From contig OZ244160.1 of the NCBI GenBank assembly GCA_965216325.1, forward strand, positions 1,696,001-1,760,000: a stretch of DNA of 64,000 bases, read 5' to 3'. Source of the stretch: Coraliomargarita sp. Its GTDB lineage: Bacteria; Verrucomicrobiota; Verrucomicrobiia; Opitutales; Coraliomargaritaceae. The first letter of the stretch is position 1. Each line of letters begins with the position of its first letter. Below, in pieces: positions 1 to 64,000 of the stretch. Below the pieces are notes generated by a model. The model did not search any database and was not told the origin of the DNA. It was given only the letters and a program-made list of their open reading frames with translations. The position numbers were made by a program, and so were the translations under genes.

Positions 1-718
1 TAAACTCCATATTGCGGACCTCAACGCCTGCGCGGTAGGCCATCGCGATCCCATCACCCGTCGCGATTCCCGGATTGGTCGTATATTGATAAACTTGGCC
101 GATGCCTCCAGTTGCCAGCAGCACCGCAGCTGCCTGAAACGTCTCCACTTCACCACTTCTGGTATTCAGCACATAGACGCCCAACACACGATCCCCTTCG
201 TTCGGAAAGGCCATCCCACGACGGCGCAATTGGTTCTTGGTCAACAACTCGACCGCAAAGTGATGCTCCAGCGTATCGATCAATGGGCTCTTCGCGATCG
301 CATGCAGCAGCGCCTGCTCAATGGCCTTACCTGTGACATCCTGCACGTGGAGGATGCGGCGCTTAGAGTGGCCGCCCTCCTTCCCCAGTGAGACACGACC
401 ATCGTCCAGTTGGGTAAATTCCACGCCACGCTTCACCAGCTCATCAATACTGGCAGGGCCATCCTGCAGAATCTCGCGCACGACGGCTTCATCGCAGAGG
501 CCATCGCCAGCATCCAGCGTATCGGCCACGTGCATCTCGACATCGTCGGTCTGCGAGGTCACTGCGGCAATCCCCCCCTGCGCGTAATTGGTATTCGACT
601 CGGCAGAGTTCTTCTTGGTGATGATCGCGACACGTTGGCCCGCTTCCGCCGCTTTAATTGCAAAGCTTAGGCCAGCAATTCCACTGCCGACGATAATGAC
701 GTCGTAAATATGCGACAT
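1..718 (-). CDS. nadB: L-aspartate oxidase (5' part; runs off the window start)
   Basis: Manual translation of the minus strand from ATG at 718: MSHIYDVIIVGSGIAGLSFA...TNYAQGGIAAV...GKEGGHSKRRILH; FAD-binding GxGxAG and NadB motifs; directly downstream of panC. Confidence 0.92.
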   Translation of the reverse strand, partial: MSHIYDVIIVGSGIAGLSFAIKAAEAGQRVAIITKKNSAESNTNYAQGGIAAVTSQTDDVEMHVADTLDAGDGLCDEAVVREILQDGPASIDELVKRGVEFTQLDDGRVSLGKEGGHSKRRILHVQDVTGKAIEQALLHAIAKSPLIDTLEHHFAVELLTKNQLRRRGMAFPNEGDRVLGVYVLNTRSGEVETFQAAAVLLATGGIGQVYQYTTNPGIATGDGIAMAYRAGVEVRNMEF

Positions 719-720
719 GC

Positions 721-1566
<846 letters not shown>

Positions 1567-1651
1567 AACTCAGAATTTTCCGCCGAGCGTAGGACACCAC
1601 ACATTTATCACAATAATAATCAGAGTTTAACAAATCACATCCTATCCATCT

Positions 1652-2896
<1,245 letters not shown>

Positions 2897-2919
2897 GGAA
2901 CAAAACGATCCTTTACCAA

Positions 2920-2950
2920 GGTCGCCCTCTGAGCAGGGCGGCCTTTTCTT
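2920..2950 (+). terminator. Intrinsic terminator after dapL
   Basis: ggtcgccc-N8-gggcggcc hairpin followed by ttttctt. Confidence 0.75.
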
Positions 2951-3060
2951 TGCCTCCGCGGCCAACCAGCGATGACAATTTATGGATGGCCAACCGATCC
3001 TAGAGCAACTTCACTCGGGGGCATACCAATCTAGCCACACGACTACACCGCATATAATTA

Positions 3061-4029
3061 ATGGACCTACTCCTTCAGAATATACTCTCACCCGTCGTGC
3101 TCGCCTTCGTCCTCGGGATGTCGGCTCACTGGGTGAAGAGTGACCTAGAAATTCCGGATGCCATCTACCAGGCACTCTCGATCTATCTTCTCTTTGCAAT
3201 TGGTCTAAAAGGGGGTGTCGCCCTAGCTGAAACCCCACTGTCACAGCTGGTGGCACCTCTCGGGGTCACGCTACTGTTGGGGATCCTCACACCAATAACC
3301 GCCTTTTTCGCCCTCAAAGCAATCGGACGACTCGACCGCACCAACGCCGCTGCGACAGCCGCACACTACGGCTCAGTCTCCGCCGTAACCTTCCTCGCCG
3401 CAATCGAGGCCTCCAAAGTTGCCAACATCCCTGCCGACGGCTACATGCCTGCACTGGTTGCGGTGCTTGAGGTGCCCGGCATTGTTGTTGGACTCCTCTT
3501 TGCACGCCAAAAAAGCTCGAGTCGCGGTGGCATGAAAGAAGCTGTCCACGATGTCATCTTTGGCAAAAGCATTTTCCTCCTGATTGGCGGCATGGCCATC
3601 GGAGCGCTCTGCGGCCCCGTGAAAGTCGCCGCGGTCGCGCCCTTCTTCATTGATCCGTTCAAGGGCGTGCTCTGCCTCTTCCTCTTGGAACTCGGCATGG
3701 TCGCTGCCCGACGAATCGCGGACGTGCACAAGGCTGGCTGGCGTATCATCGTCCTCGGCTGCCTACTCCCACTCGTGCACGGCATGCTCGGCACCTTCGC
3801 AGGCACCCTAGCAGGCATGACCCCCGGAGGTGCGGCCGTGCTCGGCGCCATGACGGGTAGTGCCTCCTACATCGCGGCACCTGCCGCCGTCCGTATCGCA
3901 CTGCCTAAAGCCAGCCCTGGCATTTACCTGACCATGGCACTCGGCATCACCTTTCCATTCAATCTAGCGATCGGCATCCCACTCCTGCTTGCCTTCGCGA
4001 AATACTGCGCTCAAATGTTCGGCGCATAA
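3061..4029 (+). CDS. sbtA: Sodium-dependent bicarbonate transporter family permease (SbtA/DUF897)
   Basis: Polytopic membrane protein with SIYLLFAIGLKGG, AAHYGSVSAVTF, SASYIAAPAA, LGITFPFN motifs. Confidence 0.9.
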   Translation: MDLLLQNILSPVVLAFVLGMSAHWVKSDLEIPDAIYQALSIYLLFAIGLKGGVALAETPLSQLVAPLGVTLLLGILTPITAFFALKAIGRLDRTNAAATAAHYGSVSAVTFLAAIEASKVANIPADGYMPALVAVLEVPGIVVGLLFARQKSSSRGGMKEAVHDVIFGKSIFLLIGGMAIGALCGPVKVAAVAPFFIDPFKGVLCLFLLELGMVAARRIADVHKAGWRIIVLGCLLPLVHGMLGTFAGTLAGMTPGGAAVLGAMTGSASYIAAPAAVRIALPKASPGIYLTMALGITFPFNLAIGIPLLLAFAKYCAQMFGA

Positions 4030-4039
4030 AGATCCAGCT

Positions 4040-4345
4040 ATGAAAGTCACCTTAACCAAGATCACCATCATCACCGAAAGTCTGCTCACGGACCACATTC
4101 TTGAGCTGATCAAAGAGCATGGTGGAACTGGCCACACCCTGACCAAAGTCGAGGGCGAAGGCTCCAGAGGCACGCACGCCAGCGACTGGGAGGGCCGAAA
4201 CACCAAGATCGAGACCATCGTCACCGCCGAAGACGCGGACACCATTCTCGACCTACTCAACGAGCGCTATTTTGAAGACTACGCGATCATCGCATGGCTC
4301 TCCGAGGTGCAAGTGCTTCGTAGCAAAAAATTCGTGGGCCATTAA
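4040..4345 (+). CDS. sbtB: PII-like regulator SbtB
   Basis: 101 aa, ITIITESLL..GHTLTKVEGEGSRG..KIETIV..VLRSKKF; directly after sbtA; start moved to ATG 4040. Confidence 0.85.
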   Translation: MKVTLTKITIITESLLTDHILELIKEHGGTGHTLTKVEGEGSRGTHASDWEGRNTKIETIVTAEDADTILDLLNERYFEDYAIIAWLSEVQVLRSKKFVGH

Positions 4346-4387
4346 GAACCCATTCGCTAAGCATCTAACTGCCCGTTAGAGATTTCA

Positions 4388-4416
4388 GGGTCGCCTTCAT
4401 CGAGGGCGGCCTTTTT
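4388..4416 (+). terminator. Terminator-like hairpin between sbtB and carbonic anhydrase
   Basis: ggtcgcctt-N-gagggcggcc followed by ttttt. Confidence 0.6.
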
Positions 4417-4425
4417 CATGATGCA

Positions 4426-5025
4426 ATGCCTACCCTGTCTAAGCTACTCCAGCGCAACCGCGAATGGGCGGCACGCATGAGCGAAGAAGACCCCACTTTC
4501 TTTGAAGAGCTGGAAAAGGAACAGCACCCAAATTATCTGTGGATCGGCTGCGCGGATAGCCGGGTCCCCAGCAGTCAGATCATGGGCTTAAAGCCGGGTG
4601 AAGTCTTCGTTCACCGCAATATTGCCAACATGGTGCTGCATACCGACTTTAACATGCTTTCGGTGCTTCAATATGCCGTCGACGTTTTGAAGGTGGAACA
4701 CGTGATTGTCGCAGGTCATTACGGCTGCGGCGGTGTCCGAGCGGCGATGAAAGATCAACACTTTGGACTGATCGACAATTGGCTACAAAACATTCAGGAC
4801 GTCGAAAGCATTCACCTTGAAGAACTTACTGCACTAGATGAGCAGGCACGCTTCGACCGCATGTGCGAGCTCAACGTTCTCCACCAAGTCGACAACCTAC
4901 GCCGCAGCCCAATCATTCAAGACGCGTGGGCGCGCGGTCAGCATGTGGAACTTCACAGTTGGGTCTACAACCTAAAAGACGGCCACCTGACCCCACTCCA
5001 AGACGTGATCAGCCACAACGACTAG
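4426..5025 (+). CDS. can: Beta-class carbonic anhydrase
   Basis: WIGCADSRVP, FVHRNIAN, GHYGCGG zinc-ligand motifs. Confidence 0.95.
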   Translation: MPTLSKLLQRNREWAARMSEEDPTFFEELEKEQHPNYLWIGCADSRVPSSQIMGLKPGEVFVHRNIANMVLHTDFNMLSVLQYAVDVLKVEHVIVAGHYGCGGVRAAMKDQHFGLIDNWLQNIQDVESIHLEELTALDEQARFDRMCELNVLHQVDNLRRSPIIQDAWARGQHVELHSWVYNLKDGHLTPLQDVISHND

Positions 5026-5163
5026 CTCGCGCACCGAAAATGCCCCCCCTTTCTGAAGCTATCTCACGACTTGCCCCATAAGCGACACTCACGACACAGC
5101 TCAGACTCTAAACACCACTCGCAGCGAGTGCGCATAACTTCGGCCTACTTCCTACGGTTAAAA

Positions 5164-5252
5164 GGTAGCGCAGGAGCCTCAGGCTCCGCATTGAAAATGA
5201 GAATTATACCTTTGCAGCAACTTTGTGCGCCGCGAGACGCGGCTGCGCTACC
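5164..5252. repeat. GTAG-type REP doublet (REPIN-like), family A
   Basis: ggtagcgcaggagcctcaggctccgca and inverted tgcgccgcgagacgcggctgcgctacc; related to copies at 11381, 24107, 53749. Confidence 0.75.
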
Positions 5253-5279
5253 TAAAGCAGAACGACGAAGTAGTTTCGC

Positions 5280-5600
5280 CTAGCTCAGGTAAGAGCAGCA
5301 GTAGTCCGCGCCACCTTCTGGCACCTTAAGCGAGAACTTAGAGTTGCCCGGCACGTTGAAAGACTGGCCTTCACTGTAGGTAGTAAAGCTGTCTTCGCCC
5401 TCAAGCTTCACATCCATGGAGCCACCGAGCATTTCCATAACTTCCGCCGCTTCGGTGCCGAACTCGTAGTCGCCCGCCTGCATGAAGCCGAGTGTCTTCT
5501 TGGTGCCGTCGGCAAAAAGGACTGTGCGGCTGGTTACCTGGCCGCCGAAATAAACATTGGCCTTCTTGATTGCGGTTACGTTTTCGAATGATTCTGACAT
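5280..5600 (-). CDS. ppnP: Pyrimidine/purine nucleoside phosphorylase (DUF1255 cupin)
   Basis: [37 protein letters not shown]; start at ATG 5600. Confidence 0.88.
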
Positions 5601-5644
5601 GCCGCAACGAATGAGCAGAAATCGCCGAGGTGCAATTGCATTTT

Positions 5645-5720
5645 GTAGGGGCGCGACTTGACGCGCCCGCCAGAGCAAGCGTCCCCATCAGCATGCGGGC
5701 TTCGCAAGCAAAGCCCCTAC
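5645..5720. repeat. GTAG-type REP doublet, family B
   Basis: gtaggggcgcgacttgacgcgcccg with inverted partner ending gcccctac; exact reverse complement at 10438-10462. Confidence 0.75.
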
Positions 5721-5783
5721 ACAAGCGAGAAAACATTGCTCACAATTTGCAACCTTCCCACCTTTCCACTTTCTCACTGATCC

Positions 5784-6782
5784 ATGGACCCTCTCACACA
5801 GGCCACCCTCGGCGCAGCAGCCGCAGCCGTCGTCAGTCGCCCCAGCTCGGTGCGGCGCGCACTGCTGATTGGTGCCGTAGCAGGAGCCGCACCGGATCTG
5901 GATGTGTTTATTATATCCGGTGAGGATCCACTGCTGAACCTGCAGTATCACCGTCATTTCACCCATGCGTTGCTTTTTGCACCGGTGATCGGGCTGCTCG
6001 TTGCAGCACTGTTCAAAGGTCTGTTCTACCTGCGCAACTGGCCCTTCCGCGAACTCCTGCTGTTCGCAAATCTGGGCGCACTGTCCCACGGCCTACTGGA
6101 TGCCTGCACCAGCTATGGCACCATGCTCTACCTGCCCTTCAGTGGTCACCGCGAATCGTGGGATCTGATTTCGATCATCGATCCAATCTTCACCGTGCCG
6201 CTCGTGCTGCTTTGTCTCGCGGGCTTCATTGCCAGCAAGCCACGCCTCATCCGAATCGGCATGTGTTTGTGCCTGATGTATCTAAGCTTCGGATACATCC
6301 AACGTGAACGCGCCCGTAGCTATGCGCTAGAACTCGCAACTAGCCGCGGACTCTCCGTCGAGTCCGTCACAGCACGTCCCTCCTTTGCCAATACCATCCT
6401 CTGGCGCATCATCGTTCGCAGCAAAGACAGCTACACCGTCGACGCAGTGTGGCTGATGCCCTTCCAAGAGCCAACACTCTACAGCGGCGCAACCGTTCCC
6501 ATGCCAGATCTCGACAAGCTAGCACAAGACGGGAGCCAGCAAGCCGACGACATTGCCCGCTTTGATCACTTTTCACAGGGCTACCTCTACGAAGTGCCCG
6601 GCAAAGAGCACGTGCTCGGTGACTTGCGCTACGCACTCTTTCCCAATTCGGTCGAGCCCCTGTGGGGCATTCGGCTGAACCCTAAAACTCCAGACGCACA
6701 CATCGAAATGGTCCATTTTCGCGAGCCCTCCAAAGCGGCATTCACCAAACTCTGGGCGATGATCTGCGGTAAGGAATCGTAG
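5784..6782 (+). CDS. Metal-dependent hydrolase, inner membrane (YdjM-like)
   Basis: MDPLTQ..LG, PDLD, HRHFTH, SHGLLDACTSYG motifs plus TM helices. Confidence 0.85.
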   Translation: MDPLTQATLGAAAAAVVSRPSSVRRALLIGAVAGAAPDLDVFIISGEDPLLNLQYHRHFTHALLFAPVIGLLVAALFKGLFYLRNWPFRELLLFANLGALSHGLLDACTSYGTMLYLPFSGHRESWDLISIIDPIFTVPLVLLCLAGFIASKPRLIRIGMCLCLMYLSFGYIQRERARSYALELATSRGLSVESVTARPSFANTILWRIIVRSKDSYTVDAVWLMPFQEPTLYSGATVPMPDLDKLAQDGSQQADDIARFDHFSQGYLYEVPGKEHVLGDLRYALFPNSVEPLWGIRLNPKTPDAHIEMVHFREPSKAAFTKLWAMICGKES

Positions 6783-6866
6783 CGCGCCACTTCAGCAAGC
6801 GCTCCTCCGCACAAAAGCCACCTCGCTACCTACAACCAAAAAGCGCTCGCTGAAGCAGCGCGCTAC
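6779..6866. repeat. GTAG-type REP doublet
   Basis: gtagcgcgccacttcagcaagcgct ... agcgctcgctgaagcagcgcgctac inverted pair. Confidence 0.65.
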
Positions 6867-6975
6867 GCCTCTCCAGACGCAGACACCTGTTTTTCTCAGA
6901 ATTGAGACTTGAATCAGGTCGGGGTTTTTCCAGCTTAGCGCATTCGGCTTTTACACAGCCCTGCAGTCGCCCCCA

Positions 6976-8940
6976 ATGCCACTTCCGAAATCGAAATCTC
7001 ATAACTCGCTCCGCCGCATGAAGGTAGGGATTAAGCGCTTCCTCAACACGGTTGACGAAATGCGCGCCTCGATTCAAGGCGATGACTATGAGGACGAGGA
7101 ATACGAAGAATACGAAGAATACGACGACGAATTCGAAGCATGCGACGATACAGAGGAAGCTGAAGACGAGGAGCTGCCGGAAGAAATTGTCGAGGACACC
7201 CGTCGCGAAGAAGAAGCCCTTGCCACCGAACAAGCGGAGCTAAACGGCTGGCGTCAGGAGCTCGGCATGCTCCTCAAAGAACGCGAGGAGCGCGGCGAGT
7301 ATTTCCGCAATTATTTCGCTGAGAGCCAGCAACGCTATCAGCGCATGCTGCAAAACGCGCGCGATCAGCTCGCCGGCATCGAATCACGTGGCGACGAGGC
7401 CACACCAGCACAAGCCCTCGATCATGAGCTCAACGCACCGGCCGAGCCGGAACCAGAGCCAGTGCCGGAACCAATCGACAATCCGGACATCGAGCTTTAC
7501 ACACGCCCGAGCCTGAGCTTGCTCGAAGCGGCCGACCTCAGCAAGACCGTGCTCATGGAGCCGGAAGCCCTGGAGGCGCAGAAGAATTCGTTGCAAGAGA
7601 CCATGGATAGCTTCGCAGTCGATGCCTACGTCTACGATGCCATTCTCGGGCCACGCATCACACAGTTCCGCGTGCAGCCCGGTATGGGCGTGCGCGTTGA
7701 ATCCATCGCCGGCCTGCAAAAGAACATCGCACTGGCACTGGCTACCACCAACATCCGCGTGCAGGCACCAATTCCTGGCGAACCCTTCGTGGGCATTGAA
7801 GTTGGCAACGCTAACTCCGTGCCGATCCACCTTCGCTCAATGCTCGAGTCCCGCGCCTGGCGCGAATCCGAGATGGAGATCCCGCTGGTGCTCGGCATGG
7901 ACATTCAGGGCAAGATCATGCTCGCCGACCTCGCCAAAGCTCCACACCTGCTAATCGCTGGCGCCACGGGCAGCGGTAAGTCCGTCTGTATGAGTAACCT
8001 CATCCTCAGCCTACTCTACAAGTTCCGCCCGGATGAACTGGAGTTGGTGCTGATTGACCCGAAGCGCGTTGAATTTGGACTCTTCAAAGAGATCCCGCAC
8101 CTAATTCACTCGGTGGTGACAGAGCCCAAACCGGCCGTGCAGATCCTGAAGTGGGTGGTCGCCGAAATGGAGCGCCGCTACCAAGTGCTGGCGGACAAAC
8201 AGGTGCGCAACCTCGCTGGTTACAACGACAAGGCCGAGGCCGAGGGCTTCAAGAAGATGCCGTATCAGGTGGTCATCATCGATGAGCTTGCCGACCTCAT
8301 GATGACGTCCAAGGGAGAGGCCGAAGCCGCCCTCGCCCGTATCGCCCAACTTTCCCGCGCAGTTGGCATCCACACCATCATTGCGACTCAGCGCCCAAGC
8401 GTGAACGTCCTGACCGGTGTGATTAAAGCCAACTATCCGACCCGCATTGCCTTCCAGGTATCCTCACAAGTCGACTCACGCACCATCCTCGACTGCAAGG
8501 GTGCTGAGAGCCTCCTCGGACAAGGCGACATGTTATTCAACCCGCCGGGCATCGCACGACTCATCCGTATCCAGAGCCCATTGGTGCATGACCACGAGAT
8601 ACGCAACGTCGTCGACAATCTCGCCGCCCAACGTCAGGCCGAGCACCGCGTCGACCTCAGCAGCATTCCAGCAAGCGGCAACGACCAGTCCGGCAGCCAA
8701 CTCGATATCGATGGCATTGAAGGCGAAGACGACGAAGCACTGCTGAAGAAGGCCCTGCTCACCGTCGCCGAAACCCAAAAGGCCAGCACCAGTTTCCTAC
8801 AACGTCGTCTGCGTATCGGTTACAACCGCGCGGCGCTCCTCATCGAAGAACTCGAAGACCGCATGTATATCGGGCCGCAAAACGGCTCCACCCCACGTGA
8901 GGTCTTCATCACACCGGAGGAAATCGAATGGGCCAAATAA
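6976..8940 (+). CDS. ftsK: FtsK/SpoIIIE-family DNA translocase lacking the N-terminal membrane domain
   Basis: PHLLIAGATGSGKS (Walker A), IIDELADLMM (Walker B), ATQRPS, GAESLLGQGDML, gamma domain ASTSFLQRRLRIGYNRAA; N-terminus is acidic and helical with no hydrophobic segment. Confidence 0.9.
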   Translation: MPLPKSKSHNSLRRMKVGIKRFLNTVDEMRASIQGDDYEDEEYEEYEEYDDEFEACDDTEEAEDEELPEEIVEDTRREEEALATEQAELNGWRQELGMLLKEREERGEYFRNYFAESQQRYQRMLQNARDQLAGIESRGDEATPAQALDHELNAPAEPEPEPVPEPIDNPDIELYTRPSLSLLEAADLSKTVLMEPEALEAQKNSLQETMDSFAVDAYVYDAILGPRITQFRVQPGMGVRVESIAGLQKNIALALATTNIRVQAPIPGEPFVGIEVGNANSVPIHLRSMLESRAWRESEMEIPLVLGMDIQGKIMLADLAKAPHLLIAGATGSGKSVCMSNLILSLLYKFRPDELELVLIDPKRVEFGLFKEIPHLIHSVVTEPKPAVQILKWVVAEMERRYQVLADKQVRNLAGYNDKAEAEGFKKMPYQVVIIDELADLMMTSKGEAEAALARIAQLSRAVGIHTIIATQRPSVNVLTGVIKANYPTRIAFQVSSQVDSRTILDCKGAESLLGQGDMLFNPPGIARLIRIQSPLVHDHEIRNVVDNLAAQRQAEHRVDLSSIPASGNDQSGSQLDIDGIEGEDDEALLKKALLTVAETQKASTSFLQRRLRIGYNRAALLIEELEDRMYIGPQNGSTPREVFITPEEIEWAK

Positions 8941-10424
8941 AGACCTGCGACGACTTGATCGAACAGATCGAAGCACTTGGGATCGAGGGCACCGTGAAGG
9001 CCTATCGCAAGCCACCGCTGCACACGCGTATCCTGCGCGACCTTTACGAGCTCTACATCGACGTGCCCAAATACGTCGAGTTCCTCGCTCACTATCCGCT
9101 GATTCCATCCGACCTCGCAGAGCGCATCGCGCAAGAGATCGATCCCGAACTCGTCGGCATCGCACATGGCCTTGCAGGCAACCCGCGCAGTTCGCAACAG
9201 ACACTCAATCGCCTCACCAAGCACGAGAACGTCGACGTGCGTCTTGAGCTCGCAGCCAACCCGAACCTGACACCAAAGGAATTCCAAGCCATGGTGCAGG
9301 ATGAGTCGGCCTATGTACGCGCCGCGATTGCCAAGAATCCATCGCTGCCGAACTCCCTGCAATTCATCCTCGCCGATGATACTGAAGCGATCGTGCTAAT
9401 TGCGCTCAGCTCCCGCAAAACCTTGGACATGGATATCGCGGTCCAACTGGGCACGCACAGCGATCCACTCGTGCGCGCCGCAATCGTCAACCAGTGGTCG
9501 CAAGATCCGGAAGTGCTGCAGATGTGGGCGGACCTCGACGAACCGCACAACCAGCAGTTCCTCCTTCAGCGTAGCGGCAAACTCGAAGCTTCAGCCATCG
9601 AGGCGCTCAGCTATGCTCAGGATTCTGAAGTCCGCACCGTCGCACACGCGCAACAGAATCTGAGCGGCCCACTGATGCTCTGGCTCGCCGAGTCCGACTA
9701 CACAGAGGACCGTGTTGCGCTCGCGGAGCGCCCCAACTTGCCGAACAGCATTCAGCGCATTCTCGCACAAGACAGCTCGCCCAAAGTGCGCCGCCGCCTT
9801 GCTGCCAACTCGGACCTCGCGCCATCCCTAGCACTACACATCGCCACTTCAAGCGACTTACAAGCCTGCCGCGCACTGGCGAAGAACCCAGCAATCGACT
9901 TCGAGTGCCTGAGCGAACTCTGCCTACATTCAGACGACAACATCGCTCTACTCGTTGCTTACCGCGACGACCTCAGCGAGCAACACCTCGACCTGCTCAT
10001 CAACCATCGCCTCAGCAGCACAGTCGCGGAGCACCTGGCGTATCAGGATTTTGAATACAAAAATATTCAAGCTGACCCCGTCGCCGCACTAGCAGGTAGT
10101 GACGCACCAAGTTTACGTGTTTTCGCTGCGCGTTCCGCGCACGGCGAAGATTGGTGCTTCAAGCAACTCGCAAGCGACCCCGTCCACGCCGTCCGCTTTG
10201 CACTCGCTAAAAACTCACACGCGCCGGAATCCTGCCTCAAGCAGCTCATGGAAGATGCCGACCGCGGGATCGTTTTTGCCGCCGAAGAAACCTTGAATCG
10301 CCGCAACCGCATCACCGCATCCGAATCGAAGAACGATGAAGATGAATACGACGCGTATGACGAAGAGGAGACCTACGAACGCGGCAGCACGCTGAAACGG
10401 ATCCTTAACTTTTTCACTGAATAA
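8928..10424 (+). CDS. Helical-repeat (LRV/HEAT-like) protein
   Basis: Recurring ~24-aa units: VRLELAANPNL, VRAAIAKNPSL, RVALAERPNL, VRRRLAANSDL, CRALAKNPAI, VRFALAKNSHA; overlaps the ftsK stop. Confidence 0.8.
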   Translation: MGQIKTCDDLIEQIEALGIEGTVKAYRKPPLHTRILRDLYELYIDVPKYVEFLAHYPLIPSDLAERIAQEIDPELVGIAHGLAGNPRSSQQTLNRLTKHENVDVRLELAANPNLTPKEFQAMVQDESAYVRAAIAKNPSLPNSLQFILADDTEAIVLIALSSRKTLDMDIAVQLGTHSDPLVRAAIVNQWSQDPEVLQMWADLDEPHNQQFLLQRSGKLEASAIEALSYAQDSEVRTVAHAQQNLSGPLMLWLAESDYTEDRVALAERPNLPNSIQRILAQDSSPKVRRRLAANSDLAPSLALHIATSSDLQACRALAKNPAIDFECLSELCLHSDDNIALLVAYRDDLSEQHLDLLINHRLSSTVAEHLAYQDFEYKNIQADPVAALAGSDAPSLRVFAARSAHGEDWCFKQLASDPVHAVRFALAKNSHAPESCLKQLMEDADRGIVFAAEETLNRRNRITASESKNDEDEYDAYDEEETYERGSTLKRILNFFTE

Positions 10425-10437
10425 CCACTTTCAACAA

Positions 10438-10462
10438 CGGGCGCGTCAAGTCGCGCCCCTAC
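10438..10462 (-). repeat. Single GTAG REP, family B
   Basis: Exact reverse complement of 5645-5669. Confidence 0.75.
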
Positions 10463-10481
10463 AACTTACAACGCACCTATC

Positions 10482-10889
10482 ATGGCTAAGAAAAATGCAA
10501 AACTGATACCGCTGACCTTGCAGGAGATCATTCTCCGAGGTGATGCGGAGACCATCCGCCAAGCACTCGAAGCACGCACTCAAATCGACACCCTGCTGGA
10601 AGAGCGCGAAGCGGCATATCGCCGCATCAGCGAACTCGAAGAACAAGTCGAAGGCATCGTCGGCGAAGAAGGCGTCTTCCCATTCCCGGAGCCACCGGTT
10701 CCCGTGGCAGCCTTCGACACCAAGGCGGCGGCCAAGAAGAAGCCAGCGCCAAAGCCAGTCGAGGAAGCTCCAGTAGAAGCTGAAGCAGAAGTAGCAACTA
10801 AGGAAGCCCCTGTCGCGGACAGTGACGAAAACGCTCCAGCTACTGAAGCCGAAACCGACGAAGCTACAGAGGAAAACAAAGACGCGTAA
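10482..10889 (+). CDS. Hypothetical coiled-coil protein with Lys/Ala then acidic low-complexity tail
   Basis: ATG start, host-like codon pattern, heptad-like helix then FPFP motif; paralogous to the next gene. Confidence 0.75.
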   Translation: MAKKNAKLIPLTLQEIILRGDAETIRQALEARTQIDTLLEEREAAYRRISELEEQVEGIVGEEGVFPFPEPPVPVAAFDTKAAAKKKPAPKPVEEAPVEAEAEVATKEAPVADSDENAPATEAETDEATEENKDA

Positions 10890-10975
10890 TTCAGTTTCAG
10901 GAGCTGACGTTTCCAGAGCCAAGCAACGGGCAACTGAAAACCAGCAACTGAAAACTGCACGCGCAGCGTGCCCCC

Positions 10976-11386
10976 ATGTCGATCTCTACCGAAGAGCTCA
11001 TTGCCATCAACGGCCTTCTCATAGAACGAGAAGTGGCCTTTGCGCGCGTGGGCAGTATCGAGCAATCGATCAACGAGCTCCTCGGAGGCGACTACCCCTT
11101 CCCCGCGCCGGAGGCGATCCCGCCTTCCACCCAAAAGCGCAAGACCAAGAAAAAAGCTGCCAGGGCCGCAAAACCAAAAGGCCCGCCGAAGCTACGCAGA
11201 TTACGCAGCCCCGAGGTCGCTTACCGTATACACACTATCGAGCAGGGCCAACCACAACAGCGCGAAGCAACCGACCTCAAGCCGCTCGAAGCAATCATCA
11301 AAGGCACCATTACAGGCATACGCCTGAGCAAAGTCGAAACCCTCAACAGCAGCGGTGAAGCAGTTGAGGTAATCTATCAAGGGTAG
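10976..11386 (+). CDS. Hypothetical protein, paralog of 10482, with basic linker and small C-terminal domain
   Basis: LLIEREVAFARVGSIEQSINELLGGDYPFP aligns with LLEEREAAYRRISELEEQVEGIVGEEGVFPFP. Confidence 0.75.
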   Translation: MSISTEELIAINGLLIEREVAFARVGSIEQSINELLGGDYPFPAPEAIPPSTQKRKTKKKAARAAKPKGPPKLRRLRSPEVAYRIHTIEQGQPQQREATDLKPLEAIIKGTITGIRLSKVETLNSSGEAVEVIYQG

Positions 11387-11467
11387 CGCAGGCGCGTCTC
11401 GCGCCGCACTACAGAGCACACGTCAGGCGAACAAACCGTCCGCGCCGCGAAACGCGGCAGCGCTACC
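11381..11467. repeat. GTAG-type REP doublet, family A
   Basis: gggtagcgcaggcgcgtctcgcgccgca identical to 24107 and 53749 copies; inverted partner ends gcgctacc. Confidence 0.85.
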
Positions 11468-11472
11468 TCGAT

Positions 11473-12060
11473 CTAAATTGTCGACCTTGCGTCAGGATTT
11501 GCGGCCTTGAGAGCTTCCGCTTCGGCTTGCCTTTGAGCTTCCCTAGCTTTCCGTCTACTCATATCAGCTGCCGCCTCCGCTTCCCACCGAGCTTGGTCAG
11601 CTTTAAGTTTTTCGGCATTATATTTTTCCCACGCAGCTCTACTTGCATTGGGGTCCGTATATTTCTCTCCATTTGGCCCCGTATAGACTGGTGCTTTCTC
11701 TCGAGTGAGTGTGATTGATGAGGACTCCCCCGAATTACTGGATGTGCTAGAAATACTATTCCCATTAGTTTGGGCATAAGCAATCGAACCATAGGGATCA
11801 GGCGTTCCGCTATAGTTTATAGTCGGCTGGTAAACTGGTGTTTCTTCATATTGGTAGGCAGCAGTCGCTGCCGTTGAAGAGACATCGTCAAGATCGACGC
11901 CCTCGGCAGTTTCAATTACTGTTACCAACGCTGCCACTGGCAATGACAGTGGCAATAGCGCATACTCTGTATTATTATTGAGCTCACCATCATCGCCCCC
12001 CATTAGCTCTTTTGCTTGAGGCGTGCATGAGCAAATTGTTAGGCATATCGGAATAAGCAC
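11473..12060 (-). CDS. Hypothetical exported protein or lipoprotein (start uncertain)
   Basis: 195-aa ORF in an AT-richer block; hydrophobic N-terminus ending ICSC; helical C-terminus. Confidence 0.5.
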   Translation of the reverse strand: MLIPICLTICSCTPQAKELMGGDDGELNNNTEYALLPLSLPVAALVTVIETAEGVDLDDVSSTAATAAYQYEETPVYQPTINYSGTPDPYGSIAYAQTNGNSISSTSSNSGESSSITLTREKAPVYTGPNGEKYTDPNASRAAWEKYNAEKLKADQARWEAEAAADMSRRKAREAQRQAEAEALKAANPDARSTI

Positions 12061-12151
12061 TAGCTTGTGATATACCCTTTTCTCTTCTTTTTCTTTGAGT
12101 TCATCGTTTTTATTAATCTCCGATTAATTGGGTTAACTAAGCGGCTGATCT

Positions 12152-12535
12152 CTATTTAACTTTCGTCCAAGTTTTCCCACTCGCGTATACGATCCCCGTC
12201 ATTACTAAGCTCGTATTAGTCACTTTGTAGGACAAGGTGTCGGCTGGATACCGCTTCTTTTCATCAAGATTGATACGTGGGAACTTCTGGCGAGTGATCG
12301 CTAAGGTCAGCTGGCCACCAGAGGTTGACCACTCATAAAAAGTAAGATCTTTGCTACTACTTTTTTGCTCACTGAGTATGGCAGTTCCATTAGCTTGGAA
12401 CTCAATGGTTGCTTGCCCAGATTGATATGAACCGTTGTCGATTTCCCAAGTTCCCAATAGAGATTTGTCTAGCGCAGCAACTGAAAGATGCAGGCATGAA
12501 AACAAACAAAGGGTAATGATAAGTAGCTTTTTCAT
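12152..12535 (-). CDS. Small secreted protein, lipocalin-like beta domain
   Basis: Signal peptide MKKLLIITLCLF..SVA, then LLGTW..IEFQANGT..WST..QLTL pattern. Confidence 0.65.
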   Translation of the reverse strand: MKKLLIITLCLFSCLHLSVAALDKSLLGTWEIDNGSYQSGQATIEFQANGTAILSEQKSSSKDLTFYEWSTSGGQLTLAITRQKFPRINLDEKKRYPADTLSYKVTNTSLVMTGIVYASGKTWTKVK

Positions 12536-12679
12536 AGTTTTTTGTAGTAGGTAGTTTGATATGGTAAGTTGTGCCTTAGCCTGTGAATAGGGCTTGCTAC
12601 AGCCTTGGTTGTAAGAATTTCTTCATGAGTGAGGATAGATGTCCTTACCGATGAATTCGGCAGTTGATTCTGCCATCTC

Positions 12680-14389
12680 TTAGTTCTCTCTGACCTGATA
12701 AAATTGCTTCGCACGTAGCCCCTGTGGGTCTGCTACTGGATGATCCAGACCATCCCCGGCAAGCTGCGCAATACAGATCCAAGGGCCCGCCGGAGAATCA
12801 CTGCTCCAAACTGAATATAGCGTCTCTACTTCGGTGTTAAAAGTGAGTGTGGGTGTAGTTCCATTTTCAATATCGATGACCGAGAATTTGGAACTACCAA
12901 TCGTTTGATCTGTAGTCACGGCAAACTGCCCAAACACGTCAGTTTGTAGACTCAACCATTCGCCACCATAGGTAAAATCGGAGACTTCATTCCAAGAACT
13001 TCCTCCATCGCTAGAGCGCCACACTTTTAAATGATCCTCGCTAAAACCGGCACCAAGCTGAAACGAAAGTGTCGCAGTGGAATTTTCTAAATCAGTCGAA
13101 ACTTCATATGCAAGTAATGCCAGCTCACCATTAATCGGCCCAGTCGCAGTGAGTTCGGTTGAATTAATCGAAGCCACTCCGGCATCGCTAGAGAAACTAA
13201 TATCTAATGAATCGCCTCCCTCGATAGACGTTGCAGATATCGATGCGGATTTCAGACCGCTATCTTCTTCGATCGCAGTTGAAAAGCTCGACCGGAAACT
13301 AGGCCTCGACCAAGACCAACGCCTCCAAGGGGGGCGCCTCCAGCGATAACGCTGACCACTCAAATCCTGATCACTCACGGGAGCAGAAACTACGACTGGA
13401 GCGGGCACAGTAAACTCTCCTAAACTCCAAGTGCCACCCTGCGCGCTATAACGACTTGAACCTATAATAAGAAGCTGCCCTACAGAAATCGGAGTATAGG
13501 TGCCTGCTTCCAGATTTGGCTCAGCAATGAAATGAACCTCTCCATCAACTATAAATGACCGTCCAGCCGTCACCATATTCTCCTGTCCCACATGTAGATT
13601 GAGCGTATCGACAACCCGAACATCTCCATCTGTAGTTAGCGTAGCACCATTCTTTAACGTGGTCGTGCCTCTAACATAAACATCTGCATCAGAAGTAATC
13701 GCGCCAAAATCAGTTGCTTCAACCTCGCCTCTCAACTCCAAAGAGGAGGCCTTAAGGCTGGATCCTGCACCCGAGACTCGAATCGAACTCCCCTCGAACA
13801 ACTCCAAACGATTATTCGACTCGAAACCGCCACCCTCTTCGATTTTCAGTTTCCCTCGGCCTGTCCGATAGGCTCCAACCAAAGTAGCCTGACCGCCAAC
13901 TGTCATCATAGAACCACTACCCGTAATAAGGACTTCGCCGTCACCATCGCCAGATCCATAGACGCCGCCGATGTGAACTAGGGGCAATAAGTCCGCGAAA
14001 CTGCCACTTTGCGTAGTGACGTGACCACCATTTGTAATTCTAAGCACCCCAGAGCCATTGCCATGGCCAAGATGAAAGTCGCCGCGATTGAAATATGCAG
14101 AGCCACTACCATCGACATGAAATGTGCTATTTGCATTGAAGCCGATGCTTGTCCCTGCCCGCCAACCATCAATGCTTTGCCAGTCTATCATGTTCACCGT
14201 GCAACCATTCTCAATTTTCAGAGAACTCACCGGACCATGAAGATTCAATCGAGGAGTTAAGCCCCCAATAGTCCAAGCCGTGACATCTGCGGGCGGCTGA
14301 GGGATTACATTTCCAGTTGCAGTAAAGTCCGCAAGAACAGTTCCTCCGAAACTGAGTGCAATGATTAGAGATGCTAGAGCTACACGCAT
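12680..14389 (-). CDS. Secreted beta-helix/passenger-like protein (T5SS/PEP-CTERM-associated-type repeats) with PVC-type C-terminal domain
   Basis: Signal peptide; repeats such as VDGSGSAY, LGHGNGSGVLRITNGG, ITGSGSMM, VSGAGSSL; C-terminus YSVWSSDS..W..GDG..FYQV. Confidence 0.7.
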   Translation of the reverse strand: MRVALASLIIALSFGGTVLADFTATGNVIPQPPADVTAWTIGGLTPRLNLHGPVSSLKIENGCTVNMIDWQSIDGWRAGTSIGFNANSTFHVDGSGSAYFNRGDFHLGHGNGSGVLRITNGGHVTTQSGSFADLLPLVHIGGVYGSGDGDGEVLITGSGSMMTVGGQATLVGAYRTGRGKLKIEEGGGFESNNRLELFEGSSIRVSGAGSSLKASSLELRGEVEATDFGAITSDADVYVRGTTTLKNGATLTTDGDVRVVDTLNLHVGQENMVTAGRSFIVDGEVHFIAEPNLEAGTYTPISVGQLLIIGSSRYSAQGGTWSLGEFTVPAPVVVSAPVSDQDLSGQRYRWRRPPWRRWSWSRPSFRSSFSTAIEEDSGLKSASISATSIEGGDSLDISFSSDAGVASINSTELTATGPINGELALLAYEVSTDLENSTATLSFQLGAGFSEDHLKVWRSSDGGSSWNEVSDFTYGGEWLSLQTDVFGQFAVTTDQTIGSSKFSVIDIENGTTPTLTFNTEVETLYSVWSSDSPAGPWICIAQLAGDGLDHPVADPQGLRAKQFYQVREN

Positions 14390-14528
14390 AGACTTGGAAG
14401 TAGGTAGTTTAATTCATAATATTAGCACAAAACGAGCCTACTCGTCTTGGATAATCCTGACTTTTCGACTACAGAGGACTCAATAGCGCGCTTAGGCGTG
14501 TCAGAGAATTTACCAAGGCTACAAAATG

Positions 14529-14600
14529 GGAGGCAGGACACTCCTGTCCTGTTACTTCCAGACTCAACAGAATGTTGCGAACAAGAGTGCCCACACTCCG
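14529..14600. repeat. GGAG-type REP doublet
   Basis: ggaggcaggacactcctgtcctg and inverted gcgaacaagagtgcccacactcc. Confidence 0.55.
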
Positions 14601-14603
14601 CTT

Positions 14604-15566
14604 CTATATCATGCGCTTGTAATCGCTAGGAGTGAGCCCCGTCCATTGCTTGAAGACTCTAGATAAGTGAGCCTGGTCATAAAAACCACACAAATAGGCA
14701 ACCTCGCTAATGCCGGAAGGCGTGTGTAGCAGCTCTCTCGCCTTCGACACGCGCATGCGCGTGATATAGCGATGCGGAGAGGAATGCGTCACAGCTTTGA
14801 AGCAACGTGAGAAATAGCCAGGCGACATACCCGCAAGGCTCGCCAATTCTTCGATTTGGATCGGCTTATGCACTCTGGACCACACGTATTCCTGAATTCG
14901 CGACATAGTGGATTCCGAAAGACCTCGACTCGGCGATTTCGGCAGCTTTCGATCGGATACATCAAGACCTCTAACTAGCAAAGTCGCTGCGATTTCGAGG
15001 TAGTCATACAAGGCCAAATCCGGCAATTTGTCACCATATTGAAGCGCCGCCTCTAGCTGCAATACATGCTGGCACAACTCCGGTAATAGCATACCCATTT
15101 GCGAGTCGCCCAAATACAGATTCTCGACCTTCTCGCTGGCCGTAGTATCCAATAGAAATGAGTCGGGTATCAAGATGTGGATACAACCCCTAGCTCCGGT
15201 GAACTCCCACTCGGTCTCAGTGAAGGGGGCAATGTAAACCAAATTATTACGGTGCAACTTGCCCCCCAAGCAGGACTCCTGCTTGCCGTGTTGAATCAGC
15301 ATCTGTTCTGGCCCGTCGTGTATTTGCACCATGAGCCAATGGTGCGGAATCGCCGGAAGCGTCATCTCTGAGGGAGGACAGTTCCTGTAATACTCGATCT
15401 GCACTTTGGCACAGCTAAGCTTCACCTCACGGGAACGATTCAGGTCAGCAGTAATATTTTCAATACGCTGATCAAGGGCACAATACATTGAGGACGAGGA
15501 CCGTTTGGGATATTTCGAATCAGTAAGGCAATAAACGCGCGAGTCAGGCACGCCTATATTTAGCAT
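14604..15566 (-). CDS. AraC-family transcriptional regulator
   Basis: C-terminal double HTH: LASLAGMSPGYFSRCFK..ISEVAYLCGFYDQAHLSRVFKQWTGLTP. Confidence 0.92.
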   Translation of the reverse strand: MLNIGVPDSRVYCLTDSKYPKRSSSSMYCALDQRIENITADLNRSREVKLSCAKVQIEYYRNCPPSEMTLPAIPHHWLMVQIHDGPEQMLIQHGKQESCLGGKLHRNNLVYIAPFTETEWEFTGARGCIHILIPDSFLLDTTASEKVENLYLGDSQMGMLLPELCQHVLQLEAALQYGDKLPDLALYDYLEIAATLLVRGLDVSDRKLPKSPSRGLSESTMSRIQEYVWSRVHKPIQIEELASLAGMSPGYFSRCFKAVTHSSPHRYITRMRVSKARELLHTPSGISEVAYLCGFYDQAHLSRVFKQWTGLTPSDYKRMI

Positions 15567-15695
15567 GTAGAATGCCTACACAGAAAAATATTCCCAAGAA
15601 ATATCAAATACTTCGCCTTGAATTTGAGATTTGGGGCTCAGCAACGGCGAAACCCTCAACAGCAGCGGCGAAGCTGTTGTGCTGTTTAAATGGCT

Positions 15696-15754
15696 GGGGT
15701 CCAGGCTTTAGCCGGTTCAAAGTCATTTCAAACCGCCTCAAGGCGGAACCCCAA
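15696..15754. repeat. REP-like palindromic pair downstream of the helicase
   Basis: tggggtccaggctttagccggt ... accgcctcaaggcggaacccca. Confidence 0.5.
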
Positions 15755-15761
15755 CTTTCAA

Positions 15762-16982
15762 CTACCGACGACGGCGGCCGAATTTGCTGCTACCGGAATT
15801 ACGGCGACGACGCTTTGGCTTGGCCTCTTCCGCATCGCGAATCATCGGCTCATGAAAATAGTTAAAGCCGTCCAATTTGCGCTGCGGGATTTGCGCATCA
15901 ATGAACTTCTCGATTGCATCGAGTTTACTCTGCTCGTCGGGAGCAAGAATCGTTGCGGCATCTCCTTCACGCTGTGCACGTCCAGTGCGGCCAATACGGT
16001 GCACATAGTCTTCAGCGTGTTCCGGCACATCGTAGTTGATGACGTGTGTTACATTGGCGATGTCCAAGCCACGCGATGCAATATCCGTTGCCACCAAAAT
16101 CTTAATCTCGCCATTCTTGAAGCGCTCCAAGGCTTTCGTGCGCGCCTTCTGCGGGAGATTCGAGTGCATGGCCGCACAACTGTATTTTCGCTCTTGTAGC
16201 CAACGCGTAATTCGGTCCGCTCCTACCTTCATACGGCAGAAGATGATCATGCTATCGACTTCCATGCTCTCAATGAGCGCAACGAGGAGATCAAACTTCT
16301 GCATTGCGCCAACCGGATACACCTCGTGCTTCACGGTCTCGGCCGGAGAAATCTTAATGCTGATCGCGACCTCGACCGGATCCTTCAGGCTGTGAGCAAT
16401 GAGTCGCTTGATCTCTTCAGAGACGGTTGCAGAAAAGAGCAGCGTTTGGCGCTTCTTGTTGCTGCAGTAGCGGATGATACGCTTCACGTCGTCGATGAAG
16501 CCCATGTCGAGCATGCGGTCGACCTCGTCGAGAATGAGTAACTCAATGCTGCGCAAATCGATGGTCTTTTGCTGCACGTGGTCGAGTAGTCGACCTGGAG
16601 TGGCAATCACTACATCCGCGCCCGCTTCGAGTTCTTGACGCTGCTTGCCGTAACCGACACCACCATGGATCAACGCACACTTCGGTTCGGAGCCCTTGCC
16701 ATATTTCTTGAATTGATCCTTCACCTGAGCAGCGAGCTCACGCGTTGGGCCCAGCACAAGGCAGCGTGGTGCCGCTCCCTTTTTGTGACCTCCGAGAATA
16801 TGTAGCGCGGGGAGCGCAAAGGCAGCAGTCTTGCCGGTGCCGGTTTGCGCAGAGCCAATCACATCGCGGCCCTCGATAATGTGGGGGATTGCACCCGCTT
16901 GAATAGGAGTCGGCTCGGTGTAACCGGATTCTTCGATTGCAGCGAGAATAGAGGGCGCAAGGCCCAGTTCTTTAAATGTCAT
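15762..16982 (-). CDS. DEAD-box RNA helicase (RhlE-like)
   Basis: Q motif, AQTGTGKT, PTRELA, TPGRLLD, DEVD, SAT, HRIGRTGRA; start at MTFKELGL. Confidence 0.95.
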   Translation of the reverse strand: MTFKELGLAPSILAAIEESGYTEPTPIQAGAIPHIIEGRDVIGSAQTGTGKTAAFALPALHILGGHKKGAAPRCLVLGPTRELAAQVKDQFKKYGKGSEPKCALIHGGVGYGKQRQELEAGADVVIATPGRLLDHVQQKTIDLRSIELLILDEVDRMLDMGFIDDVKRIIRYCSNKKRQTLLFSATVSEEIKRLIAHSLKDPVEVAISIKISPAETVKHEVYPVGAMQKFDLLVALIESMEVDSMIIFCRMKVGADRITRWLQERKYSCAAMHSNLPQKARTKALERFKNGEIKILVATDIASRGLDIANVTHVINYDVPEHAEDYVHRIGRTGRAQREGDAATILAPDEQSKLDAIEKFIDAQIPQRKLDGFNYFHEPMIRDAEEAKPKRRRRNSGSSKFGRRRR

Positions 16983-17207
16983 ACTGTCCTGAGTGTTGAA
17001 GTGCCCGGCCAAATCATCACCCGGGTCCAATTGAAAGCCCCCAGACCAACCGGGAGCAAGAAAGCTGCACAGTGGAGTTATTTCTTTGAGAATCAAGGAG
17101 AAAGCGAGAACCCCGACGCAAGCTGACGTTACACTATAGTAACTTGCGACTCCCCCATTGACTTATCGCCAAACAGTAGGATTCTGAGCAATCCGTTTTG
17201 AAGCATT

Positions 17208-18713
17208 ATGAAGTTACTTGAAAAATCCCTCTTGGCGGCTTCCGCGCTCGCCGCCCCCCTCCTCAGCAACGCGGCATCCTTTGAAGCTGCTAGCAAGTAT
17301 TTGGATACAGATGGTTCGTTCATCGCCTATGTTGATTTCGCTGGTGATGGCGCCGCAATTGGCCAACAGCTCAACCAGATTCTGGCTGAAGTGCGCACTG
17401 GCGCGCCAGAAGCCACGATGATAGTGCCACCCATCAATTTTGAACAACTGTTTGGCCAACTTGGCTTTGGCAGCATGCAAGCATTGGGCGCCAGCTCCAA
17501 GGCACTTGACAATGGCCTTCAAGCCAATCGTTCGGTGATGCTTACCGATGGCACACTGTCTGGCCTATTTGCGATGTATGGCAGCGCTGAGGCACCAATG
17601 AGCGGCTTTGACCTTGCGGAGCGCGCACCCGCAGACTCGAACACAGTTGTTTCCGGTCCGCTCTATATCACACCACTACGCGATCTGGTTAAGGTGCTCA
17701 TGACCCAATACATGGGCACAATGGGCACCGGACTCATGGATCAACAACTCGCAGCTCCGCTGCTCGGAACGGATATCACTGCAAATGAGCTCATCGAAGC
17801 CCTATCCGGGCACTTTGAGTTCTGCATGTATCAAGGCTATAAGGACGAGCTCAGCCCTGAATACAAAATCTGGGCGAGTTTGGAAAACGCAGGAAGCATG
17901 GTCGATCGCTTGAAGGCGGCTGAAGAGACGCTGCCAATTGTCTTCTCAGAGTCGAACGGTGCTACCATCGCCGATCTGAGTGCACTTCTGGGACAGGAAG
18001 CAATGGGACTATTTCTCAAGCATGATCCTAGCGGTGCCTTGCACGTATATACCCACGCAGACTGGGGCCCCCACACCGATGGTCCGAAGCTTGCCGACAG
18101 CGAAGCCTTCCAAAAGTTCAGCGAACTCCTTCCCGAAGAGGCTCACTGGTATAGCTACGCTGAGGGTGCCAGCCAAGATATCGAGGCGATGTTTGCCACC
18201 TTCGAGGCTTTCCCTGCAGCCGCACCCTACTTAAGCGCAGGCCGCAAAGCATTTGACCTGCTACTTGGCGACTTCATGGAGCCTGCAGCAAGCGCAACCA
18301 TCATCACAGACGATGCAGTCTACAGTGAGGTTTACGCCAGCTACTCCTATAAGCAGCTGGTAACCGCGGTCCCCGCTGTGTTTGCCGGCGGCTTGGCTGC
18401 TTCGGTCGCAGTGCCCTACTACATGTTCGGTCAAGCCATGGATGACGATTTCGACATGGACATGATGCTCAGCGACGAAGAGCAAATTGAGTTCAACCTC
18501 AGCACAATCCTGACCGCAGCCCAAATCTACATGCTCGATGAAGGGGTCAATGAAATCAGCTACAAGCAACTGCTTGAGCAAGAAGAGAACTACGGCGTCA
18601 GCGACATCGAGCCCGTGCTCGGCGAGAGCTATGACGATATCGTTATCACAGCAGAAACCGAAGAACTTAGCATCGAACTTCCGGATGGACGCGTGATCAC
18701 TTCTTCGTTCTAA
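17208..18713 (+). CDS. Exported acidic protein with C-terminal pilin-like segment
   Basis: Signal peptide; late hydrophobic helix GGLAASVAVP followed by NLSTILTAAQIYMLDEG. Confidence 0.7.
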   Translation: MKLLEKSLLAASALAAPLLSNAASFEAASKYLDTDGSFIAYVDFAGDGAAIGQQLNQILAEVRTGAPEATMIVPPINFEQLFGQLGFGSMQALGASSKALDNGLQANRSVMLTDGTLSGLFAMYGSAEAPMSGFDLAERAPADSNTVVSGPLYITPLRDLVKVLMTQYMGTMGTGLMDQQLAAPLLGTDITANELIEALSGHFEFCMYQGYKDELSPEYKIWASLENAGSMVDRLKAAEETLPIVFSESNGATIADLSALLGQEAMGLFLKHDPSGALHVYTHADWGPHTDGPKLADSEAFQKFSELLPEEAHWYSYAEGASQDIEAMFATFEAFPAAAPYLSAGRKAFDLLLGDFMEPAASATIITDDAVYSEVYASYSYKQLVTAVPAVFAGGLAASVAVPYYMFGQAMDDDFDMDMMLSDEEQIEFNLSTILTAAQIYMLDEGVNEISYKQLLEQEENYGVSDIEPVLGESYDDIVITAETEELSIELPDGRVITSSF

Positions 18714-18749
18714 TTTCAACAAACACCATAACTAACTAACACAACAAAG

Positions 18750-18781
18750 AGGTGGCACTGCTCGCGGGTGTCACCTTTTTT
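18750..18781 (+). terminator. Intrinsic terminator
   Basis: aggtggcac-N9-gtgtcacct plus T run. Confidence 0.7.
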
Positions 18782-18838
18782 GTGCCTGTTCACAACCGCT
18801 GCTTGCAAGACTGCCGAACATGAATTGTAATGATGGCA

Positions 18839-19702
18839 ATGAGTTCCACATACCGCGGCCGCATTGCTCCGACCCCGACGGGTTATTTACACCTCGGACA
18901 TGCGCGCACGTTTTGGATGGCAATGGAGCGCGCCCGGGAAGCAGGCGGCACACTCATTTACCGAGATGAAGACCTCGATCCGCAGCGCTGTAAAAACGAA
19001 TATTCCGAAGGCGCGATTCAGGATTTACGCTGGTTTGGTTGCGAGTGGTCAGAAGGTCCTGATGTCGGTGGCCCCGTGGGCCCCTACACCCAGAGCGAAC
19101 GCATCCCGCTATTCCTAGACGCGTGGAAGCATCTCAAGGAAGCAGGCTTTATTTATCCCTGCAGGAAATCGCGCAAGGATGTCGCTAATGCCGCCCAAGC
19201 GCCACACGCGGAGGACGACGCCGAGCCCATTTATCCGGAAAGCTGGCGCCCGCCGCTCGGAACCGGAAAGACCGAGCAAGCACCCGGCGAGGTCAACTGG
19301 CGCTTCCGCGTGCCGGATGATCACACGGTGCAGTTTGACGATGTAAGACTGGGTCCCTGCGCCTTTGAATGTTTGCGCGACTTCGGCGACTTTCTCGTTT
19401 GGCGCAAGGATGGCGTGCCTGCCTACGAATTGGCGGTCGTCGTGGATGACAATGCCATGGGCATCACCGAGGTCGTGCGCGGCGAGGACCTGCTCATTTC
19501 CACTGCCCGCCAGTTACTCATCTACGACGCACTCGGCCTCAAGCCGCCGAGATTCTATCACACACCACTCCTGTGCGACACCGATGGCCGTCGATTAGCC
19601 AAACGCCATCGCTCATTGACTTTACGCGAACTCCGCGAAGCCGGCCATACACCCGAACAATTGCGCACGTCCGACGACTGGTGGTCGGGCCTGGACGATT
19701 AG
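18839..19702 (+). CDS. gluQ: Glutamyl-Q tRNA(Asp) synthetase
   Basis: GRIAPTPTGYLHLGH, AYELAVVVDD, VRGEDL, RLAKR; lacks anticodon-binding domain. Confidence 0.9.
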   Translation: MSSTYRGRIAPTPTGYLHLGHARTFWMAMERAREAGGTLIYRDEDLDPQRCKNEYSEGAIQDLRWFGCEWSEGPDVGGPVGPYTQSERIPLFLDAWKHLKEAGFIYPCRKSRKDVANAAQAPHAEDDAEPIYPESWRPPLGTGKTEQAPGEVNWRFRVPDDHTVQFDDVRLGPCAFECLRDFGDFLVWRKDGVPAYELAVVVDDNAMGITEVVRGEDLLISTARQLLIYDALGLKPPRFYHTPLLCDTDGRRLAKRHRSLTLRELREAGHTPEQLRTSDDWWSGLDD

Positions 19703-19805
19703 TCGGCCATGCAGCAACACAGGCAACTGCAACTGCGAACATTCGTAGGTCGGCGACGCACAATCTCTGGTCGTAGAAGTGCCAGCACACTTTAAATTTG
19801 AACCG

Positions 19806-20333
19806 ATGGGCCCACAAGCCAAAGCACTACTGAACGGCCTACTCGGCAGTGCTCTGAGCTATGGGGCATTGACCATCTTCCCCGAACTGGAAATCGAACT
19901 CTTTGCACGCACGGCAGCGGAAGCCGCATCGCTGTTTACAGGCGCCCCCGTGCTAGCGGATCCAGCGGGTTGGCTGCTGCCTCATGCTGGCGTTGAACTG
20001 CTGGTCTCCGAGGCCTGCAGCGGCACTGATTTCTTCGTAATGCTCGTCGCATTACTGTGCTGGCGCTTCACCGCGCGCACGCATACCGGAACTGCCATCG
20101 CACTCGGTCTTGCACTGGGGCTCGCCGGCTCTCTGGCCGTGAATAGCCTGCGCGTCATTCTGGTTGCCCAGACCTCACGCCTACAACTGGCCTTACTTCC
20201 CGAAGATTATCAAAGTTTCGCGCATCTTTTGCTCGGAATCACTGTCTTCCTCCCTGCACTTGTTCTCGTTAACCTCGTCTTTGATGCCTATGACCGAAGC
20301 GACACTGCCCGAAGCCCAACCGCCCCCAATTAA
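19806..20333 (+). CDS. Short exosortase/archaeosortase-family protein (XrtK-like)
   Basis: Membrane protein with VSEACSG (Cys), VNSLRV (Arg), FAHLLLG (His). Confidence 0.75.
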   Translation: MGPQAKALLNGLLGSALSYGALTIFPELEIELFARTAAEAASLFTGAPVLADPAGWLLPHAGVELLVSEACSGTDFFVMLVALLCWRFTARTHTGTAIALGLALGLAGSLAVNSLRVILVAQTSRLQLALLPEDYQSFAHLLLGITVFLPALVLVNLVFDAYDRSDTARSPTAPN

Positions 20334-23229
20334 ACGCGAGCCAATACTGCCACCGCTCCTCACTGGGACGAGCGCCTATCTATGGCTCTGGGTCCTACCC
20401 GTCGCCATCTTGCTAGTGCTGAACCTACAAGCCTACTGGTTGATTGAGGGCAACATGGAAGACTCCCACCACAAGCACGCCTGGACCCTCGGCATAGCCA
20501 ATCTCGCGAATCTCGTCGCAGGTATGGTCCTTTACGTGACGATGCATGCACTTCCCGACGCACGCAGACAATCCAGCTATTGGGGCATCGCAGCTGTTGC
20601 CATACAAATCGGCTATTTGTGGATCGCCGCAGGGATGGGCCACGAAATTTTACCCAACACAGTAACCACCTGGATCTATACAGATGGCCGTTATTTTTTT
20701 AACCAATTCAGCTTTTGCATGCTACCGCTGTTCTGGGGTCTACTGCGGATCGCCTGTGCCAATACCGGAGGAATCACGCGAACACTTTGGTTTAACTGGT
20801 GCCTAGTCATCTTCGGACCACTCACGCTGTATATCGGATTCAAACTGCTCAGCTGGCTCGACTCCGGCACCTGGATCTTCGATTCCATCGCACCCTTCCT
20901 GTGGGGCACCATAATCATCGGCTTTGGACTATTGCTCTTCTTTGCCATCATGCGCGCAACGATGCTGACGCTGCGCAAACTGTCAGGCTTAGGAAAAACC
21001 GGAGAGTGCGTCGCGATTCTGTTGGTCGCGCTGGTGATGCCAGTCGGAGGCCTGCTACTCAACCGCACAATCCCCTTCCCCGTCGATTTCCAAGCATGGG
21101 AGATCTATGCACTCGTGCTGATCAACACAGGGATCCTGGCCTTTGCCACTTTCGCACACATCCAAAAACCGCAGCTTAGTTTCTGGCTGTTGTGTGCCAG
21201 CTTTCCATTCACCCTGTATTTCTTTGTCGTCTTCCTGCCCTACACCCCACTTTCCATCTTTGCGATTTTGGCCATGGGCGCGGGCTTTCTTGTGCTGACG
21301 CCCACCTTTTTATTCACCTTACATCTACACCTACTCCTCAAAGTTCGCGGGCAGGCCCAATCGAGCAACAACGCCAAGGGTCTTCTACTCGGAGGGCTGC
21401 TCAGCTTCCTACTGCTGCCGGCATTCTTCACCGCACGCGGGCTCGCTGACAAATCGGCCCTCAATCAAGCACTCGATTACACCTATACCCCGAACCTCTC
21501 GAGCGCCTCCATTGAATACCCGGGAAGCCGAAGCAACCTGCGCCGCGCACTCGCGAGCCACCGCAATTACAAAAACGGGATCTACTACCCGCTCCTCTCC
21601 GATTACTATAGCTGGCTGGTGTTCGACAATTTGGTGCTGCCGGATGACAAAATCGACACCCTCGAGAAGAATTTCTTCAATCGCGAAGGCAGCAGCGCCA
21701 ACTTAGACCCATTCCAACATGGCCTCGACTTCTTTGGCGCCCGCAGCGTGCGGGATCGTGACAGCATGCCACGGGTGCGACCGCCCTCGCGCGAAGTCGA
21801 AATTCGACATCAAGACCTCCGCCTAATACCTTCCAGTGAAGACTGCACCCAAGCCACACTGACACTCCAACTTGAAAACGTAAGCGAGGACACATGGGGC
21901 GGCGCCGAATACATCAACCAGCTGGCAGTGCCGCCCGGCATCCTCGTCAACGGCTTCCGCCTACATATCAATGGCACGCCCGTCCCGGGACGCATTTTCG
22001 AAAAAAAGACCGCACTCTGGGTCTACACGATGATTCGCGATAGCGAGCGACGCGACCCCGGCCTGCTCGTATACAACCATCCACGCGAGATCGAGCTGCG
22101 GGTCTTTCCGATCATGAAAGACCAACCCGCAACGGTTGAAATTGACTTCCTCATTCCGGCATCAGTCGAAGCATTGACCGCACCGAATCCGCTGCCCGAT
22201 CCATCCTCATTGCTACCACAGTTCACCTCATCAATCGCCCAAGTCGCACGCGGAGAGGACTTCACCTACATCGCGCCACTCCACAAGGACAGTCCAAGCA
22301 CTCAACGCCGAGGCAATTACCTACACCTGCTCATTGATCGCTCCGAGGCCCATGCATTTGAGGGCGACCTGCAAACCGCACTCCAACAAATCGCAGCACA
22401 ATTCCCTGCGGCTCACTCCGTGCAAGCCAGCTACGTCAATTATGGCGTCGTCCCGATCAATGACACACCCGTCAGCCTGGAGAATTTTACAAGTAGCGGG
22501 CCAATGCCCAAAGCCGGCGGGAACTGCCACCTCGACCTGGCACTCGCACATGCCATCCGCGCATTCACCCTAAGCCATCTAAACAATGCCGGCGACGAAT
22601 TACGCCCCGAACCCCTCTTTGTGCTACTGCGTGGCACGGACGCCGCGATCGACCCGGAACTCAAACTAACCCGCATCTGGCAAGCTAACTTGAGCGCGTT
22701 AGACGTCTACACCTCTCATAATGGCAACCCTGTGCAAGCCTTGCTCACATCCGAATCCTCCACAGTGCCACTCGTGCGCGTCGGCACACATCAGCGCTTC
22801 GCCCATGCGGGGCGTTCATTGATTTTCCCACGCTCGAATGCCGCGCCAGAGATCTTCGATGACACTTCACAAAGCTGGCGCCCCCTGGAACATCAGGAGC
22901 ATTCCATCGATAGTCCGTGGGCCAAGGCGATCACGCTGTGGGTCAACAACCACCGCTATGCAGCAAACCCGGGCGCCGCCGCACTCGGCCTCAAAGAATT
23001 GGTCAGCCTCAGCCGCACCAGCCGTGTGCTCATTCCCGCCACCAGCTACATCGTCGTCGAGAACGAAGCCCAGTGGAAAATGCTCGAACTGAAAGAAGGT
23101 CAAAAGCTGGATCAAAACGAAGCACTCGACTTCCTCGAGACCCCCACACCTCCCGCGATCTGGATTGGGCTCGGCTTTGGCGCGTGGCTATTCTGGAGGC
23201 AGCGACGCAAGGTTCGCATTTGCGCTTGA
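20290..23229 (+). CDS. Multi-TM plus VIT-like domain protein with C-terminal sorting signal (MSEP-CTERM-like)
   Basis: About 11 N-terminal TM helices; VIT-like LHING..GRIFEKKTALWVY..IR..RRDPGLL..ELRVFP; TSYIVVENEAQ; C-terminal TPTPP-TM-RQRRK. Confidence 0.75.
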   Translation: MTEATLPEAQPPPIKREPILPPLLTGTSAYLWLWVLPVAILLVLNLQAYWLIEGNMEDSHHKHAWTLGIANLANLVAGMVLYVTMHALPDARRQSSYWGIAAVAIQIGYLWIAAGMGHEILPNTVTTWIYTDGRYFFNQFSFCMLPLFWGLLRIACANTGGITRTLWFNWCLVIFGPLTLYIGFKLLSWLDSGTWIFDSIAPFLWGTIIIGFGLLLFFAIMRATMLTLRKLSGLGKTGECVAILLVALVMPVGGLLLNRTIPFPVDFQAWEIYALVLINTGILAFATFAHIQKPQLSFWLLCASFPFTLYFFVVFLPYTPLSIFAILAMGAGFLVLTPTFLFTLHLHLLLKVRGQAQSSNNAKGLLLGGLLSFLLLPAFFTARGLADKSALNQALDYTYTPNLSSASIEYPGSRSNLRRALASHRNYKNGIYYPLLSDYYSWLVFDNLVLPDDKIDTLEKNFFNREGSSANLDPFQHGLDFFGARSVRDRDSMPRVRPPSREVEIRHQDLRLIPSSEDCTQATLTLQLENVSEDTWGGAEYINQLAVPPGILVNGFRLHINGTPVPGRIFEKKTALWVYTMIRDSERRDPGLLVYNHPREIELRVFPIMKDQPATVEIDFLIPASVEALTAPNPLPDPSSLLPQFTSSIAQVARGEDFTYIAPLHKDSPSTQRRGNYLHLLIDRSEAHAFEGDLQTALQQIAAQFPAAHSVQASYVNYGVVPINDTPVSLENFTSSGPMPKAGGNCHLDLALAHAIRAFTLSHLNNAGDELRPEPLFVLLRGTDAAIDPELKLTRIWQANLSALDVYTSHNGNPVQALLTSESSTVPLVRVGTHQRFAHAGRSLIFPRSNAAPEIFDDTSQSWRPLEHQEHSIDSPWAKAITLWVNNHRYAANPGAAALGLKELVSLSRTSRVLIPATSYIVVENEAQWKMLELKEGQKLDQNEALDFLETPTPPAIWIGLGFGAWLFWRQRRKVRICA

Positions 23230-23260
23230 GCACACGGGCTTGTGATGCGAAAGCTAGACC

Positions 23261-24091
23261 ATGCAAGAGGACCTGCAGCAAATCAGTGCATGGAAAGACG
23301 AACTGATCATCTTAATCACTAAGAACGGGGCCAACTGGGCCATCGCCGTCGGCATCGTGGCCCTCGGGGTCTGGCTGGGCAAAAGCATCGCCAACCTGAT
23401 CCTCAGGATTTGCGAGAAGCGCTCGATCGACATTACCCTGGCGCGTTTCTTCGCAGGCTTTGCGAAAATCGTCATCATTATATTCGCCGCGGTGATGGCT
23501 CTTGGCAAAGCCGGCATTGAAATCACGCCACTGGTTGCCCTTCTCGGTGCCAGCGCCTTCGGCTTGAGCTTAGCAGTGCAAGGCCCCATCTCAAACTACG
23601 GTGCCGGTGTGGTGCTGATCATCACTCGCCCCTTCAAAGTCGGCGACACGCTCACACTCAACGGGCTTTGCGGTCTGGTCGATTGCGTGAACTTGGGCAA
23701 CACCCAGCTCATTAACGAGGACGAGGAACGTATCACCATCCCGAACCGCAAGGTGCTCGGAGAGATCTTTACCAACTCCGAAGTCTACAAGGTCGTCGAA
23801 GCTGAGGTCGGCATCGCCTATTCCAGCGATCCCGAACAGGCCATCCGCGTGATCACGGAAGCAGTCTCTGCTGTGGACGGCATCTCGGACACGCGCAAGC
23901 CGGACGTGGGCATCGAAACCTTTGGCGATTCCTCGATCAATATCGGCTACCGAGTCTGGGTGCCGACTGCGAAGTATCACCGCATGCGCTATGCGCTCAA
24001 CCTTGCGGTCTACAAAGCGCTGCAACAGGCCGAGATCGAAATCCCATTCCCACAGCGCGACGTGCATTTAATCGACCCGCGCAAGGGCTAG
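23261..24091 (+). CDS. mscS: Small-conductance mechanosensitive channel
   Basis: 3 TM, GLSLAVQGPISNY..RPFKVGD..IPN..IEIPFPQRDVH. Confidence 0.93.
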   Translation: MQEDLQQISAWKDELIILITKNGANWAIAVGIVALGVWLGKSIANLILRICEKRSIDITLARFFAGFAKIVIIIFAAVMALGKAGIEITPLVALLGASAFGLSLAVQGPISNYGAGVVLIITRPFKVGDTLTLNGLCGLVDCVNLGNTQLINEDEERITIPNRKVLGEIFTNSEVYKVVEAEVGIAYSSDPEQAIRVITEAVSAVDGISDTRKPDVGIETFGDSSINIGYRVWVPTAKYHRMRYALNLAVYKALQQAEIEIPFPQRDVHLIDPRKG

Positions 24092-24106
24092 TGCACAGCT
24101 TTTAGC

Positions 24107-24134
24107 GGGTAGCGCAGGCGCGTCTCGCGCCGCA
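24107..24134 (+). repeat. GTAG REP, family A
   Basis: Identical to 11381-11408. Confidence 0.85.
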
Positions 24135-24190
24135 TGAACGACGCAAAGGTCTGGTAACAACTACGTGAATGCGCCCCGAGGACGGTGCGA

Positions 24191-24453
24191 ATGACACTAG
24201 CTTAAGAGCATTTCAGTTTGGGATAGATTGGTAGGGCAGTCTCGCCGAGACTGCCGCCTGTCTGGCGTAGCCTTAGCGAAGACGGGTTCGTAAGATGCCG
24301 TGAACTGCAATCGATTCAGGATGACAGGTTGAGGCTATAAGCAATCCACGTAGCATGGGTATTCTGTATAATTTGCCGAACGGTCGTCTCGGCGAGACGA
24401 CCCTACCATAATGAAGCCTTAGAGAACCCAAATTTATCTTAAAGTAGTGCCAT
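24191..24453. mobile_element. Possible MITE-like element containing a nested REP doublet
   Basis: Imperfect terminal inverted repeats atgacactagcttaag / cttaaagtagtgccat; inner ggtagggcagtctcgccgagactgccg (24230) and cggtcgtctcggcgagacgaccctacc (24381). Confidence 0.45.
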
Positions 24454-24575
24454 TCGGGACAGTGCCACACTACCTCCCCCCCCCAAAAAAACCGGCCTCC
24501 CAGGAGCAGAGCCAAGATTGGCTCGATGCACCCGAAAGGCCGGCAGGGGGGATACAATACTTTGGGATGTGCTTC

Positions 24576-25025
24576 TTAGTTCAGCAGCTCTTTGATGTGC
24601 TCAACGTAAGCCTCGGCGCCACCCTCTTGGTAGCCTGTGCGGCCGAGGACTTCTCCGTCACCGGAGAGCAACAGAATGGTCGGGAAGCCGCGCACCTTAT
24701 ATCTGGCAGCCAGCGCTTCGTTCTGAGCTTCCAGCGCAGGGCTTTGCTCTTTGCCGCGCGGGAAATCGATCTCAAGCAACACCAACGAGTCCTTGGCGTA
24801 GTCCTTGAAGGCCTGCTTACTGAAGACCTCCTTATCCAGTCGAATGCACCAGCCACACCAGTCGGAGCCGGTAAAATCAACCAAAACTGGCTTGTTCTCA
24901 GCCTTAGCGGTCGCGAGCGCAGCCTTGAAGTCAGTTTGCCAGTCGTCTCCAGCTGCTTGCACCTGAAGGGCCAACGCAGTGAACGCGACGAGAGGAATGA
25001 GTGAACGGAGTAGTTTTTTCATCAT
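24576..25025 (-). CDS. Exported thioredoxin-family protein
   Basis: Signal peptide; VDFTGSDWCGWC; V.GFPT cis-Pro loop. Confidence 0.9.
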   Translation of the reverse strand: MMKKLLRSLIPLVAFTALALQVQAAGDDWQTDFKAALATAKAENKPVLVDFTGSDWCGWCIRLDKEVFSKQAFKDYAKDSLVLLEIDFPRGKEQSPALEAQNEALAARYKVRGFPTILLLSGDGEVLGRTGYQEGGAEAYVEHIKELLN

Positions 25026-25169
25026 AAATTGTGTGGATTTGAACTGTAGGATCTCTAAATCGCTAAGATATTCCCAAATTGACCGATAATTTAGAAATAC
25101 AGTGTGCGCGAACTATTCTCTGGAACTGTGAGCATAATCGACGTTCTATACGCACAATTACACAGCACC

Positions 25170-25841
25170 ATGGACTACCTACTACTTGTCATCGTTCCAA
25201 TTATAATCGGATTTTGGGCTCAGCATAAGGTCAAGAGCACCTACGAGAAGTATGTTCGCGTGCCCTCACGCGGGCGCATTACTGGCCGCGAAGCAGCACA
25301 GGCAGTGATGCAGAGCGCCGGGATCTACGACGTCGAGATCGTGCCCTGTCACGGCACCCTCACCGATCACTACGATCCGAACAACAAGCGTCTGGCGCTC
25401 AGCGAGCACAACTATCAAGGCACCAGCCTGGCGGCTCTCGGCGTTGCCGCGCACGAAGCAGGCCACGCAATCCAGCACAAGCAGGCCTACAAGCCCCTGA
25501 ATCTGCGCATGCAGCTCGTGCCTGTCACCAATTTCGCCTCACAACTCTTACCGATCTACTTCATCGGCAGTATTTTTCTGTTCGGGCCAAAGGCTCCCCT
25601 CTTCCTCACAATCGGCATCGGGATTTTCCTCGTCTTAACACTGTTTCAACTGGTCACCCTGCCCGTCGAATTCGACGCCAGCAAGCGCGCCAAACAGCAG
25701 CTCGTCTCACTCGGCATCGTCGATCAGGACGAAATGTCCGGTGTCACCAAGACGCTCGACGCAGCCGCTTACACCTATGTGGCCGCCTTCATCTCCAGTC
25801 TCGGCTGGCTACTATATCTCTTCATGGGCCGCCGCGACTAA
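25170..25841 (+). CDS. Neutral zinc metallopeptidase (YugP/Zn_peptidase_2)
   Basis: LTDHYDP, AAHEAGHAIQH, TLPVEFDAS.RA, AAAYTYVA. Confidence 0.9.
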   Translation: MDYLLLVIVPIIIGFWAQHKVKSTYEKYVRVPSRGRITGREAAQAVMQSAGIYDVEIVPCHGTLTDHYDPNNKRLALSEHNYQGTSLAALGVAAHEAGHAIQHKQAYKPLNLRMQLVPVTNFASQLLPIYFIGSIFLFGPKAPLFLTIGIGIFLVLTLFQLVTLPVEFDASKRAKQQLVSLGIVDQDEMSGVTKTLDAAAYTYVAAFISSLGWLLYLFMGRRD

Positions 25842-25870
25842 GCGCATCTGCTGTAAGTGTAATTTCCCGA

Positions 25871-25900
25871 AGGCTCCGACGATCTGTCGGAGCCTTTTTT
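25871..25900 (+). terminator. Intrinsic terminator
   Basis: aggctccgac-gatct-gtcggagcct perfect 10-bp stem plus T run. Confidence 0.85.
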
Positions 25901-25998
25901 GCACTCAAAAATACAAGTCTTTGATTCACAAATTCTTAAAAGTTTTCAATTTGCACAGATCGATCTTTTTTGGCATATTAGAATGCTTACCCCCCCCT

Positions 25999-28599
25999 AT
26001 GAGCAGAATCCAAAAATTAGCCATCCTAAGCCTAACTGCGTTGTGCACTAGCGGCCTGAACGCTGGCTACCTAGACGATATCGGGCTCACTGACCTGCGC
26101 GCACGCGAGCCCAGCCTAGACGGAACAGGTGTTAGCGTTGGCCAAGTGGAGGCACAATTGAGCGGAAAATGGCACACCGACCCATCCAATGTCGGGCTGA
26201 GTAGCTCAACGTTCAAATATTACGATAGCACATATACATATTCCACGGGCACGAGCTATGACAGCGCCCTTGAGTCCTCTCATGCGAACACCGTAGGTGG
26301 TCGTTTCTTTGCGGATCCAAGCGGGACAGACAATAAAGATGGAGTCGCATCCGGAGTTAGCGCGATTGGAGTGTTTGAAGCAAATTACTTCTACAACAAC
26401 TTGGTTGCTTCCGGCACGAACGTAAACCTAGAGGTAATCAACCAGAGCTTCGTCTTTGACCAAATCTACTCGCAGGCCGATCAAGCTTACGATAACTATG
26501 CTGACAATTATAACGTCCTGTTTGTGAACGGCATCAACACAAACAATAATCCAGCCACCATCCCCACACCAGCAAGCAGCTACAACGGCATCGCAGTGGG
26601 TGCAGTCAATGACCCAGTTGCCTCGTTGAGCGATGGACGCAGCAAGCCGGACATCGTAGCACCAGGATCGACGGCAGCGAGCTATACGACGCCTCTCGTA
26701 TCAGGTGCTGCGGCACTACTGATACAATCAGGCAACACCAACGATGCCACCGACATTCGAACCATCAAGGCACTGCTACTGAACTCAGCCACCAAACCGA
26801 AAGGCTGGTCCAACGCAACAACCCGCCCTCTGGACACCACCAATGGAGCCGGCATCCTTGAAGTCAATCAGGCGGAACTCCAGCTCGCAGCAGGACAGTA
26901 TGCGCCGACTCAAGACGAGGTCTTAACGGAAGCAGATACCGCACACCTGCCGCCCAACGGAGAAACAGGAAATGTGGCTTCATATAGCGGATGGAACTTA
27001 GGCAGCGTGACTAATACAGCTGATAGCTCAGGCCCCCCCGGGGGCAGAAAGCAATACGACGTCACCGACCACTACTTCTTCGACCTTAGCAGCTCGGATG
27101 CCGCGGCCTTCTACCTGACCTCGACTTTGGTATGGAATCGTCAGAGCGGACGAAGCAACATCAACAATCTGGACTTATTTCTCTACGCCGAAGACGGAAC
27201 TCTCGTGGCCAGCAGTGTCAGTTCGGTTGACAACGTTGAGCACATTTATCAACGCCACATCGCTCCCGGGCGCTACATCCTTCAAGTCCACAAGCCCTAC
27301 AACAGCGGCAATGAAACGAACGGCGAAACTTACGCACTCGCATTTAACTTCCGCGCGGCCCCGACTCCCGGCACTCCGGGCAGTCTAAGTGCGACTGTTC
27401 AGTCAAGCAGTGAGATCGACTTAAGTTGGACCGATACGAGTGATGATGAAACCAATTATCGAGTTGAGCGACGTCCAAGCGGCGGAACCTACAGCACCAT
27501 CGACACACTGGACGCCGACACGACCACTTACTCTGACAATGGTTTAGATTCGGGAACAACCTACGAGTATCGAGTAACCGCCTTCAACGCTGAAGCCGAA
27601 AGCTCAACAACCGCATCGGCAACTACGCTCGCAGCACTTCCCGACGCACCAAGCAATGCCAGCGCTAACGCCGTCTCGACAACGGCAGTCAATCTGAGCT
27701 GGTCCGATAACAGCAACAACGAAGACGGTTTCCGCATCGAGCGTCGCCCCTCCGGTGGCAGCTACGCCGAGATCGCGACCGTCACAGCCAACACCACCAG
27801 CTATAGCGATACCAGCCTGTCGGATGGCATCCTTTTCGAATACCGCGTTAGTGCCTATAATGGCTCGGGTTCCTCAACCGGGACCACCACCAGCGCGACC
27901 ACCCCGATTGCTCCAGCCTCCAATGCAGGCGCAACAGTGATCTCCGATACAGAGGTCCAAATCAGCTGGACAGACAACAGCACAAGCGAAACCGGCTACC
28001 GTATCGAACGCCGCCTTAGCGGTGGCAGCTACAGCACACTCACGACACTCGCCGCCGATACCGAAGTCTACACCGACAGCACTTGCACTGCAGGAACCAG
28101 CTACGATTACCAAATCATCGCGACCAACGACAACGGGGATGCCTCGGCAGCCCAAGTAAGTGCGACCACCTACACCGTTGAAGAAGACTGGCTACTGATC
28201 AACTTCGGCACAACGACAGCCACAGGCGATGCGGCCGACGATGCCGACCCGGAATTCGACGGACTCGCCAACCAGCTTGAGTTTGCCACGGGCAGCGACC
28301 CGAATGCGTTCAGCCCAAATCCAGTGAACCACAGTCAGCTCGGCAGCACTGGCAAGTTCAGTTTCACATGGCGCACGAATAGCGCTCTGGACTTTTCTAT
28401 CGGCTACAGCAACGACCTGACCACCGGCTTCACTTACTACAGCTCCAGCGCCATTGATGGCGGCTCAAGCCCCACGCTCGAACTCATACAATCCACCCCG
28501 ATTGATAGCGAATTCGAGACACTCACCTACGGCATCAAGAGCAGTGTGACCTCAGACCGAGTCTTCATCCGACTCCAAATAAATGAGCCACCGGAATAA
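25999..28599 (+). CDS. Secreted S8 subtilase-like protease with three fibronectin type III domains
   Basis: Signal peptide; SSHANTVG, KPDIVAPG, ASYTTPLVSG, IKALLLNSA; three LSWxD.S..E..YR(V/I)ERR..YEYRV.A.N repeats; DGLANQLEFATGSDP C-terminal module. Confidence 0.85.
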   Translation: MSRIQKLAILSLTALCTSGLNAGYLDDIGLTDLRAREPSLDGTGVSVGQVEAQLSGKWHTDPSNVGLSSSTFKYYDSTYTYSTGTSYDSALESSHANTVGGRFFADPSGTDNKDGVASGVSAIGVFEANYFYNNLVASGTNVNLEVINQSFVFDQIYSQADQAYDNYADNYNVLFVNGINTNNNPATIPTPASSYNGIAVGAVNDPVASLSDGRSKPDIVAPGSTAASYTTPLVSGAAALLIQSGNTNDATDIRTIKALLLNSATKPKGWSNATTRPLDTTNGAGILEVNQAELQLAAGQYAPTQDEVLTEADTAHLPPNGETGNVASYSGWNLGSVTNTADSSGPPGGRKQYDVTDHYFFDLSSSDAAAFYLTSTLVWNRQSGRSNINNLDLFLYAEDGTLVASSVSSVDNVEHIYQRHIAPGRYILQVHKPYNSGNETNGETYALAFNFRAAPTPGTPGSLSATVQSSSEIDLSWTDTSDDETNYRVERRPSGGTYSTIDTLDADTTTYSDNGLDSGTTYEYRVTAFNAEAESSTTASATTLAALPDAPSNASANAVSTTAVNLSWSDNSNNEDGFRIERRPSGGSYAEIATVTANTTSYSDTSLSDGILFEYRVSAYNGSGSSTGTTTSATTPIAPASNAGATVISDTEVQISWTDNSTSETGYRIERRLSGGSYSTLTTLAADTEVYTDSTCTAGTSYDYQIIATNDNGDASAAQVSATTYTVEEDWLLINFGTTTATGDAADDADPEFDGLANQLEFATGSDPNAFSPNPVNHSQLGSTGKFSFTWRTNSALDFSIGYSNDLTTGFTYYSSSAIDGGSSPTLELIQSTPIDSEFETLTYGIKSSVTSDRVFIRLQINEPPE

Positions 28600-28648
28600 G
28601 GCTTGACGCTCGACCTACGTAAGGCGTTAACTTCGCATCTTTCTGAGT

Positions 28649-28706
<58 letters not shown>

Positions 28707-28725
<19 letters not shown>

Positions 28726-29086
28726 TGAAAAAACCTCCGCGCAAGCAGAGGTTTTTTTGTGGGCGTATGGCAGACAGAGGTTTGAACCTGCGGAGCAGGT
28801 TTAACGAAGCGAAGCGGAGATGGGGCGCACCACGTGCGAGTCCGAAGGACCAGACCGCAGGTCTGCCAATCCTGTCAGCCCGACCATGAAAAATACCTTT
28901 GCGCAAGCAGAGGTTTTTTTGTGGGCGTATGGCAGACAGAGGTTTGAACCTGCGGAGCAGGTTTAACGAAGCGAAGCGGAGATGAGGCGCACCACGTGCG
29001 AGTCCGAAGGACCAGACCGCAGGTCTGCCAATCCTGTCAGCCCGACCATGAAAAACCGCCTCGATTCATCGGGGCTTTTTTGTGGG
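28707..29086 (+). repeat. tRNA-linked tandem repeat (~161-162 bp, two full units plus a partial third)
   Basis: 19-nt tRNA 3' end aatcctgtcagcccgacca at 28707, 28868 and 29030, each followed by a hairpin and T run; intervening sequence nearly identical. Confidence 0.92.
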
Positions 29087-29193
29087 TTCAAGCCATGCAT
29101 TCAAATGGTCCGGTTCCCTTCACAGCTTCGGGACCCGGTCATTTTTTAAAAGGCATCCTTCCCAGGCGGATGCCTTTTTGCTATCTCACGAGC

Positions 29194-30600
29194 ATGGAAT
29201 CATTGGCGCAACAACTCTTCGGCAATTACTCAGAACCTGCCTTTGAACGGCGCGGGCTGATGCTCGACATTAGTCGCAACCGAGTGCCGACCATGGCGTG
29301 GCTGAAGTATCTAGTCGATGCCCTGCAAGCCCTGCGCTATAATGAGCTACAGCTCTATACGGAGCACACCTTTGCCTACGCGGCTCACTCCAAAGTCTGG
29401 GAGGGCGCCTCGCCCATGAGCGCCGAGGAGATCCGTGAATTGGACGCCTATTGCGCCGAGCGTGGTATTGAGTTGGTACCCAATCAAAACTCCTTTGGAC
29501 ACATGGAGCGCTGGCTGCGCCACGACGGCTACAAGCATCTGGCCGAATCACCCAATGGCTTCGAACACCCGATTGCCGGATGGCGCGACTTCGGTAGCAC
29601 CCTCTACCCCTGCCCGGAGAGCTTGGCATTCATGGATTCTCTGTATGCCGAGCTACTGCCAAATTTCAGCTCGGCCCAGCTCAATATCGGCTGCGATGAA
29701 CCCTGGGAACTCGGCCAAGGCCTCAGCCGCGAGCGCATTGCCAAGGAGGGCAAGCATTCGGTCTATCTGGCATTTCTGAGCCAACTCCTCGCATTGGCGA
29801 AGCAGCATCACAAACGCCCACAGTTCTGGGCAGACATCGTGCTCGAGCGCCCAGAGCTCGTCTCGAACTTGCCAGAAGGTGTCACCCCTGTGATCTGGGG
29901 CTATGAAGCCGATTCGCCATTTGACGAACAATGCAAAGTCGTCTCAGACGCAGGCTTTGCTAACAGCTTCTACGTCGCCCCCGGAGCAGGCACTTGGAAC
30001 TCTTTTGGCGGTCGACTCGATGTGGCACGCGCGAACATCCAAAACGCAGCCACGGCCGGACGCCTCAATCAGGCCCAAGGCCTACTGCTCACCGCTTGGG
30101 GAGATAACGGTCACCACCAACCCAACCCAACCATATTTCCAGCCCTGATTCTTGCAGCTCAAGCGGCATGGGGCCATGAGCTAGCCGACGATGCGCTGCT
30201 CGCGGATGCCACCGACGCCCTGTTCTATCCGGACGGACCATCGGGCAACGGGCAAGCACTCTGCGCACTCGGATACATCGACGGAATGCTACCTCAGCCA
30301 GCACCGCCAAGCAGCTTCCTACATCGTGCTTTTTTCTGCCAAGAGGATGCGCTAAGCGACCTTCTGAATCTAAGCAGCACCAAACAGCTGCAAGCAACAC
30401 TGGACGCCCTCGAGCAAATCCCGAGCACGCAGATCGATCCAGAAATCCAGATGGGCATCGACTTCGACCGCCATGCCCTAGAGCGCTGCCTAGGCCTCGA
30501 GCCTTCAGATACACGCGAATCACTGGCAAAACGCTTCCAAGAGCGTTGGCTAGAGCGTAGCCGCCCCGGCGGACTCGAGGAAAGCCTAAGCTACTTCTAG
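29194..30600 (+). CDS. Glycoside hydrolase family 20 (beta-N-acetylhexosaminidase-like)
   Basis: RGLMLDISR, LYTEHTF, NQNSFGH, NIGCDE catalytic pair, WGD.GH. Confidence 0.85.
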   Translation: MESLAQQLFGNYSEPAFERRGLMLDISRNRVPTMAWLKYLVDALQALRYNELQLYTEHTFAYAAHSKVWEGASPMSAEEIRELDAYCAERGIELVPNQNSFGHMERWLRHDGYKHLAESPNGFEHPIAGWRDFGSTLYPCPESLAFMDSLYAELLPNFSSAQLNIGCDEPWELGQGLSRERIAKEGKHSVYLAFLSQLLALAKQHHKRPQFWADIVLERPELVSNLPEGVTPVIWGYEADSPFDEQCKVVSDAGFANSFYVAPGAGTWNSFGGRLDVARANIQNAATAGRLNQAQGLLLTAWGDNGHHQPNPTIFPALILAAQAAWGHELADDALLADATDALFYPDGPSGNGQALCALGYIDGMLPQPAPPSSFLHRAFFCQEDALSDLLNLSSTKQLQATLDALEQIPSTQIDPEIQMGIDFDRHALERCLGLEPSDTRESLAKRFQERWLERSRPGGLEESLSYF

Positions 30601-30604
30601 CAGC

Positions 30605-31759
30605 CTAAAAATAAACAATCAACGCGTTCAACCAGCGCGTATCATCACGCGTATTGCCCGCTCCAGTGTCATTGTCGAAATCCTGATTATAGGAAAACTC
30701 AAAGCCCAACAAATCAGTCATCCGATACCGGATTGCGGCCTTCAACACGTAGTTATATTGTTCTGAGTCTTCAGGGTTTTGAAAGTAGTTAAAACTGTGA
30801 ACGAGAGACGTCTTCTTATCCTTAAAGGGCCTCCATGCGACCTCCTCAAATACGCTCACGACACCATTCACACCGCTGCGCGTGTCATCGAAATCGGTCT
30901 GATAATCTTCAATACCACCCGTCGCACCGACATTCAACTCCATTGCTTGCAGCGGCTTAAAGGTATAACCAAAACCAACCAGATTGCTCACCTCACGATC
31001 GATCCCCTTCTTCTGGTCAGCTCGGTAGGCGAGTGTGTTTTGGACAAACCAATTGTTGTTATCAAAAGAGCGGCGATATAGAGCAGCCGCATCATATTTG
31101 TCCTGCGACTTATACTTATCGCCTTTCTTATTCTCCGTCTCACGGTAGGTGTAGGAGCCAGTCAGGCGGTAGAGGCTCGGACCGTCGTTTGGACGAATAT
31201 CGAGTTTGCCGCGGGCATAGGTCTCGGTCCAACGAGAATCGCCACGGCTTAGGTTCATGCCCATGCGCAGATTACCATTCCACGATTCAGGAGTTTGTAG
31301 TCCCCACAATTTCTTGAACAAACTCGACTCAAGTGGTTCGTCCATCTCAGCAAAGCTAGCACTCGCAGCCTCTCCGGGCTCGATCGGCGCAACCGGCTTG
31401 GGTGAAGTCACCTTCTCCTCACTGGCTGGCTTCGCCGCCGGCGCTGGCGTTGCCTTTGCAACCTCAGCGATGGGCTTCTGTTCAGGCTTGGCGTCAGGCG
31501 TCGCACTAGCGAGCGCAGCTGGCTCCATTTTAATCACAGAGGATCGAGGAATCTGCACTTCGCCCAATAAGGCGGACTTCACGTATAGAGTTTGCTCATT
31601 CGACTTGGGCAGGACTTCGCCGACCAAGCGTTCACCGCTGGAGAGCAACAGTAATTCAGGTTCTGCCTGCGCCACCGCAGTCAATCCAAGCAAGGCCAAG
31701 CCCACACCACGCAGGAGTCTGCGCAGTCCGGCAGGCCCTGCATTGAATGTGAACGTCAT
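30605..31759 (-). CDS. Outer-membrane beta-barrel (DUF481/YdiY-like) with N-terminal extension
   Basis: Signal peptide, Pro/Ala linker, amphipathic beta strands, C-terminal YF. Confidence 0.7.
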   Translation of the reverse strand: MTFTFNAGPAGLRRLLRGVGLALLGLTAVAQAEPELLLLSSGERLVGEVLPKSNEQTLYVKSALLGEVQIPRSSVIKMEPAALASATPDAKPEQKPIAEVAKATPAPAAKPASEEKVTSPKPVAPIEPGEAASASFAEMDEPLESSLFKKLWGLQTPESWNGNLRMGMNLSRGDSRWTETYARGKLDIRPNDGPSLYRLTGSYTYRETENKKGDKYKSQDKYDAAALYRRSFDNNNWFVQNTLAYRADQKKGIDREVSNLVGFGYTFKPLQAMELNVGATGGIEDYQTDFDDTRSGVNGVVSVFEEVAWRPFKDKKTSLVHSFNYFQNPEDSEQYNYVLKAAIRYRMTDLLGFEFSYNQDFDNDTGAGNTRDDTRWLNALIVYF

Positions 31760-31864
31760 ATTAACAGCTCTAGCGATACTGACATCTAAGTAAATGAATT
31801 TTCCACAAATCTGCTTTGTGGCTTTTCAAAGCCCCAAATCACAGCAACCTCAGACACAGCTGAC

Positions 31865-32299
31865 ATGACTTTGTTGCGCGAATTTCTCATCCTCTCATTA
31901 CTCACGCTACTTGGCGCGAGTTACTCACTGGTAAGCGGACTCGCACCAGCGCCGTGGGCGGCTCCTGAACTCGCACCAGGCGAAATACGCTTAGACGACG
32001 CCCGCACCCTGGATCCGATCTGGCTGGATGCTCGCTCCGCAGCAGACTACAGCGCTGGTCACATCCCCAACGCGCTCCTGTTCAATGAGGAAACATTTGA
32101 CGATGCCCTCATGGAGGTCGTCGGCACATGGCTTGATGCGCCACGACCGATCATAGTCTATTGCTCGAGCGCCCAGTGCCAAACCAGTTCGCGCGTGGCT
32201 GACCGTCTACGCACCACCCTGCTCGAATCCGAGATTGAAGCGGAAATCTACACCCTGAAAGGAGGCTGGGACGCATGGACTCAAGTGCTCGCAAAGTAA
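31865..32299 (+). CDS. Rhodanese-like domain protein
   Basis: LDAR..Y.AGHIPNA, IIVYC, LKGGWDAW. Confidence 0.88.
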   Translation: MTLLREFLILSLLTLLGASYSLVSGLAPAPWAAPELAPGEIRLDDARTLDPIWLDARSAADYSAGHIPNALLFNEETFDDALMEVVGTWLDAPRPIIVYCSSAQCQTSSRVADRLRTTLLESEIEAEIYTLKGGWDAWTQVLAK

Positions 32300-32733
32300 A
32301 TTTCTCACACCTCTGGGCACTGATTGTTCGGCTGATCATCGTCTATGTCTTCTTGCGGGCGGCCCTGCCAAAGATCCAAGATCCTGTCAGTTTCGCGGTA
32401 GCGGTAGGCGGGTTTCGAGTCACCGGACCTGAATTGTCGATGTGGGTCGCCATCTTACTTCCATGGCTGGAGTTAGTAGCCGGGCTCGGCCTGCTTATCC
32501 CCAAACTTCGACGCACCAGCGGCATCCTACTCGCAATCTTACTGGTGCTGTTCATCGGCCTACACACCAGCGCCTGGCTACGCGGACTGGATATTAGCTG
32601 TGGCTGCTTCGGCAAAGAACTCACCCCCGAATCCCCCAACTATCTCTGGCTGATCGTGCGCAACAGCCTACTGCTGCTCGGGCTGGAGTGGGTTACATGG
32701 CGTGATTTTAGGAACAATTCCACGCTAGCCTGA
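32275..32733 (+). CDS. MauE/DoxX-family membrane protein
   Basis: KIQDP..F, LPWLE, RGLDISCGCFG, IVRN. Confidence 0.88.
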   Translation: MDSSARKVNFSHLWALIVRLIIVYVFLRAALPKIQDPVSFAVAVGGFRVTGPELSMWVAILLPWLELVAGLGLLIPKLRRTSGILLAILLVLFIGLHTSAWLRGLDISCGCFGKELTPESPNYLWLIVRNSLLLLGLEWVTWRDFRNNSTLA

Positions 32734-32778
32734 CTCTCATACTTGCCTGTCAGGATCTCTCCGATAACTCTAACAGCC

Positions 32779-33459
32779 ATGAATTTCTCCAGCATCGTAT
32801 CTTGTGTCATCGCCATCGGCCTACTGCCACTCAGCGCATCCGCATCGGTCCTAGTCTGGGACCAAACAGAAGTGCGGGTCGACATGGATCCCAACCAAGT
32901 CGAAGCCAAAGCAAGCTATACAGTGAGGAACAACAGCGATCAAACGCTACGCATCGCACGCGTCAAAACCAGCTGCGGTTGCACCGGCTCGGTGATCGAT
33001 CGCAAAATTCTAGAACCAGGTCAGGCAACAGAGATCCGCGCAACTTTCAACAAGGGCAAGCGTAAGGGCAAAAACCACAGCAAGCTCTACGTCTATCTCG
33101 ACAGCCAGCCCGACGCGGTCGCAACGCTGCATTTTATTGTCAATATACCCGAGCTGATCTCCGCTCAACCACGCGTTGTCTACTGGAACAGCCGGAATAC
33201 CCAAAGCCCCCGTACCATTCAAGTCGAGCTTGACTCAAACTACGTCAATGAGCTGAGCGCAATCAACTACGACAAAAGTCAACTATCAGTGACAAAGGAA
33301 CTCGTCGACGATCCGAGAGCCCAACATCAGTATACGCTGACCATCACGCCGAACTCCTACGAGACCGACATGCGAGCCACAATAGAGCTCGAAGCCAGTG
33401 GACCCAACAATACCAAAGGCAGCACGAAGATCCACGCCTTCGTTCAGGGCGCCAAGTAA
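32779..33459 (+). CDS. DUF1573-domain exported protein
   Basis: Signal peptide; L.I..VKTSCGCT..LEPG Ig-like motif. Confidence 0.8.
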   Translation: MNFSSIVSCVIAIGLLPLSASASVLVWDQTEVRVDMDPNQVEAKASYTVRNNSDQTLRIARVKTSCGCTGSVIDRKILEPGQATEIRATFNKGKRKGKNHSKLYVYLDSQPDAVATLHFIVNIPELISAQPRVVYWNSRNTQSPRTIQVELDSNYVNELSAINYDKSQLSVTKELVDDPRAQHQYTLTITPNSYETDMRATIELEASGPNNTKGSTKIHAFVQGAK

Positions 33460-33531
33460 TCGGCCGAAAGCTCCTTCGACGGCTTGAATCTACGCGCTTG
33501 GCGGGCCTGAAGCCGCAACTCCAAGGCACAC

Positions 33532-35064
33532 TCAGCGCCGCAAGTCGTGCTGATCAATACGCTTGCGCAAAGTCGCACGCGTCATGCCCAAAATTTCAGC
33601 AGCTTTGACCTGCTTGCCATCCGATTCTGCGAGCGCACGCACGATTAACTCGCGCTCAGCATGCTCGAGAATATTGCGACTATGCTGGCCACGAAGCTCA
33701 CGGTAAACCGCATCGAAAGGATTCTCTGCAGGTGCCCCGAGCATTGCTTCCGCAGATGCAGCATCCTCAGCAGGCGCTGGCTCACCGGGTACAGCAGGAC
33801 TTGGTGCGGGGTCTTCCTTCTCGGTGGCGCTAACCTCGACCGCAGGGACTGCGGAGGCCTCCCCCACCGAAGAGACCACCTCCTGCGGCAAGTCTTTAAT
33901 CAAAATCGTGTCCCCCTGAGCCATCACCGCACTGCGATAAACTAAGTTCTCTAGCTCACGCACATTTCCCGGCCACTTATACTTCGCCAAGAGCGCCAAG
34001 GCTTCAGGCGAGATCGCCTTGGCGTCAGCCTTGCTGTCACGCGCCAGGCGCTTGAGCACAAAATTCACCAACTGAGGCACGTCCTCCATGCGCTCGCGCA
34101 AAGGCGGCAACTGAATGCGGACCACATTCAGACGATAGTAAAGGTCTTCACGGAAGGTCTTCTCTTTGACCATCTCTTCGAGGGGCTTGTTCGTCGCAGC
34201 AAGCATACGGACATTGACCTTGATCGTCTCACTACTACCGACTCGCTGGATCTCGCCTTCCTGTAGAGCACGCAGAATCTTGGTCTGGGTCGTCAGTGCC
34301 ATATCGCCAATCTCATCGAGGAAGATCGTGCCACCATCGCAGAGCTCAAACTTACCGATACGTTGACTAGTCGCACCGGTGAAAGAGCCCTTCTCGTGGC
34401 CAAACAACTCGCTTTCAATCAGATTCTCCGGAATCGCCGCACAGTTGACCGCAATGTAGGGCTTATTCGCCCGCAAACTGTTTTGAAAAATGGAGCGCGC
34501 AATCAGCTCCTTGCCCGTGCCGCTTTCCCCAGTCACCATGACGGTTACGTCGCTGGCAGCCACCTGACCGATCGTCTTGAACACCACCTGCATCGTCGGC
34601 GAACTGCCGATAATGCCGCCTTCGACATCCTCCTGACTCACACTAGGACCACTCGATTCACCCGCGTTGGCCTTGTCCAGGTCCTTAGAGGAGGCGAGCG
34701 CCGACTCAGCCAGCGAAATGATCTTCTTCAGATCAAAAGGCTTCATGATATAATCGAAGGCACCAAACTTCATCGCCTCGATTGTCGTCTGAGTCGTGCC
34801 ATAGGCCGTCATCAGGATAATCATCGCATTCGGATTGATTCCACGCAGATGTTGCAGCGCTTCAATACCGCTCATGCCCCCCATGCGATTATCGAGCAAA
34901 ATCACATCCGGATCATGCTGTTCAGCCATCTTCAGGCCCTCTTCGCCGCTGGCAGCCTCAATCACATTATAATTCCGGCCAGATAGCACCCGCTTGAGCG
35001 AGTAGCGCAAATCATCGTCATCATCGATGACGAGCACGGTCGGTAAGGTATCGGTTGTCTCCAT
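33532..35064 (-). CDS. Sigma-54-dependent response regulator (NtrC/AtoC family)
   Basis: Receiver domain; [48 protein letters not shown]; Fis-type HTH. Confidence 0.95.
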
Positions 35065-35234
35065 AACTGAAAATTCGGGTCATAAACTGCAAAGCAACTC
35101 TCTCAAAGCAAGAAGGATGCACATTTGGAAGAAATCTAACAGCAATGTGATTTCATTTGATCAGTTATCAAGTTTGACGGGACAACAGTGTTCACTTTGC
35201 TATAAATACTAAGCAATAAAGCGTAACTCATCTA

Positions 35235-38200
35235 ATGTTAAGCGGGATACCAGCAACCATCCAAATACGTCATCATGGACACCGCAACGGTTTTGCACTC
35301 GTGCTATCCCTCTCATTGATGTCATTTGTACTCCTACTACTTCTGGCAATTACAAGTCTGGTCCGCGTCGAAAGCGCAGCCAGCACGCAAAGCTTGGACC
35401 GATTCCTCGTTGAGCAAAACGCCCGCCTCGCATTGATGATCGCACTCGGCGAACTCCAAAGGCATGCTGGTCCGGATCAGCGCATTACAGCACGCGCCGA
35501 TATCCTCGGCCCCGATATTGCCAATCCGTTTTGGACCGGAGTCTGGAATACGGAAGAGCCCACCAGCCCTCCCCGCTGGCTGGTCTCCAGTAACAACAAT
35601 GGCCCAAGGTCAACGACGAGACAACAGGCAACAGACCAGATCCAACTCGTCGGCCCTCAAACAGCAGGCGCAAACACAGCGCACCACGTAAGTGCACCCG
35701 CGCTCTACCTCACTCAATCAAGTAACACACACACGCGTATTGGATGGTGGATTGCCGACCAAGGAGTCAAAGCCAGCGTCGGAGGCCTGCCACTCAACAA
35801 ACTAAGCACACCCAACTACCAAAGTGATCGCAGGATAAAGTCACTCGAACTCCTACTAGCCAGTAGCCATGGGCTCGAAGAACTGTTCACCAGTTATGAT
35901 CGTTTCGACTCCGCAAAAGGCTCGGCCTTAGACCAAATCCACTCGCTGAATGACCTAGTCAGCGCTCGCGTCTTTTCAGACAAGTCCTCCCATGCATTCT
36001 CGAATGAACCACTCTTTCACACACTGAGCATCGCAAACTACGGGGTGCTCGCCAGCGTATTGCCAAGCAGCGATGGCGGACTCATGCGCGATCTCTCTCT
36101 ATACCCGGACATCATCGGTAGTGGACTGAAGAACTATGTCGAATTGGCAGAGGCGAACAAACGAGCGCTGAACCAGAGTACATCGGCACTCGGTGAATAC
36201 CGACTCCTTTCACAGCTAAGGGGCCTTGACCAGCTAGGCCCACTCACAGACGGGATGATCGCCACCCCGATTACGCCCATCCTCAGCAACTTCTTAATGG
36301 CCTTCACCCTGCGCTCACACAGTCCGGTAAGCCAAAACCCAAACATGTACTTGCGCATGCGCTTCTTCTGCGAGCTCTGGAACCCATACACGAATGGGCT
36401 AGCAATGCATGACAAGACCGGAAATCCACTGGATCTGGAACTAGAAATAACCGGCCTACCTACGGTCCGAGCAATTAAGACCACCGGAAATCGGGCAAGC
36501 AGTGACCCAGTCGACTTACAAAGCGTGCTCGGAGCTCCCAATAGCCCCACAGGAGCAATGATCATCCGCTTACAATACGATCACTCTCGGCAATGGCTAT
36601 CCGGGCAAACCATGAACTGGACCGGCGTGAACGCGGACGAAACAGCAGGCCCGTCCCCCTATCACTCAACCACTACAACAAGCAAGCAATGGGATGCCCC
36701 CGAAAACACCCTTGGTGGGTCACGCGGCATTGATACGGGCATCGCTCGAGTATCTGGCAACTTTCGCCACACCAGCTCGGAAATAAACAACATACACATT
36801 AAACTCTACGCCGTAAACACAGTCCTCAATTCGCGCACACTGCTCTCAGAGTATGGGGATCTGTCTTACGAACCGATCTCTACACGACTCGACGGGTATT
36901 CAAATACACACAGCGGCTCAACCTTCGGATATCATTTCATCCTACGCGGCCCCCACCTAAGCACTCAGGACCGCCACTACTATCGCGGCCGCTGGCTTCA
37001 CGACCACGACCCACGCAACCCACAACCAATTTTCCACCCAGATTGGCATTTGGACAACGACCCAACCGTCCCCAGCGGCAGCCCCTACACCGCAGTGAGA
37101 GACGGGATCACACCCCTACCCGTGCCCGCACCTGAAGAAATTAACGAAACCAACAATACGCTAAACACAGAAATCTTCCGTCGTATCCTCGACCGCAGCT
37201 GGGGCAACTCACTCTCATTCAATAAGCTTTGGCAAGACACTCCCGTCTTTGAGCTCCCACGCCAACGCCCCCTAAGTCTGGCCTCCTTACAACACCTCTA
37301 TTTCCACAACGAACGCCCCTTCCAAGTCGGTAACAGCTGGGGTGCGAACGGTCGCGTGAATACATCCGATTGGTTCGATCGCTATTACTTTTCGGGATTC
37401 CATCGCGATGACGATCCCGCCGTCTTCAGCCCCGAAGCACCTCTACCAAATCCCGCACTAATCAGTTACCCCCAAACCGATGATATTGGGCTGGCAAGCT
37501 GGATAAGCGCGACTCCATCCAGCTCGGTAGAGGCTCGAAATCCTGCATCCCGGTTAATGGTTAAGAATCGCTTCAATGTAAACTCCACTTCCACAGCGGC
37601 ATGGAAAGCGGTGCTAGGCTCACTTCGAATCAACGGATGGAGTTACCTCGACTACCCGGATGACACCGCTGACCTCAGTAGCCTAAGTCTAAAACAAGAC
37701 GGACGCGGCGGGATGTTCTCACGCTATTCGCACACGCTGTGCGAAACTTACGATAGCATCGCGTCACCCAAATTTGAAGGGTCCGAGCCTGTCGCGCCAT
37801 CCGCCTATTATCGGCGCGGTGCTCGTCATCTCCACAGCAGCGAACTCGAACGCCTCGCCACAGAGATCGTTCGCCTCCTCCAAGACAGAGCGGAGCCCTT
37901 TTTCTCCATGTCGGATTTTCTATCCGCTCAAGAAGGCAGCGAGCTCAGCCTCTTAGAACAAGCCATCGCAAATACACTAAGCAAAGAGGGCCGCCAGCAA
38001 TGGGACCACGAGTGGGAAACGAACGGCCGTTGGCCCAAAGTTGCAGCAGAGCAAGTCGATATCGATCACTTCTCACCAGGCTACCTGACACAAGCAGACA
38101 TCATGAGCGCAATCGGACCGATGTTGGCACCCAGATCGGACACGTTCAAAATCCGCGCACGCGCTGAAACCCGAACCCCAGATCAGCGCACTTACTCAGC

Positions 38201-38324
38201 TACGATTGAAGCGATCGCGCAACGCTTGCCTACCGCACTCGAGCCCGGCAACGCAGACCACGGGCCACTAAATCGCCGACTTAAACTGATTAGCCTACGC
38301 TGGCTAGCGGATGATGAATTATGA
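35235..38324 (+). CDS. Large PilX-N-terminal (Verru_Chthon cassette A-like) protein
   Basis: GFALVLSLSLM prepilin-like N-terminus, ALGELQRHAGPDQRITARA, FNVNSTS..AWKA, LTQADI..L.PRSDTF.IRA. Confidence 0.75.
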   Translation: MLSGIPATIQIRHHGHRNGFALVLSLSLMSFVLLLLLAITSLVRVESAASTQSLDRFLVEQNARLALMIALGELQRHAGPDQRITARADILGPDIANPFWTGVWNTEEPTSPPRWLVSSNNNGPRSTTRQQATDQIQLVGPQTAGANTAHHVSAPALYLTQSSNTHTRIGWWIADQGVKASVGGLPLNKLSTPNYQSDRRIKSLELLLASSHGLEELFTSYDRFDSAKGSALDQIHSLNDLVSARVFSDKSSHAFSNEPLFHTLSIANYGVLASVLPSSDGGLMRDLSLYPDIIGSGLKNYVELAEANKRALNQSTSALGEYRLLSQLRGLDQLGPLTDGMIATPITPILSNFLMAFTLRSHSPVSQNPNMYLRMRFFCELWNPYTNGLAMHDKTGNPLDLELEITGLPTVRAIKTTGNRASSDPVDLQSVLGAPNSPTGAMIIRLQYDHSRQWLSGQTMNWTGVNADETAGPSPYHSTTTTSKQWDAPENTLGGSRGIDTGIARVSGNFRHTSSEINNIHIKLYAVNTVLNSRTLLSEYGDLSYEPISTRLDGYSNTHSGSTFGYHFILRGPHLSTQDRHYYRGRWLHDHDPRNPQPIFHPDWHLDNDPTVPSGSPYTAVRDGITPLPVPAPEEINETNNTLNTEIFRRILDRSWGNSLSFNKLWQDTPVFELPRQRPLSLASLQHLYFHNERPFQVGNSWGANGRVNTSDWFDRYYFSGFHRDDDPAVFSPEAPLPNPALISYPQTDDIGLASWISATPSSSVEARNPASRLMVKNRFNVNSTSTAAWKAVLGSLRINGWSYLDYPDDTADLSSLSLKQDGRGGMFSRYSHTLCETYDSIASPKFEGSEPVAPSAYYRRGARHLHSSELERLATEIVRLLQDRAEPFFSMSDFLSAQEGSELSLLEQAIANTLSKEGRQQWDHEWETNGRWPKVAAEQVDIDHFSPGYLTQADIMSAIGPMLAPRSDTFKIRARAETRTPDQRTYSATIEAIAQRLPTALEPGNADHGPLNRRLKLISLRWLADDEL

Positions 38325-39019
38325 AATACCTGTTGCTCGCTCTACTACTCTGCCCAACACAACTCCTCATCAGCACTGAGCCGAGAGTTGCGCAATTCAG
38401 CACCTATGCCCAATCCCCAATGCGCAATACCATTTACCGACCAGTATCGCTTGCTTGCATCGCTGCAGGTGCGACAGCAGAACCCGCAGTTCAACTAAAC
38501 TCCCACACCTTATCCAGAACGGGCCCCTATCTCTACACAGGAGATGAGCCCATCCAATTTTTCGACTCCATCCGCAACGAATTGATTGCACAAGTTCGAC
38601 TGCCCAAAGACTCTAACCAATGGCTTCTGGTCTTTGTTCGAAATCCCAATTATCGCAAAGGGGCAGAGGATCAGTTAAAATTCTTAATCTATCCCTTCGA
38701 TGATTCACCGAGCCATTTGCCAAACAACTCCCTGATCTTTCTCAATCTCTCCGGTCGTGAGCTCGCAGGCCTAGTAGAAGGCAAGCGCATCAAACTCGAC
38801 GCAGGCGAAAGCGAACTACACCACGCCCAGGAAAGCATGCCGATCAACCTCTGGAGCCAAGGCTTCAACAGCGAAGAACTACTGCCAGCCCTAATAAAAA
38901 CCTATCAGTTCGACAAAAATCATCGCTACCTGATGATCTTTTTTCCTCCAGTATTGAAAGGCTCTGCAGATTTAGACGTCCGAGTCCTCGCCGAGAAAAC
39001 AACACCAGACGGCGGATAA
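38321..39019 (+). CDS. Hypothetical exported protein coupled to the PilX-like gene
   Basis: ATGA overlap; signal-like N-terminus. Confidence 0.7.
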   Translation: MKYLLLALLLCPTQLLISTEPRVAQFSTYAQSPMRNTIYRPVSLACIAAGATAEPAVQLNSHTLSRTGPYLYTGDEPIQFFDSIRNELIAQVRLPKDSNQWLLVFVRNPNYRKGAEDQLKFLIYPFDDSPSHLPNNSLIFLNLSGRELAGLVEGKRIKLDAGESELHHAQESMPINLWSQGFNSEELLPALIKTYQFDKNHRYLMIFFPPVLKGSADLDVRVLAEKTTPDGG

Positions 39020-39028
39020 AAATTTCCG

Positions 39029-39541
39029 CTACAGTTTCTGATAAAGCGCCCAAAGGTGCACAAAGGACCAAGAGAAATCACGCGGAGCCTTCTCGATCCA
39101 GGCATTGAGCGCATCGATATCTATCCACTGCCCCTCGCTAACTTCCTCCGGGTCCAGCGAAAACGGGCCTTCAGACGTGCAGCGATAAAGCCAAACAAAC
39201 TCCTGACCTGTTTGCGGGCATGGCGCTTCTTTCAGAACACGCTCGAGACCCACTGGATCATAGAGGCCAATCTCCTCACCAAGCTCACGCGGCGCTGCAG
39301 TGTCGTAATCTTCGCCGGCATCGACATGACCGGAACAAGAGCTCACCCATTTCCCGGGAGCGGAGTCCTTTGTCATCGAGCGACGCTGGAGGTAGATTTG
39401 TCCAGCAGCATTAAACACAAAGACGTGAATCGCACGGTGCATCAAACGTTCTTTGTGCACGACCGAGCGTCGTTCCTGACGTATTACATTATCGTCAGAA
39501 TCGACGACATCAAAAATATCTTCTGAGCGAGAAGCAGGCAT
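39029..39541 (-). CDS. NUDIX hydrolase (IDI/YfcD-like); start uncertain (39541 or 39595)
   Basis: [28 protein letters not shown]....A.RELGEEIG. Confidence 0.88.
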
Positions 39542-39709
39542 TTCTAGGGAGGGGCTAACTGTATTTTGTAGGGACGTAGGGTGCTGTTGTTTCATATAGG
39601 AGGACTACAAGTCAGCAGAAAGCTAACTGTGTTCCAAATGAAAAGCAATTTCTGTGCCCTCGGGATATTGGGGTGGGAGTGACTGCGCTGATTTAACACA
39701 GCCGTAAAG

Positions 39710-40690
39710 TTATCGGATCAAGCCCTTGTAGTCTTCGAAGTGGCCGGTGAAGCCGCCCGGCACACCCTTATTAATGACCGCAACCGCATCGTGCGAGTGT
39801 AGCGACTCAAGATGCGCACAGGCCACTTGGAAGTCTGCAATACGCGGCTCTGCATCGAGTTGTTCGTACAGCAAGCGCGCCGCATCTTCGACAAACTTGG
39901 TAAAGGCGCCATTGAGCTCGGCAAAGGCTTGCTCATCTTCACGCTTCACCATCACCTGCGTTTCAGTCTTCAGACCAGCCAAGCAAAGCTGCTGGATCTC
40001 TTCTATGCTCAGGTGCTGACCTTCGACAACTTCGACACTTACGCGAGCGGTGCTGCGTTGTGAGTGAGGGATGCCATAGATGTTGCGCGCCTCACGAGCA
40101 TGCTCCGATAGCTCCGAAGAGCATGGGCACGCAGAAGAGTAAATAAAATCAAAATGGATGTATTTGCGGAAGCGATCGAGATCGTCGATCTTACCTTCAA
40201 AGGCACAGCGGTAGTATTGCCAGCCTTCCAAGCCACTGCGGAGACTTGGCTTGAGAATCGGGTATTCAAATTCCAACTTCAACTGCGCACGGTGCGCGAG
40301 CACCTCCTTCTTATAAGCGGTCAGGATCTCTTCGAGAAGATCCGGTGTGAAGATTCGATCCTGATATTCGTAAAAGACGCGCATGATACGCGACATGTTG
40401 ATGCCCTTCTGGTTCGCTTCTAATGAAACTGTTCCGGTCACGGAAGTTTCCAGCGAGTGCGTATCCGAAGTCGGTGTAATATAGCGCAAGGGCAGACGGA
40501 AATTAGAGATACCCACCTTCAAGATCGGCACGTTGGCACCATAAATCTGCTGCGCATCCGCATTCTGCATATCCGGCAGGCTGGCGCGGTATTCGTCGGT
40601 GAGAACGAATTCCTCGTCGTAGATTTTGCTGGGCTTCTCGGATACGGAAGCCAGCACATCTGGCGATGGGCTGCTGGATTTGTTTTTCAT
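39710..40690 (-). CDS. folE2: GTP cyclohydrolase IB
   Basis: [39 protein letters not shown]. Confidence 0.93.
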
Positions 40691-40874
40691 GTCTAATACT
40701 TTATCTGGAGCGGGCCTTGAACCTTACAGCTGTAACAAGTTGTGCACTAAGAACTAAGGAGCAAACCACCCGCTGTCTTTATCGAAGCGCGCCAACTAAA
40801 GGGATGATTTTCAATCTGGCAAGCGCGGAAAAAGCTTTGCCGATCGAGAAGGTGCAGACTATCCCAGCAGCAAA

Positions 40875-41657
40875 ATGTTCGCCGATTTTCAAATTTTAGG
40901 TTCCAGCAGCAGCGGAAACTGTGCCCTTTTACGCACCGGGCACAGTAAAGTGCTGATCGACGCCGGATTTTCCGGAAAACGTATTTGCGGCATGCTAGCC
41001 GAAGTTGGCGAAAGCCTCGATACACTGGACGCAGTCTTTCTCACACACGAGCACACCGACCACGCACAGGGCATTCGCGGCCTCTCAAAACGCGCCGATT
41101 TACCCGTATTCGCCAATCGTGACACCGCGGAGGCCGTGCAGGCCAAACTAACGAAGCGCCCCAGCTGGCATCTCTTCGAAACCGGCACCACCTTCAAATT
41201 TCGCGATCTGGAGATTCATGCATTCTCTATCCCACACGACGCATATGACCCGGTAGGCTACACCTTCCACTGGGGCGAAGAAGGCGACCTGTTCAGCCCA
41301 CCCAAAAGTCTCGCATGGGTGACAGACCTCGGATATGTCCCTCCGCATGTCCACGAACACATCCGCAGCGTCCAAACACTCGTGCTCGAAGCGAATTACG
41401 ACGAATCCCTATTGGATCAGGACACAAAGCGTCCTTGGTCGACTAAACAGCGCATCCGCGGACGCCACGGCCACCTCTCCAATGAGCACGCCCTGGAAGT
41501 ATTACGAAACTTAAACGGGAGCTCGAAGGTCGAAAAAGTGTACCTCGCCCACCTTAGCAAAGATTGTAATACGCTGGACAAAGTCGAAAATATGCTTTCT
41601 CAGCTTATCGGAGAGCAGTTCAGCATCAGTGTAGTCGATCCGACTCGCACCTGCTAA
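40875..41657 (+). CDS. MBL-fold metallo-hydrolase (YycJ/WalJ-like)
   Basis: [36 protein letters not shown]. Confidence 0.9.
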
Positions 41658-41763
41658 ACAGCACATCCCCCTATACATAAACATACAAGATTCGGCGGTA
41701 ACTCCTCGTAGCCCCAGATGATGATAATCTGGCCGATGATAAATCGAACACACCTATATTGAT

Positions 41764-43203
41764 ATGAGCCCAAAAGGCACCGAATACCGCAAAACAAAAA
41801 TCATCTTCACAATTGGCCCAGCCACTTCCGATGAAGAAACACTCGAAAGTTTGATCGCCGCAGGCGTCGACATCTGCCGTATCAACATGGCACACGCGGA
41901 CCATGCATGGACACGCGACATCGTCACCAAGGTGCGCTCCGTCTGCGATCGTGTCGACCGTCAAATCGCCTTCATGATGGACGTCAAAGGTCCGGAAATC
42001 CGCACTGGCGATGTACCCGAGACTTTCGAACTGCAAAAGGGCGAAACCTTCGACTTCACTTTCGGCGAAGGCATTGGCAGCACCGGTCCCGATGGCATCC
42101 GCCGTGTGGATGTAAACTATCCAGGCTTTGCGAATGACATCAATGTGGGCGACACCGTGCTGGTCGACAGTGGCCTAATCCGCCTCAAAGTACTGGAGAT
42201 CAATGGCCAACACGTGCGTTGCGAAGTCTTAATTCCCGGCCCGATGGGCAATCGCCGCCACATCAACCTCCCTGGCGTTCGCGTGAAACTTCCTGCCCTC
42301 ACGAAGAAGGACCAAGCCGACGTCGACGTGGGCATCAAGCTTGGCATCGACTTCTTTGCACTCTCCTTTGTGCGCGAAGCCGAAGATCTCGACATCTTCC
42401 ACGACTACCTCAAGCAACGCGGCTCCGAAGCCCACGTGATCGCGAAAATCGAAGACCAGCAAGCGATCTCGAATCTCGAAGGTATCATCAAAGCATCCGA
42501 CGGCCTGATGGTCGCCCGCGGTGACCTCGGAATCGAGTGCCCCTTCGAAGACCTGCCACTGATTCAATCTGTCGCGGTCAACACCTGTATTCAGAATTCC
42601 AAACCAGTGATTGTCGCAACCCACATGCTGGAGTCGATGATCGATTCGCCGATCCCAACACGCGCGGAAGTTACCGACATCTCCAACGCAATCCGTGAGC
42701 AAGCCGACTGCGTGATGCTCTCCGGCGAAACCACCGTAGGTAAATACCCAGTCGAGTGCGTTGAAACCATCAATCGCATCGCGAATCGCATGGAGGCTCA
42801 GGAAGCGCTCGATTGCGAACCAGTCCGTGAAGACCTTGAGCTCTTCCTGCCAAAGTCGAAGATGCTTCGCTCCGCAGCTTACCTCGCGAGCGAGATGGAA
42901 GCGGCCATCGTGGTCTTCACCCGTCGTGGTTTCTTCGCACAGAAGCTCTCGTCTCTGCGCGCACAAGTGCCAGTTTACGCATTCACCGACAATCCGGTAC
43001 TCTTTAAGCAGCTACTGATTATGCGAGGCATTGAGCCTTTCTTCATGGACTTCGATCACGACCACGAAACCACCATTCAGAATGCGTTTACGAAGCTGAA
43101 GGAGGGCAACTGGGCAGTCGCCGGCGATCCAATCGTCACCATCACCAAAATGTATGCGGGTGAAAAGTTGATCGACAGCACCCAAATCAGAGAACTAGAG
43201 TAG
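41764..43203 (+). CDS. pyk: Pyruvate kinase
   Basis: [37 protein letters not shown]. Confidence 0.97.
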
Positions 43204-43250
43204 GGAAAGATTGGGGTAATCACCCCACCCCACCCGACTTCCTGATTACA

Positions 43251-43724
43251 ATGGACAAGCTTAAAGGTCTCCTACTTCCGCTGGCACTCGTCTTCGGAGC
43301 AATTGCCGTCTTTGAAACGGGAGCGCGTTACGGTGCCGATAACTTCAGGGCACAAGCGATTGCGATTGAGATGCGCAACCCGCTCAACGTTTACGTCGCT
43401 TCTCAATCCAAGATGGACCCCACCTTCAAGGCTCAATTGGAGATGTCTATTGACCGCCAGATTGCTTCCGGTGCAGTGCACCGGAAGGTCTGGTATCTGT
43501 CCAAGGAATCGAAGGAAATCCTAAACAAGACCCTTGCCTACGCACTTTCCGTCCGTGGTGATGCCACACTCGCTCGCTTCGAAGCAACCACTTCACAAGA
43601 AAGCAAAATTCCGCAGGCAGATTTGAATCGCATTATAGCAGCACTCAAAGAGGCTCAGATCGACCTCATCGACAACGCTCCCAGCGTAGCCCAAAAAGAA
43701 GCCGCTGCGGAAGCAAACAAGTAA
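43251..43724 (+). CDS. Hypothetical protein with N-terminal membrane anchor
   Basis: 157-aa ORF filling the gap between pyk and the lnt stop; hydrophobic N-terminus. Confidence 0.65.
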   Translation: MDKLKGLLLPLALVFGAIAVFETGARYGADNFRAQAIAIEMRNPLNVYVASQSKMDPTFKAQLEMSIDRQIASGAVHRKVWYLSKESKEILNKTLAYALSVRGDATLARFEATTSQESKIPQADLNRIIAALKEAQIDLIDNAPSVAQKEAAAEANK

Positions 43725-43725
43725 G

Positions 43726-45294
43726 CTAGCCTTCGACACGACGACGCGTATTGGCTAACATCGTCAATACGAGCATGGCTGCGCTAACAGCCACAAACCA
43801 ATCCCCGTGGCGGGTGTAAAAGCTTTTCCGGCGAAGCCAGTCTGCGTATTGAAACACGGAATACGTGCCCCCTCCTTGAAAGTAGACACTGCCCTCTTCC
43901 ACAAGAACCTCTCGAATCGTTCCATACGCATCGATCCAGCCACTCCAGCCAGCGTTGCCACAGCGCATGACTGGGCGACGATTCTCCACTGCACGTAAGA
44001 CCGAGTGCGCGGCATGCTGCGGAGCGCCGCCCTCTTCGCCATACCATGCATTATTGGTTGCGACGAAAAACAACTGAGCTCCGGCCACGACCGAGTCCCG
44101 CGCCAATCCGGCATAGGTATCTTCATAACATACCAGGGAGCCCACCTTCCAGGTAGCTTCGCCAATCGTCAGCGGAATGATTCCGGGATCCTCACCTGGC
44201 ACAAAATCGCCGCCGACCGGAACCACTTTATCAATAAAACCAAAACCCTTCGGCACATATTCACCAAAGGGAACCAGCTCGCGCTTCGTGTAATCGTCAT
44301 CACTCAGTCCAGCTCCTGGTTCCACCAGATAGACGCCATTCGACCAGAACTCAGTCTCTGGATAAAACGCTAAATTCCCCATCAAGATCGGCTTCTCGAT
44401 CTCATCCACCAGAGCTTCTACACGATACTGCATCTCAGAGTAGCCCTTCACCGGCCAAGGCGTCGACGCCTCCGGCCATAGCAATAAATCACTCTCCATG
44501 ATCGCGACCCAACGAGTCAATCGCTCCAGTGTCTCTAAATTCTCCAACTCCAACTGCGCATCCCATTTCAGCTCTGGCGTAATGTAGGGCTGCACAACTC
44601 CCGCGGTAAACATGGGCACCGTAGAATTCGGAGCAGGCAGGCTTCTAAAGAACACCGTGATGCACAGCCCCAGACAGCCCATCGCCACATAGAGATCCGG
44701 ACTAAACCAGCCCGTCCATACCTTGCGCTCTCTACGGACCGCACGATTCCGCAGCGTGTGTGCCACGCAAAAACTAAACAGCACCAGCATGAAGGATATA
44801 CCATAGGCACCCGTCCACGCAGCAATCTGCAGCACAACCGGACGCTGCCACTGGCTCAGCGACAGCGGCGCCCATGGAAAGCCCCAAAGAAACCAATTGC
44901 GCGCCCACTCCAACACAACCCAGCCACCCGCCAGACCGAAAAAGGCGAACAGCCGCACCGCAAACGAAGCACTCGCAAAGCGCGGCAGCACCCAGCGCAC
45001 CAGCAGCACCCAAGCAGCAAAAATACCGGCCATGATCGCCGAAAGCGCAAGCGTGCCAAAAACAGTCACATGCCGGAGCCAAATCAGAATCACCAACCAA
45101 CTTACCCAGCCTGTGCCGAAACCAACCAAGGCAGCAGTCTTCCAGCTCGGACGCGTGTACAGCCAGAGCAACAGCGGCACAAAGGCAACGTAGGCACCCT
45201 CGGAAAACTCAAACGGCGGTATCGACAACACCCAAAGCAGTGCTGTCAGCACTCCAGAAAATACCCCCCAGTATGTCGAAAATCCACGCATCAT
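43726..45294 (-). CDS. lnt: Apolipoprotein N-acyltransferase
   Basis: GFPW, LWPE, K.ELVPFGEYVP, VCYED, TNNAW, RAVENRR. Confidence 0.95.
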   Translation of the reverse strand: MMRGFSTYWGVFSGVLTALLWVLSIPPFEFSEGAYVAFVPLLLWLYTRPSWKTAALVGFGTGWVSWLVILIWLRHVTVFGTLALSAIMAGIFAAWVLLVRWVLPRFASASFAVRLFAFFGLAGGWVVLEWARNWFLWGFPWAPLSLSQWQRPVVLQIAAWTGAYGISFMLVLFSFCVAHTLRNRAVRRERKVWTGWFSPDLYVAMGCLGLCITVFFRSLPAPNSTVPMFTAGVVQPYITPELKWDAQLELENLETLERLTRWVAIMESDLLLWPEASTPWPVKGYSEMQYRVEALVDEIEKPILMGNLAFYPETEFWSNGVYLVEPGAGLSDDDYTKRELVPFGEYVPKGFGFIDKVVPVGGDFVPGEDPGIIPLTIGEATWKVGSLVCYEDTYAGLARDSVVAGAQLFFVATNNAWYGEEGGAPQHAAHSVLRAVENRRPVMRCGNAGWSGWIDAYGTIREVLVEEGSVYFQGGGTYSVFQYADWLRRKSFYTRHGDWFVAVSAAMLVLTMLANTRRRVEG

Positions 45295-45297
45295 ATA

Positions 45298-46206
45298 CTA
45301 TTTCCAAAGCGGATGTAGCTTCCAGTCCGATGGCAGCCCCATGTCCCTCACAGGAATATCTGGATATTCATCAAAAAGCTGCTCGACTCGTTCGCACCAT
45401 CGACTCGTAGGAGATATTTGCGTCAGAAACGCATTGCAGATCATCAAAAGAATACCAACACGGTCATTAACTAAAAGCTTCTTGCCATCTTCATTCTTAA
45501 GATGCCAGTGCGGATACTTGTTCCTTTGAGGTAAACTTGGAGCATAACCTAAAACACGGTTCCAAAGCCGTGAATGGTGTGCACAAATATTACGAGCGGC
45601 ATACAAACTTCTCAACCAACTCAAGAGCAGTTCATCGGCCATATCAAAGTGCGCAGCCACTTTTGAGGCAATTGCGCCGTCCACACCTTTAAGCAAAGTT
45701 AAAAGACTCCCCATGCTCATTAACTCTGAAGCCATCCAAACCGGTAGGTTCCGATGCGTATTACCGTATTTCTTGAAGAAGTGTCTCTTAAACGCCTCTT
45801 TACTCCGATTGGTTTCAGTTAGCAAACTGTCACGCCAATCAATGTAGTCACCGATCTTCAGGTTCGGGAAATGCCCCTCCTCGCAATGGCCAAATGCCCC
45901 ATGAGCGTGAGAAAAGTAGTAAGTCAATTGCGTCCGAACCGAGACTTCAACACGTTCAATAGCATCAAGAAACAATACGCGTAAACGACGATCAAAACAA
46001 TAACGCCTCCAAATAGTCTCCAATGTTGTGCCCTCCATGTAGCTCTCTGAATCACACTGACGAAAGGGATATAAATAGCCTGAAAATCGGTAATAGCTAA
46101 CAGCACGGAGTCGCTTAATCAGCTCTTGCTTATCTGCAATAAGACCACGCTGAATCAATCGCTCTGCTTGCTCTTCAAAACTCAGTGCTTTCTTTGGATA
46201 ATTCAT
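45298..46206 (-). CDS. Abi family (Abi_2; AbiD/AbiF-like) HEPN RNase
   Basis: EQ...L..RGL, VSYYRFSGY, Y.FDRRLR, IE.VEV..R, LPVW...E.MSMG.L, RNICAHHSRLWN (RxxxxH). Confidence 0.92.
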   Translation of the reverse strand: MNYPKKALSFEEQAERLIQRGLIADKQELIKRLRAVSYYRFSGYLYPFRQCDSESYMEGTTLETIWRRYCFDRRLRVLFLDAIERVEVSVRTQLTYYFSHAHGAFGHCEEGHFPNLKIGDYIDWRDSLLTETNRSKEAFKRHFFKKYGNTHRNLPVWMASELMSMGSLLTLLKGVDGAIASKVAAHFDMADELLLSWLRSLYAARNICAHHSRLWNRVLGYAPSLPQRNKYPHWHLKNEDGKKLLVNDRVGILLMICNAFLTQISPTSRWCERVEQLFDEYPDIPVRDMGLPSDWKLHPLWK

Positions 46207-46300
46207 TTGAATTCTAGTCCTTCAAATCCCGGAAGATTAGGACACAAAAAAACCCCCCGAATTACGCATTCATTTAGAGGCGCGGGGGGCATGCTAGAGT
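46207..46300 (-). ncRNA. Structured leader or candidate antitoxin RNA upstream of the Abi gene (abiF-motif-like)
   Basis: Minus strand CCCCCCG-N23-CGGGGGG followed by U7, then a gtcct..aggac hairpin covering the likely RBS. Confidence 0.55.
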
Positions 46301-46379
46301 TTAAGGTGCGAATCCTATGCCCGTTTTCAAGCATCGATTCTAAATATTTTTCTAACTAAAATCTGCCGAGCTATAGAAC

Positions 46380-49300
46380 TTATTTCTGCACGAGCTCCCA
46401 ACCATCGTTGAGGATCATGCTTTCAGCCTTCTTAAACTTGACCTGCTTTTCTTCGCTACCCTTGCGGAGGGTCACGGTTTCATTGCGACCGATCTTTGGA
46501 AGCTCACGGCGAACCGGCTCCACCTTCGGCAACTCGACTTGCTTTTGTTGCTGAGCCTGCTGCGGTGCTGCCTGCGCAGCCGCAGCAGCCATTGCGCCCG
46601 GTTGCGCACTGCCAGTCCCCGGACCCGCTACCTGCACTTGCTGAGCCAGTCGGCCTAACATGTTTTGGAAAGCCTCTTGGTTTGTCGCAGAGCGGAAAAT
46701 CGTGTGACAAATCTCCGTGCGGACATTGGTCATCAACTCTTCGAAGAACTTATACGCCTCACTCTTGTATTCGTTGAGTGGGTCCTTCTGACCGTAGCTG
46801 CGCAAGTTCACACTACGACGCAACTCTTCCATCTCAGTGAGGTGGTCCTGCCAACGGCGATCGAGCGAACGAATCACCACATAGCGCTCCAGGCCAGTGA
46901 GTGCTTCGCGATCTTCAAACTCTTCACGCGCGGCGTAGGCGTCCTTGATCTTGCTTACGATCAGTTCATGGCGCGCATTGATATCCAAGCCATCCAACTC
47001 TTCGACCTTCAAAGCAATCGGGAAGTAGGCATTCACCCATCCGATAAACTCCTCCTTGGCTTCACCTTCATCACCGTCGATGGCTTCCAGACGCTCTGCG
47101 GTTTCCTCTTCGATCATTTCGTAAACGATGTCGATCGGTGTGTCGGACTGAATCGCCTCATTACGGATGCCGTAGATCACCTCACGCTGTGTGTTCAACA
47201 CGTCGTCAAACTGAAGCAGGCGCTTACGAATGGAGAAGTTCTGTTGTTCGACCTTCTTCTGTGCGTTTTCAATCGACCAATTTAGCATGCCGTGCTCAAG
47301 CTCCTCGCCCTCGCTCATCGACTTCTCAAGCACACGTGAAATTGGCCCAGCATTGGCGAACAAGCGCATCAAGTCGTCTTCCAAAGAAACAAAGAACTTG
47401 GACATACCCGGGTCACCCTGACGTGCACAACGACCACGTAGCTGACGGTCGATACGACGTGACTCGTGACGCTCAGTGCCAATCACAAATAGACCGCCAA
47501 GCTCAGGCACACCTTCGCCGAGCTTAATGTCGGTGCCACGACCCGCCATATTGGTTGCAATCGTAACCGCACGTTTCTGACCAGCGCGGGCAACAATTTC
47601 CGCTTCCTGTTCGTGGAACTTCGCATTCAACACGCTGTGGGTAATCTTAGCGCCCTTGAGGACATGGCTCAGCGCTTCAGATGCTTCAACCGATGCGGTG
47701 CCCACCAGAACCGGTTGGCCCTTGCCGTGCGCCTCTTCGATTTCGCGCAACACCGCTTTAAACTTCTCACGACGCGTCTTATACACCACGTCGTTCTGAT
47801 CGATGCGCAGGCACGGCTTGTTCGTCGGAATGATCATTACCGACAGGCCATAAATTTCGTTAAACTCTGCAGCTTCGGTTTCCGCGGTGCCGGTCATACC
47901 CGCAATCTTCTCATACATTCGGAAGTAGTTCTGAATCGTAACCGTCGCGTACGTCTTGGTCTCCTTCTCGATGGTGCAGTTTTCCTTCGCTTCCACGGCT
48001 TGGTGGAGGCCATCCGACCAACGGCGGCCCGGCATCACACGACCCGTGTTTTGGTCGACAATGTTTACCTTGCCCTGCTGGACCACGTATTCCTTGTCCT
48101 TCTCATAAAGGCTGTAAGCACGGAGCAACTGACTGATGCAGTGGATGCGCTCGCTGGTCTGTTGAAATACCTCCTCAGCCGCCATCTTTTGCTTTTGGCG
48201 CTCTTCGGCGGCCACCTCTTCTTGCTTATCGATCTCGATAAACTGCGTCGGCAGATCAGGAAGCATGAAGGCGTCCGGATCATTCGGGCTGAGCAGGTTG
48301 CGCCCCTTTTCGGTAAGGTCGGCAGCCTGGTTCTTTTCTTCGATTACGTAAAAGAGTTCTTCTTTGAGAGCATAGCGCTGCTTCTTGTTGAAGTCGCTAT
48401 TCATCTCGAGGTCGTATTTGTCTAAGGCACGGCGAATGCGAACCACTTCGTTGAGCTGCATGAGCTTGTCGTTCTTCGGCATGCCCAGCTTGACTTGAAA
48501 CAGCTTGGAGATCGCAGCGGTTTCTTTATCAAGGTCGTCGCCAGCAGACTGGAGTTCCTTCTCGGCCTCCGCAGCAAGCTTGTTACAGAAGGACTGCTGC
48601 TTGGAAACCAAGTTCTGGATGCTCGGCTTGTGCTGCATGAATGGCAGCGGGTTGTCATCCTGCATCGGACCGGAAATGATCAGCGGCGTGCGCGCTTCGT
48701 CGACGAGCACGGAGTCCACTTCGTCAATAATACAGAAGAAGTGATCGCGCTGCACCTGGTCCGCCTTGCTGCTGGCCATGCCGTTATCGCGCAAGTAATC
48801 AAAGCCAAACTCCGAGGCAGTGCCGTAAGTGATGTTGCGGCCATACATCTCGCGGCGCGTAGCCGGATCCATGCTGTTCTGAATACAGCCAACAGTCAGA
48901 CCGAGGAACTGGAACAAGTGGCCCATCCACTCGGAGTCACGACGAGCGAGGTAATCATTGACCGTGACCAACTGTACATTGCGCCCGGAAAGCGCATTCA
49001 AATAGATCGGGCAGGTGGAAACCAGCGTCTTACCTTCACCGGTCGCCATTTCCGCGATACGCTTTTCATGTAGGGCAATACCGCCGAGCAGCTGCACATC
49101 GTAGTGCACCATTTCCCAAGGAAGCTGGTGGTCACAGACCTCGTAGCTATTACCACACATACGGCGAGCCGCGTTCTTCACCGTCGCAAAGGCTTCCGGC
49201 AACAGATCGTCGAGGCTTTCACCCTTCTCGAAACGCTCCATATATTCCGCGGTTTTTGCACGGAGCTGCTCATCACTGAGCGACTTGAATTCTTCGTCGT

Positions 49301-49391
49301 AGGCGTTGATACGCGCAATGATCGGTTCGCACTTCTTCTGATACTTCGTGTAGTGACGACCGGAGAACTTCTTGAGGATCTTAGAGATCAT
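46380..49391 (-). CDS. secA: Protein translocase subunit SecA
   Basis: [57 protein letters not shown]. Confidence 0.98.
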
Positions 49392-49693
49392 TGTGACCTG
49401 TTGCTATTGATTACTTTATAAAATTGAATCGAAAACCCGGCCCACGGGGACACCGAATTCGCGAAAAAGCTCCGAAGCTGGCGAAAGTCCCGCACGCTGG
49501 CAAGTGTCTTTCCCTACACCTCGCAGAGGTCAAATCTTACTGTTAATCCTACTCTTCGAAACAGGCAGCGATTAGGATTATGATTGAGGCACCGATGCCA
49601 ATGCCCTCAGGCGAAATCTACCCACCGGGAAATAATAAACATTGTTCAAAATAAGTCTTGTCGCCCAGTCAAACATCTGCAATAAATGCCCCC

Positions 49694-51016
49694 ATGCGAA
49701 AGACCCCAGCCAAACACCGGCAATGGATTCTCCGCGAGCTACCCTTACTCGAAGAATACGGACTGCTCGACACGCCCGCCCGGAAGCGCCTCGAAGACCA
49801 CTACAACAGTCAGCCCACCACACAATCCAACTGGATCGTGATCGCATTTGCGATTCTCGGAGCGCTCCTCATTGGTGGCGGCATCATTCTGCTGTTTGCC
49901 CACAACTGGGAAGAACTCAGCCGCTCAACGCGGGCCGTGCTCTCTTTCTGCCCCCTGGCTGTCGGTATCGGATTTGGCTGGATTGCCCTCAAGCGCAATG
50001 GAACCAGCCTTCAGGAATCAGCCGCGCTCTTTCAGACGCTTGCCGTGGGAGCCAGCATCGCACTGATTGGCCAAACCTACCACATCCCAAGTAATACACC
50101 GGCATTTCTACTGACATGGGCCCTACTGATAATGCCCCTAATTTTCCTGCTGAAATCTGTAGGCAGCTACGTGTTCTATCTGGCTCTGATTACTTGCTGG
50201 GCCGGCGCCGCTCAAGATCGCTACGATCAGGCGATCGGCTTGTGGGCGCTACTATTGCCTGCTCTATTCTGGATCGTTAATTGCTGCCGAGTCAGTTGGC
50301 ATAGCCCACGAACACTACTCTCCCTTTGGGCGCTGATGTTGTGCCTTCCGATCGCACTTGGAATCACCATGGAGCACGAAGTGCCCGGATTATGGATCGT
50401 GGTCTATGCCAGCTTCTTCAGTTTGATCGGCCTGCTTGGCTTACGCTACCTGCCCGAATCCCAGGGCTGGAGCAATCCTCTGGGCTCAGCAGGCATCCTC
50501 GGCATCACAGGACTGACTTATTTGTTTACCTGGTATGAACTCTGGGGCAAAGTGCACTGGAGCTACCGCCACTGGGCACAAGTAAGCAATTGGGAGCTTT
50601 GGCATGATGCATTCGTTGCCCTGCTGCTACTCATCCCATGGGCCATCACCGCGGTGAAAACCTTTGACCGCCACTCGCTCCCCAACCTAATCCTCGCCAG
50701 CTTTCCTCCACTGGCAGTGATCGCCTTCGCCACGTCACTCACCCGAGACTTTGAACTGATCAATACCCTGATCTTCAACCTCTACATGCTCACCCTAGGA
50801 CTGGCCTATCTGGTGCAGGGATGTCGAACAATCCGCCTGCGGCTGGTCAATTTCGGCATGGCTGTCCTCAGCCTCCTATTAGTTTCACGCTTCTTCGACA
50901 GCGATTTTGGCTTCCTAGCCAGAGGTATCGCATTTATCCTGATCGGCTGCGGATTCCTCATCGCGAACCTGTTGATCGCACGGCAAAAACACAAACTGGA
51001 GGCACACCAATCATGA
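49694..51016 (+). CDS. DUF2157-family membrane protein
   Basis: LGALLIGGGIILLFAHNW, GASIALIGQTYH; many TM helices. Confidence 0.85.
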   Translation: MRKTPAKHRQWILRELPLLEEYGLLDTPARKRLEDHYNSQPTTQSNWIVIAFAILGALLIGGGIILLFAHNWEELSRSTRAVLSFCPLAVGIGFGWIALKRNGTSLQESAALFQTLAVGASIALIGQTYHIPSNTPAFLLTWALLIMPLIFLLKSVGSYVFYLALITCWAGAAQDRYDQAIGLWALLLPALFWIVNCCRVSWHSPRTLLSLWALMLCLPIALGITMEHEVPGLWIVVYASFFSLIGLLGLRYLPESQGWSNPLGSAGILGITGLTYLFTWYELWGKVHWSYRHWAQVSNWELWHDAFVALLLLIPWAITAVKTFDRHSLPNLILASFPPLAVIAFATSLTRDFELINTLIFNLYMLTLGLAYLVQGCRTIRLRLVNFGMAVLSLLLVSRFFDSDFGFLARGIAFILIGCGFLIANLLIARQKHKLEAHQS

Positions 51017-51579
51017 AAATGCGCACTGTGATCTTCCTACTGCTTGCACTGGCCCAAGTGGCCGTGCCGCTGCAAATGATCCGCCAACGCGAAGCCGTAT
51101 TGAGCGAGGGCACCTTGTATCGCTTCATAACCGAACCGATTGACCCCGCAGATCCCTTTCAAGGGCGCTACGTCTGGCTGAGGATTGAACGCGACACCAT
51201 TCTCCTCCCACGAGATAGCGAACAGCCACCGCGTTACAAGAGTCACGGATTTGCAAGCGTGGCCGTCGACGAGGAAGGCTACGCCTACTTCGACAATTGG
51301 CATACAGAGCGCCCGACCGGCTCGAACTACCTCGAAACCCGCAGCTGGGGGCGGTATCGAAACGGTGACGACAAATCAAAAACCGAAATATACATCGAGA
51401 TTCCCTTCAACCGCTTCTATATGGACGAAGCCAAAGCACCCCGAGCCGAGATCATCACTCGCGAAGCCTCGCGCGACAAGACCTGCTGGGTGGAAGTGCG
51501 CATCCTCAACGGCTCAGCAGTCATTGAGGACGTCGTGGTCGAAGGTCAGTCACTGCGAGACTTAGCAGCCACCGAATAA
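51013..51579 (+). CDS. GDYXXLXY-family membrane-anchored protein
   Basis: PIDPADPFQGRYVWL, RFYMDE; ATGA-coupled to the DUF2157 gene. Confidence 0.85.
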   Translation: MKMRTVIFLLLALAQVAVPLQMIRQREAVLSEGTLYRFITEPIDPADPFQGRYVWLRIERDTILLPRDSEQPPRYKSHGFASVAVDEEGYAYFDNWHTERPTGSNYLETRSWGRYRNGDDKSKTEIYIEIPFNRFYMDEAKAPRAEIITREASRDKTCWVEVRILNGSAVIEDVVVEGQSLRDLAATE

Positions 51580-51618
51580 AGTCGCCCAGATCGCACATCG
51601 CGTATCTCGTATCCCGCG

Positions 51619-53076
51619 ATGAAATCCCTTTCCATTCTCGGCACGACTTCAGACGCGGGCAAAAGCTGGTTGGCCACCGCTTTCTGCGCCCTACTCAAGC
51701 GCGAAGGCTTTAAAGTTGCCCCCTTTAAGGCGCAAAACATGTCGAACAACTCCTACGTCACACTGGAGGGCGGCGAGATCGGACGCGCTCAGGCGGTGCA
51801 AGCCGAAGCCTGTGGCTTACGACCGATTGCAGAAATGAACCCGGTGCTACTCAAGCCCTGCGGCGACTCCACCTCACAGGTGGTCTTCCGCGGCGTGCCC
51901 GGGCCTCACATTCAAGCGGGCAAATACTACGAAGAGATCGGGAATCTATGGGAAAAGGTCGCTGAGGTGATCGATTGGTGGAAGCCCCGCTGTGATGTGC
52001 TGCTGATGGAAGGTGCGGGCAGCCCCGTCGAACTCAACCTCATGGAACGCGATCTCGCCAACCTCCTTCCAGTCGAATACACCGACGGTCGCTGGCTCCT
52101 CGCATGCGACATCGAGCGCGGCGGCGTCTTTGCCCAAGGCATCGGCACCGTGCAACTCATGCCCAAAGCCATGCAGCAACGCGGGCTCGGCCTCATCATC
52201 AACAAATTTCGCGGCGACATCAAACTCTTCGCTGGCGCGGAGGCGCATTTCGCAAAACATATCGATGTCCCCATGCTAGGCACCCTACCGATGCGCTACG
52301 ACCTGCAGCCAGAATCCGAGGACGGCTTTTCCCGCCAACCCGAAATTGGTGGGAACGATGATCCGCTCATGGCTTGGATCGCCCTACCCCGCGTTTCCAA
52401 TACCAGCGATGCCCACCCCTGGACGCTCGACAGCGGGATCCGAATGGAATGGACCCGAAGCAAGGACAGTCTGAGCCGCGCCCGTATCATCGTCATTCCC
52501 GGATCCAAGAACACGATCGAAGATCTTCGCTGGCTCCGCGAGCAGGGCTTCGATCAGATCATTCAAGAGCGCGCGGCCGCTGGCGTGCCGATAGTCGGCA
52601 TCTGCGGTGGCTACCAGATGCTCGGCCAACAAATCACCGACCCCGAGGGTATCGCCGGAGGTGCTGGCTGCATCGAAGGCCTCGGACTACTGCCGATCAA
52701 AACCACCTACGAGCCGGAAAAATGCGTACAACAAGTCACTGCCCAGTGGCAAAACACAACATGGACCGCCTACGAGATCCACATGGGCCGCACCCAGTTC
52801 ACCAAGGAGATCACACCCCTCCTGCGGACCAGCGAGCACCCCGAAGGCATTCGCCAACAAAACGTCTGGGGCACCTATCTGCACGGGCTCTTCGAAACAC
52901 CTGAGCTACGTCGCTCACTCGCCGAAGCCGCTGGCATCACAAGCCATCGGGCTCCCGACCAGAACTGGCAGCAGCACAAAGAGAACGTCTACAGCCAAAT
53001 GGCAGACTGCATTGCGGAGCACTTGAATTTGCATTCGGTCTTTCACTATCTCGACCAGGCCAAAAGCAAACGCTAA
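51619..53076 (+). CDS. cobQ: Cobyric acid synthase
   Basis: [52 protein letters not shown]. Confidence 0.95.
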
Positions 53077-53147
53077 CAAGAAAATCCTTGAAACCTTAGT
53101 TGCCTCTTCCTAAGTTCCGCATTCGAATCACTCAACCCCCTCAAATT

Positions 53148-53744
53148 ATGACCGCACTTATTGTTCTCGGAGTCCTCCTTGTTCTAGCCATCGGCCTCGC
53201 CCTGTTTGTAATGGGCATTTACAACTCGTTGGTCGCACTACGAAACCGCTTTAAGAATGCCTTCTCGCAGATCGATGTGCAGTTGAAGCGCCGCTACGAT
53301 TTGATCCCGAACCTCGTTGAAACGGCCAAGGCTTATCTCTCACACGAGCGCGAGACCCTTGAAGCGGTGATCCAAGCCCGCAATGGAGCCGCCAGCGCAG
53401 CCAGCACTGCAGCCGCAAACCCGGATGATGCGGGTGCCATCAAAGCACTGATGGGCGCTGAAACCGCACTGACGGGTGCGATGGGCAAATTCTTTGCACT
53501 GTCCGAAGCCTATCCGGACCTCAAAGCCAACCAGAACATGAGCCAGCTCACCGAGGAGCTGACTTCAACTGAAAACAAAATCGCATTTGCCCGTCAGGCC
53601 TACAACGACTCGGTCATGACCTACAACACCAAGCGCGAGAGCTTCCCGGACACGATCATCGCCAGCATGTTCAACTTCAAGGAAGCGCAGCTTTACGAAA
53701 TCACCGAAACTGCCGAGCGCGAAGCGGTAAAAGTCGAATTTTAA
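53148..53744 (+). CDS. lemA: LemA family protein
   Basis: YNSLV, QIDVQLKRRYDLIPNLVE, EAYPDLKAN, ENKIAFARQAYN. Confidence 0.95.
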   Translation: MTALIVLGVLLVLAIGLALFVMGIYNSLVALRNRFKNAFSQIDVQLKRRYDLIPNLVETAKAYLSHERETLEAVIQARNGAASAASTAAANPDDAGAIKALMGAETALTGAMGKFFALSEAYPDLKANQNMSQLTEELTSTENKIAFARQAYNDSVMTYNTKRESFPDTIIASMFNFKEAQLYEITETAEREAVKVEF

Positions 53745-53748
53745 TCAA

Positions 53749-53816
53749 GGTAGCGCAGGCGCGTCTCGCGCCGCAGTTCATCTGTAGGTGCGCACCGAGA
53801 CGGTGCTGCGCTACCC
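53749..53816. repeat. GTAG-type REP doublet, family A
   Basis: ggtagcgcaggcgcgtctcgcgccgca and inverted gcgcaccgagacggtgctgcgctaccc. Confidence 0.85.
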
Positions 53817-53831
53817 TCAGAATTTCTCTTC

Positions 53832-55739
53832 ATGGACTTTTTCGACGCTCAAGAACAGGCGCGTAAGCGCACCGTATGGATGGTCGTGCTGTTTGGCCTC
53901 GCGGTGCTATGCATCGCACTAGCGATCTATGGCGTCACACTCGGTGCGCAGTATTACCTGTTCGGCGACAACAAGCCGCCAAAGCCGCAATTCGGCGGTT
54001 TCTGGCAACCGAAGCTCTTGCTCGGCAGCCTGATCGGGGTCGGCGCACTGGTTTCCATCTGCTCAGCGTTCAAGATCACCCAACTCAAATCCGGTGGCAG
54101 CTATGTCGCGAAGTCTGTTGGCGGCCGCGAGATCAATCCAAACACCCAAGACGCCGATGAGCACAAGCTCCTCAACGTGGTCGAAGAAATGGCCATCGCC
54201 TCAGGCGTGCCGATGCCTGCCGTGTTCATCATGGAGGAAGAGGGCATCAATGGTTTTGCCGCGGGATTCCAACCCGCCGATGCTGCGATCGCGATTACCC
54301 GCGGCTGTATTCGCTCACTCTCTCGCGACGAGTTGCAAGGCGTGGTCGCTCATGAGTTCAGCCACATCCTCAACGGCGACATGCGCATGAACATCCGACT
54401 CATGGGTGTGCTCTTCGGCATCTTAGTCATCGCCGTAATCGGCCAAACCATTCTCCGCGGCAGTGCGGAGGCCAATTTCTGGAGCGGCGGCAGTCGTCGC
54501 AATAAGGAAGGAGGCGGTGCCATCATCGCAATCATGGCATTATCTGCCGCAGTGATGGCGATCGGTTACATCGGGGTCTTCTTCGGACGCTTAATTCAGA
54601 GCGCGATTTCGCGCCAGCGTGAATTCCTCGCCGACGCCGCTGCGGTGCAGTTCACCCGCAACCCCGACAGCATCGGAGGCGCCCTTAAAAAGATCGGCGG
54701 CTCCAGTATGCGCGGCCGCGTGAATAATCCGCACGCTCAGGAATGCGCACACTGCTTCTTTGCCAATGCGGTGAGTTCACTCGGCGGCGGCTTTGCGACC
54801 CACCCCCCACTCGACCAACGTATTCGCGCAATCGAGCCGAACTGGGACGGCAAATTTGTCAGCCCAGAGGCCGCTCGCCGCAAAAAAACGGCACCGCCGA
54901 AACTCCCGAAAAAACAGCAGAAGCCCGACGAATTTATCCAATCCATTGGCCAACTTGGCGCAGCGACTATTCTCATGGCCGAAACATTGCGCAAAGACCT
55001 CGAGGCCCCTCTAGAGCAAATCCATGCCAGTCGCGAAGAAGCCGGAGCCGCCTTGCTGGCACTACAAATAACAGCCAGTGCCGAAGCCGACGACGAAGCC
55101 CAATTGGCGATTTTAGAAACAGCTGTCATCACCTCCGTCCATGCGAAGGTTCGCGAATGGCTGCCGAGAGTCCGCGATCTGGATCTCAACCATCGCTTCG
55201 CTCTGTTGGAACTGGCACTGCCACGCGCAGTAGGTGATGCATCCCAAACCCTTCAGGTCTTGCAGCACTGCCTGAGAGAGCTCGCTCAACACGACGGCCA
55301 AATCGAACTCGAGGAACTGGCCCTGCTACGGATTACCAAGAACTTCGCCGAGAACCGCGCCCAGCCACATCGGCAGTTCAAGGCGCTTTCACCACAGGCG
55401 CTGCAGCAGCCAATCGCCGTGCTCTTTTCCGCTCTGGCGCATCACTCGGACCAGAATGAGGAAGCGAAGCAAAGCGCGTTCACAACCGGCACCCGCAGCT
55501 TCAACCGCTACCTGCTCCAGCAGCCCGAACTACTCCCAGCGGACGCAATCACCTATGAGCAGCTGGAGGCGACACTCGATCAAGTCGCGCATTTACCACT
55601 GCCTCAAAAGAAGGCGCTCTTTGCTGGTGCACTGGAAACCATTCTGGCCGATGGCAAAGTCGAGCCTAACGAACTCAGCTTAATCCGCGTGCTCGCAGCC
55701 TGCCTAGACCTGCCGATGCCACCGCTGCAGCTGTCTTAA
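53832..55739 (+). CDS. M48 (HtpX-like) metalloprotease with C-terminal helical (TerB-like) extension
   Basis: NVVEEMAIA, INGFAAG, AHEFSH, ISRQREFLADA, ATHPPL..RI; follows lemA. Confidence 0.9.
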   Translation: MDFFDAQEQARKRTVWMVVLFGLAVLCIALAIYGVTLGAQYYLFGDNKPPKPQFGGFWQPKLLLGSLIGVGALVSICSAFKITQLKSGGSYVAKSVGGREINPNTQDADEHKLLNVVEEMAIASGVPMPAVFIMEEEGINGFAAGFQPADAAIAITRGCIRSLSRDELQGVVAHEFSHILNGDMRMNIRLMGVLFGILVIAVIGQTILRGSAEANFWSGGSRRNKEGGGAIIAIMALSAAVMAIGYIGVFFGRLIQSAISRQREFLADAAAVQFTRNPDSIGGALKKIGGSSMRGRVNNPHAQECAHCFFANAVSSLGGGFATHPPLDQRIRAIEPNWDGKFVSPEAARRKKTAPPKLPKKQQKPDEFIQSIGQLGAATILMAETLRKDLEAPLEQIHASREEAGAALLALQITASAEADDEAQLAILETAVITSVHAKVREWLPRVRDLDLNHRFALLELALPRAVGDASQTLQVLQHCLRELAQHDGQIELEELALLRITKNFAENRAQPHRQFKALSPQALQQPIAVLFSALAHHSDQNEEAKQSAFTTGTRSFNRYLLQQPELLPADAITYEQLEATLDQVAHLPLPQKKALFAGALETILADGKVEPNELSLIRVLAACLDLPMPPLQLS

Positions 55740-55832
55740 CAGTCCGTAGGGCCTTTGCTTGCAAAGCGCCGGCTAGGTAGCACTCCGATAATAGTTTGCC
55801 GAACAAACAGGCTTAGCTACACTCCCGAAATA

Positions 55833-56255
55833 ATGAGCGAATGGATTGAGCAAAACCAAAGCCTACTACAATGGCTGGGCAGTCTTTCGCTGCTGATGTT
55901 CGTGCTCAGCTTGGTCGCACTGGCGCTTGCCATAATCTTCCTCCCGCAGGACTACTTTGTCCGCGACCAGCGTCCGAGCTGCCACCAACGGCCAGTGCCC
56001 CCCATCCTCTGGGCAATCCTCATCATCCTGAAGAATGTGATCGGCTGCCTGCTCATTCTACTCGGACTCATACTACTGCTCCTCCCTGGGCAGGGCCTGC
56101 TGACGATCTTAATTGGTATTTCCATGACGAACTTTCCCGGCAAATACAGACTCGAACGCCGCCTTGTGAGTCGCCCTACGATCCATAAAAGCCTAGATGC
56201 AATCCGCAGCTGGGCCAATCGCCCGCCACTTTTGATACCAGACGCAACTAAGTAG
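55833..56255 (+). CDS. PGPGW-family small membrane protein
   Basis: Two TM regions, LP.DYF, LLPGQGLLTILIG. Confidence 0.75.
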   Translation: MSEWIEQNQSLLQWLGSLSLLMFVLSLVALALAIIFLPQDYFVRDQRPSCHQRPVPPILWAILIILKNVIGCLLILLGLILLLLPGQGLLTILIGISMTNFPGKYRLERRLVSRPTIHKSLDAIRSWANRPPLLIPDATK

Positions 56256-56278
56256 CACAGGCGTCTCGCCTGTGCTAC
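56252..56278. repeat. Perfect GTAG-ended palindrome between convergent genes
   Basis: gtagcacaggcg-tct-cgcctgtgctac; related copy at 60867-60890. Confidence 0.75.
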
Positions 56279-56279
56279 C

Positions 56280-56561
56280 TCACTCAGCCTTCAGCCAAGC
56301 AATCGTTGCGCCCCAGCCACCTTCCGTCTGATCACCGATCCGGAAATTCTCGACCAGCGGATGCTTCTTCAGAATTGCGTGCACCGTCTCGCGTAAAGTG
56401 CCAATGCCTTTGCCATGGATAATCCGGACACGGGTATACCCCTTCTCCAAAGCCAGCTCGATGTAATCTGGCACCAACTCCCCGACCTCCGATGGGCGGA
56501 AAGTGTGCAGGTCCAACTCATCGGTAATCTCAAATTCAATGGGCTCTTGGTCGTCGTGCAT
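56280..56561 (-). CDS. Stand-alone Smr/MutS2 domain protein
   Basis: LDLHTF, RIIHGKGIGTLR..V...L, GGWGAT. Confidence 0.9.
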   Translation of the reverse strand: MHDDQEPIEFEITDELDLHTFRPSEVGELVPDYIELALEKGYTRVRIIHGKGIGTLRETVHAILKKHPLVENFRIGDQTEGGWGATIAWLKAE

Positions 56562-56571
56562 GGTTTTAAAA

Positions 56572-56796
56572 TTAACAAACTTTGCTCCAGGCGCTACTCC
56601 ATTTCCATGCTTCTGGCGTATAACACAAATTCGCTTTGACCGGGTTCTCGTGGATGTAAGCGACCGTTGCGTCGAAATGCTTCTGATTGCGCATATAGCG
56701 ATCCCAATACTCTCGGTGCCAAATGGGCTGATCACTGATGGGATCGCCAGACTCCCGCCTGGCTGTTTGCGGGCTCGACTCTGACGAGCTGCTCAT
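56572..56796 (-). pseudogene. C-terminal remnant of a REP-associated tyrosine transposase (RAYT/Y1)
   Basis: IWHREYWDRYMRN......YIHENPVKANL....W.WSS matches the RAYT C-terminus; no HUH part upstream, where rmuC ends at 56831. Confidence 0.8.
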
Positions 56797-56828
56797 GCGT
56801 AAATGCCGGACAGGAGTCCGGCGCTCTC
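56740..56828. repeat. REP doublet overlapping the RAYT remnant
   Basis: gggatcgccagactcccgcctggc and inverted gagagcgccggactcctgtccggc. Confidence 0.7.
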
Positions 56829-56830
56829 AA

Positions 56831-58141
56831 CTACTCCTCTTCCTTAGGCAACGTGGGCATTTTCTCAATCGCTTTTACCTCAGCCAGCTCGTCCGCAGAG
56901 GCACTCTCAAGCGCTTCAAACTTCCTTGCTGTCACCATCAGGCGACTTTCTACAGAACTAATCGCCTTGTTATAGTGACCTACGGATTGATCAAGGCTCT
57001 TACCGAGCTTGGTGAAGTGGCCGACCACGACTCCGATACGATCGTAGAGTTCTTTGCCCAGAGCGCTGATTTCTTTGGCCTCGCGGGCGATGGCCTCTTG
57101 CTGCCAGCCGTAGGCGATTGCTTTCAGCAGTGCGATCAGCGTCGTCGGTGTCGCAAGGATCACGCGGTTCTCGACGCCCTGCTCGATCAACTGTGGATCC
57201 TGTTCCAGCGCGGCACTGAAGATCGCCTCGTTCGGAATAAACAGCACCACAAATTCGGGCGCGTTGTCGAACTGACTCCAATACTTCTTCTGCGAGAGGC
57301 CCTTAATGTGATCGCGAATGTGGCGCGCGTGACGCTCCAGCTGAGTCTGCTTTGCGGTAGGATCGGCTTCGTCCAGTGCGTCGAGGTAGGCAGCCAGCGG
57401 CACCTTCGAGTCGACCACCACTTGGCGCTCGTTGGGCAAACGGATCAACATATCGGGACGCAAGCGATCCCCCTCGTCCGTTTCGACCGAGGCTTGCTCC
57501 TCGAAGTCGCAGTAATTAATCATCCCCGCGAGCTCAACGGTGCGGCGTAATTGCATTTCGCCCCAGCGGCCACGCCCCTCCGGCTTACGCAAGGCGCTGA
57601 CCAGGTTCGTCGTCGTCTCGCTGAGGCGCAGCTGTGAGTCGGCAAGTTGCTGGAGCTGTTGCTTGAGGCTGGCGTCGGTCTCCGTGCGGCGCTCTTCGAT
57701 TTTGTGCACACGCTCGTTAAACAACTTCAGCGCTTCGCCCACTGGCTCGACCGTTTTGTTGATCGCCTGCTGACGTTTCTCCAAGTCGCCCTTCGCACCT
57801 TCCTGATATTTCTCCAGTGTGGTCTTCGCAAGATTGAGAAAGGACTCGTTGTTCTTGGACAGCGCATCGGCGGACAAGGCTTTGAAGCTCTCCTGTAATT
57901 TGGCCTTGGTTTCTTCCAGTAAAGCCAGCTTCTCGTTGGCAGCTTTGAGCTCAGCTTCACGTTGGGCTTCGATGCGCGCAAGGGACTCCTTCGCAGCTGC
58001 GTGTTCACTACGCAGCTCGTCACGCTCTGCTTCAGCAGCGGAGAGCGACTGCTGTGTGCGTTTCTGCGAACTGCCCAATAGCATGTAAACGAGTCCCGCA
58101 CCTGTCAGAACACCCACGACTACACCGATCAAAATCTCCAT
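56831..58141 (-). CDS. rmuC: DNA recombination protein RmuC
   Basis: N-terminal TM, coiled coil, RGRWGE.QL, RPD.LI.LP, VDSKVP, FVVLFIP.E, ATPTTL. Confidence 0.95.
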   Translation of the reverse strand: MEILIGVVVGVLTGAGLVYMLLGSSQKRTQQSLSAAEAERDELRSEHAAAKESLARIEAQREAELKAANEKLALLEETKAKLQESFKALSADALSKNNESFLNLAKTTLEKYQEGAKGDLEKRQQAINKTVEPVGEALKLFNERVHKIEERRTETDASLKQQLQQLADSQLRLSETTTNLVSALRKPEGRGRWGEMQLRRTVELAGMINYCDFEEQASVETDEGDRLRPDMLIRLPNERQVVVDSKVPLAAYLDALDEADPTAKQTQLERHARHIRDHIKGLSQKKYWSQFDNAPEFVVLFIPNEAIFSAALEQDPQLIEQGVENRVILATPTTLIALLKAIAYGWQQEAIAREAKEISALGKELYDRIGVVVGHFTKLGKSLDQSVGHYNKAISSVESRLMVTARKFEALESASADELAEVKAIEKMPTLPKEEE

Positions 58142-58222
58142 GTCGTGATTCAGCCACATTTCAGTAAACTGGCAATCGTGGACTTGACGACTTTGCTATT
58201 ATCCGCCCTGTTTCAACACCCG

Positions 58223-58600
58223 ATGCACACACAACAACAGACCAGCAGCTTACTGACCCGAATTATTTCGGGATGCTTGGCTGTGTTCATTCTGTTGCTG
58301 GGCATTGCAACGGTCAGCCCACAGATACACGAGGCACTCCATGCCGGAGACGCTGAGCATCAATGTGGTGGCCATCACCACAATCACCCGGAGCCTCCGG
58401 CAGATGACTGCGACAAGGCGCCGACCTGTGCGGTTAGCTTTTTCGACAATGGCGCCACTTCGGTGATGCCACTCGTTGAGCTCCCGGCGCGCACCGATGT
58501 CATACTCGCGATTGTTTCGCTAGGTGCGGAAATCGTCTGGTGTGGGCAAACTCCGATTCGGCGCTGCAGTCGCGCCCCACCGATAGAAAACGTTGTGTAA
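58223..58600 (+). CDS. His/Cys-rich leader protein with C-terminal RAPP motif (DUF2946-like)
   Basis: TM/signal helix, HEALH..HQC..HHHNH..C...CAV, ends CSRAPPIENVV; upstream of a TonB receptor. Confidence 0.7.
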   Translation: MHTQQQTSSLLTRIISGCLAVFILLLGIATVSPQIHEALHAGDAEHQCGGHHHNHPEPPADDCDKAPTCAVSFFDNGATSVMPLVELPARTDVILAIVSLGAEIVWCGQTPIRRCSRAPPIENVV

Positions 58601-58611
58601 CTAACAGCCAA

Positions 58612-58681
58612 GGTAGGGCTCGTTGTCCCCAACGAGCCGCTTCAGATCTAACGCGGTTCGATAAGGATATCGAACTCTACC
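58612..58681. repeat. GTAG-type REP doublet
   Basis: ggtagggctcgttgtccccaacgagccg and inverted cggttcgataaggatatcgaactctacc. Confidence 0.65.
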
Positions 58682-58742
58682 CTGTAAAAACCAGGCGTGC
58701 ACCGAGCACACCAACCACCAACAACAGTTTTCTATCAATTCT

Positions 58743-60794
58743 ATGAATCGTTTATTTTTTAAACGCGGTGCACTTGCTTGCACTGCATTGGGCCTAGCCT
58801 CCCAATTCGCATACGCCAAATCGTCCGAAGAGACGATTTATGAACTCGACGAGTATATCGTCTCCGCCGGTCCAGGCCTGCGCTCGATCGCTGACTACGC
58901 ATCTCCAGTGAATGTCGTCACCTCCGAGGAACTAACCCGTCAGAGTAGCGGCACCCTCGGCGACGTGCTTGACTGGCAGCCAGGTGTGACCAGCAGCTCC
59001 TTTTCCAGTGGTGCCAGCCGCCCAATCCTACGTGGCTTTGACGGCCCGCGCGTTCGTATCCTGGAATCCGGCTTAGATACCGCCGACGTTTCAGACACCA
59101 GTCCGGACCACGGTGTTGCCGCTGAGCCACTCCTCACTGAGCGCATCGAAGTGCTCCGCGGCCCAGCAACTCTGCTCTATGGTAGCTCCGCGATCGGTGG
59201 TGCCGTCAATGTGATCGGCAAAGAAATCCCTCGCCAACCGGTCGACCCGACGGGTTATGAAGGCGGTTTCGAAGCTCGCTACGATACAGTTGCCGATGGC
59301 GAGACCTTCCTTGGTTACACAACCGTCGGCCAAGAGAAATGGGCACTGACTGTGACCGCTCTCGATCGCGATTTCGATGACTACGAGATCCCCGACGATG
59401 CTCAGGATCATGACGAGGATGAAGAACACAGCGGCAGCACACTGGAGAACAGCTTCTTCGAAAGCACTCAATACTCCATCGGTGGCAGCTGGTTCTTCAC
59501 TCAGGACAACCGCCTGAGCTTCAGCTATGCACGCTATGAGTCGGAGTATGGCATCCCGGGCCATGGCCACAGCGAACACCATGATGATCCAGACCCAGAT
59601 CCAGATCACGAAGAAGAGTCCGTAGCGATCGACTTAGAGCGTGACCGCTACGACATGGAGCTCGAGCTCGTCGATCCAGCCGAATGGTTCACCGCACTTC
59701 GCCTACGTCTTGCTTACACGGACTATGAGCACGAAGAGTATAGTGACGACGAATCCAACATTTTTAAACGTGATGGTTGGGAACTCCGCACCGAAGCAGC
59801 ACATACTCCATGGTGGATCATCGACCAAGGCGTCATCGGCATCCAAGCATCCGACTCGGACTTCGAGATCATCGGCGACGAATCATTCGTCGAACCATCG
59901 ACCACTCAGACTCAAGCGGTCTTCGTAACGCAGCATATCCACAACGGTGACCTGCACTACGAATTCGGTGGCCGTATCGAACGCGCAGATATCGACATCG
60001 ACGATAGCAGCCTCGACGACTACGACGAAGTGACCTTCAGCTTCGCAGCCTCTGCGATCTGGAATATCGACGAAGTCAATTCGCTCGCTCTCGTGCTACA
60101 ACGCGCCGAGCGCCACCCGAACGCGACCGAGCTGTATGCCGAAGGCGTGCACCATGCCATCGGCATCTATGAGCGTGGCGACGACGACCTCGACAAGGAA
60201 ACCGCATACGGCGTCGACCTGACCTACCGCACCACGATTGCTGGCTGGGCCACCGAAGTCTCCGCCTTCTACACCTACTTCGACGACTACATCTTCGCCG
60301 AAGAAACCGACGAAGAAATCGACGAGGAGCACGTCTTCCAATATGTTGGCGTTGAAGCTGAATTCTACGGTTTCGAAGCTGCGGTGTCGACCGACCTCGT
60401 GCGCACCGACAGCAGCGCACTAACACTCGGGTTCATGGCCGATTACGTTCGCGCAACCAATGAAGACAGCGGTGACGACCTACCACGCATCCCACCAATG
60501 CGTATCGGTTCCCGCCTTGGCTGGCAAACTGGCAACTGGGACATGGGCGGCGAACTGCGCTATGCTTTCAAACAGGACGACACCGGCCCGGAAGAGACTG
60601 AAACAGACGATTACGTCGAGCTGAATCTCGATGTGAACTACACCTTCGATCTCGGCAACAACCTCACGGCGGTCGTCTTTGCTCGTGCTGAAAACCTGCT
60701 CGATGAGGAAATCCGCCTGCACACTTCCTTCACCAAGGATCAAGCACCACTACCAGGACGCAACCTGACGATCGGTGCACGCTTCGAGTTCTAA
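58743..60794 (+). CDS. TonB-dependent receptor, ZnuD-like (probable Zn/metal uptake)
   Basis: Plug motifs GASRPILRG, DVSDTSPDH, IEVLRGPATLLYGS; His/acidic loops; LPRIPP; C-terminal PGRN...F.F. Confidence 0.9.
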   Translation: MNRLFFKRGALACTALGLASQFAYAKSSEETIYELDEYIVSAGPGLRSIADYASPVNVVTSEELTRQSSGTLGDVLDWQPGVTSSSFSSGASRPILRGFDGPRVRILESGLDTADVSDTSPDHGVAAEPLLTERIEVLRGPATLLYGSSAIGGAVNVIGKEIPRQPVDPTGYEGGFEARYDTVADGETFLGYTTVGQEKWALTVTALDRDFDDYEIPDDAQDHDEDEEHSGSTLENSFFESTQYSIGGSWFFTQDNRLSFSYARYESEYGIPGHGHSEHHDDPDPDPDHEEESVAIDLERDRYDMELELVDPAEWFTALRLRLAYTDYEHEEYSDDESNIFKRDGWELRTEAAHTPWWIIDQGVIGIQASDSDFEIIGDESFVEPSTTQTQAVFVTQHIHNGDLHYEFGGRIERADIDIDDSSLDDYDEVTFSFAASAIWNIDEVNSLALVLQRAERHPNATELYAEGVHHAIGIYERGDDDLDKETAYGVDLTYRTTIAGWATEVSAFYTYFDDYIFAEETDEEIDEEHVFQYVGVEAEFYGFEAAVSTDLVRTDSSALTLGFMADYVRATNEDSGDDLPRIPPMRIGSRLGWQTGNWDMGGELRYAFKQDDTGPEETETDDYVELNLDVNYTFDLGNNLTAVVFARAENLLDEEIRLHTSFTKDQAPLPGRNLTIGARFEF

Positions 60795-60822
60795 GCACAC
60801 AGCAAAAGTAATACTTAATCAC

Positions 60823-60854
60823 AACGCGGGGTTCCAATGGGCCCTGCGTTTTTT
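60823..60854 (+). terminator. Intrinsic terminator after the TonB receptor
   Basis: aacgcgggg..ccctgcgtt plus T run. Confidence 0.75.
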
Positions 60855-61099
60855 ATATGGTCAGACGTAGCTTAGGCGTCTCGCCTGAGCCTCAACCAGG
60901 CCTGAACATTGTATTCCTATTGATTCCTGTCACTGCTGTGTTGAGGGCCACAAAAAGCACAAGGACACACACAAACTAAGCTCGGCATATGGATCCTTTT
61001 CGTGACGATTTATCAATGCCACGGTGCCCCGCCTGAACAGCCGGCAGCCAAGCGTTGATTCATGTTGATACCTGTGTGCCACTGAACATTATTCAAGCT

Positions 61100-61531
61100 G
61101 TGTCCGACGCGAGTATAGTTACCCAGATCACCCAAGCACTCAAAGAGAGTGGCGCCCGCATGACGAAGAAGCGCGCGAAGATCCTCTGCGCGATGGAAAC
61201 CTTCGATCATCCTGCGACCGCCGAAGAAATCCGCGAGCGCGCCGAACTGCCACCGAGTGATTTGGTCACCGTTTATCGTAATCTTGAGGCCTTCGATGCC
61301 ATCCATGCTCTGCAGCGCATCCCTCTGGAAAACGGCACGCAACTGTTTGAGCTCACTGCTCCCGGCGAACACTATCACCATTTAATCTGCCGCAGTTGCC
61401 ACAAAGCAGAACGCCTCGACCTTTGCGTCGGGCACGACGTCGAACACAAAGCCAAAGCCAAAGGCTTTACCGAGGTCACTCACCTACTCGAGGTTTACGG
61501 CGTCTGCGACGAGTGCGACGACGAAGCGTAG
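61100..61531 (+). CDS. Fur-family regulator (probably Zur-like); start uncertain
   Basis: RMTKKR..IL, TVYRNL, HYHHLICRSC, YGVCDEC. Confidence 0.9.
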   Translation: MSDASIVTQITQALKESGARMTKKRAKILCAMETFDHPATAEEIRERAELPPSDLVTVYRNLEAFDAIHALQRIPLENGTQLFELTAPGEHYHHLICRSCHKAERLDLCVGHDVEHKAKAKGFTEVTHLLEVYGVCDECDDEA

Positions 61532-61608
61532 TGCGCGCACTTGTGCGTCACTCAGGCCTAAACCATGCACCCACAAGTGGAGCATCTACGAATCTCTCAG
61601 GAAGCACC

Positions 61609-62088
61609 TCAGTGCGAGCACTTTGCGCGGCGGCAAAGGCGATAGTTACGCACATGTCCACTCGCGAGGAACAGACCGCCGAGCGTGTTGATCCACGCCG
61701 CAGTTTGCATCGGCACCGCCTCCTCATTCATATCACGCACACAGTGTGGACAATGTGCACCGTCCTCTGTTGCATGCGTCGCAGCATTTTGACGCTCAAC
61801 GATCAAGGCACACAGCAACACACTGACACCCAGTGCACTTAAGGTAGCCACCCATTTGTCCTTGTGCTTACGGCACCCCATGTAGATCGCAAAGCTCGTG
61901 GTCGGAATGACCAGATACAGCATCCAAAGGTGAAAATCCTGATGCACAAAGAAGGAGGTAGCGATGATTGGCAGCATCACAACGAGCACAGGCGTCAACA
62001 AGCAGTGAACTGCGCAAATCGCAGCCATACTGATCGCTAACTTATCCACCCAACCGTGGGAATTGCACTGTGCAGAGGCCTCTTTCAT
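61609..62088 (-). CDS. MerC-domain membrane protein
   Basis: DKLAI..AAICAVHCLLTP, GCRKH, His-rich HCPHC loop, GH..NYR. Confidence 0.85.
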   Translation of the reverse strand: MKEASAQCNSHGWVDKLAISMAAICAVHCLLTPVLVVMLPIIATSFFVHQDFHLWMLYLVIPTTSFAIYMGCRKHKDKWVATLSALGVSVLLCALIVERQNAATHATEDGAHCPHCVRDMNEEAVPMQTAAWINTLGGLFLASGHVRNYRLCRRAKCSH

Positions 62089-62101
62089 GAATAGCGGGAA
62101 G

Positions 62102-62124
62102 TTAATGCAAAAGACTTGCAATAA
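62102..62124. promoter_or_regulatory. Palindromic operator upstream of the MerC-domain gene (candidate Fur/Zur box)
   Basis: ttaaTGCAAaagacTTGCAataa inverted repeat ~14 nt upstream of the start codon, next to a Fur-family gene. Confidence 0.6.
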
Positions 62125-62441
62125 GTTCAAGTGTCAAATTCACACCTCATTTTGACCGAAGCCGATGCACAAGGACAAAGTAGAAGCGCACTTCCAGCCG
62201 CTTCATGTCAGGCAGCTTCTACTTTGGGCGAAGCCAGCACCCCAGTGCCACTTTAGCAAATGCTCAGCCGAACAGGAGCCGATGCCTTCTCCCCCAAAGC
62301 GTTTGCTAAAGCAGCACGCGACGACGCCCCGCCACTCCCAACCCACGCTTCTAGGTCCAATTAGGCCGAATGATGATTTCGGCGCATATTTGACAAAGTT
62401 TTCCTCCAGCGGTCTAGCTCTGCAACCAAGCAGCACCCCCC

Positions 62442-63764
<1,323 letters not shown>

Positions 63765-63781
63765 TAGCTTGGACACCAAAG

Positions 63782-63882
63782 CACCACCCCGCCCTACGGG
63801 CACCCCTCCTCATCAAGGAGGAGAGTTCCCCGAAGCTCCTCCCTGCCAAGGGGGAGTCGCCCACTCGCAGGGTGAGAGGGGT
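63782..63882. repeat. Palindrome-rich REP-like insert between cydA and cydB
   Basis: caccccgccctacgggcacccctcc..ggaggag and ctccc..gggggag..gaggggt hairpins. Confidence 0.6.
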
Positions 63883-63899
63883 CTTAACCGGATTTTAGT

Positions 63900-64000
63900 A
63901 TGACTTGGGAAATTTTTCAAAACGGCGAGTGGTTGCCCTTCGTCTTCGCCTTCCTGATCGGACTCTCCATGCTGCTCTACGCGGTGCTCGATGGCTACGA
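63900..64000 (+). CDS. cydB: Cytochrome bd oxidase subunit II (5' fragment; runs off the window end)
   Basis: MTWEIFQNGEWLPFVFAFLIGLSMLLYAVLDGY matches the CydB Y..LDG(Y/F)D motif; follows cydA. Confidence 0.88.
   Translation, partial: MTWEIFQNGEWLPFVFAFLIGLSMLLYAVLDGY

Follow-up and report, generated by a model that had tools for sequence, protein, structure and literature searches.

The stretch of Coraliomargarita sp. DNA analysed here (the window, 64,000 nucleotides) carries four linked and conserved genes, which encode an FtsK paralogue without transmembrane (TM) segments (FtsK2), an LRV-repeat protein (hereafter LRV), and two small proteins, S1 and S2. No motor or gamma feature of FtsK is missing from FtsK2, and a TM FtsK coexists in the same genome. 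These genes probably constitute a conserved, chromosomally inherited Verrucomicrobiota module, in which a second FtsK devoid of membrane domain is associated with a three-protein adaptor. From gene order and co-occurrence, we infer that FtsK2 is recruited by its partners, and we lean towards a function as an accessory chromosome translocase of the SftA kind, for which LRV, S2, and S1 would provide a peripheral positioning complex. The initial annotation knew of no described operon with this partner set, and full-text literature searches likewise returned no description of the set or of the module.

Cell division in PVC bacteria is still poorly understood. According to excerpts of two papers, few division-linked genes are conserved throughout the PVC superphylum, ftsK being one of them (PMC12283558, PMC5147048). 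An anchor-less FtsK with its own adaptor would show a deployment of this DNA pump not seen in model organisms, and would give a function to three families of 'hypothetical' proteins. With only four genes, and being present in cultured strains of Coraliomargarita, Lentimonas, and Pelagicoccus, the module is a natural system for soluble-translocase targeting.

Gene order and protein architecture

The four genes lie on the forward strand in the order ftsK2 (6976..8940, 654 aa), LRV (8928..10424, 498 aa), S1 (10482..10889, 135 aa), and S2 (10976..11386, 136 aa). The end of ftsK2 and the start of the LRV gene share 13 nt (8928-8940), an overlap retained at most Puniceicoccaceae loci; most ftsK2-LRV junctions show either this overlap or gaps of a few nucleotides. 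The initial annotation had described four co-oriented genes, the first two overlapping by 13 nt, and the same coordinates were recovered from the ORFs. Its account of their products (a complete alpha/beta/gamma motor with an acidic N-terminus in place of the 4-TM anchor, a 498-aa LRV/HEAT-like repeat protein, and two homologous small proteins) is borne out by the searches reported below, with LRV above and HEAT below the Pfam cut-off.

Pfam identifies all three motor domains in FtsK2: the alpha domain (PF17854 FtsK_alpha, E = 2.1e-25, residues 178-278) and the RecA-like beta ATPase (PF01580 FtsK_SpoIIIE, E = 4.5e-61, residues 286-476), together spanning 7507..8403, and the gamma winged-helix domain (PF09397 FtsK_gamma, E = 8.6e-25, residues 585-646; 8728..8913). 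The Pseudomonas aeruginosa FtsK structure 2IUT matches FtsK2 across alpha, beta, and gamma (E = 8e-115), the Walker A motif reads GATGSGKS, and VVIIDELADL is aligned to the Walker B region of 2IUT. Upstream of the motor, orthologue alignments reveal a conserved cationic amphipathic helix (SLRRMKxGxxRF/L..., residues 9-30; 7000..7065), with S11, L12, M15, G18, and R21 invariant in 12 orthologues, a hydrophobic moment of 0.55-0.78, and a net charge of +1 to +4; it may bind the membrane or serve in docking. It is followed by an acidic stretch (residues 35-75; 7078..7200), which contains 26 D/E and no K/R in 41 residues and differs in length among orthologues, and by a charged helix block (..WRxELxxLLKxREER..YF..RYQRML.., residues 76-135; 7201..7380) conserved in 12 Puniceicoccaceae orthologues. 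Motifs resembling the N-terminal helix are also found in other families; for the charged helix block, TM-less FtsKs of other families show a recognisable motif of the type W/L-R-x-x-F/L-x-x-R-x-x-x-R. Scanning FtsK2 for hydrophobic segments (19-residue windows with a Kyte-Doolittle mean of at least 1.6) returned none, and the canonical 4-TM N-terminal domain is absent.

Pfam, PADLOC, and PHROG contain no family for LRV, S1, or S2 apart from the LRV repeats. These score 41.2 bits in the LRV protein (PF01816, cut-off 21.6), an alpha-solenoid, while its matches to LRV_2, HEAT, and DUF2336 all fall below cut-off; its 82 homologues are all unnamed. After an acidic linker, LRV ends with an amphipathic helix (TLKRILNFFTE, residues 486-498; 10383..10421), in which I492, F495, and F496 are invariant in eight orthologues. 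Such a cationic C-terminal helix is present in 24 of 28 LRV orthologues and missing in four; in the 24, the terminal 11-residue window has a hydrophobic moment of 0.60-0.84, ranking in the 97th percentile or higher within the protein, the call being made from hydrophobic-moment calculation only.

After a highly conserved core (residues 1-76), which ends with FPFPxPPxPVA, S1 continues into a Lys/Pro/Ala patch and terminates in an acidic tail. It has 419 homologues at E<=0.001, the best 120 of which are all named 'hypothetical' or 'uncharacterized' at source, and NCBIfam also lacks a family for it. S2 is composed of a helix (residues 5-36), a YPF motif, a basic disordered linker (residues 46-78, with 13 K/R among its 33 residues), and a C-terminal beta-beta-alpha-beta-beta domain (residues 79-136); its AlphaFold2 model, built on 25 sequences, has a mean pLDDT of 81.8, and structure comparison found no clear structural neighbour. 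The two small proteins are paralogous, as they share 41% identity over 37 residues (BLASTP, E = 1e-7), and their family alignments match over 62 columns (hhalign, probability 97.3%, E = 1.9e-11). As a separate observation, the SpbR family (NCBIfam NF052659) scored 25.8 bits for the module, against a cut-off of 400, and was not retained.

FtsK2 and the transmembrane FtsK

The genome also encodes a canonical FtsK (FtsK1) of 877 aa with four hydrophobic N-terminal segments, located ~69 kb from the module; it is the separate 4-TM ftsK whose presence the initial annotation had proposed to check. Because of this second gene, FtsK2 can be regarded as a paralogue, and not as a truncated form of the only copy. 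This paralogue is old, as shown by motor identity (43-48% with Opitutales FtsK1) and by an AU test, which rejected a common Opitutales clade. The two types also differ in their hydrophobic segments, of which there are none in 28 of 29 short FtsKs and three to six in all 39 Opitutales FtsK1 proteins. FtsK2 shares the alpha, beta, and gamma domains of canonical FtsK (E. coli/P. aeruginosa type), but carries the cationic amphipathic helix, the acidic stretch, and the charged helix instead of the 4-TM domain.

The gamma domain of FtsK2 is 59% identical to that of FtsK1, and the recognition-helix stretch differs at a single residue: the stretch ASTS.LQRRLRIGYNRAA is the same in both proteins except at the wildcard position (F in FtsK2, M in FtsK1). 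FtsK2 hexamers would drive directional pumping of the host chromosome, guided by the polarity motifs that FtsK1 also reads.

In function, FtsK2 would resemble SftA of Bacillus subtilis, likewise a TM-less second FtsK-family translocase, which serves as a helper beside a membrane-bound paralogue (SpoIIIE), although SftA belongs to Firmicutes and FtsK2 to Verrucomicrobiota. In excerpts of a review, SftA is soluble and septum-associated, its gamma domain is thought to read chromosome polarity motifs, and it is recruited via the FtsZ ring, dedicated operon partners being unmentioned (PMC5357621). Unlike SftA as described there, FtsK2 is accompanied by three conserved co-encoded partners.

Distribution, linkage, and inheritance of the module

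The order FtsK2-LRV-S1-S2 is kept in seven of seven relatives, and linkage extends beyond the genus. FtsK2 and LRV are adjacent at all 16 named loci (six of which are on the same contigs as in the seven-relative set), with S1 present in 15 and S2 in 14, the misses corresponding to contig ends. In the wider phylum, loci around short FtsKs include LRV and S1 in 16 of 20 cases and S2 in 15; three of the four remaining genomes have S1 elsewhere. Among 41 related genomes, exactly the eight with a full-length LRV have two FtsK_SpoIIIE matches, and the other 33 have one. Synteny of the four genes, and co-occurrence of the partners with this FtsK clade, were the points on which the initial annotation had staked its proposal, and partners and FtsK2 clade do co-occur over several families and classes of the phylum. 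Distribution is nevertheless patchy, as the module is present in 7 of 24 genomes of the family, and it is therefore dispensable.

Patchiness also speaks for a role in defence against phages or plasmids, with an FtsK/HerA-type motor at the core of the system. FtsK-like ATPases are present in defence systems, and the FtsK2 motor matches the PADLOC models SspH (E = 1e-69) and mads_8 (E = 6e-34). These matches are, however, limited to the shared motor: with PADLOC 2.0, only FtsK hits the SspH, mads_8, and HerA models, and the three partners have neither a PADLOC nor a PHROG model. The intact gamma domain, one residue off the host FtsK1 in its recognition-helix stretch, also argues against defence, as do the high sequence conservation across genera, a sign of selection (80-85% identity in the FtsK2 motor, with conserved N-terminal blocks), and the grouping of the core FtsK2 clade by taxonomic family. 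Moreover, module flanks are housekeeping genes (SbtA, P-II, carbonic anhydrase, PpnP, and YdjM), a context that varies from genus to genus, and a search of 72,556 plasmid and 50,697 phage records returned no module orthologue. Defence, which the initial annotation had kept as an alternative, thus finds no support in these data, and we consider it improbable.

Even less probable is a DNA transfer or uptake device, that is, a conjugation-like or TraB-like motor exporting or importing dsDNA. Conjugation by Streptomyces TraB is driven by an FtsK-family motor, and FtsK2 does match the NCBIfam plasmid_TraB model, but weakly (56.5 bits for a cut-off of 800). Against such a role, the 19-residue hydropathy scan detected no membrane-spanning segment in any of 25 S1 and 25 S2 proteins or in 26 of 28 LRV orthologues, no mobile-element gene is present in the flanks, plasmid orthologues are lacking in the records mentioned above, and the module context is stable, chromosomal, and single-copy.

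The partner complex and the positioning of FtsK2

LRV is predicted to bind both S2 and S1. When the three chains were modelled with LRV against S1 and S2, ipSAE reached 0.75 in three runs (best control 0.00), which agreed in at least 93% of contacts, with a partner pLDDT of at least 87. In the calibration of the tool, the mark was reached by 116 of 157 solved complexes and by 2 of 215 mismatched pairs, figures that apply only roughly here because the alignments were our own and the model comprised three chains. The model supports an arrangement in which S2 would run along the LRV solenoid, with the S2 helix placed against the C-terminal half of LRV and the small S2 domain against the N-terminal half, and S1 would contact LRV via the FPFPxPP motif. 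Conservation at the modelled LRV interface (0.42) does not exceed that of the remaining residues (0.49), a comparison which includes the buried core.

That the trio by itself yields a confident model would also fit a different scheme, in which LRV, S1, and S2 form an independent nucleoid- or membrane-associated complex (with DNA organised, for instance, by Lys-rich S1 and S2 tails), loosely cooperating with any FtsK, TM or soluble, and FtsK2 is a frequent neighbour instead of a bound subunit. The basic S2 linker and the Lys/Pro/Ala patch of S1 are compatible with it, and so is the distribution of the genes. The S1 profile matches 32 of the 301 genomes sampled from the phylum, and the trio is intact in every locus examined, including nine of nine further loci. 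Of the 32 genomes, 20 have a TM-less FtsK in an adjacent position and five have one elsewhere, and seven (six from a single genus and one further genome) have a TM FtsK only, so the adaptor can exist without a soluble FtsK. Read by eye, these seven genomes also show a degenerate FtsK-like ORF without Walker A. Conversely, one S1-negative genome has a TM-less FtsK. On the other hand, the 20 adjacent cases span several families and classes, with frames often overlapping or abutting, and 22 of the 24 short-frame FtsKs among those listed occur in S1-positive genomes. We therefore consider an independent complex unlikely, and retain partner-mediated recruitment.

Under partner-mediated recruitment, the adaptor would take over from TM helices in positioning FtsK2. 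Peripheral attachment of the adaptor and of the FtsK2 N-terminal helix, at the membrane or at the division site, would rely on their cationic amphipathic helices. Disordered segments in S1, S2, and the FtsK2 N-terminus, Lys-rich or acidic, may mediate contacts with DNA or with one another. Pushed further, this becomes a single peripheral-membrane machine: a solenoid clamped by S2 and S1 would replace the TM domain and couple a KOPS-reading pump, via amphipathic helices, to the membrane or division site, with histone-tail-like S1 and S2 segments holding DNA or handing it over. We advance this extended version tentatively, as a possibility that we would not bet on; if true, it would represent a lineage-wide, previously unseen deployment of FtsK in Verrucomicrobiota and Lentisphaerota.

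The C-terminus of LRV bears on this question, as its flexible linker leads into a short amphipathic helix of cationic character (such as ..LKRILNFF or ..LRRLIRKV) in the manner of MinD/FtsA-type membrane-targeting sequences, and we take this helix to resemble those of MinD and FtsA. Membrane binding is putative: LRV residues 488-496 fall within the modelled interface, and such a predicted protein contact, by which LRV differs from the MinD/FtsA type, competes with the membrane-anchor reading.

Streptomyces offers a second case of an extra FtsK-like protein encoded beside a partner gene, in which SmeA reportedly targets SffA (Ausmees et al., in 2007). Excerpts of a published account describe the pair as a small membrane protein and a weakly FtsK-like protein, encoded by adjacent genes and both targeted to the septum (PMC4255298). 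The parallel with the FtsK2 module is partial: SmeA is an integral membrane protein, whereas no module partner has a predicted TM segment, SffA is weakly FtsK-like whereas FtsK2 carries the full alpha/beta/gamma motor, and SmeA is a single partner where FtsK2 has three.

A second FtsK and its three partner genes

The initial annotation had described four co-oriented genes, the first two overlapping by 13 nt, and the ORF list returns them at identical coordinates, all on the + strand: ftsK2 (6976-8940, 654 aa), the LRV gene (8928-10424, 498 aa), and the genes of two small proteins, S1 (10482-10889, 135 aa) and S2 (10976-11386, 136 aa). The complete motor attributed to FtsK2 is recovered by Pfam (FtsK_alpha at residues 178-278, FtsK_SpoIIIE at 286-476 and FtsK_gamma at 585-646), and the P. 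aeruginosa FtsK structure 2IUT matches the protein across alpha, beta and gamma (E 8e-115). The reading of the 498-aa protein as LRV/HEAT-like also holds, as LRV scores above the Pfam cut-off, with LRV_2, HEAT and DUF2336 below threshold; PADLOC, PHROGs and NCBIfam searches gave nothing usable for it. S1 and S2 have no match in Pfam, NCBIfam, PADLOC or PHROGs, and are homologous to each other, as had been noticed (BLASTP: 41% identity over 37 residues, E 1e-7; hhalign of the two family alignments: probability 97.3% over 62 columns). A promoter and terminator scan returned no promoter-like site against 2.0 expected, and 10 terminator-like sites against 6.5.

FtsK2 is a second copy, rather than a truncated sole copy. 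The source genome, a single 3.06-Mb contig of which the window spans bases 1,696,001-1,760,000, carries a separate ftsK of the canonical type (FtsK1, 877 aa, four hydrophobic N-terminal segments) about 69 kb from ftsK2, and the second strong FtsK_SpoIIIE match of the genome falls in that gene. FtsK2 itself has no hydrophobic segment, and the acidic N-terminus said to replace the usual four-TM anchor is found at residues 35-75 (26 D/E, zero K/R), between a conserved cationic amphipathic helix (residues ~9-30) and a conserved block of charged helix (residues 76-135). The gene upstream of ftsK2 encodes an unrelated YdjM-family protein and ends at 6782, so no lost membrane domain is concealed there. 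Homology of the FtsK2 N-terminal helix to the helix of S1 or S2 was considered and rejected (hhalign probability 0.6% and 0.2% in the two comparisons).

The full-text literature searched yielded no described operon combining an FtsK with LRV, S1 and S2, in line with the annotation. In the relevant parts of three papers on PVC cell division, ftsK is a single gene in the species tabulated or discussed (PMC12283558, PMC5147048, PMC6952346). Databases name FtsK2 plainly "DNA translocase FtsK", and all partner names are "hypothetical" or repeat labels.

Conservation and linkage of the module

Coraliomargarita MAGs (Puniceicoccaceae, Opitutales) are the closest public records. Of 41 related genomes, eight encode a full-length LRV homologue (leaving out one further weak repeat-level match), and exactly these eight have two FtsK_SpoIIIE matches, the other 33 having one, of the long form. 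Synteny across relatives, proposed as a check on the module, is borne out: the order FtsK2-LRV-S1-S2 is kept in all seven fetched relatives and, as far as the contig reaches, in all 16 named loci of the species collection (six of which are the same contigs as among the seven). S1 is present in 15 of these 16 loci and S2 in 14, the misses being contig ends, and the 13-nt ftsK2/LRV overlap is seen again in most named and relative loci. A 7.9-kb contig (JBLHPJ010000141.1) labelled as a MAG of Yoonia sp., an alphaproteobacterial genus, carries the module at ~70% (FtsK2) and 53% (LRV) identity to the window, and is likely a Puniceicoccaceae contig binned there by contamination. In an Opitutaceae BACL24 MAG (L035, 6001-7214), the LRV match falls into two pieces that overlap (query 1-120 and 115-405) and an intact ORF was not found, which could reflect a frameshift or an assembly error.

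The FtsK2 motor was then compared with 301 genomes sampled across the GTDB phylum. Short-frame FtsKs show 80-84% identity to it within its own family; the figure drops to 61-64% in three further families of Opitutales, and is at most 56-57% in families belonging to other classes. LRV and S1 adjoin the short-frame FtsK at 16 of 20 loci, and S2 at 15 of 20; of the four remaining genomes, three encode S1 and S2 at another genomic place. A search around the module for a further conserved neighbour found none besides the four genes. Gene order differs in some distant lineages, ftsK2 being divergent from LRV-S1-S2 in G184 (L090) and G192 (L100), and ~1.3 kb separating ftsK2 from LRV in G278 (L092).

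An S1 profile has matches in 32 of the 301 genomes, and LRV, S1 and S2 occur together at all nine additional S1 loci. A TM-less FtsK adjoins the trio in 20 of the 32 genomes and a TM-less or nearly TM-less FtsK lies elsewhere in five (G190 being ambiguous); the last seven, six from one genus and one other, have a TM FtsK only, followed by an FtsK-like ORF that appears degenerate, with a fused PRA-PH domain and no Walker A motif on reading of its sequence. One S1-negative genome (G327) nevertheless carries a TM-less FtsK. From this tally, LRV-S1-S2 is therefore the invariant core, and the soluble FtsK its usual, not obligatory, companion. The trio may be an autonomous nucleoid or membrane complex merely cooperating with FtsK, which we consider a real alternative to the accessory-translocase reading given below. 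TsaD, a response regulator and AzlC are the conserved neighbours of the trio in the lineage that lacks FtsK2.

Four genomes (G111, G225, G140 and G326) encode LRV-S1-S2 and have no soluble alpha/beta/gamma FtsK. In G111, a 584-aa ORF (L126, 4689-6443) lies directly 3' of the canonical TM ftsK, with the same layout in the other three; it combines a partial FtsK_SpoIIIE domain with an FtsK alpha domain and, at the C-terminus, a PRA-PH (HisE-like) domain. We see no Walker A motif in its sequence, and it may represent a degenerate paralogue of FtsK. In family f1, genomes bearing the module span 2.1-4.6 Mb (median ~3.4) vs 1.4-3.6 Mb (median ~1.9) for those without it, a descriptive comparison between related, non-independent genomes; as the latter are smaller, this suggests that the module was lost during genome streamlining. 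In the ESM Atlas, clusters resembling S1 and S2 come from Verrucomicrobiota; others, to be taken as leads only (scores 0.86-0.88), come from Lentisphaerota. Every one of them is named "hypothetical protein".

The partner proteins and their predicted complex

TM-like segments are lacking in 26 of 28 LRV orthologues and in all 25 S1 and all 25 S2 orthologues. In 24 of the 28 LRV proteins, a linker near the C-terminus leads into a terminal cationic amphipathic helix, presumably similar to the membrane-targeting sequences of MinD and FtsA. The 76-residue core of S1 is very conserved and closes with FPFPxPPxPVA; a Lys/Pro/Ala patch and an acidic tail come after it. For S2, the single-sequence AlphaFold2 model was poor (pLDDT 56.6) and the model built from an alignment of 25 sequences (pLDDT 81.8) was used instead; it predicts a long helix (residues 5-36), then a disordered linker containing 13 K/R, and a small domain of beta-beta-alpha-beta-beta order. 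Foldseek gave this model no clear structural neighbour (best E 0.12), and the best VIA-align matches, fibronectin type III domains (Z 5.7, rmsd 3.5-8.8 Å over 64-80 residues), have scores in a range common for that tool.

When LRV was folded against S1 (residues 1-80) and S2, the prediction passed with an ipSAE of 0.75 in three runs (best control 0.00), contacts agreeing in at least 93% and partner pLDDT being at least 87. Of solved complexes, 116 of 157 reach the ipSAE mark, as do two of 215 mismatched pairs; these counts apply only roughly here, as the run took custom alignments and three chains. According to the model, the S2 helix would lie on LRV residues 341-421 and the S2 C-terminal domain on residues 102-238, S1 would touch LRV only via its residues 65-73, and LRV residues 488-496 would likewise fall within the interface; replacing S2 abolishes the score. 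The modelled LRV interface residues show no conservation excess over the remainder of LRV, so conservation provides no independent support for the complex.

Origin, possible function and genomic surroundings of FtsK2

Compared with 39 Opitutales FtsK1 motors, the motor of FtsK2 is only 43-48% identical to each. A quick maximum-likelihood tree, computed from 80 motors, places the Opitutales FtsK1 in one group (SH-aLRT 100); Opitutales FtsK2 form with two other families a supported clade (99), nested in a wider group (100) to which the long TM FtsKs from other classes belong as well. A tree constrained to unite Opitutales FtsK1 with FtsK2 in a single clade is worse by 217.8 log-likelihood units (p-AU 9e-6, the groups having been named post hoc, with the tree already seen). 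Together, the identities, the tree placement and the rejected single clade make FtsK2 an old paralogue or an old within-phylum transfer, and no recent duplicate. Identities of 80-85% between genera indicate, at the sequence level, strong constraint on its motor. The FtsK2 gamma domain also keeps the FtsK1 stretch ASTS.LQRRLRIGYNRAA, the wildcard residue being the sole difference, which, given the known role of FtsK gamma domains, suggests that FtsK2 may read the same chromosomal polarity signals as FtsK1.

The reading with most support makes FtsK2 an accessory chromosome translocase comparable to SftA. SftA, in the relevant section of PMC5357621, is a soluble FtsK working beside a membrane-bound one; FtsK2 would share this arrangement and differ by a dedicated adaptor complex that would position it, probably at the membrane or division site via the amphipathic helices. 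A looser precedent for a partner gene next to an extra FtsK-like gene is SmeA-SffA of Streptomyces (PMC4255298). Defence, also proposed by the initial annotation, and a DNA-transfer device are weak readings, because the partners have no PADLOC or PHROGs match, the flanking genes are housekeeping ones, orthologues are absent from the plasmids and phages searched, and the module is highly conserved, its core FtsK2 clade grouping by taxonomic family. A tblastn search with LRV hit 10 plasmid records through generic repeat similarity (23-26% identity), and no phage.

Cumulative GC skew gives an ambiguous position for the locus with respect to origin and terminus. It turns at ~1.096 Mb and ~1.803 Mb, a spacing of only 0.7 Mb in the 3.06-Mb genome. 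The sole Bac_DnaA match (0.867 Mb) lies at neither turn, and the canonical ftsK is ~30 kb from the second; the pattern could stem from replichores of very unequal length, from a large inversion or from a problem in the assembly. Downstream of the module, a 569-aa ORF on the - strand (12680-14389), with a signal-peptide-like start and no Pfam match at E<=0.001, lies in a stretch of lower GC (0.44-0.50 vs 0.55-0.59 around it). Upstream, three co-oriented genes (3061-5025) encode a Na+-dependent bicarbonate transporter matching Sbt_1 (E 1e-110), a P-II-like protein whose gene start overlaps the end of the transporter gene, and a beta-carbonic anhydrase; the set resembles a cassette of the SbtA/SbtB type for uptake of inorganic carbon, here in a heterotrophic Verrucomicrobium.
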